This document shows positions 1 to 64,000 of a stretch of 64,000 nt of DNA, piece after piece. How positions within the stretch are numbered: position 1 is the stretch's first letter; every line of letters begins with the position of its first letter. Below the pieces are notes generated by a model. It did not search any database. It was not told the DNA's origin and worked only from the letters and a program-made list of their open reading frames with translations. The stretch lies in assembly GCA_038087875.1 (NCBI GenBank), contig CM075993.1, forward strand, positions 2,544,001-2,608,000, written 5' to 3'. The DNA comes from Malacoraja senta. Lineage: Eukaryota. The translations under genes were made by a program, and so were the position numbers.

Positions 1-303
1 CACACCAGCCAACATGTCCCAGCTATACTAGTCCCACCTGCCCGCGTTTGGCCCATATCCCTCCAAACCTGTCCTATCCATGTACCTGTCTAACTGTTTC
101 TTAAAGGTTGGGATAGTCCCAGCCTCAACTACCTCCTCTGGCAGCTCATTCCATATACCCTCCACCCTTTGTGTGAAAAAGCTACCGCTCAGATTCCTAT
201 TAAATCTTTTCCCCTTCACCTTAAACCTATGTTCTCTGATCCTCGATTCACCTGCTCTGGGCAAGAGACTCTGTGCATCTGCCCGATCTATTTTTCTTAT
301 GAG
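1..303 (-). mobile_element. CR1 LINE 3' fragment (ORF2 C-terminus + 3' UTR)
   Basis: ORF 28..264 reads FFTQRVEGIWNELPEEVVEAGTIPTFKKQLD, the typical CR1 ORF2 C-terminal motif; near-identical copies recur through the window. Confidence 0.9.
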
Positions 304-853
304 GATAGATGACCTTCATTAAAAATGACCTTTTACCGCTTAGCCTCCAGGGCTGACATTGCTTTCGAGGTTATGACTGAGCTATTTCCCGTCCCCAACA
401 TTGTGGGCCTCGTAATCATGTGGCTTCTCCTCGAATCTCGCATTTTGGATACCTGTCACAATCACAGCCATTTGCAGAGCTTCCAGTCCCAGTTAAAAAA
501 ACATGCAGATTATCTCTAGCTTGCAGTTACCTGTGGGGAATATGGATTCCGAGGCGAAACTGTCTGAACTTTGTCAGATTTGATTGCTTCCTCCCCTCCC
601 GTCAGCTCGTCACCTGCCCTCGATTTGATACCTCTGCCAACATCCTAATGCAGTGATCTTCCATTTTAAATTAACATTAAATCTAAGATTTATACATTCT
701 GTGTGGATCGCTGGAGTTGAGTTTGAGCCTGTACGTGATAATTGCTTGGGATGAGTCTAAACAGGAATCAGGCCTGGCCGGCTAAAAGCAATGTTCTGAT
801 ATCGACACCCGTGAAGATGTATCTTGTGTAAAGACACAAAATGCTGGAGTAAC

Positions 854-1456
854 ATTAAAAAAAAAAATTTTTTTTATTAGAAGTATAATCGTATGGCACC
901 AAAGTGCCTAATATATATATTTTCATAACACATTTTATGTACAGCTTCTTATTTTTTTTATTATAATAAAGAAGAATAAGAAAAAGAAATTAGATAATAA
1001 AGGATAGAAAAACGTGAGATATATAGTGTGTGAAAAAGAAGAAAAGAAAGAATGAAAGAAGAAAGTTGAAGAAAAGAGATTAGAGATTAGAGATTAGAGA
1101 TTAGAGATTAGAGATTCCTTTATTTGTCATTCAGACCTTTCGGTCTGAACAAAATTTCGTTGCCTGCAGTCATACATATAATAATAAATAACAAAACACA
1201 CAATAAACACAAATTAACATCCACCACAGTGAGTTCACCAGGCACCTCCTCACTGTGATGGAGGCAAAAGTCTTAAAGTCTCTGTCTCTTCCCTCCTTGT
1301 TCTCCCTCTGCGCTGAGGTGATCCAGGCTTCTAACGAAAATAGGGAAAAGAGAGTAAAAAATTTAAAAAAAGAAGTAATGAGATCATTATTTATAATCTT
1401 GACCTTCCCTCACCCAGTCCTGAGACAGTTAGCCTTTACAATTGTGTTGCACCAAA
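854..1456 (-). mobile_element. L1 3' UTR fragment with a nested Rex-type 3' end (about 1076-1330, (GAGATTA)n tail), inserted in a Penelope-derived repeat
   Basis: Reverse complement resembles the L1 3' UTR at about 52500-52780; flanked by the direct repeat GCTGGAGTAAC (843-853 / 1457-1467). Confidence 0.65.
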
Positions 1457-1503
1457 GCTGGAGTAACTTAACGGGACAGGCAGCATCTCTGGAGAGAAGG
1501 AAT

Positions 1504-1538
1504 GGGTGACGTTTCGGGTCGAGACCCTTCTTCAGACT
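1504..1538 (-). ncRNA. Minimal hammerhead-like ribozyme motif in a Penelope-derived repeat
   Basis: Minus strand AGU-CUGAAGA-A-GGGUC(UC)GACCC-GAAAC-GUC-ACCC: CUGANGA and GAAA core with stem II and a palindromic ACGU stem III. Confidence 0.6.
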
Positions 1539-2111
1539 CTCCGTCAAGGTGATAGTGTAAAGTGCTTTCTAATAATAGAAATATCATCCAAAACATCATG
1601 GGGGGGAAAAGAGTTCCAGGAAGTATATATGGACGAGGGGGAAAGTTGCCGTGAGTGAAAGCCCTTTCATGTTTTTCCTTGCATACATTTTCAATGACCG
1701 AGAGAATATTCCACTTCATCTAAATACAGCTCTTCAAAACGTAAACGTGGCTGCTGAGATTACGTCTTAGGGACTTGGTAATGCAACCGTTTGCACTCTA
1801 TAACAGACTGATAACGTCCTTATGCACCACACTTTGTTTGCCTTATCAGCCAGCCAGCCAGCATGTGTCTTATGAATAGCTAATGACGTTTGATTTTCCG
1901 AGACTTCAAGAAATCGGACGTCAGGGCTTCACATATAGCACTTCATTTCAAGATAGATGCTATTCCATTGAAGTGACATCCCGCTATATTCTTCCGAAAC
2001 ACCTGATAAGTCCTGACATGTGGTGTTGCCACCAACTTATCCCTTGCGGGCCAAAGGTGTGAACTGAGACACAACTGGCTCCGTTCAAGAGAGAGTTCGA
2101 TATCACTCTTA

Positions 2112-2230
2112 TGGGCCTGTCCCACTTAGGCGATTTTTTAGGCAAATTCAGGCGACTAGCTTGTCGTCACATGTTCGCTGGTGGTCGCCGGGAGTAGTCT
2201 CCTCAGTCGCACAAAAAGTCGTAGCGTCTT
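2112..2230. mobile_element. Truncated PIF/Harbinger-type MITE
   Basis: TTA followed by the TIR TGGGCCTGTCCCACTTAGGCGA, the same terminus as the 57971-58158 element. Confidence 0.65.
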
Positions 2231-2421
2231 TAATTCTGAGGCTGTGACCTCTAGTCCTAGACTCTCCCACTAGTGGAAACATCCTCTCCACATCCACTCT
2301 ATCCAGGCCTTTCACTATTCTGTACGTTTCAATGAGGTCACCCCCTCATTCTTCTAAACTCCAGCGAGTACAGGCCCAGTGCCATCAAACGGTCATCATA
2401 TGTTAATGATCAGATGAGAAG

Positions 2422-2710
2422 TTTAGTTTAAGTTTTAGAGACAGCGCGGAAACAGGCCCTTCGGCCCACCGAGTCCGCGCTGACTAGCGATCCCCACACA
2501 TTAACACTACCCTACACACACTGGGGACAATTTACATTTAAACCAAGCCAATTAACCTACAAACCTGTACGTCTTTGGAGGGTGGGAGGAAACCGAAGAT
2601 CTCGGAGAAAACCCACGCAGGTCACGGGGAGAACGTACAAACTCTGTACAGACAGCACCCGTGGTCAGGATCGAACCCGGGTCTCTGGCGCTGTGAGGCA
2701 GCAACTCTAC
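2422..2710 (-). mobile_element. HE1-like tRNA-derived SINE
   Basis: B box GGTTCGATCC on minus, conserved body, CR1-like 3' tail GGGCCGAAGGGCCTGTTTCC ending in (TAAAC)n. Confidence 0.85.
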
Positions 2711-3477
2711 AGGGAAGGGATGGAGGAGTCAATTGTGTTAAAGATTAACGATGGGTTCAGAGGAACTTTATTGGAAAATCGAACTCCAAAACCCGCAGTT
2801 AACGAATTATATCAAGTGGTAACTGAGTACAATTTTCACGGTGCTGTGGACTTGAAGTTACAGTAAATATCTTTCTTTGCCTTCGTTGGTGGATATAATA
2901 TGGATTGCAACTACTGCTGGCTCTCCGTGGAGTTCCCATTCTGTGTAATTATTCCAGTAACAGCTAGGGCTGACACCAGCACTCAGTTTTACAGTGACTG
3001 AACTTGTCAAATGAAATATCCATCTGCACCTTGTATTCAGATGCGATATTATAGATTGCCTTCGTGTTTCTAACAACCATACTGCAAGAAGTGATTTGGA
3101 AAAGTCCGATACCAGATTAGATTCCTTCCTAAAGGTCCATTAGAGTTGCTCTCAATTAATTTCCGCAGTGCCAGAATAATCTGTCAGGCTTTTAAAAGCT
3201 CTCCTGGACGATGTAAAGTGAGGTCGTTCATTTTTTCCGATCTTACTAGCAAAGTATTTGTTTTCCAGACTTTCCATGCTCTGCTGGCATGATCAAAGTA
3301 CAGGTCTCCCTCACCCTCCACCTACATCCTTTCCTCTGGCTTCACAATCCGCAACTCCTCATTCCCTTTTGTCTCACACCTTCTGCGTTTATCTCTGGCC
3401 TTTGGCTTTGAGCGTAGAAGTTGGGAGGTCACACACTATGCAGTTGTATAAGACGTTGGTGAGGTCATACACTAGAG

Positions 3478-4168
3478 AATAGACAATAGACAATAGACAA
3501 TAGGTGCAGGAGTAGGCCATTCGGCCTTTCGAGCCAGCACCGCCATTCAATGTGATCATGGCTGATCATCCCCAATCAGTACCCCGTTCCTGCCTTCACC
3601 CCATATTCCCTGACTCCGTTATCTTTAAGAGCCCTATCTAGCTCTGTCTTGAAAGTATCCAGAGAACCGGCCTCCACCGCCCTCTGAGGCAGAGAATTCC
3701 ACAGACTCACCACTCTCTGTGTGAAAAAGTGTTTCCTCGTCTACGTTCTAAATGACTTACCCCTTATTCTTAAACTGTGGCCCCTGGTTCTGGACTCCCC
3801 CAACATCGGGAACTGCCTCCAGCGTGTCCAAACCCTTAACAATCTTATATGTTTCAATAAGATCCCCTTTCATCTTTCTAAACTCCAGCGTGTACAAGCC
3901 CAGCCGCTCCATTCTCTCAGCATATGACAGTCCCGCCATCCCGGGAATTAACCTGGTGAACCTACGCTGCACTCCCTCAATAGCAAGAATGTTCCTCAAA
4001 TTAGGGGACCAGTTCTGCACACAATACTCCAGGTGTGGTCTCACTAGGGCCCTGTACAACTGCAGAAGGACCTCTTTACTCCTATACTCGACTCCTCTAG
4101 TTATAAAGGTCAACATGCCATTTGCTTTCTTCACTGCCTGCTGTACCTGCATGCTTACTTTCATAGAC
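3478..4168 (-). mobile_element. CR1 LINE 3' fragment, (ATTGTCT)n-tail subfamily
   Basis: ORF 3757..4212 contains LYRALVRPHLEYCVQ.WSP and IEGVQRRFTRLIPG; tail repeat at 3478-3500. Confidence 0.92.
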
Positions 4169-4184
4169 TTAGAGTACTGAACAC

Positions 4185-4495
4185 TTAGAGGATTGTGTTC
4201 AGTTCTGGGCACCGTGTTATAGGAAAGATGCAGTCATGCTGGAAAGGGTATGGAGAAGATTTACGAGGATGTTGCCAGCACTAGTGGGTCTGAGCTACAG
4301 GGAGAGGTTGAGCAGGCTGGTCTCTAATCCTTGGAGCGCAGGAGGATGAGGGGTGATCTTATAGAGCTGTATAAGAGGAATAGATCGGGTAGATGCACAG
4401 GGCCTCTTGCCCAGAGTAGGGGAATCGAGGACCGGAGGACAGAGGTTCAAGGTGAAGGGGAAAAGATTTAATAGGAATCCGAAGGGTAACCTATT
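4185..4495 (+). mobile_element. CR1 LINE fragment
   Basis: Similar to the CR1 copy at 49097-49630. Confidence 0.8.
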
Positions 4496-5224
4496 CCTTA
4501 ATCCACCTTCGTGAAAGGTCTCGACCTGAAACGTCACCCCATTCCTTCTCTCCAGAGATGCTGCCTGACCCGCTGAGTTACTCCAGCTTTTTGTGTCTAT
4601 CTTCGGTTTAAACCAGCATCTGCAGTTCCTTCCAACACAGTCATGGCCCACCACCCTGTTTCTCAACCCTCAATCCTGTTCTTCTGCTGATTGAAAAATT
4701 CAGTTCAGACTGTGTGTAACGGTAGGAAAAGAAATCAGCTGAATTCTACCCTGCGCTGGCACAATACTGGATTTCAATTATTTGTAGAATACATGTCCCT
4801 TTACCTCTGAATGTCCGAGGGTGATAACAAATATTGAATTCGCTCTCCTGTAACCCAGTTACCATAGCAACTGTGTGCATGAAAATTGACTTCTTCATTT
4901 GTTCAGGGAAGATTATTTTTACTTATTGTCTCTGGATGTCCCTGATATCACGGGCGGTTAGCAGTGAACCAAAGGATTGTATTCACGTTACTTCCCACCA
5001 AGCTGTTAATAAGTGTTCAATTCCTTTAGAAATCGCCACTAACGAGATAGCCACGGCCTTCAGCCACTCCAAAGCAATGTTCGCAGGGATAGGAGAAAGG
5101 ATTGTTTTTCTCTCTCTCTCTGAGAATGTATTTTATATGGTGTATCCTTGCAGCAAAATTAGATTTTGTACACACACTGGGCAAAAAGAGAGGCTGCGAT
5201 CAGTTCTGGCCGACCTCCGTCGTT

Positions 5225-5550
5225 CCATCGGGCAAAATGTCCAGAGTGTGAAAACGCACACCTCCAGATACTGGGGCAGTTTCTTCCCAGCTGTTATCAA
5301 GCAACTGAACCATCCTATCAACATCTGGAGAGCGATCTTGAGCTACCATCTGCCTCATTGGAGACCCTCAGACTATGTCTGATGGACTATATCTTGCACT
5401 AAATGTCATTTATGTTATTCCCTTTATCCTGTATCTGTACATTGTGGACGGCTCGATTGTAATCATGTATTGTCTTTCCGCTGACTGGATAGCCCGCAAC
5501 TAAAGCTTTTCACTGTACCTCGGTACACATGACAATAAACTCAACTAAAC
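5225..5550 (+). mobile_element. Rex-Babar-type LINE 3' end
   Basis: Encodes SVKTHTSRYWGSFFPAVIKQLN (Rex1-like C-terminal SFFP.AIR.LN motif); ends in GACAATAAAC plus a short repeat tail; related copies near 21600-21840, 57080-57865 and 60465-60773. Confidence 0.7.
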
Positions 5551-5604
5551 CATGAGGAAATAAGACACAAAATGCTGGAGTAACTCAGTGGAATAGGCAG
5601 CATC

Positions 5605-5808
5605 TCTGGATTAAAGGAATGGGTGACGTTTCAGGTCGAGACCTTTCTTCAGACCCTCTGGATAGAAGGAATGGGTGATGTTTCAGATCAAGACCCTTCT
5701 TCAGACCCTCTGGATAGAAGGAATGGGTGATGTTTCAGATCAAGACCCTTCTTCAGACCCTCTGGATAGAAGGAATGGGTGATATTTCAGGTCAAGACCC
5801 TTCTTCAG
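5605..5808 (-). repeat. Four tandem 52-bp Penelope-derived units, each with a hammerhead-like core
   Basis: Units start at 5605, 5657, 5709 and 5761; minus strand reads CUGAAGA...GAAA in each. Confidence 0.8.
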
Positions 5809-6676
5809 AAGACAGAATTGTCCCTAGTGTATGTTGGGGAGTGTTAATGTGCGGTGATCGCTGTACGTCTTTGGAGTGTGGGAGGAAACCGAAGATCTCG
5901 GAGAAAACCCACGCAGGTCACGGGAAGAACGTACAAACTCCCTACAGACAGCACCCGTAGTCGGGATCGAACCCGGGTCTCCGGCGCTGCATTAGTTGTA
6001 AGGCAGCGACTCTACCGCTGTGCCACCGTGACCGCCATGTTAACTTGGATGAATAATAAGGGGTATCCTTACATAAGATTTGACACTTTTCCCTTTGAAC
6101 CACAAAATAAGGAGTAGCGTTCAATTCCTTACAGTCTATACGTGGAACACTGATTATTATTAAGATTATGGAAGTAATTTTACTTCTAAAGCATCCGAGA
6201 TTGACTTAAATCCCGTACACCCAGTTCAGAGGTGTTCGGCCCCATGAAGAGATGATCCGTTTTAGTGAGGTGTGGAGACGAGGAACTGCAGATGCTTGTT
6301 TATAAAACAAGACTCAAAGTGCTGGAGTAACTCAGCGGGTCAGGTAACAAGATCGACACAAAATGCTGGAGTAACTCAGCGGGTCAGGTAACAAGATCGA
6401 CACAAAATGCTGGAGTAACTCAGCGGGACAGGCGGTATCTCTGGAGAGAAGGAATGGGTGACGTTTCGGGTCGAGACTGAAGAAGGGTCCCGACCCGAAA
6501 CATGGCTTATTCACGTTCTCCAGAGAAGCCGCCTGACCCGCTGAGTTACTCCAGCACTGTGTGTAGATCTGTGTTGGTCAAACTGTTTGAGAACCAAATA
6601 TTATTCAGTACAAAAGGGAAAGAAAGTACCTTGAGATGGTTGGTGCCCACATGGAGGGGCCAGTCCTAGACTTTGT

Positions 6677-6917
6677 GTTAAAGAAGGAACTGCAGATGCT
6701 GGAAAATCGAAGGTACACAAAAATGCTGGAGAAACTCAGCGGGTGCAGCAGCATCTATGGAGCGAAGGAAATAGGCAACGTTTCGGCCCGAAACCCTTCC
6801 GGGTTTCGTCCCGAAACGTTGCCTATTTCCTTCAGGGTTTCGGCCCGAAACGTTGCCTATTTCCTTCGCTCCATAGATGCTGCTGCACCCGCTGAGTTTC
6901 TCCAGCATTTTTGTGTA
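6677..6917. mobile_element. Foldback Penelope-derived mini-element with 17-bp TSD
   Basis: Arms are reverse complements of each other; flanked by CCAGTCCTAGACTTTGT at 6660-6676 and 6918-6934. Confidence 0.85.
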
Positions 6918-7452
6918 CCAGTCCTAGACTTTGTTCCTTTCCTCAATCAATACTCCCTCAGCCCAGTGAGATAGTACGATTGCAGGCTATTCTGCTCACT
7001 GCCTTCTGCCTCAATGCTGAAGTGTAAGGCATGAAAATTCTCAAAGGTGCAGCTAAAGTTATCAGAAATATTTTTTGTCAGAGGGTGCTAAACAGTGTGT
7101 GTACACACAAAATAATGTGTGAACTCTGATGTGAGTGCTTGCAATTCTAATTCTGTGGATGGAATTCGAAGGGGGAAACAAATGCAGATGGTTTTCATAA
7201 GTTCATTGGTGATAGGAGCAGAATTAGGCCATTCGGCCCATCACGTCTACATTCAATCATGGCTGATCTATCTCTTCCTCCTAACCCCACTCTCCTGCCT
7301 TCTCCCCGTAACCCCTGGCAACCAAAACTGTCAAGGTATCTGTGGGAACATTATTTATAGTGACTCCAACAGAGAACGTTGAACAATACAGCACAGGAAA
7401 AGGCCCTTCAGCCCACAATGTCTGTGCCGAACATGATGCCAAGACCAACTAA

Positions 7453-8085
7453 TAGAGTCATAGTGTGGAAACAGGCCCTTTGGCCCAACTTACCCACACC
7501 GGCCATCATGTCCCAGCTACACTAGTCCCACCTGCCTGCGTTTGGTCCATATCCCTCCAAACCTGTCCTATCCATGTACCTGTCTAACTGCTTCTTAAAT
7601 GTTGGGATAGTCCCTGCCTCAATAGACAATAGACAATAGGTACAGGAGTAGGCCATTCGGCCCTTCAAGCCAGCACCGCCATTCAATGTGATCATGGCTG
7701 ATCATCCCCAATCAGTACCCCGTTCCTGCCTTCTCCCCATATCCCCTGACTCCACTATCTTTAAGAGCCCTATCTAGCTCTCTCTTGAAAGTATCCAGAG
7801 AACTGGCCTCCACCGCTCTCTGAGGCAGAGAATTCCACAGACTCACAACTCTCTGTGTGAAAAAGTGTTTCCTCGTCTCCGTTCTAAATGGCTTACCCCT
7901 TATTCTCAACTACATCCTCTGGCAGCTTGTCCCATACACCCAGCACCCTTTGTGTGAAAAAGTTAACCCTCAGATTCCTGTTCAATCTTTTCCCCTTCAC
8001 CTTAAACCTATGTCCTCTGCTCCTCGATTCACCTACTCTGGGCAAGAGACTCTGTGCATCTACCCGATATATTCCTCTCATGATC
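7453..8085 (-). mobile_element. CR1 3' fragment with a second CR1 subfamily nested at about 7622-7905
   Basis: Two CR1 C-terminal peptides (7712..7909 and 7893..8174); the host sequence resumes after the insert. Confidence 0.85.
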
Positions 8086-8222
8086 TCAAGATGTTTTTTC
8101 TGAAAGACCCATTGGTGAGTTGTTGCTATGGGCAACGGTGGGAACCCCCCCACCCCCACTAAATGGGGGTTCATGTTACCTTCATCTCTTTTTGTTTTGT
8201 CTTTTGAGGAACATGCCCTTCG

Positions 8223-9249
8223 ATTACACTATTCGAAAGCTAAATTAAGTACATTTTACCCAAATACCTCTGCTATCTGTGATAAATGCCTAACCCAAGA
8301 AGCAACTATATATAGCACATTCTTTTGTTTTATGTATAAAAATTTTGGAATGAAATTTTTGAAATGTTCACTAAATTATTTAAAATAAAGCCGAAACCGA
8401 ATGCAGAACTGATTATTTTTGGAACAATAGAAGCAAGTTTGGAGCTGACCTCGTTTCAAAGGAGTTTCCTTAATTATGGCTTAATAACAGCAAAAAAACT
8501 GATACTGACATTTTGGAAAAATGCTCCCACGCCAACAATAAAAATGTGGACTTCTAGTATGTCGGAATTGTTACACCTAGAAGATATGAGATTCCTCTTA
8601 GCAGGTAAACCAGACCAATTCCAAAAGATTTGGTCTCCATTTATCGACTTATTACAAACATAGGGTGCAACAAAATGTTGATAATAAATGGTTTCAAGAC
8701 CTGGCGAGGGGTGAGTAAAGATATGAAGTAGGTACATCCCTTTCATATTGTCCAACCTTATCTTATGCTTTCTTTAACACCTTATCTTATGCTTTCTTTT
8801 TTCTTTTTCCTCCTTTTGGTTTTTCTCTTTTTTTTTTTTTTTTTTTCTCTAACTATTTCTTGTGGTTTAGGTCCATATGGGTGTTCCTGGCCCACTCTTT
8901 CAATCACTCACTTACTATCTTTAATTGTGTTTCTTATTTTCTTTTTGTGCTTTTGAAATTGAATTCTGTCCTTGATTTGTGTACTGTGGTGTTTTTATAT
9001 TTAATTTATTCCGATTATGTGTCTTGTATTTTTGTGATTCTATGCTTGGAAGGTGTCCTTGGGTTTTAGAAAGGCGCCAGTAAATAAAATGAATTATTAT
9101 TATTATTATTATCTTTACTAACTCTTTCTATCCTTTTTTCTTATTAAAGTTTAAAATAAGAAGTGGTACAAGAAAAGTATAAACTTACGGTATTGCAGAT
9201 TACTGTAAAGTACAATACTTCTAATAAAATAAAAAATACAACAAAAAAT
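8223..9249 (+). mobile_element. 5'-truncated L1 (ORF2 C-terminus + 3' UTR) with a nested L2-like 3' end at about 8852-9111
   Basis: RLHYSKAKL..YP..S..CDKC and AKKLIL.FWK..P.PTIKMW...WSPF motifs typical of fish-type L1 ORF2 C-termini; T-rich UTR and A-rich end; the nested piece ends AAATAAAATGAA(TTA)n. Confidence 0.8.
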
Positions 9250-9414
9250 ATGTTTTTTCTGGAAGACCCGTTGGTGAGTTGTTGCTATGGGCAACAGTGG
9301 GAACCCCCACCCCCACTAAATGTCACCTTCATCTCTTTTTGTTTTGTCTTTTGAGGAACATGCCCTTCGGCCCACCGAGTCCATGCCGACCATCGATCAC
9401 CTGAAAACTTTGAG

Positions 9415-9702
9415 GGCGGCATGGTGACGCAGTGGCAGAGTTGCTGCCTCACAGCGCCAGAGACCCGGGTTCGATCCTGACTACAGAATTTGTACGTTCT
9501 CCCTGCGACCATTTTCTCCAGTTTCCTCCCACACTCCAAAGACGTACAGGTTTTTGTAGGCTAATTGGCTTGGTATAATTGAAAATTGTGCCTAGTGTGT
9601 GTAGGATAGTGTTAGTGTGTGCGGGGATCGCTGGTCGGCGTGGAATCGGTGGGCCGAAGGGCCTGTTTCCGCGCTGTATCTCTGAACGAAACTAAACTAA
9701 AT
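9415..9702 (+). mobile_element. HE1-like SINE (3' part duplicated at about 9737-9846)
   Basis: A box TGGTGACGCAGTGG, B box GGTTCGATCC, CR1-like tail. Confidence 0.85.
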
Positions 9703-10478
9703 TAGGAACAAGAAGGACCTTTGACCACATTCAAAAGATTGTAAATTGTCCCGAGTGAGTGTAGGATAGTGTTAGTGTGTGCAGGGATCGTTGGTCAGCG
9801 TGGACTCGGTGGGCCGAAGGGCCTGTTTCCGTGTTGTATCTCTAAAATGTTACAATAACTCTTCACGTGGCTAATGTTTTGAACTCTATCTCTGAAGCCC
9901 TCAGCTATTTTATCTCCTGCATTAACATGAGATAGATTTTGCAACATGACAATATGAAGAATTATTATTCCAACCAAGCCAGAGATACAGAGATGGAAAC
10001 GTAGACAAACCTAGAGGCATTTATACTGAGGCAACTTGACTGCAAAATAATTTCCGACCCCATCCATGAATAAATTATGCAAACAATTGTTTAAAACCTA
10101 GCAGCATCAACAACCTTATGCAGAAATGACTCTGATGAACAGATTGGTAATGTTGGTTTGTTTGAGATTATTAAGTGCATGCGTTTATTTTTGGAAAACT
10201 GGAAACTGATTATTTTTTTCAATAAGTAAAATGATGAGATTGCTATTGCAATCTTGGTTGATATTATCGTGCCTGAATAATCCAATCTCACATGTGGGGA
10301 TGTGTTACTCTTTAGCTTATTGTCACCTGTAAAGAGGTACAGTGAAAAGACTCCTTTACCCAGAGTAGGGGACTCCAGGAACTGCAGATGCTGGAATTTC
10401 GAGTCAGGCACAAAGTGCTGGAGTAACTCAGTGGGTCAGGCAGCATCTGTGGAGGGCTGCGATAGAGTTGCTGCCTTA

Positions 10479-11083
10479 AAGGCCTGTCTCACGAGTCTGC
10501 GGTCATTGGCGGCGAAACGAGAAGAATCTGCCGCCATAGACCGCGCACTCGTGAGAACGTACAATTCCAGGGCCGTGCGGCGGTGTTCCCAACACCGCAC
10601 GGTGCTAAAATAAAACCGTCAATGTCGAAAACTATATACTCACCGCACAACCTCCACCAGTGATGCACGAGTGCGGCACGGCCGCCTGCACGGGCCGCCG
10701 CCAGCGTGGCTCGAGCGCCGTGCGTCAAACCTCCACTGCCACAGCCTCCGCCAGTGAGGCACGTGCCTCCGCCAGTGAGGCACGTGTGCTACACGGCCGC
10801 AGGCACAGCCACCGCTACAGCGCCGCGATCAGGATGGCCGCCGCCACAGCCGCCGCTGGTGAGTCACGTGCGGCGGGCCGACGTCATCGCAGTCGGCCCG
10901 CCCTTTTTTTTACTTACCGCAAGCACGTGGGACCCGCCGTGTTTGAATTAACTCGGCCCCCGCGCAGCATCCGTGCGGCGCTCCGGTGGATAGGCTCGCC
11001 GCTCTCGCCGTTGCCGCGCGGTCCCCGCTACCGGCGACGCCGCGCTTCACCGCCGATGACCGCAAACAGGTAAGACAGAGCCT
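10479..11083. mobile_element. GC/CpG-rich non-autonomous PIF/Harbinger-type DNA transposon
   Basis: Imperfect TIRs of about 36 bp (AAGGCCTGTCTCACGAGTCTGCGGTCATTGGCGGCG vs rc AGGCTCTGTCTTACCTGTTTGCGGTCATCGGCGGTG); flanked by TTA and TAA. Confidence 0.75.
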
Positions 11084-11086
11084 TAA

Positions 11087-11567
11087 AGGGGCTGTCCCAC
11101 TTGGGCGACCTAATTGGCGAGTTTAGAAGTTTGAAAAAATGTCATGTTGAAGACCTCCTTCGACTCTGTTGAAGACCACCTTCGACTAGCTACGACTAAC
11201 TTCGGGAAAATTGGACACCAAATAGTGGAGAGTGAAGACGACCTCCTTCAACCTCCCTTCGACTATGATGAAGACAATCTACGACTACCTTCGACTACCC
11301 TCGATTACCTACGACTAACATGCCGACCTACTACAACCTGCTACGACTAAACCTACAAGTAAAAAAAGTATCGATGTTTTCCGTGGCGACCTTTTTTTAC
11401 TCACGGGCATTTTTTAACACATTGAAAAAAACGCCGCGACCTAGCTGAGGCCTCGAGTAGGCGGAGACTACTCTCGAGCATGAAGGAGAGTTACGAACAC
11501 CTCCTACGACCTCGTGTCGACCATGCTGCGAGAATGAGTCGAGGGCAAACTTGCCAGAACAGCCCCT
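11087..11567. mobile_element. PIF/Harbinger-type MITE
   Basis: Starts AGGGGCTGTCCCAC and ends ACAGCCCCT; flanked by TAA and TTA; internal CGAC-rich repeats shared with 22140-22366 and 46102-46305. Confidence 0.75.
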
Positions 11568-12045
11568 TTACAGCACCAGGGACCAGGGTTCGATCCTGAC
11601 TACGGGTGCACGTTCTCCCCGTGACCTGCGTGGGTTTCCTCCGGGTGCTCCGGTTTCCCCCCAAACACTCCAAAGACGTGCAGGTTTGTAGGTTAATTTG
11701 GCTTCCGTAAAAATCGTGTGTGTGTAGGATAGTGCTAGTGTGTGGGGATCACTGTTCAGCACAGACTCGGTGGGCCGAAGGGCCTGTTTCTGTGCTGTAT
11801 CTCTCAACTCTAAATTCTAAACTACAAGACATGGATAGGCAACGTTTCGGTTCGGGACCTTCTTCAGACCTTTGTGCCTTGTGAGAGTGCGGTTCATTCA
11901 AGTGGGGTGTCAGACTGGGACCTCCTCCTGTGTACATAGAACGTCTCTCTGTGTGGCTTTGCCGTTAAGCAGGAAAGATCACACTGGTGTCCCGATCAGT
12001 CGCCATCGCACAATCCACAGGGGCACCAAGCAGCTGCCGTATTTT

Positions 12046-12500
12046 CATAAGATCATAAGAGATTGGAGCAGAATTTGGCCCATCAAGTCTACTCCGCCAT
12101 TCAATCACGGCTGATTTATCTCTCCCTCCTAACCCCATTCTCCTGCCTTCTCCCCATAACCCCCGACACCCGTACTAATCAAGAATCTATCTTGATTAGT
12201 GTAATGGCAACCACACATTCCACTGTACCAATTGGTACATGTGACAAGTAAATGTATCTTGTATCTTGTATCTATCTCTGCCTTATATATATCCACTGAC
12301 TTGGCCTCCACAGACTTCTGCGGCAAAGAATTCCACATATTCTCCACCCTGACTAAAGAGATTCCTTCTCCTTCCTAAAAGAGCATCCTTTAATTCTGAG
12401 GCTGTGAGCTCTAGTCCTAGACTCTCCCACTAGTGGAAACATCCTCTCCACGTCTACTCTATCAAAGCCTGTCACTATTCTGTATGTGTCAATGAGGTCA
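12046..12500 (-). mobile_element. CR1 LINE 3' fragment, (CTTATGA)-tail subfamily
   Basis: WNSLPQKSVEAKSVDIYKAEID peptide; similar to 47526-47895. Confidence 0.85.
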
Positions 12501-12736
12501 ATTGTCATCATTGCATCAGAGGTACACTTCTAATTCATTTCATTATGTGTAAAGCTCTTTGGAACATCTTGAGTCCAAGGCTGGCACATAATATTCTTGC
12601 TTCTATTTAATTACATTTTACACGTAGAGCCTGACCTCATTCGAGCATAGAAGAACGAAAGATTTTATTAAAATATATAAGGTTCTGAGGGGACTTAACA
12701 AGATGGATACTGAGAAGATATTTCAACATCTCAATT

Positions 12737-13029
12737 GGTAGCGCAGCGGTAGAGTTGCTGCCTCACAGCGCCCGTGACCCGGGTTCGATCTCGACTACGG
12801 GTGCTGTCTGTACGGAGTTTGTACGTTCTCCATGTGACTTGCCTGGGTTTTCTCCGGTTTCCTCCCACACTCCGAAGATGTACAGGTTTGTAGGTCTATT
12901 GGCTTGGTATGAATGTAAATTGTCCCTGGTGTGTGTAGGATAGTGTTAGTGTGCGGGGATCGCTGGTCGGCGGTGACTCGGTGGGCCGAAGGGCCTGTTT
13001 CCCCGCTGTATCTCTAAACTAAACTAAAT
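12737..13029 (+). mobile_element. HE1-like SINE
   Basis: A box, B box, body and (TAAAC)n tail. Confidence 0.88.
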
Positions 13030-13176
13030 TGGGACACCATTTTTTGAGCCCATTCAATAAGAAGATGGCTGACCTCAATTCCACGTTCCCATCCATTGCA
13101 GTAACCACTTATGCCATTTCTCAGAAAGGATCCAGCAACGAACTGCCTTAAGAAATATTCTGCTTCCACCATGCTT

Positions 13177-13927
13177 AGAACATAGATACATAGATACATA
13201 GAAAATAGGTGCAGGAGTAGGCCATTCGGCCCTTCGAGCCTGCACCGCCATTCAATATGATCATGGCTGATCATCCAACTCAGTATCCCGTACCTGCCTT
13301 CTCTCCATACCCCCTGATCCCTTTAGCCACAAGGGCCACATCTAACTCCCTCTTAAATATAGCCAATGAACTGGCCTCAACTACCCTCTGTGGCAGAGAG
13401 TTCCAGAGATTCACCACTCTCTGTGTGAAAAAGTTTTTCCTCATCTCGGTCTTAAAGGATTTCCCCCTTATCCTTAAGCTGTGACCCCTTGTCCTGGACT
13501 TCCCCAACATTGGGAACAATCTTCCTGCATCTAGCCTGTCCAACCCCATAAGAATTTTGTACGTTTCTATAAGATCCCCTCTCAATCTCCTAAATTCTAG
13601 CGAGTATAAGCCAAGTCTATCCAGTCTTTCTTCATATGAAAGTCCTGACATCCCAGGAATCAGTCTGGTGAACCTTCTCTGCACTCCCTCTATGGCTATA
13701 ATGTCCTTCCTCAGATTTGGAGACCAAAACTGTACGCAATACTCCAGGTGTGGTCTCACCAAGACCCTGTACAACTGCAGTAGAACCTCCCTGCTCCTAT
13801 ACTCAAATCCTCTTGCTATGAAAGCCAACATACCATTCACTTTCTTCACTGCCTGCTGCACCTGCATGCCTACTTTCAATGACTGGTGTACCATGACACC
13901 CAGGTCTCGCTGCATCTCCCCATTTCC
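13177..13927 (-). mobile_element. CR1 LINE 3' fragment with an open 211-aa ORF2 C-terminus
   Basis: ORF 13280..13915: QRDLGV...LVRPHLEYCVQFWSP...FFTQRVVNLWNSLP; (CTATGTAT)n tail. Confidence 0.93.
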
Positions 13928-14249
13928 AACAGGAGACCTAAAGACTCATAACCCTTTGAGGGGAAGTATTTCACCTCAATTCTGTCTTTAGTAGAAATCT
14001 CTTCTTTCTAAACAGTGACGTCTTGTTTTAGTTAGTGTAGTTCAGTTTAGAGAAGCAGCGCTGGTTTAGTTTAGAGATACGTCTCAAGTCAGAAGTGAGA
14101 GGTATAACGAAGACAGGTGCAAAAAGCTCGAGTAACTCAGCGGGACAGGCAGCATCACTGGAGAGAAGGAATGGGTGACGTTTCGGGTCGAGACCCTTCT
14201 TCAGTCTGAGAGTCAGGGGAGAGGGAAAGGAGAGATATAGACGGTGATC

Positions 14250-17200
14250 AGATTCAGAATCAGAATCAGAATGCTTTATTGTCATGGCATGTGTCACATA
14301 CAACGAGATTACTGTGTCTCTCCATTTAAAAGAACTTCAAACATTCACATACTCATACTTTTTACACTCCCTCCCTCCCCAAACCCACCCATAGATTCAC
14401 ATTTACATAAATTAACACTGTCTCCCACCCCCCCTCCTTCCCCATAACCCGCTCCCAAGACAGAGTTCAGTTCCAAAATTGCTGATGGGTAAAAGCTGTT
14501 CTTGAGTCTGGCAGTGCGTGACTTACCTTTTTCCTGAGGGCAGCAGTGTGAAAAGGTGGTGACAAGGATGTGTAATGTCTTTCACGATATTACAGGTCCT
14601 GCTGTGGCATCTGGAGTGGTCAATGTCCTCCAGAGGGGAGGGGCAGGGGGAGTCCAATGATACCCTGGGCAGTTTTTATCACCCTCTGGAGAGCTGCTCT
14701 GTCAGCTGCTGAACAGTTCCCAAACCAGGCAGTTATGCAGTAAGTCAGTATGCTTTCTACCGAACAGCTACCACCCCCTCCCCTGGTACTTTCCCTTGCA
14801 ACCGCAAGAGATGCAACACTTGTCCCTTCACCTCCCCCCTCCACTCCATTCAAGGACCCAAGCAGTCGTTCCAGGTGCGACAGAGGTTCACCTGCATCTC
14901 CTCCAACCTCATCTATTGCATCCGCTGCTCTAGATGCCAGCTGATCTACATCGGTGAGACCAAGCGGAGGCTTGGCGATCGTTTCGCCGAACACCTCCGG
15001 TCGGTCCGCAATAACCAACCTGACCTCCTGGTGGCTCAGCACTTCAACTCCCCCTCCCATTCCGTATCTGACCTCTCTGTCCTGGGTCTCCTCCATGGCC
15101 ACAGCGAGCAACACCGTAAATTGGAGGAAATGCACCTCATATTCCGCCTGGGCAGTCTACATCCTGGGGGTTTGAACATTGAATTCTCCCAATTCTGCTA
15201 GCCCTTGCTGTCCCCTCCCCTTCATCAGCCCTCTGGTTGTCTCCTCCCCTCCCCCAGCCCTCAGGCTCCTCCTCCGCCTTTTTCCCTTTTTCCTTTCTTC
15301 TCCCCACCCCTTATCAGTCTGAAGAAGGGTTTCAGCCCGAAACGTTGCCTATTTCCTTCGCTCCATAGATGCTGCTGCACCCGCTATGTTTCTCCAGCAT
15401 TTTTGTGTACGGTAGAAAGACTCCAGCAGTTTAGCAGACAGATGGGCCTTCCTCAGTGTTCTGAGGAAGTAAAGTCTCTGTTGCGCCTTTTTTACAACTA
15501 CAGCAGAGTTCACAGACCATTTAAGATCCTCACTGATGTTGATCCCCAGAAATTTAAAACTAGGCACCCTCTCCACCTCCTCGCCCCCTATCTCCAGTGG
15601 CCTGAGCTCCGCTCTATGTCGCCTGAAATCAGTGATGATCTCCTTTGTCTTTTTAGTGTTCAGAGAGAGATGGTTGTGAGCACACCACTCAGGAAGTCTG
15701 CGCACCTCCTCTCTATAGGCGTCCTCGTTCCCATTTGAGATGAGCCCCACCACGGTTGTATCGTCCGCAAATTTTATGATCCCATTTGCGGGGTGATGGG
15801 GCAAGCAGTCATGTGTGGATAGGGCGTAGAGGAGCGGACTGAGCACACAGCCCTGCGGTGCTCCTGTGCTGAGGGTCGGGGATGTCGAGGTGTAGGGTCC
15901 AAGTCTCACCGTGTGTGGGCGTTCACTGGGAAAGTCCGATATCTACCGACACGGTTGACTGCTGAGGCCAAGGTCTAGCATTTTTGTGATCAGCTTGCTG
16001 GGTATGATTGTATTGAAAGCTGAGCTGTAATCAACAAAAAGCATCCTTCTCCTCTAGGTGTTGTAGTGCAGCATGGAGGACAGTGTTTAAGGCATCCTCT
16101 GGAGATCTATAGGCATACTGGTGTGGGTCGAGTGAGGGGGGGAGAGATAATTTAAGGTGACCTAGGACCAGCCTTTCAAAGCACTTGGAGACTACAGATG
16201 TAAGAGCAATGGGCCTGTAGTCATTGAGGGAGTTGATGTTTGTCTGTTTTCAGGCACGTTGGCACGGAGGAGTGTGCTAGGGAAAGGTTAAAAATGTCTG
16301 TGAATACCCCAGCGAGCTGGTGAGCACAGTCCCGGAGCACCCTGCCTGGGATCTCATCCGGGCCAGCAGCCTTACTAGCATTAACAGTTCTCAGGGCCCG
16401 CTTTACCTCCTCTAACTGGAGGGTGAGTGGCTGGTCAGCAGGGTCCAGTAGGAGAGAGGTTCGTTCATTCGGACCTCTCTCGAAACGGGCAAAAAAAGTG
16501 GTTGAGCTCCTCTGCCAGCGATGTATTTGCAGCTGTCGGGGGGCCCTGCTGCCCCTGAGGTTTGTTAGGTCATGTATTCCCTGCCACGTGCGTGCTGTAT
16601 CCCCGGAGGTGAAATGGTCCTCGATCTTCTCCTTGTAGGACATTTTAGCTGATTTAATGCCCCGCTTAAGGTTGTGTCTGACAGGCAGCGCTGTACAGTT
16701 CTTTGTTGCCAGATTTGTGGGCCAAGTCCCGCTCCTTCAGAAGACGCTGGACCTCCGTAGTCATCCGTGGTTTCCTGTTCGGAAAGACACGGATGCACTT
16801 GTTGATGGTGACACATTCCACACAACATCTGATTTAGAAGAGTACTGCTACAGCGTACTCTTCTAGGTTCTGGTTATAAAATAGACTCCAGTCTGTGCTC
16901 TGAAAGCAGTCCTGCAGTTGTAAGGTTGCATCCTCTGGCCAAGTTTTAATGATCCTGGTGGTGGGTTTCTGCTTTCTACTGATGGGGATGTAGGCTGGGA
17001 TTATCAACAATGACTGGTGGTCTGACTGTCCAAGGTGGGGGAGGGCTAAGGCTCTGTAACCTTTAGGAATGTTAGAATAAACACAGTCTAGTGTGTTTTC
17101 CCCTCGAGTTGGGCATTTAACATGTTGCACAAACCGTGGCAGTACTTTCTTTAAGTTGGTGTGATTAAAGTCACCAGCCACGATAAAAAAAACATCAGGA

Positions 17201-17430
17201 TGTGAGTTCTGTTGTTTGTTGATCACATTTAGCAGGTAGCCCAGTGCTACATTAGCTTTAGCCTCCAGAGCTAAGTACACGGCTGTAATAAAAAACACAG
17301 AAAACTCTCTTGGGAGATGGTAGGGTCTGCATTTAACTACCATCATTTCTAGGTCTGGTGAGCAATATCTCTCAGTAACAGTAGCATCCGTAGTCCAGTT
17401 ATTGTCCGTAAAAACAACCAGGCCCCCCTG
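14250..17430 (-). mobile_element. Decayed Rex-Babar LINE (APE endonuclease + reverse transcriptase), interrupted by a Penelope fragment
   Basis: APE motifs AGDFNH, TRGENTLD, LGQSDH (16834..17529); RT motifs KAAGPDEIPG, TGAPQGCVLSPLLY, KFADDTT, LNTKKTKE, FKFLG; frameshifts between ORF pieces; (ATTCTG)n tail near 14250. Confidence 0.9.
14769..15409 (+). mobile_element. Penelope-like element 3' fragment: GIY-YIG endonuclease C-terminus + terminal repeat
   Basis: ORF 14875..15201 NLIYCIRCSRC..IYIGETKRRLGDRFAEH...HFN...GLN; followed by the CTGAAGAAGGG...CGAAACG repeat; it splits the Rex reading frame (ESFYR | SVESILTY). Confidence 0.88.
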
Positions 17431-17915
17431 TGGAGAGATATAGAACAAATGAATGAAAGATATGCAAAAAAGTAATGATGATAAAGGCAGATAGGTCTGG
17501 TTTGCAGCTTTCAAACCAAGGCAGCTCATGCCTTTGAATATTTATTAATGAACTGTGCCCTTGGAGAGTTCCTTTCACATTGTCTATTGCATGAACAATA
17601 GGGATCTATATTATTTAATGTAGGGCTTGTGTTTAATTATGTATGTTAATTTTGAGCATATCTTTATGAGATTATTAAAATTTTTGCAGGTTAAATTAAT
17701 ACAGCTTTGGAAGTCAAATGAAGCATTTTGCAGGAATCTAAAAAGTATTTATTCAGATTGGTTAACCTGTAGGAAGTGACAGAGAGATTACCATCGACTT
17801 CCCACCAAGACGACACCTAATTTGTACCCTGCAGGGAAATTATTTCATTGCACTGGCATGTAAAAGGTGCAACAATTAAAGTATTCATATCAGATAGATC
17901 TGAAGTTAATTATTT

Positions 17916-18200
17916 TTAGTTCAGTTTAGTTTAGAAATACAGAGCGGAAACAGGCCCTTCGGCCCATCGTGTCTGCACCGACCAGCGATCCCCGCACATT
18001 AACACTACCCTACACACACTGGAGACAACTTATATTCATACCAAGCCCAATAACCTGCAAACCTGCACGTCTTTGGGAAACCGAAGATCTCAGAGAAAAC
18101 CCACGGGGTCACGGGGAGAACGTGCAAACTCCGTACAGACAGCATCCGCGGTCGTGATCGAACCCGGGTCTCCGGCGCTGCGAGGCAGCAACTCTACTGC
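17916..18200 (-). mobile_element. HE1-like SINE
   Basis: Tail, body and B box on minus. Confidence 0.85.
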
Positions 18201-18284
18201 TGACACCAAATTATGTTTAAGTTGGCAATATTTTTCATTCTATAAGGTGTACATACTTCATTTCGATCATTAGAAGACACTTTC

Positions 18285-18366
18285 TTTACTGTGGCCGAGT
18301 GGGCTAATGCGCTAGATTAAGGCTCCAGCCTTTGCAGAGATGTGGGTTCGAATCCCACCACCGCTA
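18285..18366 (+). pseudogene. tRNA-Leu(AAG) pseudogene
   Basis: GTGGCCGAGTGGGCTAATGCGCTAGATTAAGGCTCCAG...GTGGGTTCGAATCCCACC follows vertebrate tRNA-Leu-AAG; anticodon AAG at 18319-18321; acceptor stem cannot pair and the anticodon stem has a mismatch. Confidence 0.8.
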
Positions 18367-18486
18367 TTTGTGTGTCGACTTATTACTTATTAAAGGTGGC
18401 ACAGTGGTAGAGCTGCTGGCACACAGTGCCGGAGACCGAGGTTCGATCCTGACCTCAGGGTTGGTCTGAGTGGAAACCCGTGACTG

Positions 18487-18955
18487 GAAACTCAATGCTA
18501 GCATTTATTTCAAGAGGGCTTGAATACAAAAACAGGGATGTAACGCTGAGGCTCTACAAGGTGCTGGTTAGTCCGCATTTGGAATATTGTGAGCAATTTT
18601 GGGCCCCGTATCTGAGGAAGGGTGTGCTGGCTCTGGAGAGGATCCAGAGGAGGTCTACGAGAATGATCCCAAGAATGAGTTGCTTAACCTATGATGAGCG
18701 TTTGTCGGCACTGGGCCTGTACTCGCTGGAGTTTAGAAGAATGAGGGGGGGACCTCATTGAAACGTACAGAATAGTGAAAGGCTTGGATAGAGTGGATGC
18801 GGAGAGGATGTTTCCACGAGTGGGAGAGTCCAGGACTAGAGGTCACAGCCTCAAAAATAAAGGACGTTCTTATACGAAGGAGATGAGGATAAATGTCTTT
18901 AGTCAGAGGGTGGTGAATCTGTGGCATTCTGCCACAGAGGGCTGTGGAGGCCAAA
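18487..18955 (+). mobile_element. CR1 LINE fragment (frameshifted)
   Basis: LYKVLVSPHLEYCEQFWAPYL and FSQRVVNLW peptides in ORFs 18480..18761 and 18775..19041. Confidence 0.9.
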
Positions 18956-19307
18956 TTAGCTGGGAAGAAACTGTCCCTGAATCTGGTGATGTTAGGGGTA
19001 AGGGTTCCGACTCGAAAGGTCATCTATCCATGTTTTCTTAGAGATACTGCCTGACCAGCTGAGTTACTCCAGCACGTTGTGTCCTAAGCTGTTACGATGA
19101 TTGATTTAACACTCTTCTGTCTATGTGGGTGGTAAAAATTTCCTTTCCGAATGTCTATGAAATTTAAATGAATTTGAGTTTGAAGTGTGTGTTGGTTATA
19201 AATCAGTGTCGGGTACATTATGATCATTTTTCTTCCATTGAATTGTAATTAATTATGACTCTTCAACTAATTCCTCAATACCTTCGGAAGAGAGCATTCT
19301 ATACATC

Positions 19308-19625
19308 GAAGGTAGACAAAAATGCTGGAGAAACTCAGCGGGTGAGGCAGCATCTATGGAGCGAAGGAATAGGTGACGTTTCGGGTCGAGACCAGGAAGC
19401 ATCTATGGAGTGAAGGAATAGGTGACGTTTCAGGTCGAGACCAGGAAGCATCTATGGAGTGAAGGAATAGGTGACGTTTCGGGTCGAGACCAGGAAGCAT
19501 CTATAGAGTGAAGGAATAGGTGACGTCACCTATTCCTTCGTCCCATAGATGCTGCCTCTCCCGCTGAGTTTCTCCAGCATTTTTGCCTCCCTTCGATTTT
19601 CCAGCATCTGCAGTTCTTTCTTAAA
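19308..19625. mobile_element. Foldback Penelope-derived mini-element with internal 49-bp tandem units and TSD
   Basis: Inverted arms; units start at 19350, 19399, 19448 and 19497; TSD CATTC(T/C)ATACATC at 19295-19307 / 19626-19638. Confidence 0.82.
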
Positions 19626-19821
19626 CATTCCATACATCAAAGTCACACAGAGTTAAAATATAGAACGGGTTGTATTATTGAATTACAATTACTCTAAATT
19701 ACACCACAAATCTGTAATCACCCTGATTGTAGACTCGCATTTTGTGAAGACTACTTTCATCACCAAATGCTAAACGCATTATCCGCATTCTTTATTACTA
19801 ATTTCAATCTTTAATTCAATC

Positions 19822-20610
19822 TAGTTTAGTTTAGAGATACAGCGCGGAAACAGGCCCTTCAGCCCACCGAGTCCGCACCGACTGAACAGTCACCCCATAC
19901 TATCCCACACACACCAGGGACAAATCACAATTTTTACCCAAGCCAATTATCCTACAAACCTGTACGTCTTTGGAGGGGAGAAACCGGAGCGCCCGGGGAA
20001 AACCCACATGATCACACGGAGAACGTACAAACTCCGTACCAATTGGAGTTTAGAAGGATGAGCCATTGAAACATATAAGATTGTTAAGGGCTTGGACACG
20101 CTAGAGGCAGGAAACATGTTCCCGATGTTGGGGGAGTCCAGAACCAGGGGCCACACACAGATTAAGAATAAGGGGTAAGCCATTTAGAACGGAGACGAGG
20201 AAACACTTTTCCACCCAGAGAGTTGTGAATCTGTGGCCATTTGGGACTGAGATGAGGAGAAACTTCTCCACCCGGAGAGTTGTGAATCTGTGGAATTCTC
20301 TGCCTCAGAGGGCGGTGGAGGCAGGTTCTCTGGATGCTTTCAAGAGAGAGCTCGATAGGGCTCTTAAAAATAGCGGAGTCAGGGGATATGGGGAGAAGGC
20401 AGGAACGGGGTACTGATTGGGGATGATCAGCCATGATCACATTGAATGGCGGTGCTGGCTCGAAGGGCCGAATGGCCTACTCCTGCACCTATTGTCTATT
20501 GTCTATTGTCTATTGTCAATATTGTCTATTGCACCCGTAGTCAGGATCGAACCCGGGTCTCCGGCGCTGCACTCGCTGTAAGGCAGCAACTCTACCGCTG
20601 CGCCACCGTG
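19822..20610 (-). mobile_element. HE1-like SINE interrupted by a plus-strand CR1 3' fragment (about 20043-20530)
   Basis: SINE halves rejoin across the CR1 insert, which has an (ATTGTCT)n tail. Confidence 0.82.
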
Positions 20611-21260
20611 CAAATGTAGTCAAAAGGTAGAAACAAAGGGCAGCGGATGCTGGTTAATACACAAAAGGACGCAGAGTGGTGGAGTATCAGCAGGTCAGGC
20701 AGCATCTCAGGAGAACATGGATAGATGACACATTGAGTCGAGACCTTTTCATCAGACTGAGATACTCCAGCACTTTGTGTCCCTTTGTGGAGATGATTGG
20801 CCTTGACCTTTCCATGTCACCTATCCATGTTCTCCACAGATGCTGCCTGACCCGCTGAGTTACTCCAGCACTCTGTGAAACGTCACCTATCCATGTTCTC
20901 CACAGATGCTGCCTGACCCGCTGAGTTACTCCAGCACTCTGTGTCATACAGTGTTAATCATTCAACTCTCTTTGTTTGTGTTAAACATTTGAAATGCTTT
21001 TATCACTGTGTTGAAAATCAGGGCATGCTTCCGCACATCCTTGATGTTTAATTAGGGTTGCCAGCAAGGAATTATTAAGCGTAAAAGAATCAACAATGTT
21101 TAATTAGGTGACAAAAGAAAAGAGTGCAGTCAGTATTTATTAGAATAATAGTCTGAAGGCTAATCTTTTGTTTCCAATGTAATTAGTTTCACATCCTGCC
21201 ACAACCAGAGAGCAGTGCTGAACTACTATCTACCTCTTTGGTGACCCTCCGACTATCCTT

Positions 21261-21565
21261 TGTTTGAGAAAGAACTGCAGATGCTGGAAAAATCGAAGCT
21301 AGACAAAAATGCTGGAGAAACTCGGCGGGTGAGGCAGCATCTATGGAGCGAAGGAATAGGTGACGTTTCGGGTCGAGACCCTTCCGGGTCTCGACCCGAA
21401 ACGTCACCTATTCCTTCGCTCCATAGATGCTTCCTAGTCTCGACCCGAAACGTCACCTATTCCTTCGCTCCATAGATGCTTCCTAGTCTCGACCCGAAAC
21501 GTCACCTATTCCTTCGCTCCATAGATGCTGCCTCACCCGCTGAGTTTCTCCAGCATTTCTGTCTA
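21261..21565. mobile_element. Foldback Penelope-derived mini-element with TSD
   Basis: Inverted arms, 49-bp internal repeats; TSD CCTC(C/G)GACTATCCTT at 21246-21260 / 21566-21580. Confidence 0.82.
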
Positions 21566-22139
21566 CCTCGGACTATCCTTGACCAGAGTCTGCTGGCTTT
21601 ACCTTGCACCAGAGAGCAGTGCTGAACTACTATCCACCTCATTGGTGACCCTCGGACTATCCTTGACCAGACTTTGCTGGCTTTACCTTGCACTTACAGT
21701 GTGCAGATCCCTTATCATGTATCTGCACACTGTAAACGGCTCGATTGTAATCATGTATTGTCTTTCCACTGACTGGTTAGCACGCAACTAAAGCTTTTCA
21801 CTGTACCTCGGTACACGTGACAGTAAACTGAACTCAACTGAACGGGCAACTTCAAAAACACATCGTCGCAAAGTTCTTCTGCTTTTCGGCTTGTTGGACT
21901 ATAATTTGGGAGCACTGATGATACTACAGGCAGCTGCACAAGCTGATGAAATATTTAGTGTCGTCTGGCATCTGATCTGATCACTTTCTGAGCTCATCAT
22001 TCAAGTTGTGGAAGAGGGAATCCATGTTCTGCCAAGTGTTTGATGTTCTGAGGTCGGGCGGGAGGGAGGTGAGGAATTGTGTAGGAAGGAACTACAGGTG
22101 CTGGTTGTAACCGAAGACAGACACAAAAAGTTGGAGTAA

Positions 22140-22366
22140 AGGGCCCGTCCCACTTTCACGACCCAATTCACGACCTCTGCCGAGTTTGCCCTTGACATAC
22201 TCGCAGCATAGTCGGCACGAGGTCGTAGGTAGATCGTAGGTAGGTCGTGATGCTAGTCGTAGGTACTCGTGGCATCAAGTAGGTCGGGGCGTTTTTTCTA
22301 GCCTGATGAAAAATGTCCACGAGTGAAAAAGGTCGTGAATTAGGTCGTGAAAGTGGGGCAGGCCCT
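22140..22366. mobile_element. PIF/Harbinger-type MITE
   Basis: TIR AGGGCC(C/T)G(T/C)CCCACTTTCACGACC; TAA TSD at 22137-22139 / 22367-22369; the host repeat rejoins across it. Confidence 0.88.
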
Positions 22367-22865
22367 TAAATCGGCAGGACAGGCAGCGTCTCTGGAGAGA
22401 AGGAATGGGTGACGTTTCGTGTCGAGACCCTTCTCCAGACTGGGCTGATATCGTAAACACAGAAAACGCTGACAGTGTAGAAAATTTCATTGGGTCTCAA
22501 GGGCAGTCACGACTCTATGACAATCATTCGATATACGTCAACCGATAGCCGCTTCATTCCATTCCTTTTATGGTGAAAAATCTCTTTGGTTGCCAAGAGG
22601 CAACTGAACAAATGGCACTACAGTATGGGTGACACGGTGGCGCAGCGGTAGAGTTGCTGCCTCACGGCGCCAGAGACCCGGGTTCGATTCTGACTGCAGG
22701 TGCTGTTTGTACGGAGTTTGTACGTTGGATGATCAGCCATGATCATATTGAATGGCGGTGCTGGCTCGAAGGGCCGAATGGCCTACTCCTGCACCTATTT
22801 TCTATGTTTCTATGTTCTCGCGTGGGTTTTCTCCGAGATCTTCAATTCCTCCCCACACTCCAAAG

Positions 22866-23525
22866 AATTGAATTGAATGCTGTTTATTGTCATTCAAGCC
22901 TAGGCTTGAACGAAATTTCATTCCTACAGTTTTGTTTTACATTACAAAAAAAACCACAAGACCCACACTTAACACAGTTTACATAAACATCCATCACAGT
23001 GAGTCTCCAACACCTCCTCACTGTGATGGAAGGCAAAGTCTTATCTCTTCCCTTTATTCTTCACCCGCGGTCCAGCAGTCCAACTGCAGCGTCTAGGCGA
23101 ACTGGGGCTCCGGTGTTAGAGCCCCCGGCGGGCGATGGTAAGTCCCGTCCGTGTCCTTTGAACCTCGCGATTCCAGCGGGAGAAGTTGCCGTTGCGGGAG
23201 CTCCGAAAAGCTCCCACAGCTCTCCCCGCTCCGAAGCCGGCCAGCTCCGCGATGTCAGGTCCCAGGCTCCGCGACTGGAGCCCTCAGGTTGGTCCCGGCC
23301 GGAGGCTCCGCAATGTTAGGCCCAACGACATCGGAGATCCGACAGGGAAAAAGTCGGGTCCCCGTACAGGGAAGAGATTAACGGTTTCCCCAACATCCCC
23401 CCCCTCCACCCCCCACATATACACAGCTAAAAAATAATAAAAACTAAGCTCCAGACATACATTTAACAAGACAAAAAATAAAAAAAAGACGGACGACTGT
23501 AGTTGAGCCGCTGCCGTTAGGCACC
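22866..23525 (-). mobile_element. GC-rich non-autonomous retroposon with a Rex-like 3' end
   Basis: Minus strand ends ATGACAATAAA + (TTCAA)n; 3' part similar to 1076-1330; layout similar to 33690-34475; no coding motifs. Confidence 0.6.
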
Positions 23526-23888
23526 GCCACTCCCACGCCACTCCCACGCCACTCCCACGCCACTCCCACCGCCACTCCCATGCCACTCCCACGCCACTCC
23601 CACGCCACTCCCACGCCACTCCCACGCCACTCCCACCGCCACTCCCACCGCCACTCCCACCGCCACTCCCACCGCCACTCCCACGCCACTCCCACCGCCA
23701 CTCCCACGCCACTCCCACGCCACTCCCACGCCACTCCCACCGCCACTCCCACGCCACTCCCACGCCACTCCCACGCCACTCCCACCGCCACTCCCACGCC
23801 ACTCCCACCGCCACTCCCACCGCCACTCCCACGCCACTCCCACGCCACTCCCACCGCCACTCCCACCGCCACTCCCACGCCACTCCCA
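23525..23888. repeat. Minisatellite of GCCACTCCCAC / GCCACTCCCACC (11/12-bp units)
   Basis: About 30 near-perfect units of two interspersed length variants. Confidence 0.95.
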
Positions 23889-24069
23889 AGAAGTTAATTG
23901 GCTTGGTATAAATTGGTATACATTTAAATTGTCCCTAGTGTGTGTGGGGTAGCGTTTAATGTGCGGGGATCGCTGGTCGGCGCGGACTCGGTGGGCCGAT
24001 GGGCCTGTTTCTGCGCCATATCTCTAAACTAAACTAAACTAATCTAAACTGAACTAAAATTTGGAAAGA

Positions 24070-24365
24070 GATTTAGTTGAGTTTAGTTCAGAGATACAGC
24101 GGGGAAACAACCCCTCTGTCCCACCGACCAGCGATCCCCATATTCTAGCACTATCCTACACACACTGGGGACAATTTACATTTACACATACACCAAGCCA
24201 ATTAACCTACAAACCTGTACGTCTTTGGGGTGTGGGGGGAAACCGAAGATCTCGGAGAAAACCCACGCAGGCCTCGGGGAGAACGTACAAACTCCGCACA
24301 GACAGCACCCGTAGTCGGGATCGAACCCGGGTCTCTGGCGCTTAGAGGCAGCAACTCTACCGCTG
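24070..24365 (-). mobile_element. HE1-like SINE, tail-to-tail with the preceding copy
   Basis: Body and B box on minus. Confidence 0.85.
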
Positions 24366-24712
24366 TTGCCCCTTATGCCAGCAGTGTTGGATGAGGAAAG
24401 ATGTGAGAAGGATCAAATGGACCATTGGAGCCAAGATGAAATGCTTGGGCCGAATGGCCTATTTCTACGCAGAATATCCTCGGATATCTAACATGTTTTG
24501 TGTGTGCTTACTGCTCTTGCTCTGATATTTACCTGCAGGATAACTATCACACCGTGTGAGTCTTCAGGCGCTGTTTGCTCGAGCATGTTGACCTAATGTA
24601 AATGCACACAAAAAAACAAAGAGGGTCTGAGCAAAGAGGATTTCGATGCTCTGAAAGGATTCAATTATTTGAGGAGTAATATTGCAGTACAAACTTAAAT
24701 CTAGGAAGAGAT

Positions 24713-24913
24713 AATAGACAATAGACAATAGGTGCAGGAGTAGGCCATTCGGCCCTTCGAGCCAGCACCGCCATTCAATGTGATCATGGCTGATCGTCCC
24801 CAATCAGTACCCCGTTCCTGCCTTCTCCCCATATCCCCTGACTCCGCTATTTTTAAGAGCCCTATCTAGCTCTCTCTTGAAAGTATCCAGAGAACCTGCC
24901 TCCACCGCCCTCT
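24713..24913 (-). mobile_element. CR1 3' end, (ATTGTCT)n tail
   Basis: RAVEAGSLDTFKRELD...GYGEKAGTGY peptide. Confidence 0.88.
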
Positions 24914-25024
24914 CAGTTGGATCAGTGGTCTCTGTGTTGGCAATGATGTTCAGGAGGTGCAACAATGACACTCCAACAGGAGACTGCACAATGATCTCCC
25001 GGCTGCCAAGCGCTTTAACTCCCC

Positions 25025-25755
25025 CTCGCATTCCCAACCTGCCCTTTCCTCCATTGTCAGAGTGAGGCCCAGCGCAAATTGGAGGAGCAGCACCTCATAT
25101 TTCGCTTGGGCAGCTTACACCCCAGCGGTATGAACATTGACTTCTCCGACTTCAAGTAAACCTTGCTTTCCCTCTCTCTCTGCCCCTTTCCCACCCTGGA
25201 CGCCCTGTTAAATCCTCTGTAGACAAAAATGCTGGAGAAACTCAGCGGGAGAGGCAGCATCTATGGAGCGAAGGAATAGGTGACGTTTCGGGTCGAGACC
25301 CGGAAGGGTCTCGACCCGAAACGTCACCTATTCCTTCACTCCATAGATGCTTCCTGGTCTCGACCCGAAACGTCACCTATTCCTTCGCTCCATAGATGCT
25401 GCTGCACCCGCTGAGTTTCTCCAGCATTTTTGTCTACCTTCGATTTTCCAGCATCTGCAGTTCTTTCTTAAACTGTTAGATCCTCTGTTTGCATCCATAT
25501 ATCCCTTTATTATCATCTCTTCCACAGCCAACAATGGACCATTGTGGGCTCTGCCTTTCCTTGGTCATCGGTGCCAGCTCTGATTTGTTCTGCACCCTTT
25601 TCAGACCTCTCCACTGACTCTCAGTCTGAAGAAGGGTCTCGACCCTAAACGTCACCTATTCCTTTTCTCCAGAGATGCTGCCTGTCCCGCTGAGTTACTC
25701 CAGCACTTTGTGTCTATCTTCTGTGTAAACCTGCATCTGCAGTTCTTTCTTACAA
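25025..25755 (+). mobile_element. Penelope-like 3' fragment containing a nested foldback mini-element (25221-25472)
   Basis: Homologous to the GIY-YIG C-terminus (RKLEEQHLIFRLGSLHP.GMNI); nested element TSD CTGTTA(A/G)ATCCTCTGT at 25205-25220 / 25473-25488. Confidence 0.8.
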
Positions 25756-25919
25756 AGGTGTGTAGCATGCGTAGGAAGGGACTGCAGATGCTGGTTTAAA
25801 CCCAAGATGGACACAAAAAGCTGGAGTAACTCAGCGGGCCAGGCAGCATCGCTGGAGACAAGAAATAGGTGACGTTTCGGGTCGAGATCCTTCTTCAGAT
25901 TGGTTAGTTCATCACCAGA

Positions 25920-26283
25920 CTCATAGCCATAGAGTCAGAGAGTGATACAGCGTGGAAACAGGCCCTTCGCCCAACTAGCCCACATCGGCCAACACGTCCA
26001 TGCTACACTAGTCCCACCTGCCAGCATATGGTTTATATCCCTCTAAACCTGTCCTATCCATGTACCTGTCTAATTGTTTCGTAAACGTTGGGATAGCCCC
26101 AGCCTCAACTACCTCCTCTGGCAGCTCGTCCCATACACCCACCACCCTTTGTGTGAAAAGGTTACCCCTCAGATTCCTATTAAATCTTTTCCCCTTCACC
26201 TTAAACCTACGTCCTCTGGTCCTCGATTCCCCAATACTCTGGGCAAGAGACTCTGTGCATCTGCCCGATCTATTCCTCTCATG
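25920..26283 (-). mobile_element. CR1 3' fragment, (CTCTATGA)-tail subfamily
   Basis: ORF 26008..26199 is a CR1 C-terminus. Confidence 0.88.
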
Positions 26284-26572
26284 ACCCTAGATGTGGAGCT
26301 CCACCAGGAAGCCCAACCATGACCCTAGCAGTGGAGCTCCACCAGGAAGCCCAACCATGACCCTAGCAGTGGAGCTCCATCAGGAAGCCCAACCATGACC
26401 CTAGCTGTGGAGCTCCATCAGGAAGCCCAACCATGACGCTAGCTGTGGAGCTCCATCAGGAAGCCCAACCATGACCCTAGCAGTGGAGCTCCATCAGGAA
26501 GCCCAACCATGACCCTAGCAGTGGAGGTCCATCAGGAAGCCCAACCATGACCCTAGCAGTGGAGGTCCATCA
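26280..26572. repeat. 38-bp minisatellite, about 7.7 copies
   Basis: Unit CATGACCCTAGCAGTGGAGCTCCATCAGGAAGCCCAAC starting at 26280, 26318, 26356, 26394, 26432, 26470, 26508 and 26546. Confidence 0.95.
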
Positions 26573-26964
26573 CCAGCCTCGACATTAATACAAGGCCAGG
26601 AGCTCCACGAGGAGGCTCAGCAACATATCAGGCACCAGGTGCTTGGGTGCTTATCCCAAAATAAAATGGGAGATAGTCCACGAACTACTGGCTTGAGTGG
26701 ACAACATCAAGTGTTTCCTTGTTGCAGATAGAAGACCATGTGGAAACTTGTCCACAGATACAGCTGTAAATTGGTAGAATTGTACATTTTAAGAAATGTC
26801 AATTCAATTTCCCGATGTTGTTAACAATAGGTCCAATTAACAGATGGAAAGATAAAGGCTTGTTTGAACAATCACCAGAAATAATAACCAGGGACCAGCT
26901 GCTCCGAGGTGCTGTTTATGGCAAGTGTCAGCTTGTTCTCCTCTCAATCAACCTTGAACTGTAA

Positions 26965-27280
26965 TTTTAGTTTTAGTTTTAGAGATACAGCATGGAAACA
27001 GGCCCTTCGGCCCACCGGGTCCGTGCTGACCAGCGATCCCCGCATATTAGCACCATCCTACACACAATAGGGACAATTTTTACATTCACCAAGCCAATTT
27101 AACTGCATACCTGCACGTCTTTGGAGTGTGGGAGAAAACCGAAGAGCTTGCAGAAACCCCACGCAGGTCACGGGGAGAACGTACAAACTCCATACAGACA
27201 GCACCCGTAGTCGGGATCGAACCCGGGTCTCTGGTGCTGCAAGTGTCGTAAGGCAGCAACTCTAACCGCTGCACCACCCT
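26965..27280 (-). mobile_element. HE1-like SINE (head-insertion variant)
   Basis: Tail, body and B box; extra 9-10 nt in the tRNA-like head. Confidence 0.85.
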
Positions 27281-27291
27281 GATGCACTAAA

Positions 27292-27683
27292 TGTGTAGGA
27301 AGGAACTGCAGATGCTGGTTTACACCGAAGATAGACACAAAATGCTGGAGTAACTCAGCGGGACAGGCAGCATCTCTGGTGAGATGGAATGGGGGATGTT
27401 TCGGACTGAGAGTCAGGGGAGAGGGAAACTAGAGATATGGAAGGGTAAGGTGTGAAAACGACAGATCAAAGCAGAGGATGATCAAGGAAATGTACGATGG
27501 TTGATTGTCGGCTGAGGGGAAGGTGACAAACAGTGACATTAATCAGGAGGGCAGTGAAACTAGTCGGAGAATTAGGGTGGGAGAGGGACAGAGAGGGAAA
27601 GCAAGGGGTACTTGAAGTTAGAGAGATCAACACTCCTACCCCTGGGTTGTAAGCTGCTCAAGCAATATATGAGGTGCTGTTCC
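27292..27683 (-). mobile_element. Penelope-like 3' fragment
   Basis: EQHLIYCLSSLQPRG peptide homologous to the GIY-YIG C-terminus, followed by the terminal repeat. Confidence 0.75.
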
Positions 27684-28579
27684 CGTAACCCTGACTGAGA
27701 ATAAGTAAGGGGCTGCCTCCACTGATGTTGGTTGATTGTACTAAAAGTCTGCCATGCTGTTCGAAGCGACTCTCCTCTCCATTGTCCATGTCTCATTATC
27801 TCCATTTCTTCTCTCTTGAATGGTCCCTGATTGTCCACAATGGAACCTGTGCATCGTAGGCACATAAGTGCGGAGCTCTGCTCAGGAGGTGTCTGGGGGC
27901 GTGATTCACGGAAAGGTCACCCTGGTGCTTCCCTGTGTATTAACCCGCAGGACGAAAGGAACATAAAAGCAACACAAAGTGCGGCAGTAACTCAGCGGGT
28001 CATGCAGCATCTCTGGAGGACGTGGATGGATAGGCGACGTTTCGGTCAGGGCCTGTCACCAGAGCCTTCAGGGGATGAGTCCTAACCTGAAATGTCACCA
28101 GAACCTGAAGAAGGATCCTTACCCCGAATGTCACCGATCCATGTCCTCCAGAGATGTTGCCTGACCCGCTGAGGTACTCCAGCACTTTGCTTTTTTCCCC
28201 CTCATAAACCAGCATCTGCAGTTCCTTAATGTCCCCCTGAATATTGGCTGTGTTCTGTAATTTACTATAGTTGGAGAAACATGGATGGTTTTCTCAGCAA
28301 CGTCAGATGTAGAGGGGCGATCTGATGGAAGTATAACATGAGAGGCACAGATGTGGTAGACAGTCAGAACCTTTCTCCCAGGATGGAAATGTCAAGGACT
28401 CGGGCAGCACGGTGGCGCAGCGGTAGAGTTGCTGCCTTACAGAAGTGTAGATGGAGTCAATGGAAGGGAGGTCGGTTGGTGTGATGGTCTGGGCTGCGTC
28501 CACAAGTCTCTGTCTTCAGTGCCATAACATGAATTGTAAGCTTTGACAGACTACGCTCCCAAAACTAAAGGGTAAAGTG

Positions 28580-28756
28580 TAGGAAGGAACTGCAGATGCT
28601 GGTTGAAACCGAAGATAGACACAAAAAGCTGGACAGGCAGCATCTCTGGAGAAAAGGAATGGGTGACGTTTCGGGTCAACCCAAAACGTCACCCATTCCT
28701 TCTCTCCAGAGATGCTGCCTGTCCCGCTGAGTTGCTCCAGCTATTTGTGTCTATCC
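28580..28756. mobile_element. Foldback Penelope-derived mini-element with 13-bp TSD
   Basis: TSD AAAGGGTAAAGTG at 28567-28579 / 28757-28769. Confidence 0.82.
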
Positions 28757-28789
28757 AAAGGGTAAAGTGGTGTTTGATCGTGTTTGACG

Positions 28790-29162
28790 TCTCAAAAAGG
28801 CTGGCAATATCATCAAGGACCCACACCATCCTGGCCACACACTCATCTCCCCGCTACCTTCAGGTAGAAGGTACAGGAGCCTGAAGACTGCAACGACCAG
28901 GTTCAGGAATAGCTACTTCCCCACAGCCATCAGGCTATTAAACCTGGCTCGGACAAAACTGAACATTAATAGCCCATTATCTGTTATTTGCACTTTATCA
29001 GTTTATTTATCCATGTGTGTATATATTTATACAATGGTATATGGACACACTGATCTGTTCTGTATTCACGCCTACTATGTTCTGTTGTGCTGAAGCAAAG
29101 AAAGAATGTCATTGTCCTATCTGGGACACATGACAATAAACTCTCTTGAACTTGAATCTTGA
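28790..29162 (+). mobile_element. Rex-Babar-type LINE 3' end
   Basis: Encodes IIKDPHHPGH...RYRSLKTATTRFRNSYFPTAIRLLN; (CTTGAA)n tail. Confidence 0.8.
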
Positions 29163-29404
29163 AGTCGGTGCAGTCAGTGAGTGCCGAGCAGAGTAGCAAC
29201 ACGATGGATGATCATGGAGTAGACAAATGATTAATCACTCATTAGCATGCTGCATCTCAAACACCTGCTAACATCCTCGCAGTGTCCAATTTAATTTACA
29301 CTTAGAACAAAGTCTTGCTAAAAAAAAAAAACGTTCGCATATTTCCTGATCAACCAACCTTGCCAGGGTCATGAAAATGTGTTAGCGTTAGTTCCTGCTG
29401 CATT

Positions 29405-29652
29405 ATAGCAATAATAGACAATAGGTGCAGGAGTAGGCCATTCGGCCCTTCGAGCCAGCACCGCCATTCAATGTGATCATGGCTGATCATCCCCAATCAG
29501 TACCCCGTTCCTGCCTTCTCCCCATATCCCCTGACTCCGCTATTTTTAAGAGCCCTATCTAGCTCTCTCTTGAAAGCATCCAGAGAACCTGCCTCCACCG
29601 CCCTCTGAGGCAGAGAATTCCACAGACTCACCACTCTCTGTGAGAAAAAGTG
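29405..29652 (-). mobile_element. CR1 3' end
   Basis: FFSQRVVSLWNSLPQRAVEAG peptide. Confidence 0.88.
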
Positions 29653-29774
29653 TTGGCAAAGGCAGAGGATGGCACGGTGACGCAGTGGTAGAGTTGCTGC
29701 CTTATTAGTGTAGAGATACAGCATGGAAAGAGGCCCTTCGTCCCACCGAGTCCGTACCGACCAGCAATCCAAAT

Positions 29775-29775
<1 letters not shown>

Positions 29776-29821
<46 letters not shown>

Positions 29822-29878
29822 CGCACGCACGCACGCACGCGCCCACGTACACGCACATGCACACGCACACGCACACAC
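29776..29878. repeat. (CA)n / (CACG)n microsatellite inside a minus-strand SINE (about 29708-30072)
   Basis: Direct reading; the array replaces part of the SINE body. Confidence 0.92.
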
Positions 29879-30809
29879 CAAGCCAATTTACCTACAAACC
29901 TGTACGTCTTTGGAGTGTTGGTGGAAACCAAAGATCTCGAAGAAAACCCACGCGGTCACGGGGAGAACGTACAAGCTCCGTACAGACAGCACCCGTAGTC
30001 GGGATCGAACCTGGGTCTCCGGTGCTGCAAGTGCTGTAAGGCAGCGACTCTCTACCGCTGCGCCACCGTGCCTCGTAGCGCCAGAGACCCAGTTTCGATC
30101 CCGACCGTGGGCGCTGTCTGTACGGAGTTTGTACGTTCTCCCTGTGTGACCGTGTGGGGTTTGTCCGGGTGCTCCGGTTTCCTCCCACACTCGTCCAGGT
30201 TTATAGGTTACCATATTGTAGGTTACCATACCATATTGAAGCAAAGGAACAAAGAAAAAGCAATGATGGAGAGGTGTTAGCATCTGTGTTCAAATCTCCA
30301 CGTTAAATAAGTGCATCATGCAAGCTAATGCTCCAATGTTGTGCTGAGAGAGAGCTTGCACTAATGCTTTTGTGAACACCATTTCACACCATTCTGAACA
30401 CCATTTCACTTGTCACGGACAACTATATGACTCTATTGGGAATGGGAGCAGAGGAAATCTCACAAAAAACAATATTTATTGTTCAATCAATACTTCAGAA
30501 CCACTAACTTGTGTCTCATTTGTCAGCTGCATTTCCTATATCCGCTCAAACAGTTGGGAAGTGCGCAGAAGAGATTCACCGGGACTTTGACACGAGGAAC
30601 TGCAGATGCTGGTTAACAAAAGAAAAGAAACAAAGTGCCGGAGTAACGCAATGTTGGCCTGAGAACATGGATGGGCAACGTTTCTGGTCAGGACCCCTTC
30701 TTCAGTCTGAAGGATGGTTCCATCCTGAAACGTCGCCTATCCAAGTTCTCCAGAGATGCTGCCTGACCGGCTGGATTAATCCAACACTGTGTGGATGTTT
30801 CACCTGGAT

Positions 30810-31318
30810 GTGACCTGGGCTTGTGAGCTTGAGCTACAGGGAGAGGTTGGATAGGTTGGGACCTTTTTTTTCCGTTGGAGTGCAGGAGGCTGAGGGGCGA
30901 CCGTACTGAGGTGTCCAAGATCATGAGGGGCACGGATAAAGTGAAGGCACACGGCCTTTTCCCCAGGAGTAGAGGATTATACTCTGCCCCAGCCGAGGTT
31001 TGGAGCAAGCAGCCAACAACTAGGATGGTCAGTCATGACCAAGGGGGGCCTACGAGAGGATTATAATACCACAAGCATTTAGGCTTAAGGTGAGAGGTGT
31101 ACATGAGACATCAGGGGCAACTCAGAGGGTGGGTCCATATCTGGAATAAGCAGCTGGAAGAAATCTATAGAAGTGGATCAAACTGTGATCTTTGGACAGA
31201 TATATGGATAGGAAGGGCATACGCCAGCAAATGGAGCTAGCCCAATATGCTAAATTGGTTAGCATGGTCTATGTGGGCCGAAGAGACTATTACATGGAGT
31301 AACTCTATGACTCTAATA
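30810..31318 (+). mobile_element. Old, diverged CR1 fragment
   Basis: LECRRLRGDRTEVSKIMRG peptide and a degenerate 3' tail. Confidence 0.7.
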
Positions 31319-31536
31319 GGAGTCTGAGATCCCTCTTCAATATCTCTCTTCTCACAAGTCCATGCCCTCTTTAACAAATTATTATTTTTTAAGTTTTTAG
31401 CGATGCTGTATAAAAACAGTCCCCTCGGCCCACTGAGCCCACGTCAACCATCGATCACCCATTCACACTAGTTCGATGTGTTATTACACCTTCACATCCT
31501 ATACACTCGGGGCAATTTACAGAAGTCTCTGGAGTG

Positions 31537-31977
31537 CACACGGAGAACTTGCAAACTCCACAAAGAGAACATGCAAACTCTACACGGAGAACACGCAAAC
31601 TCCACACAGAGAACATGCAAACTCCACAAGGAGAACTTGCAAACTCCACAAAGAGAACATGCAAACTCCACAAGGAGAACTTGCAAACTCCACAAAGAGA
31701 ACATGCAAACTCCACAAGGAGAACTTGCAAACTCCACACAGAGAACGTGCAAACTCCACACATAGAACATGCAACTCTACACGGAGAACATGCAAACTCC
31801 ACACAGAGAACATGCAAACTCCACACAGAGAGCATGCAAACTCCACACAGAGAACAAGCAAACTCCATACAGAGAACGTGCAAACTCCACAAAGGGAACG
31901 TGCAAACTCCACACAGAGAACTTGCAAACTCCACACAGAGAATGCGCAACTCCACACAGAGAATGCGCAAACTCCAC
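31537..31977. repeat. About 22-bp minisatellite derived from the SINE body (about 20 copies)
   Basis: Unit GCAAACTCCACACAGAGAACAT resembles the SINE segment GGAGAACGTACAAACTCC and follows a SINE fragment at about 31395-31535. Confidence 0.9.
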
Positions 31978-32243
31978 GCCTTTTGGACAAAGAATGAAAT
32001 CTTTGAAATCTCCTTATTAGTAAGGAATTGATTTTTAAATACGATAGAAGTGTTGGGGAAAAGGGGTGAGATTAATAAGTTATTCTTCTTCTCACTCCTT
32101 TTCGAGCTTGTACAGACTCTGAGTTGGACATTGGAACCTTGATTTTGTTCTTCTCAATTGTAAATGTTGATTGCAATGTTCAATTGTTTGATAATTTCGA
32201 TTTTGTTAATATCAATGTCTTTAATGTCTTTACTTGTTCAGAA

Positions 32244-32274
<31 letters not shown>

Positions 32275-32436
32275 GGAGATAAACCACAAGTTCATCAAAC
32301 TAACCCACGAGCTGAAACCTTGAGTACCATCGTACACCAGACAACCAGTGGCATTGATGTACTCGAGTGCGATCAACTCATTATCCCCTTTATCCTGTAT
32401 CTCTACACTGTGGACGGCTTGATTGTAAACATGCAT

Positions 32437-32738
32437 AGTTTAGTTTCTTTTAGAGATACAGCGCTGAAACAGGCCCTTCGCCCAACCAAGTCCGCACCGA
32501 CCAGCGATCCCCGCACACGAACACTGTCCTACACTCCCTGGGGACAATTTACATTGATAGCGAGCCAATTAGCCGACTAACCTTTACGCCTTTGGAGTGT
32601 GGGAGGAAACCGGAGCTTCCCGGAGAAAACCCACGCAGGTCACGGGGAGAACGTACAAACTCCGTACAGACAGCACCCGTAGTCGGGATCGAACCCGGGC
32701 CTCTGGCGCTGTGAGGCAGCAACTCTACCGCTGCACCA
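32437..32738 (-). mobile_element. HE1-like SINE nested in a Rex 3' end
   Basis: Tail, body and B box on minus; Rex UTR sequence continues on both sides. Confidence 0.85.
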
Positions 32739-33279
32739 ACATAACGCCCAATAGTAGTCTTTCCACTGACTGGCTAGCACGCAACAAGAAAGCTTTTCAC
32801 TGTACCTCAGTACACATGACAATAATAAACTACACTAAACTAAATGATTCAAATGATTGTTATTTCACATTTATTTACTTAAACTAGTTTGTTAAAATAG
32901 TTGGCATTGGCAAGTTCTCCTTGATTCCTCCACCCATATTCTAATCATCTGTCACTTTGACAAAGGATTTGGTCTCCTGTGCTAATGCCTCCTAATGACA
33001 TAATGTCAACGTTTGTTTGATAAAGTTTCTCGGAAGTGTCCTGGGAAGTTTTGTGAGATGATAAAAACACTATATAAATGCAAATTACTGTTTAACTTTG
33101 CAGCGGAAAGAATGAGAAACACTGAATGATGGAAAATGAAGGCTTCTCAAAGATGAAAAGGTAATCACTTCAGCAGGAGATCCCACATTCAAAGATCAGA
33201 CCCGAGGAATAAGTAAGTCTGTCTCTTTGAACGCTCGGGAAATTTGCAGAAAGATGCAGTCCAATAACTGGTCCTTATC

Positions 33280-33620
33280 ATGTGCAGGAAGGAACTGCAG
33301 ATGCTGGTTTAAACCCAAGATAGACACAAAAAGCTGGAGTAACTCAGCGGGACTGGCAGCATCTCTGGAGAGTAGGAATGGGTGACGTTTCGGGTCAAGA
33401 CCCTTCTCCTGACCGAGAGTCGGGGGGAAGGGACACGAGAGGTATAGACGGCGATGTAGAGAGATATGGAACAAATGAATGAAAGATATGCAAAAAAGTT
33501 ACGATGATAAAGGAAACAGGCCACTGTTAGCAGTTTGCTGGGTGAGAACGAGACTTGGGTGGGGGAGGGATGGAGAGAGAGGGTGTGCTGGGGTTACTTG
33601 AAGTTAGAGGTCTCAATCAT
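33280..33620 (-). mobile_element. Penelope-like terminal fragment
   Basis: Reverse complement is similar to 59870-60146. Confidence 0.75.
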
Positions 33621-33689
33621 GCAAGAAACACACTCTGGAGCAGTCAGGTGGAGATTCCAGATTCCCAGAGCATCAGCTGGATGCAGTAC

Positions 33690-34475
33690 CAAGGTCAAGG
33701 TCAAGTTATTTTTATTTGTCACATTCACATACACCCGGGTGTAGTGAAGTGAAATGCTTCTTGCCATTATGCAGCACACAAAAGAAGAGAATACAGACAT
33801 AACACCAAGATAGTCTTAACACTGAACATCCCCCCACAATGGCTCCCACCATGAGGGAAGGCGCAATGTCCAGTCCCCAACCCCAGTTCACCCATAGTCG
33901 GGCCCATTGAGGCCTCCACAGTTGCCTCTACGGAGGCCCGATGTTCCAGGCCGTTCTCGCCGGGTGATGTTGCTCCGGCGTCGGGAGAGTCCTCCCAGCG
34001 GCCTGGGAACCCCGGAACGGCCGCTTCCGCACTGGGGGCCGCGGCTTCCGAAGCCGACAAGGCCGCGCCGGTTGGAGCTCCACAACTGGCGATCTCATCT
34101 AGAGATCCCAGGCTCCCGGTGTCAAGTTCAGCGCCGCCGCCCGCAGCCGGTCGCTCCACAGTCCCGCTGCTCCGCGATGTTTTCCCCAGCGCTCCTCAGC
34201 TCACCGGAGCTCCAGCGCGGGCGACCCAGGCACAGGAAACGCCGCTCCAGGCCCGCTGGGAGGCCGCGAGGACGGGTCGAAGCTGCAGCCCGGAGAAAAG
34301 CTGCCTCTCTGGCCAGGTAGGGACCCTGAAAGGTAGTTTCCCCCTTCCCCCTTCCCCCCCACACAAAAAAGTCTAGACCTCCAAACAAACCACTTAACTA
34401 ACTAAAATAAAAAAATAAAAAGATGAAAGGACAGACAGCTGCTGGCTGGGCAACCGCGCACAGGACAACGCCCCC
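33690..34475 (-). mobile_element. GC-rich non-autonomous retroposon with a Rex-like 3' end
   Basis: Minus strand ends TGACAAATAAA + (ACCTTG)n; CpG-rich body; the 3' portion resembles 63288-63570. Confidence 0.6.
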
Positions 34476-34936
34476 AAACCACCCACCATATCTGTCTGAT
34501 TCAGGTTGATTTCACATGAAATTGATCTAAGATGGTTGGGTTATTATTGTGTGGACCAGTCAAAGCTGGAGTATTAACTAGATGGTATTGATTTCCCAGC
34601 TCTGACCAAGTGCAGAAGAATGTTTAACCATCAGCTTTGAAGGGGACAAAAACATTGTCTTCTTTGTTTAATCACTTCAGGAAGGAATAGTGCTGAACTG
34701 TTAGATCTAACAGTTCTTTATTGCTGATTTCTTTTTTGTTCATTATCAAATGTTTAAGAAGGAACTGCAGACACTGGAAAAATCGAAGGTAGACAAAATT
34801 GCTGGAGAAACTCAGCGGGTGAGGCAGCATCTATGGAGCGAAGGAAATAGGTGACGTTTCGGGTCGAGACCCTTCTAAATACTGCCTCGGTGAACTTAAA
34901 GTGGTAATTCTCACTTTGTAACTTGAAGTAAGGAAC

Positions 34937-35222
34937 AACACGGTGGTGCAGAGACCCGGGTTCGATCCCGACCATGGGTGCTGTCTTTACGGAGTTTGCA
35001 CGTTCTCCCCGTGACCTGCGTGGGTTTTCTCCGAGATCTTCGGTTCCCTCCCACACTCCAAAGACGTACAGGTTTGTAGGTTAACTGGCTTGGTTATGAA
35101 ACCAAATGTAAAATTGTCCCTAGTGCGTGTAGGATAGTGTTAGTGTGCGGGGATCGCTGGTCGGTGCGGACTCGGTGGGCCGAAGGGCCTGTTTCCGCGC
35201 TGTATCTCTAAACTAAACTAAC
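34937..35222 (+). mobile_element. HE1-like SINE
   Basis: B box, body and (TAAAC)n tail. Confidence 0.87.
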
Positions 35223-36116
35223 AAGGGAATTTCTATTTTTAAAGTACCTGTTACAGCATAAGGTGGCACAAACCTTCACCCTTGGAACCTCTACCCACGA
35301 TTTGACCTCAAGACCGCAAGAAATTGCAGAGAATTGTGGATGTAGCCCAGACCATCACACAAACCACCTTCCCGATGAGCTTGCCGATTCTGTTGGCGTC
35401 CGAGGCCTTCGCCCTGCTGCCCCAGCACAAGGGGGGCTGGAAGAAACGTCACCCATTCCTTCTCTCCGGAGATGCTGCCTGCCCCGCCGAGTTACTCCAG
35501 CATTTTGTGTCTGTTTTCGGTGGGAAACCGGCATCTGCAGTCAGTCCCCTCCTGTTAGAACGTGGGCGGAACATTGATTGAAAATTGATTTTAAAACTGT
35601 GTGATTGTGACAGAGGCAGCGGACCCGCAGAGGAGATTGTTCCCCTTGTCAGAAGATTGATTCTGACACCAGGCTGGCACAGTGACCACGGAGTGGCAAA
35701 TATATTTGATTACTCACCAATTTTTTTTCCAGACTGCCTGTGCGCAGTGAGTTGCCTTGTAGGCAGCTGTAGGAGACAGCAAATGCCCTTCCTCTCCCAA
35801 CAGGGCAACTGGCTACAATAGCCAGAGAACCCCTCAACTATCCAACGTTGCTGCCAATAGTTTCAGCTGGTTAGATAATGATGCAACTAGTTCAGAACCC
35901 ATTTACACTCCGGGGAAAGTGCTCTCCACTTAGCTGGGCTCAAGAAATCAGATGGAAAGTGTTTCATGAAATAATAATAAAATGACAAAGTCTGCTGCCA
36001 AAATCATTAGTATAACACCATGAATGTACGGTGATTACTCAGGGGATTGCTGGAAATTGGATTTTATTGCACATTTTCCCTTTCAAATGGATTAATATTT
36101 GTCATTTAGTTAGTCA

Positions 36117-36526
36117 TAGAATGGAGCGGCTGGGCTTGTACACTCTGGAATTTAGAAGGAGCTTATTGAAACATATAAGATTATTTAAGGGTTTGGACAC
36201 GCCAGGGGCAGGAAACTTGTTCCCGATGTTGGGGGAGTCCAGAACCAGGGGCCACAGTTTAAGAAAAAGAGGTAAGCCATTTAGAAGGGAGACGAGGAAA
36301 CACTTTTTCTCACAGAGGGTTGTGAGTCTGTGGAATTCTCTGCCTCAGAGGGCAGTGGAGGCAGGTTCTCTGGATGCTTTCAAGAGAGAGCTAGATAGGG
36401 ATCTTAAAGAGAGCGGAGTCAAGGGATATGAGGAGAAGGCAGGGACTGGGTACTGATTGGGGATGATCAGCCATGATCACATTGAATGTCGGTGCTGGCT
36501 GGAAGGACCTATTGTCTATTGTCTAT
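36117..36526 (+). mobile_element. CR1 3' fragment
   Basis: The C-terminal part of ORF 36031..36456 is CR1 ORF2. Confidence 0.88.
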
Positions 36527-37387
36527 TTGACTTCACCGTGGTGCCTCGGTAAGAGCGTTAGCTAAAAGGAGAGGTTGGTCAGATTCGGGATTGATTTCTC
36601 TAAAATCCCAGAGGTAGAAGGGATACCTGGTAGAAGTACATACAATTACGAGAGGCATAGATAGGGTAGACAGTCAGAACTTTTTTCCCCAAGGTGGAAA
36701 TGTCAAATGCTAAAGTGCACGGCTTTAAGGTGAGAGGGGCAAAATTTGTAGGGAAGTGCGGGGCAATTTTTTTTAAATATACACAGAGGGTGGTGGGCGC
36801 CTGGACCGCACTGCCTGGGGTGGAGGAGTGGGCAGATACGGTGTCGGAATTAACGGCATGGTAGAGCCAGAGACCCGGGTTCGATCCCGACTGCGGGTGC
36901 TGCCTGTACGGAGTTTGCACGTCCTCCCCGTGACCCCCCTGGGTTTTCTCCGAGATCTTCAGTTTCCTCCCACACTCCAAAGACGTGCAGGTTTGTAGGT
37001 TAATTGGCTTGGTGTAATTGTAAATCGTCCCTGGTGTGTGTAGGATAGTGTTAGCGTGATGGGCCGAAGGGCCTGTTTCTGCGCTGTATCTGAATTAAAC
37101 TAAGATGCCACACATTGCAGCCTTTGTGTGTAGCAGCTGCAGGAAAACAAGTTGCTCAGCTGGCTCCCGAGTTCCCTTTTAGTCACACTGATATCTATGG
37201 CACAGGACCACACTTGGTACAGCTGCCATCTCATACCCCCAATGACCACGGTTCAATCCTGACCACCGGTCCTGTCCATGTGGAGTTTGTCCCCTCTCTC
37301 TATAACTGCATGGGTTTCCCCCGAGTGCACCAGTTACCTCCCATATCACAAGCTAGTAGGTTACCTTGCCTGTAGCCACTTGGAACT

Positions 37388-37810
37388 GTAGACAATAGAC
37401 AATAGACAATAGGTGCAGGAGTGGGCCATTCGGCCCTTCGAATGACCCAGCACCGCCATTCAATGTGATCATGGCTGATCATCCCCAATCAGTACCCCGT
37501 TCCTGCCTTCTCCCCATATCCCCTGACTCCGCTATCTTTAAGAGCCCTATCTAGCTCTCTCTTGAAAGTATCCAGAGAACCTGCCTCCACCGCCCTCTGA
37601 GGCAGAGAATTCCACAGACTCACCACTCTCTGTGTGAAATAGTGTTACCTCGTCTCCGTTCTAAACGGCTTACCCCTTATTCTTAAACTGTGGCCCCTGG
37701 TTCTGGCCTCCCCCAACATCGGGAACATGTTTCCTGCCTCTAGCGTGTCCAAACGCTTAATAATCTTATATGTTTCAACAAGATACCCTCTCATCCTTCT
37801 AAACTCCAGA
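37388..37810 (-). mobile_element. CR1 3' fragment, (ATTGTCT)n tail
   Basis: Near-identical to 3478-3890. Confidence 0.88.
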
Positions 37811-37959
37811 TTGTAAGCTGGTTTAAACCGAAGGTAGACACAAAATGCTGGAGTAACTCAGCGGGACAGGCAGCATCTCTGGAGAGAAGGAATGGGTGAC
37901 GTTTCGGGTCGAGACTCTTCTTCAGTCTGAACAAAAGTCTCGACCCAAAACCTCATCTC

Positions 37960-38600
37960 TCCATGTTCTCCACAGATGCTGCCTGGCCCGCTGAGTTACT
38001 CCAGCACTCTGTGAAACGTCACCTATCCATGTTCTCCACAGATGCTGCCTGACCCGCTGAGTTACTCCAGCACTCAGTGAAACGTCACCTATCCATGTTC
38101 TCCACAGATGCTGCCTGACCCGCTGAGTTACTCCAGCACTCTGTGAAACGTCACCTCTCCATGTTCTCCACAGATGCTGCCTGGCCCGCTGAGTTACTCC
38201 AGCACTCTGTGAAACGTCACCTATCCATGTTCTCCACAGATGCTGCCTGACCCGCTGAGTTACTCCAGCACTCTGTGAAACGTCACCTATCCATGTTCTC
38301 CACAGATGCTGCCTGACCCGCTGAGTTACTCCAGCACTCTGTGAAACGTCACCTATCCATGTTCCGGCAGCATCTATAGAGCGAAGGAAATAGGCAACGT
38401 TTCGGCCCGAAACCCTTCCGGGTTTCGGCCCGAAACGTTGCCTATTTCCTTCAGGGTTTCGGCCCGAAAGGTTGCCCATTTCCTTCGCTCCACAGATGCT
38501 GCCTGACCCGCTGAGTTACTCCAGCACTCTGTGAAACGTCACCTATCCGTTCTCCACAGATGCTGCCTGACCCGCTGAGTTACTCCAGCACTCTGTGTCA
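37960..38600 (+). repeat. 66-bp tandem array of a Penelope-derived unit, interrupted by a foldback piece at about 38367-38490
   Basis: GTGAAACGTC starts at 38011, 38077, 38143, 38209, 38275, 38341 and 38531; the same unit occurs twice at about 20815-20945. Confidence 0.9.
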
Positions 38601-39228
38601 TTTAATCGTGGATAGGTGACATTTTTGTCCGGGACCCTTCTTCAGTAACCTCTAAAGTAATGGCAATGGAGACGAGGTGAAAATAGGAATGAGATGAAAA
38701 TAGAATGGGATTAGTGCAGGATCAGTGTAAAGAGGTGTTTGATGTTCGTTATGGACAGATTCCGAGCTGTATAACTTTGCATATCAATAATCAGATACAA
38801 GCTTGCAGCCCGAGTCTTTGTTTTCTCCGTTGTGTGAAACATTGAGGTCGCTCACCCTGTAAGCACCGTATGTTTCATCGAACCTGATGGAACCTGCAGG
38901 AACATCTTCAAGTTGTCTGTTTGTAATTTGCAATCATTTCACTCCCATTGGGGAGTCTTGCCTTAATGAAAGCACATCAGAAATTCCATTAAGTGCCAAT
39001 CTGCTGCTTGCACTTCAGGTGAGAGAGAGAGAGAGAGTACAGAACAGCAGAATTACCCCAGCGGCATTCACATCTCGGAAATTGTGGAGCAGTTCCCCGT
39101 GTGATCCTATGTAGCAGCAGGAACACATAGCTGGAAAACGTAGCGTAGAAAATTCGCTGGGAAGAAAGAGGCCATTTGGCCCATTGAGTGCATGCCGGCT
39201 AAACGTGAGGTTGTAGACACAAGAAATT

Positions 39229-39755
39229 GGGCGGCACGGTGGCGCAGCGGCAGAGTTGCTGCCTCACACCGCCAGGGACGCGGGTTCGATCCTGACTACG
39301 GGTGCTGTCTGTACGGGGTTTGTACCTTCTCCCTGTGACCACGTGGGTTTTCTCCGGGTGCTTCGGTTTCCGCCCACAGTCCAAAGACCTACAGGTTTGC
39401 AGGTTAATCGGCTTGGTATCAATGTAAAATTATCCCTAGTGTACAGGATAGTGTTAAGGGACTGTCCCACTTGCCGATTTTTTTGGCGACTGCCGCGGCG
39501 TGACAGCGTGACGACGTATTGACGCGCGCCGTCTCCTCAAGTGTCGCAACATTTTATTTTGTCGACGCTGGATTTTGAAACTTTTCAAAATCTTTCGGCG
39601 ACCCTGATACGCCAGTCAATGACGCCGGCTGTCGCCGAAAAAAATCGCCAAACGGGACAGGCCCTTTCGTGTGCGGGGATCGCTGGTCGGTGTGGACCCG
39701 GTGGGCCAAAGGTCCTGTTTCCACGCTGTATCTCTAAACTAAACTAAACTAAACT
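39229..39755 (+). mobile_element. Full-length HE1-like SINE interrupted by a Harbinger-type MITE (39457-39665)
   Basis: A box TGGCGCAGCGG and B box present; MITE ends AGGGACTGTCCCAC ... GGGACAGGCCCT, flanked by TTA/TTC; MITE is related to 54648-54860. Confidence 0.85.
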
Positions 39756-39766
39756 AGTCATGTAAG

Positions 39767-39950
39767 GTAGACAAAAATGCTGGTGAAACTCAGCGGGTGC
39801 AGCAGCATCTATGGAGCGAAGGAAATAGGTAACGTTTGGGGCCGAAACGTTGCCTATTTCCTTCGCTCCATAGATGCTGCCGCACCCGCTGAGTTTCTCC
39901 AGCATTTTTGTCTACCTTCGATTTTCCAGCATCTGCAGTTCCTTCTTAAA
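39767..39950. mobile_element. Foldback Penelope-derived mini-element
   Basis: Inverted arms; flanking repeat CATGTAAG at 39759-39766 / 39956-39963. Confidence 0.8.
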
Positions 39951-40435
39951 CTAAACATGTAAGTTGGTGCAATCAAGGGCATGAAATCTAAAGTTGACCT
40001 TCCAAGTATAAAATACCTCAAGGTGATTAGCGATGATTTCTCAAAGGAAATAGATTGTAACCCTCCCACTCCCCTTTGCCCTTCTCATCCCCCTCCCATC
40101 CCTCGACCCCTAATCCCTAATGCGATCGGCAATTAACAGAGCAGAATTTAATGAGATATTTTCCAGGTAATTAAACATCTCCACGTTGCTATTAAAATCG
40201 ACCAGAACCAATTCGAAATATTGCGTTATGCAGTTGTCACCAAGATTGGAGGGAGTTGCAGGAAAAGTCCACACAACGAAACCGTCAATACTGGTGCAAT
40301 AGTAACAATAATAGTCTATTGCAGTCCAGAGCTGATTTGAGGTTGAAGCGTTTAATAGCCTGTAGGGAAGTAGCTGTTCCTGAACCTGGACGTTACAGTT
40401 TTCAGGCTAGAAAGATGAGGGGGGACATTAACCCC

Positions 40436-40723
40436 ACGCGGAAACAGGCCCTTCGGCCCACCGATTCCGCGCCGACCAGCGATCCCCGTACACTAGCACT
40501 ATCCTACACACACTAGGGACAATTTACCATTTTTACCAAAGCCAATTAACCTACAAGCCTGGACGTCTTTGGAGTGTGGGGGGAAACCGGAGAACCTGGA
40601 GAAAACCCACACGGTTCACGGGGAGAACGTACAAACTTCGTGCTGACAGCACCCGCAGTCAGGATCGAACCCGGGTCTCTGGCGCTGTGAGGCAGCAACT
40701 CTACCGCTGCACCACCGTGCCGT
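40436..40723 (-). mobile_element. HE1-like SINE
   Basis: Complete tRNA-like head on minus. Confidence 0.87.
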
Positions 40724-41389
40724 CCTTATGAGTATACGTCATTAATACTTGGGAGCCATAAACTCATGAGTGAATCGCACTGCGGATGAATCACTCCACC
40801 GCCACAACACAAAATTATTGTACATTAATTATTTTTCCAGCACAGAGAAATTGCCACGCATCTCTAAACTAGCCTGTAATAGCTTTCAAGTTGGGGCTTG
40901 TTGTATTTTAATTGCGCTTGCTGTTTGTCATTTCTTCCTTCTATTGACCTGTATTAGATTGAAACGGATGCAAGAGAAATGAGTGGAAGGTGGATAAAAA
41001 TGCTGGAGAAACTCAGCGGGTGAGGCAGCATCTATGGAGCGAAGGAATAGGCGACGTTTCGGGTCGAGACCCTTCTTCAAACTTCTTCAGAAGAATGTTT
41101 GGCGACTTGGATAATAGAAAGGAGGAGGTGAACAGGGCTTGTTGCGTGGTCCTTCCAGAAGAGTGGACGAGGAAATGAATGGGAAAACAAGTCTAGCCAC
41201 ATCATTGTGTTAATCTCTCAGTGGTCTCTTATGCCTCAATTCCATCTATAATTCAGGGCCCTGATGGGCTGAATGGCCTAATTCTGCTCCTATAATGTAT
41301 GAACCAGAACTTATAACACTAGAGTTATTCTCTCAATACAAAAAGCCCCATCTCCCTCTCTTCCCTTTGAAATCCAACATCAGGACTCA

Positions 41390-41878
41390 TAGGTTGAGCA
41401 GGCTGGGTCTCTATTCCTTGGAGCGCAGGAGGATGAGTGGTGATCTTACTGAGGTGTATAAAATCATGAGAGGAATAGATCGGGTAGACGCACAGTATCT
41501 CTTGCCCAGAGTAGGGGAATCGAGGACCAGAGTACACAGGTTTAAGGTGAAGGGGAAAAGATTTAATAGGAATCTGAGGGGTAACGTTTTCACACAAAGG
41601 GTGGTGGGTGTATGGAACAAGTCAAGTCAACTTTATTTGTCACATACACATACAAGATGTACAGTGAAATGAAAGTGGCAATGCTTGCTCCCAGAGGAGG
41701 TAGTTGAGGCCGGGACTATCCCAACGTTTAAGAAACAGTTAGACAGGTTCATGGGTAGGACAGGTTTGGAGGGATATGGACCAGGTGGGACTAGTGTAGC
41801 TGGAACATGTTGCTGGTGTGGGCAAGTTGGGCCGAAGGGCCTGTTTCCATGCTGTATCACTCTGTGACTCTATGACTC
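41390..41878 (+). mobile_element. CR1 3' fragment with a small insertion
   Basis: ORFs 41295..41672 and 41685..41867; CTCTATGA tail. Confidence 0.87.
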
Positions 41879-42285
41879 AGAGTGAGGAGTTGAGGTACCA
41901 AGTGTAAAGAGTTGTGGAGGAGTTAGACACAAGCGAGCGGTGACTGGTGGACAGAGGAGGAGTGAAGGGTGGAAACAAGGGTCTGCAGATGCTGGTGCGT
42001 GGACATTCCTCCTCAACCTTTGTTGGAAGTGAAAGCCTTTGTTTGTGGGCTTTCCCTGTTCCGCTGGGTGAACGTCAGTAAAGTCTTCCATCTAGTGGCC
42101 AAGCCCGGAACTGCCAAGGACTGCCCATCGCAACAGGTCACCTTGGACTTCCGTCTCGGTTAGAAGTCAATGCCTGGAAATTGGAATTGATTGATCCCTG
42201 GTTTTCTCAACTGATGGTGCGTTTAGCACAGTCACCAATTCAGATCGCATAAAAATACGAGGCAAAAGGGCATTTCAAGCAGCAT

Positions 42286-42576
42286 CTTCTTCTTGCGTCC
42301 AGAGGGTAGTCTGAAGAAGGGTTTCGGCCCGAAACGTTGCCTATTTCCTTCGCTCCATAGATGCTGCTGCACCCGCTGAGATTCTCCAGCATTTTTGTCT
42401 ACCTTCGATTTTCCAGCATCTGCAGCTCTTTCTTGAACATTTCTTCTTGTGTATGGCGTGCACAGCCTAAAGTTGTAGGACAACTTGTTCTATTTGATCG
42501 TATTTGATGTGCACGCCAGGTTGATTGCATTCGTCGAAACAGGGCGGACCACGTGAAGGTTGCAATCTTCCACCCC
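42286..42576 (-). mobile_element. Short ribozyme-headed retroposon (about 140 nt) with an (AAG)n tail; a Penelope-derived repeat is inserted in the tail (about 42298-42440)
   Basis: Flanked by TCAAGCAGCAT (42275-42285) and TCAGGCAGCGT (42577-42587); no tRNA A/B boxes; the 5' end coincides with ribozyme G1. Confidence 0.72.
42523..42576 (-). ncRNA. Minimal HDV-like self-cleaving ribozyme
   Basis: GGGGUGG-AA-GAUUGCA-ACC-UUCACGU-GGU-CCGCCCU-G-UUUCGA-CGAA-UGCAAUC gives a 7-bp P1 with G1-U wobble, a perfect 7-bp P2, a 3-bp P3, a 7-nt L3, a vestigial P4 and J4/2 CGAA. Confidence 0.8.
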
Positions 42577-43955
42577 TCAGGCAGCGTTAGGCCGGTGGAC
42601 AGTTCTCTGGTGCTGTCGGGCAGCAACTCTACCGTTGGGCCAACAGGCCGCTCCACCACAATATTTCTGAAATCCTTCCTAAACTGTCCCTCCTGTGCTC
42701 AACCCCAGACACATTACATTGAGTCTGTTAACTAGGCAAGGACAAGAGAGATGAAGGTTCTGAAATGAATTCCTCTTTACTCAATTATGGCAATTCTCTG
42801 TCTAACCTAGCTGAATTTTGTAGATCACTGGATTCTGAATGACAGCCACAATCGTTCAAAGATTGTAATTACTGCCACCAAAGAGCAGTTGATTGTTTAG
42901 TGAACCATTATATGAAGAGTGATCCTTCTCATTATTAAAGGTGGAGAAAAATGCTGGAGAAACTCAGCGGGTGAGGCGGCATCTATGGAGCGAAGGAACA
43001 GGTGACGTTTCGGGTCGAGACCCAAGGGTCTCCATAGATGCTGCCTCACCCGCTGAGTTTCTCCAGCATTTCGGACATGAATTGAAAGAGGCAATATTTA
43101 AAGGAGATGTGTGGGGCAGATTTTTTTACGATATTGACAGATACAATAGTGACATTTAAGAAACCCTTAGATAGGCATATGGATTTGAAAGGGATGGAGG
43201 CATAGATGACCATGTGCTGATCATGTGGATAGGTGATGATCTTGGCACCATGTACGGCACGGACTCTGTGGGCCCAAGGGCCTGTTTCCACGTGTATCAC
43301 TAAACTAATCTAGACTGTTCGGAATGTTTAAGATTGATACTACCCATTCTAACCATTACTAAGGCAAATTAGTTAATGGTAACATAAGGAAGTGCAGAAG
43401 CTGGGATCTTTACTCAAAACACAAAACACTTAGCGGGTGATGCAGCATCTGTGGAGGGAATGTATCTTTTCCTTCCACAGATACATACACGCTGAGTTAC
43501 TCCAGCAAATTGGTTAACGGGCTTTCCTCGTATTCCTTTTATTCTGATTAGGATTTAAATTCCCGTTCTGAGTTACATTTGCAGTAGCACGCAATCACAT
43601 TTACAAATGCATTACCATCTCTGATTATCTGTAATTGTTGCTTGCCTTTCGATTCCAGAGCAGTAGTTTCCAACTTTGAGTTCATCCGCTCCTTGCTGGA
43701 GACTGGATGGGATGAAGATGACAGAAGATGCGTGAAACTTCGGATCCTGAACGACTAATTCAATCCCGACTACGGGTGCTGCCTGTTTGGAGTTTGCAGG
43801 TTCTCCCTGCGGCCGAGTGGGTTTTATCCGGGTGCCAGGGTTTCTTCCCACTGTGGATTTTTGTAAATGCTGCCGAATCTGTCGTCTTGATAATGAATTT
43901 CACTGTGTTTTGCACCTATAGCAATACAGCACCATTGAATCGTTGAATCGGGAAT

Positions 43956-44156
43956 CAGAGGGTAGTTGAGGCCAGTTCATTGGCTATATTTAAGAGGGAG
44001 TTAGATGTGGCCCTTGTGGCTAAGGGGATCAGGGGGTATGGAGAGAAGGCAGGTACGGGATACTGAGTTGGATGATCAGCCATGATCATATTGAATGGCG
44101 GTGCAGGCTCGAAGGCCGAATGGCCTACTCCTGCACCTATTTTCTATGTATCTATG
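43956..44156 (+). mobile_element. CR1 3' end
   Basis: Nearly identical to the reverse complement of about 13190-13390. Confidence 0.88.
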
Positions 44157-44172
44157 TAAGTCACATCGCCTT

Positions 44173-44473
44173 AGGGCAGCACGGTGGCGCAGCGGTAGAG
44201 TTGCTGCCTCACAGCACCAGTGACCCAGGTTCCATCCTGACTATGGGCGCTGTCAGCGCGGAGTTTGCATGCTCTCCCCGTGACCTGCGTGGGTTTTCCC
44301 CGGGTGCTCTGGTTTCCTCCCACACTCCCAAAGAAGTACAGATTTGTAGGCTAATTGGCTTCTGTAAAATTGTAAATTGTCCCTGGGTGTAGGATAGCAT
44401 TAGCGTACGGGGCGATCGCTGGTGCGTGTGGACTCGGTGGGCCGAAGGGCCTGTTTCCGCTCTGTGTCGCTAA
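44173..44473 (+). mobile_element. Full-length HE1-like SINE
   Basis: GGGCAGCACGGTGGCGCAGCGG head through to the CR1-like tail. Confidence 0.88.
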
Positions 44474-44750
44474 AGAGAGAATGTAGAATAATTTATAGTC
44501 CGCATTTGCGATTTCTCAACTCCAGGAGCATGCAATAAATTTCATGAGAAGCTTTATTTAATAATGAAGGCGGAGCAGACAGGTAACCTCATTAAATGAT
44601 TGAATTGTGCTAATCAGTGGTTTTGGGGAAACCGGTCGTTAATCAGGAAATCTCTGCTGACTTTCAGCGTCAGGACAAATGAGCGAAACCGGATCTTTTC
44701 ACCTCCCGTGAATGAATCAATTTGTCAGGACGGGGTGTGTGGCAACTCAC

Positions 44751-44846
44751 CTGATCAAAGGGTTGGCTACTTGAAGAGGAGAGGGTTCTTCACTGGATCC
44801 TTGGCACAGATCAGCTGCTGTTCCCAGCAGACCAGAGAATAATAGC
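44751..44846 (-). CDS. Candidate 96-bp internal exon of an unidentified gene
   Basis: Acceptor tcttctcccatttgcgtatgacag with an upstream CTAAC, donor CAG|GTGAGT; length divisible by 3; one open frame (LLFSGLLGTAADLCQGSSEEPSPLQVANPLI); unique non-repeat context; peptide not recognised. Confidence 0.3.
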
Positions 44847-45359
44847 CTGTCATACGCAAATGGGAGAAGATGAATACTGTTCAGTTAGGTCTGTCACATT
44901 AGAGAAATCTATTAGTCCGCCACCGAAAAGTGAACTCAATCATTCTCCGGCAACTTGCAGCAACAATTAGGAAAACCTTCAGGTCTTTTCAGAATTAGAC
45001 CTTGATGAAATTATCAAAGGTCATCGCTATCCAAACCAGTTGGCCATTTCCCTCACCTCATGATACTTCCAAGTTGGATTTTATGAGGAGGATTCTCAAT
45101 TTGTTATCTTGTTTCAATGCCACAGTTTGTCAGTCTTTCAATTTGTTCCATGTTTGACGAAACATGAGTAATATTAATCACCCCCCCGGGCGAATGCTAA
45201 TATTCCAATGCAGCCAATGGACTGGTTACTGCCGACAACATTAGTACAACAGCTCGTCGATGGATGGGAACTACAGACGCTGGTTTCAAACCGAAGACAG
45301 ACACAAAAAGCTGGAGTAACTCAGCGGGACAGGCAGCGTCTCTGGAGAAAAGGGATAAC

Positions 45360-45862
45360 ACCTTAACTCCCCTTCCCATTCCCACACTGACCTTTCTGTC
45401 CTGGGCCTCCTCCATTGTCAGAGTGAGGCTAAATGCAAATTGGAGGAACAGCAACTCATATTTTGCTTGGGCAGCTTACACCCCAGCGGTATCAATATTG
45501 ATTGCTCTAACTTTAAGTAACCCTTGCATCCCCTCTCTCTGTGTCCCTCCCCCACCCTAGTTGTCATACTAGTTTCACTGTCATCCTGTTGAGTTTCATT
45601 GTCTATATAACTCATTATCACCTAGCTCACAGCCAACAATGGACCATTGTGGGCTCCACCGTTCCTTGATCATTGTTACTTTTTTTGTATATTTATCATT
45701 CATTTGTTCTATTTCTCTCCATATCATAATCTATCTCTCTTTCCCCTTCCCCTGACTCTCAGTCTGAAGAAGGGTCTCGAACTGAAAAATCATCTCTTCC
45801 TTCTCTCCAGAGATGCTGCCTGACCCGTTGAGTTACTCCAGCTTTTTGTGTCTGTCTTCGGT
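45360..45862 (+). mobile_element. Penelope-like 3' fragment
   Basis: KLEEQQLIFCLGSLHPSGINI homology followed by the terminal repeat. Confidence 0.78.
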
Positions 45863-46101
45863 AGTCTTGTTGCTTCTTGAGCGCGGTGGTGGAAAGATTG
45901 GTGGAAGCAGGGCCGTGACGTGAACACTCTTTCCTTGACCCCGCCAGAGGGTGGTGAATGTGTGGAATTCTTTGCCACAGACGGCTGTGGGGGCCAAGTC
46001 AGTGGATATATTTAAGGCTGAGACAGATCGATTCTTGATTAGTTACGGGTGTCAGGGGTTATGGGGAGAAGGCAGGAGAATGGGGTTAGAAGAGAGAGAT
46101 A

Positions 46102-46305
46102 AGGGCCTGTCCCACTTTCACGACCTAATTCACGACCTTTTTTACTCGTGGAGATTTTTCATCAGGCTAGAAAAACGCCCCGACCCACTTGATGCCATGA
46201 GTACCTACGACTAACATCACGACCTCCTACGACCTCGTGACGACCATGCTGCGAGTATGAGTCAAGGGCAAACTCGGCAGAGGTCGTGAAAGTGGGACAG
46301 GCCCT
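46102..46305. mobile_element. PIF/Harbinger-type MITE inside a CR1 3' end
   Basis: TIR AGGGCCTGTCCCACTTTCACGACCT; 3-bp TSD ATA at 46099-46101 / 46306-46308. Confidence 0.87.
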
Positions 46306-46335
46306 ATAGATCAGCCATGATTGAGTCAAGAGTCA

Positions 46336-46655
46336 AGGGCCTGTCCCACTGTACGAGTCCATTCCAAGAGCTCTCCCGAGTAAAAAAAAAAATCAAACTC
46401 GTGGTAAGCACGTAGAATGAACGTAGCGGGTTCGTCGGAGCTCGGGGACGTCTCTTAGCGGCTCGTAACGCTAACGGCAGGTACTCGGGAAACGCGGTAA
46501 GCTCGTGAAGACTCGTGAAGATTTTTCAACGTGTTGAAAAATGTCCACGAGAGCCCCGAGTACCCACGAGCGGCCATTACCGTAAATCTCCGAGTTCAAA
46601 TCAGGGGAAACTCGGGAGAACTCTTGAATTAGCTCGTACAGTGGGACAGGCCCCT
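46336..46655. mobile_element. PIF/Harbinger-type MITE
   Basis: TIR AGGGCCTGTCCCACTGTACGAG; TSD TCA at 46333-46335 / 46656-46658. Confidence 0.87.
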
Positions 46656-46878
46656 TCACGAGTCAAGAGTAAAAGCGTTCAGTGTGTATATATACTAATG
46701 CACACATACTCAATAAATAAAGAAATACTGCGCAATAATAATAATAGTCTGTAGTAGTTCAGAGATTATTTGTTGTTGTGTTTAATAGCCTGATGGCTGT
46801 AGGGAATGGCACAATTCTGCTCCCATGCCCATCTATAGTCTCCTCCCAAGATTGCTAACAACAGATAGTGAGCAGTTA

Positions 46879-47186
46879 AGGACCTGTCCTACTGTACGAG
46901 GTAATTCAAGAGTTCTCCCGAGTTTCCCCTGATTCGAACTCGGAGAATTACGGTAATAGCCACTCGTAGGTACTCGGGGCTCTCGTGGACATTTTTCACA
47001 GTGCTGAAAAATCTTCATGAGCTTACCGCGTTTCCCGAGTACCTGCCGTTAGCGTTACGAGCCGCTAAGAGACGACCCCGAGCTCCGACGTACCCGCTAC
47101 GTACATTCCAACGTGCTTACCACGAGTCTGATTTTTTTTTTACTCGGGAGAGCTCTTGGGTAAACTCGTACAGTGGGACAGGCCCT
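46879..47186. mobile_element. PIF/Harbinger-type MITE, inverted copy of 46336-46655
   Basis: Same TIR family; body is the reverse complement of the previous element. Confidence 0.85.
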
Positions 47187-47525
47187 TTTGATTGCATTAA
47201 ATAATATGTAATTCCAAATAATGAGACCTTGGGGTAATTAATCAGTAATCTTTTGTACAGATTTAATTAAACATTTTTTTCTGATTTCATTTGATTCCAT
47301 TGTTTGGAAATTCCTTTTAAAGGGCATTATGAAATGAACATGATAGGAATATTTTTGTATAATTATGCTTTCATTTTGTGAATGCAAATATATTTGTGAC
47401 CACTGCTGATCTGCGTTAACCTGCGCTTGGGCTCTGAGGATTAGATTGAAGGTTTAACAAAGTGCTTCCACTAGAAGAATAAGTTACAGGTCTCACTTCC
47501 AGTGTCGTTATATCAGTTTGATTTT

Positions 47526-47895
47526 TCATAAGATCATAAGTGATAGGAGCAGAAGTAGGCCATTCGGCCCATCAAGTCTGCTCCACCATTCAATCATGGC
47601 TGATCTATCTCTCCCTCCTAACCCCATCCTCCTGCCTTCTCCCCATAACCTCTGACACCTGCACTAATCAAGATTCTATCTATCTCTGCTTTAAATCTAT
47701 CCATTGACTTGGCCTCCACAGCCTTCTGTGGCAAAGAATTCCACTGATTCACCACCCTCTGACTAAAGAAATTCCTCCTCATCTCCTTCCTAAAAGAATG
47801 TCCTTTAAATCTGAGGCTGTGACCTCAAATCGTAGACTCTCCCACGGGTGGAAACATCCTCTCCACATCCACTCTATCCAGGCCTTTCACTATTC
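47526..47895 (-). mobile_element. CR1 3' fragment, (CTTATGA)-tail subfamily
   Basis: Similar to 12046-12500. Confidence 0.85.
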
Positions 47896-48029
47896 TTCAT
47901 TATATTTAAGACAGTGAGGACGTCTCGAGTCTGAAGAAGGGTCTCGACCCAAAACATGACCCATTCCCTCTCCCCAGAGATGCTGCCTGTCCCGCTGAGT
48001 TACTCCAGCTTTGTGTGTCTATCTTCGGG

Positions 48030-48238
48030 AGTCAGTCTACCCCACGACAGAAGGGGGTGGAGTTGTCCAGTTTGATAGCCACAGGGAAGAAGGATCTCCT
48101 GTGGCGTTCTGTGCTGCATCTTGGTGGAACCAGTCTGTTGCTGAAGGTGCTCCTCACGTTGACCAGTGCGTCATGGAGGGGGTGAGATGTATTGTCCAGG
48201 ATGCTCCGCAGTTTGAGGAGCATCCTCCCCTCCAAGAC
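48030..48238 (-). mobile_element. Rex-Babar-type ORF C-terminal fragment
   Basis: SILDNTSHPLHDAL...RLVPPRCSTERHRRSFFPVAIKL; a related piece lies at about 61615-61790. Confidence 0.72.
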
Positions 48239-48327
48239 TAGTGGCCATCTAGTGATGAAGCTGCAGAATAAGTCAAACTGAAGATCAGAAGGAACCCGCA
48301 GTGGCTGGCATGCATTAACTGCACACT

Positions 48328-48660
48328 TAGAGTCATAGAGTGATACAGCATGGAAACAGGTCCTTCGGCCCAACTTGTCCTCACCGACCAACATGTCCCA
48401 GCTACACTAGTCCCGCATACCTGTGTTTGGCCCATATCCCTCCACACCTGTCCTATCCATGTACCTGTCCAAATGTTTCTTAAACGTTGCCTGAACTACC
48501 CCCTCCGGCAGCTCGTTCCATACACCCACCACACGTTACGTAAAAAGTTACCCATCGGGTTCCTATTAAATCTTCCCCCCCTCAGCTCAAAATATGCCAT
48601 CTGGTTCTCGATTCCCCTAGGACTTTGCGCGTCTACCCGATCTAGTCCTCTGGTGATTTT
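48328..48660 (-). mobile_element. CR1 3' fragment
   Basis: CTCTATGA tail and CR1 3' UTR. Confidence 0.82.
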
Positions 48661-49096
48661 GTGCACTGTAAAAGCTATCCCAGCATTCTGCGTCTATCTT
48701 TTTATCTACGTGCAAAAGAGCCTGGCTGAGGATTCAAGGACTTGACTGACATGTTCATCTTGGCAAGATTACAATCTGCTGAGATGAGCAAACAATAAAA
48801 GACTCATCACCTGCTTATGGCCCATAATAAACCAAGGAGTTACTCAGCCCAAGGTCAATTACTCAGAAATAATCTGACACTTTACTCAATCAAAATGCAA
48901 ACCAGCCCACATTATGGAAATGCGTCAAAGATATCAGCATGAACAACTTAAAGGAGTAAAGTAAGCATTTATTGCCCATCCCGATCTCTCTTGGTGGCGA
49001 TTATCACTGATCCATGAAAAATGTTCAATGTACCTAAAGAGGCAAGAGTGTTTTTCCACATGTACCAAAACAGAACAATGACATTGTAACGTGTAG

Positions 49097-49630
49097 GTAT
49101 TGTGTTCAGTTCTGGGCACCGTGTTATAGGAAAGGTGTTGTCAAGCTGGAAAAGGTGCTGAGAAGAGTCATGAGGATGGCGCCAGGACTAGAGGGTCTGA
49201 GCTATTGGGAGAGGTTGAGTAGGCTGGGACTATTCCCTGGAGCGCAGGAAGATGAGGGGTGATCTTATAGAGGTGTATAAAATGATGAGATGAATAGATC
49301 GGGTAGACGCACAGAATCTCTTGCCCAGAGTAGGGGAATCGAGGACCAGAGGACCATAGGTTTAAGGTGAAGGGGAAAAGATTTAAAAGGAATCAGAGGG
49401 TTAACCTTTTCACACAAAGGGTGGTGAGTGTATTGAACGAGCTGCCGGAGGAGGTAGTTGAGGCAGGGACTATCCCAACGTTTAAAAAAACAGACAGGTA
49501 CATGGATAGTACAGGTTTGGAGGGATATGGACCAAACGTGGGCAGGTGGGACTAGTGTAGCTGGGACATGTTGGGCGGTGTGGGCAGGTTGGGTCAAAGG
49601 GCCTGTTTCCACACTGTATCACTCTATGAC
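49097..49630 (+). mobile_element. CR1 3' fragment
   Basis: ORF 49367..49555 is a CR1 C-terminus; ACTCTATGA tail. Confidence 0.88.
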
Positions 49631-50137
49631 ATAGTAACTGCAGAAGTTGGTTCCTCCTGCGCTAGACTGAAGATAGACACGAAATGCTGGAGTAACTCAG
49701 CAGGACAGTCAGCATCTCTGGAGAAAAGGAGTGGGTGACGTTGCAGGTCTGAAGAAAGGTGTCAACCGGAAATGTCACCCACTCCTTCTCTCCGGCGATG
49801 CTGCCTGTCCCGCTGAGTCACAAACGCGGCCAAGAATCTGGATACTGAGTTGGATGATCAGCCATGATCATATTGAATGGCGGTGCAGGCTCGAAGGGCC
49901 GAATGGCCTACTCCTGCACCTATTTCCTATGTTTCTAATCTATGACACTGCAACAAACCATCTTCACCCACTAAACTCTGATGGGTGCAAGGATCAGAAA
50001 CAACAACAACTTCTTCCAATAAAAACAAGATCATTTCTCTGGGTAAAAAAAGCAATAAAATGATCCGTATGAATTGCGTTCATAAAATTAATCTCAAACC
50101 GATACAGCGGTGTAATGACAAATTTGATTGTCAGTGG

Positions 50138-50422
50138 AGTTCAGTTTAGTTTAGAGATACAGAGCGGGAACAGGCCCTTCGGCCCACCGAGTCTGCACAG
50201 CCCAGTGATCCCCGCACGTTAACGCTATCCTACGCACACTAGGGACAATTTACACGTGTACCAACCTACAAATCTGCACGTATTTGGAGTGTGGGAGTAA
50301 ACTGAGGATCTCGGAGAAAACCCACGCAGGTCACGGGGAGAACGGACAAACTCGGTACAGACAGCACCTGTAGTTGGGATCGAACCCGGGTCTCTGCCGC
50401 TGTGAGGCAGCAACTCTACCGC
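50138..50422 (-). mobile_element. HE1-like SINE
   Basis: Tail, body and B box. Confidence 0.85.
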
Positions 50423-50675
50423 TGGGTCAGTTGAGTTATCCAGTAATATTGCTCTAGTGTTCCTGCAATCAGCTGTAAAACAAAGGCACATCCCATGAAC
50501 AAACAATTAGTTACTAAATTCTCCCGTCACTTTTAACCTATCATGAACATTTTATTGATCAAAGTGCACTATTTGCTGAGGTTAGAAAGTTATTTATTGT
50601 AATATTTCTGAAGAAAAGAACGTGGTTTGGGTGGTAATATGTTAAATACATTATTCACATTTTCTGTTCTTTCAT

Positions 50676-50885
50676 AGACACATAAAGCTGGAGTAACTCA
50701 GCGGGTCAGGCAGCATCTCTGGAGAAAAGGAATGGGTGATGTTTCATGTCGAGACCATTCTTCAGTCGACCCGAAACGTCACCTATTCTTTTTCTTCAGA
50801 GATGCTGCCTGTCCCGCTGAGTTACTCCAGCTTTTTGTGTCTTTCTTCGGTTAAAACCAGCATCTACAGTTCCTTCCCACATATC
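50676..50885. mobile_element. Foldback Penelope-derived mini-element with TSD
   Basis: TSD CTGTTCTTTCAT at 50664-50675 / 50886-50897. Confidence 0.8.
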
Positions 50886-51093
50886 CTGTTCTTTCATGCA
50901 CTGTCTATTTTTAGCCTCTGGAACAAAGTTTGCTTTTGTGCTCCTCTTTTCAAAGCGGACTAAATGTCATCTCTATTCCTCCCCGACACCGGGGTTACTT
51001 ACAGTACACTGAGCTCATTTACATAACTATACCATCAAATAAATATTCATTCTATCCTCATGGAAAGCAGATGGTGAATCATTCGGACAACCT

Positions 51094-51416
51094 GTTTAGT
51101 TTAGTTTAGAGATACAGCGCGGAAACAGGCCCTTCGGCCCACCGAGTCCGCACCGACCAGTGATTCCCGCACATTAACACTACCCTACATACACTAGGGA
51201 CAATTTACACTTATACCAATCCAATTAACCTACAAACCTGTATGTCTTTGGAGTGTGGGAGGAAACCGAAGATCTCCGAGAAAACCCACGTGGTCACGGG
51301 GAGAACGTACAAACTCCGTACAGACAGCGTCCGTAGTCGGGATCAACCCCCTTGGGTCCTCTGGCACTGCAAGCGCTGTAAGGCAGTGACTCTACCGCTA
51401 CGCCACCGTGACCGCC
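51094..51416 (-). mobile_element. Full-length HE1-like SINE (head-insertion variant)
   Basis: Complete from tail to head. Confidence 0.87.
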
Positions 51417-51431
51417 CGCTTCTCATGAATA

Positions 51432-52000
51432 ATTTTTTTTTTTTTTTTTTTTGAAAATATTTTTTATATGTTGTGTTTATTACACAACATATTATCATCA
51501 TTACCAGTCTTACATTTTTAAATTGATAACATTTTTTAATTGATTATATTGTCAATTATTATTACATTGTCTCCAATACCTTTTGCCTTTTTTTGTTTTT
51601 TTTAAACTAGATAGAACTAAAAAGATAGATGAAGTAAAGAAAGAAAAGAGAGAGAAAGGAAAAAAAAAAAAAAAAAAAAAGAAAACAGAAAAGAAAAAGA
51701 TAGTTAAAGAAGAATGGAAAAATTTATTAAGATAAAAAACTTCGTTCGAGATATATTCGTACATTTCAGAGTATAACATTTCATCCATTCTTTAGCCCGA
51801 GTGTTAGTCAGGTTCCTGTGCTGAACCATTCTGACCCTTTAAATAATCAATAAAGGGAGACCATGTTCCAACGAATAATTCCTGTTTGTCCAACAGGGAA
51901 AATCTGATTCTTTCCACGTTTAAGGTCTCCGTCATTTCTATAATCCACATTTTGATTGTGGGGGTTATAGGGCCTTTCCAAAATTTCATGAATAATTCTA
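51432..52000 (-). mobile_element. 5'-truncated L1 with a poly(A) tail
   Basis: ORF 51804..51989 KFWKGPITPTIKMW...WSPFIDYL; poly(T) on plus at about 51433-51452. Confidence 0.82.
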
Positions 52001-52297
52001 TCAGGTATATTTAGGATTAAGATCAATAGGTTATGGAACATTAATGGAGTCAAGAGATGTATAGGCCTGGTGGGAAAGTAGTCTGGAGACAAAAGATTGG
52101 GACGGGTCTCAACTCGAAAATTCACCTATTCCTTCTCTTCAGTGACGCTGAGTTACTCCAGCAATTTGTGTCTCTCTTCAGTGTAAACCAGCATCTGCAG
52201 TTCCTTCCTACACGATTAGCCATGATATTGGAATGGCAGATTTGGCTTACATGACCTGTCGCTTTTATTTCTGATGTGCATTGAAAGGTTATTTAGA

Positions 52298-52781
52298 ATA
52301 ACGGCAAAAAAAATGATACTTAAATTTTGGAAAAATACACCCATACCAACGCTTAAAATGTGGATTTCAAACATGTTGGACACCGCACACATCTTGAGGA
52401 AATGCGATTCCTCCTAATAGATAAATCAGACCAATTCTTAACGAGTTGGTCTCCATTTGTCGATTTTTTTGAAGCATATGGTGCAACACTATTGTAGAAG
52501 CTAACTGTTCCAGGACTGGGTGAGGGATGGTCAAGATTATAAATAACGATCTCCTTAATCTGTTACTTTCTACTCTTTCTCTCTCTATCTTCACTTTTCT
52601 TCTTTCATCCCTTTTTCCATCTCACACACTATATATCACACGTTTTTCTATCTTTTATTATTTATTCTCTCTCTTTCTTTTTCATTACTAAAAAAAAATG
52701 GAACATGTCAGTATATATTAGGCACTTTGGTGCCATATTACTGTACTTACTTCTAATAAAATTAATAAAGAAAGAAAGAAA
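52298..52781 (+). mobile_element. 5'-truncated L1 with 15-bp TSD
   Basis: Encodes ILKFWKNTPIPTLKMWISNML...WSPFVDFF; TSD GAAAGGTTATTTAGA at 52283-52297 / 52782-52796. Confidence 0.85.
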
Positions 52782-52803
52782 GAAAGGTTATTTAGATTCA
52801 GGA

Positions 52804-53205
52804 TAAACAAAAATGCTGGAGAAACTCAGCGGGTGAGGCAGCAATTATGGAGTGAAGGAATAGGTGACGTTTTGGGTCGAGACTGAAGTCTGAAGAAGGG
52901 TCTCGACACTTGTTTAAGAAAGAACTGCAGATGCTGGAAAAATCGAAGGTAGACAAAAATGCTGGAGAAACTCAGCGGGTGAGGCAGCATCTATGGAGCG
53001 AAGGAATAGGTGACGTTTCGGGTCGAGACCCGGAACGGTCTCGACCCGAAACGTCACCTATTCCTTCACTCCATAGATGCTTCCTGGTCTCGACCTGAAA
53101 CGTCACCTATTCCTTCTCTCCATAGATGCTGCCTCACCCACTGAGTTTCTCCAGCATTTTTGTCTACCTTTGATTTTTCCAGCATCTGCAGTTCTTTCTT
53201 AAACA
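52804..53205. mobile_element. Compound foldback Penelope-derived element with 12-bp TSD
   Basis: TSD TTAGATTCAGGA at 52792-52803 / 53206-53217. Confidence 0.8.
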
Positions 53206-53451
53206 TTAGATTCAGGAGCACTTTTTAATCAGTTGTCAACGATCAGATTTTAAGACTGTCCATCTAAAACATGAGATGACACAATGATTCTCATCTTATA
53301 TGGAAAAAAAGTAATTGCACCTAAAAGGCTTTGTGATAAGGCTATGGTTCACTGGTGATTGACGGGGCAACTCAAACAGGAACTTACAAGGACATTTGAG
53401 TTTCGAGATTTGCATTAAAAAATAGCGGCAGAAAAGTTACATAGATGTTGT

Positions 53452-54488
53452 AGCAATGTTACAAAATTTTGAGATTTTAAAAATAAAGTCTGCAATTTAT
53501 CCCCTCAGATAAAGCATAAAAAGAAGTTTAATTTGACACCTAATTCACTTTCATATCTTCAGTATTAAAGAAGTTATGGCCATTTTCATACTTGGAAATT
53601 AGCATCTTGTTCCCTATTGCTTTTCAATTGACTGAACACAAAAGCTGTGATCGAGGACAGTTAAAAGCCCATAACTTTCTTAAAAATTAAGATAACTGAA
53701 AGAAATTTTCAGTTATTATAGATTGAAGCATTCTGAAACAAATATGAAACAATCTTACTTAGAAGACATGAAAGTAAAGCATATAATTAGTTAGTTACCT
53801 AATTGTAGCTAATTACAAAATTCAATTACTAGATCTAAACATCTATCCATTTCTTAAGAATAGATTAACATTTTTAAACAGCCTAAGTGTCCAAATAACA
53901 TTCACACAAGAATTCACAATATAACATAATTTTTAAATCTCATTTTCATGAATTTACAGGCCAAATGGAAGGAATTGAATGTTTAATACCTGTAAATTAA
54001 TGGGCATTTAAATCATCTTGTGAGTGAGGATTTCTGGAACGCGATCATTTGGAACGTTCATTTGCGGTGAATTTAACCTCGTATCGGCATGAAAAATACT
54101 GCCGTTAGTTCGGGGAATAAAATCACCGTTTCGCATGAAAAAATGTGAATTAAAGGCTTCTTAAGAAGCACTTTTATACATTTAAAGAAACCACTTTCGT
54201 TTACCTGTCCCGTGTGTGAAATCCGTCCCCGTTATCGGCGTTGACGCTTCAGGAGCTGCTTTTAAAATTACTCTAGCGCTGACATTAACGATTTAATAAA
54301 AATAAAAAATTCACAAAACGCCCCTAGGAACGATTCTTCAGCCAACGCTTGTACTCCAACAAAATATTAACCAGGACAAGGGAGGAGAAACTGCGTTTTA
54401 ACCCCGCCCCCCCTTAAGACGCCAAAATCGCGCACACGGCCAGTGGCAGAATTACAGCGCGACTGAAGGTAAGTTTTGTAACATACCC
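53452..54488. mobile_element. Non-autonomous DNA transposon with short TIRs and a 9-bp TSD (superfamily uncertain)
   Basis: Ends AGCAATGTTACAAAA and rc GGGTATGTTACAAAA; direct repeat AGATGTTGT at 53443-53451 / 54489-54497; no ORF. Confidence 0.65.
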
Positions 54489-54570
54489 AGATGTTGTCAG
54501 ATATATTAATGCAGAACTGGTGGCATGGTGGCGCAGCGGTAGAGTTGCTGCCGTACAGCGCCAGAGAACC

Positions 54571-54608
54571 AGGGTCTGAAGAAGGGTCTCGACCCGAAAC
54601 GTCACCCT
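54571..54608 (+). ncRNA. Minimal hammerhead-like ribozyme motif
   Basis: AGGGU-CUGAAGA-A-GGGUC(UC)GACCC-GAAAC-GUC-ACCCU; 5-bp stem I, whose 5' strand comes from the host SINE target site. Confidence 0.6.
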
Positions 54609-54647
54609 TTCCTTCTCTCCAGAGATGCAGCCTGTCCCGCTGAGTAA

Positions 54648-54860
54648 AGGGCCTGTCCCACTTGGCTGCTTTTTTCGGCGACTGCTGGCATCTTTGACTG
54701 ACAAAATTCTCGGCATGCTGACGTATTGACACGCGATGTTTATTCAAGTGTCGCAACATTTTTTTTGTCGCCGCTGGATTTGGAAATGTTCAAAATCTTT
54801 TGGCGACACTGACATGACGCCGGCAGTCGCCGAAAAAATCGGCCAAGTGGGACAGGCCCT
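54648..54860. mobile_element. PIF/Harbinger-type MITE nested in a Penelope-derived repeat that is itself inside a SINE
   Basis: TIR AGGGCCTGTCCCACTTGGC; flanked by TAA/TTA. Confidence 0.87.
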
Positions 54861-55845
54861 TTACTCCAGCTTTTTGTGTCTATCTACGGTTTAAACTAGC
54901 ATCTGCAGTTCCTCCCTACACACCAGGGTTTGATCCTGACTACGGGTACTATCTGTACGGAGTTTGTACGTTCTCCCGGAGGACCTGGAGAAAACCCACG
55001 CGGTCACAGGGAGAACGTGCAAACTCCGTACAGACAGCAGCCGTAGTCAGGATCGAATGTGTAGGAAAGAACTGTTGTATTAATTACTTAATTAATGACT
55101 TGAATGTGACTTGAACTGCAGGTGCTGGTTTACACTGAAAATAGACACAAAAAGCTGGAGTAACACAGCGGGTCAGGCAGCATCTCTGGAGAGAAGGTAT
55201 AGGTGACATTTCGTGACCCAGGTGTCTGGTGCTGTGAGGCAGCAACTCTACCACTGCGCCACTTTGCCACGCCTCGGGTAAAGAAGAATTCTTTTTTTTT
55301 TAAGGAATGGGCAAATACAGAGCAATTCAAGTTGTATCAATTACTGCTGAGCATGTGCCTCAGTGATCAATGAGTAGGAAGGAACTGCAGATGCTGGTTG
55401 AAACCGAAGATAGACACAAAAAGCTGGAGTAACTCGGCGGGTCAGGCGGCTTCTCTGGTGAGAAGGAATGGGTGACGTTTTAGATCGAGACCTTCTATCC
55501 ATCCTCTTGCTCTCCAACAAATAAAGCCCTAGCCTGCTCAACCTCTCCCTATAACTCAGTCTCCGAGTCTTGGTAACATCCTGGTAAATCTTCTCTGAAA
55601 CCTTTCAAGCTTGACAACATCTTTCCTATAAAACATGGTGACCAAAACTGAACACAATACTCTAAATGTCACCAACGTCTTATATAACTGTAACATGACC
55701 TCCCAACATCTGTACTCAATACTCTGACTGATGAAGACTATCTTCGGTATAAACTGGCATCTGCAGTTCCTTCCGACACATTTTGCCTATCTTGACTGAG
55801 AATATTGTTATTTAGTTATCTACAGCATGTGGACATCATGAGACA

Positions 55846-56415
55846 TCCTTCTGCAGTTGTACAGAGCCCTAGTGAGACCACACCTGGAGTATTGTGTGCA
55901 GTTTTGGTCCCCTAATTTGAGGAAGGACATTCTTGCTATTGAGGGAGTGCAGCGTAGGTTCACCAGGTTCATTCCCGGGATGGCGGGACTGTCATATGCT
56001 GAGAGAATGGAGCGGCTGGGCTTGTACACTCTGGAGTTTAGAAGGATGAGAGGGAATCTTATTGAAACATATAAGATTGTCAAGGGTTTGGACACGCTAG
56101 AGGCAGGAAACATGTTCCCGATGTTGGGGGAGTCCAGAACCAGGGGCCAGTTTAAGAATAAGGGGACGAGGAAACACTTTTTCTCACAGAGAGTTGTGAG
56201 TCTGTGGAATTCCCTGCCTCAGAGAGCGGTGGAGGCCGGTTCTCTGGATACTTTCAAGAGGGAGCTAGATAGGGCTCTTAAAGATGGCGGAGTCATGGGG
56301 ATCTGGGGAGAAGGCAGGAACGGGGTACTGATTGGGGATGATCAGCCATGGTCACATTGAATGGCGGTGCTGGCTTGATGGGCCGAATGGCCTGCTCCTG
56401 CACTTATTGTCTATT
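55846..56415 (+). mobile_element. CR1 3' fragment
   Basis: ORF 55857..56360 LVRPHLEYCVQFWSP...FFSQRVVSLWNSLP. Confidence 0.92.
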
Positions 56416-57238
56416 GGTTGCAGGATGTTTCCAGGTGGTTAGGGGTTATGGGAAGAAGGCAGGAGAGTGGGGTTGAGAGTCTGAAGAAGGGTCTCGACAC
56501 GAAACGACACCCATTCATGCTCTCCAGGGATGCTGCCCGTCCCGCTGAGTTACTCCAGCAGTTTGTGTCTATTACATGAGAATGTTTCCGACATATATTA
56601 AGGAGCCCTGCAGATTACTGCCACCCTCAGAGCATTGCCAACCCTTGGTAATCTGATAAACAACCTGCAAAGTAAGTGAAGGCAGTACAGGGGGGCAGGA
56701 TGAACACTGCCATTGAGAACAGTTTTTAAATCTGTCCTGTTAATTATATCTCACTTCGATGGTCTGACTGACAGCAGGCCGACATGCCGTGCATTTAAAG
56801 TGATTTCTGAAAGCTGAATGCATCAGGAAGAACGCTATGTGGAAATCAATGCCAATCTATTATGTAGAGCAGTGGTGTAATCAGCGGATTTTAAAATATT
56901 AAAAAAACAAACTAGATATTTGTCACAACAGGAAGTATGTAAAAACAAATCATGCATTTAAGCAGCTTAAATGGTGAAAATTCCTTCAATCATATTGATG
57001 GTCTCGAGTTGGTATTGAGAGGAATTTATACAGTTAGAGTGCCATCTGCAGCCCATGGGTACAAAATGTGCACAAACTCAAGTTTAGTTTAGTTTATTGG
57101 CACATGCACTGAGGCTTTTGTTGCGTGCCTACCAGTCAGCGGAAAGACAATACACGATTACAATCGAGCCATTCACAGTGTAAATGATAAGGGAATAACA
57201 TTTAGTGCGAGTTAAAGCCAGTAAAGTCCAATCAAAGA

Positions 57239-57435
57239 CAGACGCAAAATGCCGGAGTAATTCAGCGGGACAGGCATACTCTCTGGAGAGAAGGAATGGG
57301 TATCGTTTCAGGTCGAAGTGACCCAAAATGTCACCCATTCCTTCTCTCCATAGATGCTGCCTGTCCCGCTGAGTTACTCCGGCATTTTGTGTCTACCTTC
57401 GGTGTAAACCATCCTCTGCAGTTCCTTCCTACACA
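57239..57435. mobile_element. Foldback Penelope-derived mini-element in a minus-strand Rex 3' end
   Basis: TSD TAAAGTCC(A/G)ATCAAAGA at 57222-57238 / 57436-57452. Confidence 0.8.
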
Positions 57436-57970
57436 TAAAGTCCGATCAAAGATAGTCTGAGGGTCACCAGAGGTCGGATGGTAGTGCAGCACTACTATCT
57501 AGTTGTGGTGGGCTGATGCCTGATAGCAGCTGGGAACCCTCTGTATCTTTTGCCCGATGGGAGAGGGGAGAAGAGGGAGTGGCCAGGATGTGACTTGTCC
57601 AGTATTATGCTGGTGGCCTTGCCGGGGCAGCATGAGGTATAAATGGAGTTAATGGAAGGGAGGTTGGTTTGCGCGATGGTCTGGGCTACGAACACAATTC
57701 ACTGCGATTTCTTGCGGTCTTGGATGGAGCTGTTCCCAAACCAAAGCTGGGATGCATCCTGATGAAATGCTTTCTATGGAGCATCTGTAGAAGTTGGTGA
57801 GAGTTGTCATGGACATGCCGAACTTCCTAAGCCATCTAAGGAAGTAGAGGCATTGGTGTGCTAATCAAGTGCAAATGCCGTTAAACTAACCGGCGTTTAC
57901 AGAGGTCGCACCACATTGCGTATATTTTTTGCTCTCCTTCACACAAACCTTCTCTGCCAGGATAGAGTAA

Positions 57971-58158
57971 TGGGCCTGTCCTACTTAGGCGACTGCCAGG
58001 GACTAGTTGTAATGGAATTCACCTGCGGCACCTGGCGACAACCTACGACAACACCTACGTCAACCTACGACAGCAAAAACCTACGACAGCAACATGTTGA
58101 AAATTTTGTGGCAGTCGCTTGTAGTCACCCAAAAAATCGCCTAAGTGGGACAGGCCCA
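57971..58158. mobile_element. PIF/Harbinger-type MITE
   Basis: TIR TGGGCCTGTCC(C/T)ACTTAGGCGA; flanked by TAA/TCA. Confidence 0.8.
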
Positions 58159-58273
58159 TCAGGGCAAGATTGCCAAGATTCTCACCTTCCACACCCATCA
58201 GCCTCTGCATTCAATGCAGTCGCTCCATTACCTACTTAAGGGTTACATTACATGAATCAGATTTTACCTAAAT

Positions 58274-59534
58274 TGGAAAGGCCTCCTCCTAAAACTCACC
58301 AAAGCACTCCCTGCCTGGGCATCAGAAACCATCAAATCTCTGCTCTCCAACCGCAGGTCCAGAGTTCACCTTGGACAGAACAAGAGTGCATGGAGAACAT
58401 AGAAGAATGGGCTCCCGCAAGGGTCAGTTATAGCCCCAACCTTGTTCAACCTTTACACAAATGACCTACCCACCACCAAATCCCGCAAATTCATCTATGC
58501 AGATGACATCTGTGTGGCCTTCCAAGCACCAGATTTTGGTACATTGGAACAGGTGCTCAATGAAGACCTTGCTAAACTAGACGAGTACTGCAAAACCTGG
58601 CGCCTAAAACCAAGCCCAGAAAAAACGGTCTCCAGTGTGTTCCACCTCCATAATGCAGAAGCCACAAGAGAACCAAACATCTATCTGAGCAGGACCAAAC
58701 TGAAGTATGCCCCCACTCCAACCTACCTCGGAGTGACCCTTGACAGGACCCTATCCTTCAAGGAACATCTCAAAAGAACAGCAGCTAAGGTGAAGTCCAG
58801 AAACAATCTCCTCAGTAAGCTTGTTGGTTCAAAGTGGGGGGCAGCAGCCCCCACACTGCGCATTTCAGCACTAGCCCTTGCATTTTCTTCAGCCGAATAT
58901 TGCGCCCCTGTTTGGTCCAGGTCATCCCACACACACCATGTGGACACCCAATTGAACTCAACAATGAGGATCATCACAGGAACAATCCACTCAACACCAC
59001 TCCCCTGGCTCCCTGTCCTATCCAATATAGCCCCTCCACACATCCGGCGAGTAGCCCTCACTCAAAGGATGCTCCAAAAGACCAAAAACTCCCCTCATCT
59101 GCCAATTCACATGGACATCTTCAACCCACCCACGGCTCGACTTCCATCTAGACGACCAATTTGGAAGAACCTACCACCAGCTGATTTCACCACCCAATCA
59201 GCGTGGAAAAAGGAATGGGAGTCCAAGGACGTCCCAAATAAACATCTGGTGTCAGACCCAACCCTACCGGTCCCTGGCACCAATCTCCCAAGGAAGCAGT
59301 GGACGACGCTGAATAGATTCAGGACTGGACATGGCCCCTGCTTGGCCAGCCTTCACAAATGGGGCAGCAGCCCAACCCCACGGTGTGCTTGTGGAGAGCA
59401 GCAAACAATGCAACACATCATTGAAGCATGCCCTCAAAAAAGACTTAAAGGAGGACTTGTCACCCTTCATACAGCAGATCAAGAGGCAACTGCTTGGCCA
59501 AAGGACTTTGCATTCGCTAAATAAAATAAATAAA
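58274..59534 (+). mobile_element. 5'-truncated Ingi/Vingi-type non-LTR retrotransposon (RT C-half + C-terminal Cys/His motif)
   Basis: In frame from 58274 with one stop (TAG 58400-58402); motifs GLPQGSVIAP, FIYADD, YLGVTLDRTLSFKEH, WGA..LRISALAL..S.AEYCAPVW, LPVLSNIAPP, C.CG..QT..H...C; no RNase H seen; (TAAA)n tail. Confidence 0.8.
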
Positions 59535-59544
59535 CTCAGAGTCT

Positions 59545-60146
59545 GAACCTACCTGATCTCCCGGTTGCTAAGCACTTTAATTCCCCTTCCCATTCCCACA
59601 CAGACCTTCTTCAATTCCGGAGAGAGGAGGAGAACTTCTTCAAGAACGTCTGAAGAAGGGTTTCGGCCCAAAACGTTGCCTATTTCCTTCGCTCCATAGA
59701 TGCTGCTGCACCCGCTGAGTTTCTCCAGCATTTTTGTGTACCCACACAGACCTTTCTGTCCTAGATCTCCTCCAATGTCAGAATGAGGCTAAATGCAAAT
59801 TGGAGGAACAGCATCTCATATTTCACTTGGGCAGCTTACAGACCAGTGGTATGAATATTGATTTATCTAACTTCAAGTAACTCCGGCATTCCCTCTCTCT
59901 CCATCCCTCCCCCACCCAAGTCGCACCAGCTTCTCGTTTTCACCCAACAAACTGACAACGGCCTGTTTCCTTTATCACTATTACATTTTTGCATATCTTT
60001 CATTCACTGTTCTTTATCTCTCTACATCGTCTATATCTCTCGTTTCCCTTATCCCTAACCAGTCTGAAGGGTCTCGACCGAAAACGTCACCCATTCCTTC
60101 TCTCCAGAGATGCTGCCTGCCCCGCTGAGTTACTCCAGCATTTTGT
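59545..60146 (+). mobile_element. Penelope-like 3' fragment with a nested terminal-repeat copy
   Basis: PDLPVAKHFNSP...KLEEQHLIFHLGSL homology; nested piece flanked by CCCACACAGACCTT. Confidence 0.78.
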
Positions 60147-61194
60147 GACTGTCGTCATTGAGAGTATTAACTGTCTCAGCAGCGTCCGGCTGTGTCCAGG
60201 GCACTTTCTGCTACCCACGACCTTCTGGGTAAGCACCGCCGCCATTGCCAACTTGTTCCTGACGTAAACTTGAGATATCGTATAATGCAAGGTCACCAAT
60301 ATAATCAAGGATTTGAGAAGGGTCTCTACCCAAAACGTCACCCGTTCCTTCTCTCCAGAGATGCTGCCTGTCCCGCTGAGTTACTCCAGCTTTTTGTGTC
60401 TATCTTCGGTTTGAACCAGCATCTGCAGTTCCTTCCTACACTTAATCAAGGACGAGTCGCACTCTCTCCTCTTCCCTCTCCAAATCAGGCCAGAGGTACA
60501 AAAGTGTGAAAACGCACACTTCCAGATTCAGGGATCGTTTCTTCCCAGCTGTTATCAGGCAACTGGATTGTCCTATCACCAACTGGACAGCAGACCTGAG
60601 CTACTATCTATCTCATTGGAGACCCTTCGGAATGTCCCTTTATCATGTATCTGTATTCTGTGGATGGCTCGATTGTAATCATGTATAATCTTTCCATCGA
60701 CTGGTTAGCACACCACAAAAAACCTTTCACTGTACCTCGGTAGACATGACAATAAACTAAACACTTAAACTAAAATAGGCAGTCCTTGTCTGCATTGACT
60801 GGAAGACAAAACACTCTTCCCTGCAGATAATACGTCATTTTTGAACCAATGGTTTTTTTGGCAATTGAAATTTTAAGTTATTTTGTGTCATCATATCTTG
60901 AAATCGAGGCTATAACTTATGGCCAACAGATATATACTTTATGGTCAACATGTACTGTGAAGGTAGTGAAATTATTTGATTCTTTTGCATACAGTACACA
61001 AAAGGGTTGCCACAAGGCACTGACAAAGTTACAAAAGTGCCCTGAAATATAGTTGGTCCCTTCTTCGTCATCCCCCCCCCCCCCCAACCTCCATACTGGG
61101 TCCCTTGCGGGCCCCTCTTGATCTCCGCGACGTGGCCCGTCGACCTCGGCCCCCAGGGACTCCGACTTCGATGTCCCACCTCGTTCGACTGGAT

Positions 61195-61607
61195 GGATCG
61201 ACTGGGCTTGTATTCACTGGAATTTAGAACGATGAGAGGGGATCTCATGGAAACATCTTAAATTCTTAAGGGATTGGACAGGCTAGATGCAGGTAAAATG
61301 TTCCCGATGTTGGAGGAGTCCAGAAACAGTGGTCACAGTTTAAGAACCAGTGGTAGGCCATTTAGGACAGAGATTAGGAAAAACTTTTTTACCCAAAGTT
61401 GTGAATCAGTGGAATTCTCTGCCAGAGGCCAATTCACTGGATGTACTCAAGAGTTAGATGTAGCTCTTCAGGACAAGTGAATCAAGGGATATGAGGAGAA
61501 AGCAGGAACAGGGTACTGATTTTGGGTGATCAGCCATGATATTGAATGGCGGTGTTGGCTCGAAGGGTCGGAAGGCCTACTCCTGCACCTATTTTTTATG
61601 TTTCTAT
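61195..61607 (+). mobile_element. CR1 3' fragment
   Basis: DRLDAGKMFPML...KNFFTQ peptide. Confidence 0.85.
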
Positions 61608-62262
61608 TACATTACAATCGTGTCATGGAGGGGGTGAGGTGTACTGTCCAAGATGTCCTGCTGTTTGAGGAGCATCCTCCCCTCCAAGACCACTTCCCAT
61701 GCATCCACCTCCACCCCCAGGACAGAGCCAGCCTTCATGATGAGCTTGTTAACCCTGCTGTCGTCCGCAGCCTTCACCCTGCTGCCCATCCAAGCGGTTC
61801 TTAAATGGCACTATCGTATCAGCTTCAATCACCACCCCCTGGTAAAAACATTCCAGGCATTAGCCACCCTGTGTAAAAAACTTGCCCAGCCCATCTTTAA
61901 ACTTTTCCCCTATCACATAGCTGAGAGTTGTTTTGCTTGCAATTAGTACCCAGCCCAAATTGCCTTGGAAAAGTGGCAATCAGATATCTTCCACAAGCAC
62001 CGTTTCCATGGTATATAACTCAGAGCACTCAGTCGTATGTTTATTCAATACATAATTTGAGCATTTAACTTGGCCTATGCCACTGCTATGGTTTTTATTC
62101 TCCTTACTACAAGTTAAAGTTGTAATGTACTCTACATCCTAATAACCCACTGCAAGAATAAAACTGCTCACATGTCACTCAACCAGTTCTTGCCTCAGTC
62201 ATTTACTGATGATCATTGTCCTTGTGAAAAATAGTGGAATGACAGATAATTTATCCATCAAT

Positions 62263-62785
62263 CATAGTCATAGAGTGATAGTGTGGAAACAGGCCCTTCA
62301 GCCCAACATGTCCCAGCTACACTAGTCCCACCTGCCTGCGTTTGGTCCATATCGCTCCAAACCTGTCCTATCCATGTACCTGGTAGACAAAAATGCTGGA
62401 GTAACTCAGCAGGTGAGGCAGCATCTATGGAGTGAAGGAAATAGGCAACGTTTCGGGTCGAAACCCTTCTTCAGAGGATAGGTTTCGGCCCAAAACATTG
62501 TCTATTTCCTTTGCTCCATAGATGCTGCCTCACCCTTTGAGTTTCTCCAGCATTTTTGTCTACCTTGGATTTTCCAGCATCTGCAGTTCCTTCTTAAACT
62601 TAACTATCCAAGTACCTGTCTGTTTCTTAAATGTTGGGATAGTCCCAGCCTCAACTACCTCCTCTGGCAGCTTGTTCCATACACCCACCACTCTTTGCGT
62701 GAAAAAGTTACCCCTCAGTTTCGTTAAATCTTTTCACCTTCACCTTCCTCTTATCCTCCATTCCCCTACTCTGGGCAAGAGACTT
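62263..62785 (-). mobile_element. CR1 3' fragment with a nested foldback mini-element (62383-62603)
   Basis: TSD CTATCCA(T/A)GTACCTG at 62368-62382 / 62604-62618. Confidence 0.82.
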
Positions 62786-63566
62786 TTTTTTCCATTTATA
62801 ACTAGCCGATTAACCTACAAACCTGCACGTCTTTGGAGTGTGGGAGGAAACCAAAGATCTCGGAGAAAACCCACGCAGTCACAGAGAATGCATAAACTCC
62901 ATCCAGCCGGGATAATATAATGGGAGAAATTAGATCCCACAAATTCCAGAATCTGAGCCCCACAAATTAACGGGTACTTTGATCGGCTTCTTTCAAGCAG
63001 GTACTTTTGATCCATTACCTTGATATTAGTAGAAATATACTGGAATAAAGGATTATATCACCAAGAGACAAAATAGTGATTGAGGAGAGTCCATTTGGAT
63101 TTATAGACCGACTGGATGTTTGAGAAGGTACCCAGTGGAAGCCAGCATGTCACACATTTGCATTTTCAGGTTTTACAATGACCCACAGGAGGCTAGTGAA
63201 CAAGCACATGGAGCTGGGAGCAATATGCAACTATGACCCAAGTTGGTTGATAGAAAGAATACAGTAATACATGTCTATAGACAATAGGTTCCCGGTGAGA
63301 GGGCCTGAACATCGGGCTGCCCGTAGCGGTGACTACGGGGTGCTCGGGAGGCCCCGACCACGGTTGAACATTGGGGAACATCAGCGAGGAGGTTGACTGG
63401 ACTTTGGTTCCTTCCCTCACAGTGGGGAACTTTGGTGCCGCTGTGGGGATGTTTGTGTTGTGGACTACTGTGTTCTGTGTTTTTTTAATTTTATTTTTTT
63501 GTATGACTAAGGGAAAAATAATGTTGTTCTCTTCATTGAAGACAATGACAATAAATTAAATCAAAT

Positions 63567-63780
63567 CAATAGGTGCAGGAGTAGGTCATTCGGCCCTTCG
63601 AGCCAGCACCCCACCATTCACTATGATCATCCACAATCAGTACCCCGATCCTGCCTTCTCCCCATATCCCTCGACTCCGCTATCTTTTAGAGCTCTAACT
63701 CTTTCTTGAAAGCATCCAGAGAATTGGCTTCTACTGCCTACCGAGGCAGAGAATCCCAGATTCACAACTCTCTGGGTGAA
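63567..63780 (-). mobile_element. CR1 3' end
   Basis: ALKDSGVEGYGEKAGSGY peptide. Confidence 0.82.
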
Positions 63781-64000
63781 AGATGGTAAATTGGTCTTTC
63801 GCAGGTTGGCTTCAGCTGGGATACCATGGGGACCCGTGCTCAGTAATACGGCAAGTGGAACACAATAGCACTCAAGCAGAAACACAAAACATAAGAGGTG
63901 GCACAGTATAGAGTTGCTGCCTTGCAGCACCGGAGACAGGCGTTCGATCCCGACTGTGGGTGCAGTCTGGATGAAGTTTGTCTATTCTTCCAGTGCCCTG

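Follow-up and report, generated by a model that had tools for sequence, protein, structure and literature searches.

The locus raises the question of what kind of sequence carries a predicted self-cleaving HDV-like ribozyme at its very 5' end, and from where that ribozyme was obtained. In the window (the whole 64-kb stretch of DNA analyzed), a first-pass annotation had described a SINE-like retroposon headed by a minimal ribozyme and mobilized by a LINE.

Extent of the element and its genomic copies

The element was delimited to 136 nt of the minus strand, without coding capacity. Its span had been given as 42286-42576, but the element ends at 42441, and a 142-nt foreign repeat (42440-42299) had been included wrongly. 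The features of the locus are as follows:

42441-42576, minus strand: complete 136-nt non-autonomous element, a LINE 5' end joined to a LINE 3' end
42576, minus strand: G1, predicted cut site and 5' end of the element
42533, minus strand: predicted catalytic C
42523-42576, minus strand: predicted P4-less HDV-like ribozyme, from pairing, cross-family covariation, copy variants and weak Rfam scores
42501-42522, minus strand: LINE 5' UTR, continued (element nt 2-76 against LINE copy L353:1367-1442, 89% identity)
42479-42500, minus strand: subfamily-specific middle of 22 nt, without counterpart in the LINE interior
42441-42478, minus strand: LINE 3' end with the last three codons, stop (42469-42467), short 3' UTR and GAA tail
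42454-42518, minus strand: predicted 11-bp stem around the body (42518-42508 pairs with 42464-42454)
42577-42587, minus strand: target-site duplication, upstream 11-bp copy, adjoining G1
42275-42285, minus strand: target-site duplication, downstream copy (9/11 match, two C-to-T differences)
42299-42440, minus strand: nested foreign repeat of 142 nt, with a 12-nt tail piece repeated on either side

The 9/11 target duplication that the annotation had placed directly against G1 is present at 42587-42577 and 42285-42275. Within the tail, the 12-nt duplication around the nested repeat (42452-42441 and 42298-42287) is 11/12 identical; 133 nt of the repeat match an abundant repeat with up to 96% identity, beginning at that repeat's natural end, and 12-nt duplications flank some other copies of this abundant type. 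The 20-mer spanning the junction with the foreign repeat is unique in the genome. The simplest reading, and a fairly likely one, is a later insertion of the repeat (42299-42440) into the element tail; a template switch during insertion of the element is the alternative. A motif suggests that the nested repeat is of the hammerhead/Penelope type, and Rfam gave it no label. Inverted and tandem copies of the abundant type occur at 42955-43064 of the window and at many other sites. The repeat types suggest a cartilaginous fish as the likely host. A second tail (42286-42307) was considered as the 3' end of another element and rejected, its sequence being unique in the genome. Just upstream of the element, 42590-42660 of the minus strand holds a decayed repeat head, which we take to resemble the start of a tRNA-derived SINE and which is also covered by many contigs of public runs.

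Paralogues flanked by target duplications, for which a BLAST check had been proposed, are abundant. One 20-mer of the element has 5,381 exact matches (2,701 + 2,680) in the 1.94-Gb genome and none for the reversed control, a count that is a lower bound on copies yet includes LINE heads. A DNA search returned 1,401 candidates; the 40 that were scored are 94-100% identical, most of them starting at the base equivalent to 42576, and the 39 top matches other than the window copy show 94-99% identity over about query positions 15-150. Target duplications were sampled in the first 30 of the 20-mer matches by position, 29 of which had a 3' end. In 23/29 copies, a duplication of 8 nt or longer (median 12 nt) lay no more than 2 nt from G1, adjoining it exactly in 18 and standing 1-2 nt off in five; mismatched flanks gave duplications in 1.4% of 812 pairs. 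The remaining six of the 29 showed no clear adjacent duplication. When the upstream search was widened in six copies whose duplication was short or absent, no convincing 5' transduction was found; two copies fit short-range duplications, and two gave matches of 9-10 nt located 255-312 nt upstream, possibly by chance.

Copies begin at G1 and finish in (GAA)n. Among 90 loci picked by their 3' end, a sample that is not random since the loci were also chosen for deviating there, 77 had a head, and 71 of these heads start at nt 1-3; the precise 5' end that had been proposed thus holds across copies. Since public runs under nine organism codes contain 33-80% of the sampled element words (42441-42576), the family is likely to be common to related species; the same element ends were seen in three of four public runs examined. 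These four runs consist of contigs, which do not reveal transcript starts, and no RNA run was listed as containing the words.

Predicted ribozyme fold of the head

The first 54 nt parse as the complete HDV-type nested double pseudoknot originally described, with P1, P2, P3, L3 and J4/2 as claimed. On the minus strand, P1 is GGGGUGG/CCGCCCU (7/7 pairs, with wobbles G1-U and U5-G), followed by a J1/2 of 2 nt, P2 with 7/7 pairs, P3 with 3/3 pairs and L3 UUCACGU. The 3' part of the head consists of GU, a 5-nt linker and J4/2 CGAA, the C of which lies at 42533. The features that define HDV-like ribozymes (nested double pseudoknot of P1, P2, P3 and P1.1, G1 wobble, J4/2 C) are all found in the element, with P1.1 represented by one C-G pair. 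Only 7 nt separate P1 from J4/2, and the head is therefore P4-less. A reduced P4, U(UUCG)A, had been proposed; its one U-A pair is present, but copies differ in the loop (16/75 have A at position 42), so that P4-less is the better name.

A purpose-written HDV descriptor matched the element as its sole hit in the 64-kb window and returned none in 40 simulated 64-kb sequences, a result that is partly circular because the descriptor was written with the target known. The suggested Rfam comparison was favorable in rank and not in score. The scan of 2 kb gave no ribozyme match; in the scan of 141 nt, the top two of 4,227 families were HDV-type, both far below cut-off, namely RF00094 (19.7 bits against a cut-off of 50, E 0.48) and RF02682 (14.4 bits against 44), the latter aligned exactly to 42576-42523. 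The Rfam HDV-type models include P4. Neither scan matched the element to RF00622 (CPEB3). Plain MFE folding of the element gave nothing special (z -0.70), recovering P1 and not the pseudoknot; it is uninformative here because the fold is a pseudoknot.

Variation among copies picked without regard to the head is concentrated where the fold tolerates it. A variant reaches at least 15% at four of the 54 positions, none of which affects the structure: one lies in J1/2, one in P1 (a U-A to U-G change), one in the linker and one at a free J4/2 base. The predicted catalytic C44 is kept in 70/75 copies, and the remaining copies show C-to-T. On this fold model, the first 54 nt probably cut RNA before G1. 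With no P4, one P1.1 pair and a 2-nt J1/2, the reaction could be slow; in another HDV-like ribozyme, spacers of 0-1 nt gave little or no activity (PMC4908430).

At least six Vingi-type LINE families were found in the genome. A common 7-2-7-3-7-3-7 layout, written in different letters, is seen in the heads of families A, B-derived, C, E and G, whose P4 regions are between 5 and 40 nt long; family F yielded no head. The covariation set comprised seven rows, with heads from the five families plus the element, and the family C copy L354 was excluded because its first 7 nt are missing. Across these rows, 96% of P1/P3/P1.1 cells were paired and 7/11 pairs carried two-sided changes, while P2, counted separately, had 6-7 of 7 pairs in each head. 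Slid structures paired at 40-51%, and the covariation score was reached in 0/500 shuffles, a control that is inflated because the rows are related (two from one family, two near-identical heads).

The family E head (L363:3607-3690, minus strand; also L336:1393-1466, plus strand) scored 64.2 bits on RF00622 (cut-off 35, E 1e-15), and a 19-nt run through P2-P3-L3-P3 is identical to the CPEB3 consensus of Rfam. The B-derived head reached 32.8 bits on RF02682 (cut-off 44) and the family A head 19.9 bits, and Rfam gave no match to the family C head in L353. The element itself shares L3, the GU after P1 and J4/2 with the mammalian CPEB3 ribozyme consensus (RF00622). The CPEB3 ribozyme differs from the element in having a P4 and in being single-locus and intronic.

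Further observations concern these families. Family E is a young LINE, with open frames of 1,008-1,014 aa in L337 and L339; tandem repeats of about 22 nt from the ribozyme 5' half occur at its 5' ends (L337:1250-1400 and L339:1360-1420, both minus strand), as if reverse transcription had slipped repeatedly at the fold. A second non-autonomous family of about 200 nt (808 candidates; L172-L201, e.g., L174:1501-1700, plus strand) combines a P4-bearing HDV-like head that starts at G1 with the final ~28 nt of LINE family B, and its copies show target duplications; this "B-derived" head was not traced to a full-length family B copy. The window itself contains, at 58403-59524 (plus strand), the 3' part of a young Vingi-type LINE of family A with a TAAA tail. 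Full-length copies of family A (3.1 kb, single ORF) start with an HDV-like fold and have no sequence in common with the element. Distinct GAA-tailed ends mark additional Vingi-type families (F, G and fragments) at L331, L342 and L017.

Probable derivation from a Vingi-type LINE

Both ends of the element were located in a single LINE copy, L353, in which they flank an endonuclease and RT frame (89% identity for nt 2-76, 87% for nt 99-136) and which has an 11-nt duplication. In a second copy, L354, element nt 8-76 match at 89-90%, and the head is followed by UTR, ATG and the endonuclease frame. G1 is kept in neither of these two LINE copies with a forward head, L353 having T at that position and L354 lacking the first 7 nt. 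At the other terminus, patterns anchored on the element 3' end with excluded letters upstream yielded five LINE 3' ends among 90 loci; these supply the final 38 nt of the element, from the last three codons through the stop and UTR to the GAA tail, and 42441-42478 is identical to LINE copies L351/L352 at 38/38 nt. This LINE family, designated C, has 486 candidates, and 30/30 of its LINE 3' ends examined finish in the element's terminus; its 5' part was reached by a protein search with the relative P0033.

Eight of 30 loci (L226, 228, 230, 233, 235, 236, 241 and 249) are exact-join copies, in which a 2-nt microhomology connects roughly 96 nt of 5' UTR with the final ~38 nt. Both ends and the exact-join copies trace to family C, which argues that the element is very probably an internal-deletion derivative of this ~3-kb Vingi-type LINE of the same genome, and that its P4-less HDV-like head is the LINE's own, inherited with the 5' end. 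Other short subfamilies, including that of the window, have different middles. The LINE did not contribute the 22 nt in the middle of the main subfamily: their 11-13-mers are absent from L354 at up to two mismatches, and three 10-mers match at two mismatches. The segment 42479-42500 likely arose by local duplication of UTR 9-mers. Two main-subfamily changes, at positions 59 and 61, convert LINE-state mismatches of the 11-bp body stem into pairs, and the perfected stem could reflect RNA-level selection or neutral correction between inverted repeats.

Divergence, calculated at non-CpG sites from column majorities, was 4.0% mean and 3.1% median for the main short subfamily (n=21) and 6.8% for other short copies (n=8, mixed subfamilies). 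The LINE families gave 2.5% (C, n=29), 3.3% (B, n=18), 1.0% (E, n=6) and 0.7% (A, n=29), values biased young because they were drawn from top-scoring matches. The element's divergence fits family C better than the young families A and E. No intact family C driver was seen, since the longest own frames did not exceed 442 aa in any of 21 parent-LINE loci. In five of these 21 loci, which include one duplicate pair, the head is inverted at an internal junction, and none of these inverted heads extends upstream of G1. Such 5' inversions are frequent in family C (L312, L313, L351/L352, L362, L318, L359, L360), and several of the inverted pieces comprise only ~70 nt, which is the ribozyme head. A different, presumably L1-like element next to one family C copy has an open frame of 997 aa (L317, minus strand).

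Other candidates for the parent were discarded. The Vingi-type ORF of the window (58403-59524) has a different head, a TAAA tail and no match to the element and is much younger. A second family has only the last ~16 nt in common with the element and possesses its own 200-nt derivative. A search for LINE copies diverging directly after the ribozyme gave 44 matches, 30 of which were examined and proved to be copies of the short element with deletions, truncations or inversions; this search missed the LINE because the LINE has more UTR in common with the element.

Family C has the compact architecture given for Vingi in PMC13708176, with a single ORF, a length of ~3.0 kb, an APE endonuclease and an RT and no RNase H. 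The first frame of L354 matched Pfam PF14529. P0033, a full-length relative whose matched stretches are mostly 55-80% identical to family C, gave hits to PF03372/PF14529/PF00078, with no RNase H match. The parent is accordingly called Vingi-type, a label that follows architecture and a C-terminal Cys/His motif rather than a tree and whose domain list is shared by RTE; the protein matches included no named Vingi reference. P0033 is an intact protein of 1,019 aa from a public assembly, with at most ~80% identity to family C RT stretches, compared with 48% to family A, a likeness that may point to horizontal transfer.

Proposed mobilization and relation to known elements

We consider it likely that the deletion-derived element amplifies through a P4-less ribozyme head that cuts before G1 and a LINE protein that copies the RNA. 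The LINE 5' and 3' ends are joined by internal deletion. Pol II would then transcribe a copy, most likely by reading through from a promoter of the host, and we lean slightly towards read-through as the main RNA source. The ribozyme would cut at G1, so that each new copy starts at G1 with a whole ribozyme, and its compact structure may in addition protect the RNA end, which carries no cap. The LINE endonuclease/RT would recognize the 3' terminus and GAA tail and insert the RNA by target-primed reverse transcription; copies occur at dispersed sites with duplications of ~12 bp. Shared ends and compatible ages suggest that the family C protein acts in trans.

The first-pass annotation's view that the element does without a Pol III promoter agrees with the sequence, which has no tRNA head and no exact Pol III boxes. 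No tRNA was found within 41500-43500 and no Rfam small-RNA match in the 2-kb and 141-nt scans; judged by consensus boxes, the element contains no A box at up to one mismatch and one B-like 9-mer with a single mismatch at nt 78. An internal Pol II promoter is a different matter. The element could have the same deletion origin while its head serves mainly as such a promoter, or as promoter and ribozyme together, with transcription starting at or near G1 without a cut. This is possible because the Pr77 head of L1Tc and NARTc is both promoter and ribozyme (PMC4035085, PMC8256844). A precise 5' end would be expected equally from an internal promoter, and more than 5,000 copies in several subfamilies need a steady RNA supply. 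However, the five heads differ in sequence and keep pairing, G1 and the J4/2 C; pairing kept despite differing letters implies a constraint at the RNA level, and we regard this reading as unlikely.

It is less probable still that the head cuts poorly and is kept as a folded 5' module that protects the RNA or binds protein. The loss of P4 and the single P1.1 pair would suit such a role, and R2 templates were inserted more efficiently owing to the fold itself, with cleavage by native R2 heads ranging from near-complete to little (PMC11331408). Yet natural P4-less HDV-like (theta) ribozymes are active in vitro (bioRxiv 10.1101/2023.06.13.544163), and retention of C44 in all but five of the 75 copies also speaks against a module of this kind. 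A SINE that was put together independently, having captured a ribozyme head and taken only its tail from a LINE, is largely refuted and hardly credible. The main-subfamily middle without a LINE match would be compatible with it, but one LINE carries head and tail, intermediates with the exact join exist, and the headed LINE copies do not look like chimeras, their UTR continuing into the ATG and endonuclease frame. What survives of the earlier SINE-like, LINE-mobilized proposal is the proposed mobilization, with a candidate LINE now identified by shared ends; a separately built SINE does not, since the head was already in the LINE.

Cleavage of a deletion-derived RNA at G1, the reading we prefer, places the element in an architecture that is already known. 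Ribozyme-headed deletion derivatives include NARTc/RIME and the R2 SIDEs, and deletion derivatives of Vingi occur in hedgehog (PMC5786205, PMC3414825, PMC4035085, PMC6765202, PMC8256844, PMC4908430, PMC11331408, PMC13708176, PMC3391268, PMC5753468). As in these bipartite elements, both ends match a LINE of the same genome, and the sequence is noncoding and multicopy with target duplications. NARTc/RIME, derivatives of L1Tc/ingi in trypanosomes, likewise combine the HDV-like-ribozyme 5' end of a LINE with its 3' end, and the clades Ingi and Vingi are sisters (PMC4035085, PMC5786205, PMC13708176). Unlike them, the present element resides in an animal host and has 136 nt with a 54-nt P4-less head, whereas the L1Tc head has 77 nt with P4. 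The R2 SIDEs (short internally deleted elements) of Drosophila also have a 5' ribozyme and the parental 3' end and are moved in trans (PMC3414825); R2 is site-specific to rDNA and its SIDEs are rare, in contrast to a dispersed element with more than 5,000 copies and an APE-type parent. The non-autonomous derivatives of hedgehog Vingi-1_EE are likewise internal deletions of a Vingi LINE (cited in PMC5786205).

The nested double pseudoknot without P4, with the catalytic C first in J4/2, is shared with the drz-Mtgn and theta ribozymes. Theta ribozymes are defined by phage origin and an adjacent tRNA 3' end, whereas the element lies in a 1.94-Gb genome with no tRNA within 41500-43500. Phages reportedly carry nearly 99% of minimal HDV-like ribozymes, and searches of human, mouse and protist genomes are reported to have yielded none (PMC10879173, bioRxiv 10.1101/2023.06.13.544163). 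The portion of PMC5786205 considered here gives six ribozyme-bearing clades (R1, R2, R4, RTE, Ingi, LOA), Vingi not among them, and that of a gene-insertion review mentions ribozymes only for R2 (PMC13708176). No link between Vingi and ribozymes was found in the literature searched; Repbase/Dfam and patents, outside that search, may hold the family or the ribozyme. Relative to that literature, a ribozyme on Vingi and a P4-less HDV-like ribozyme in an animal genome, both predicted from fold models, appear to be new.

The family E match to RF00622 hints, from sequence likeness, at a retroposon origin of the CPEB3 ribozyme. A broader scenario is offered tentatively: the Vingi clade would start with active CPEB3-type ribozymes, one lineage would have shed P4 and spread as the 136-nt retroposon, making it the first natural P4-less HDV-like ribozyme working in an animal genome, and the mammalian CPEB3 ribozyme would be a fossil head.

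Together, our results would extend the ribozyme-headed LINEs to the Vingi type. The element marks the smallest cis-signals for such a LINE, about 76-96 nt of the 5' end and 38 nt of the 3' end, which bear on Vingi-based gene-insertion platforms whose RNAs retain native UTRs (PMC13708176). A P4-less HDV-like ribozyme, reported nearly only from gut phages, is now predicted at thousands of copies in an animal genome, and the five families of this one genome, with P4 regions of such different lengths, form a natural series on the purpose of P4.
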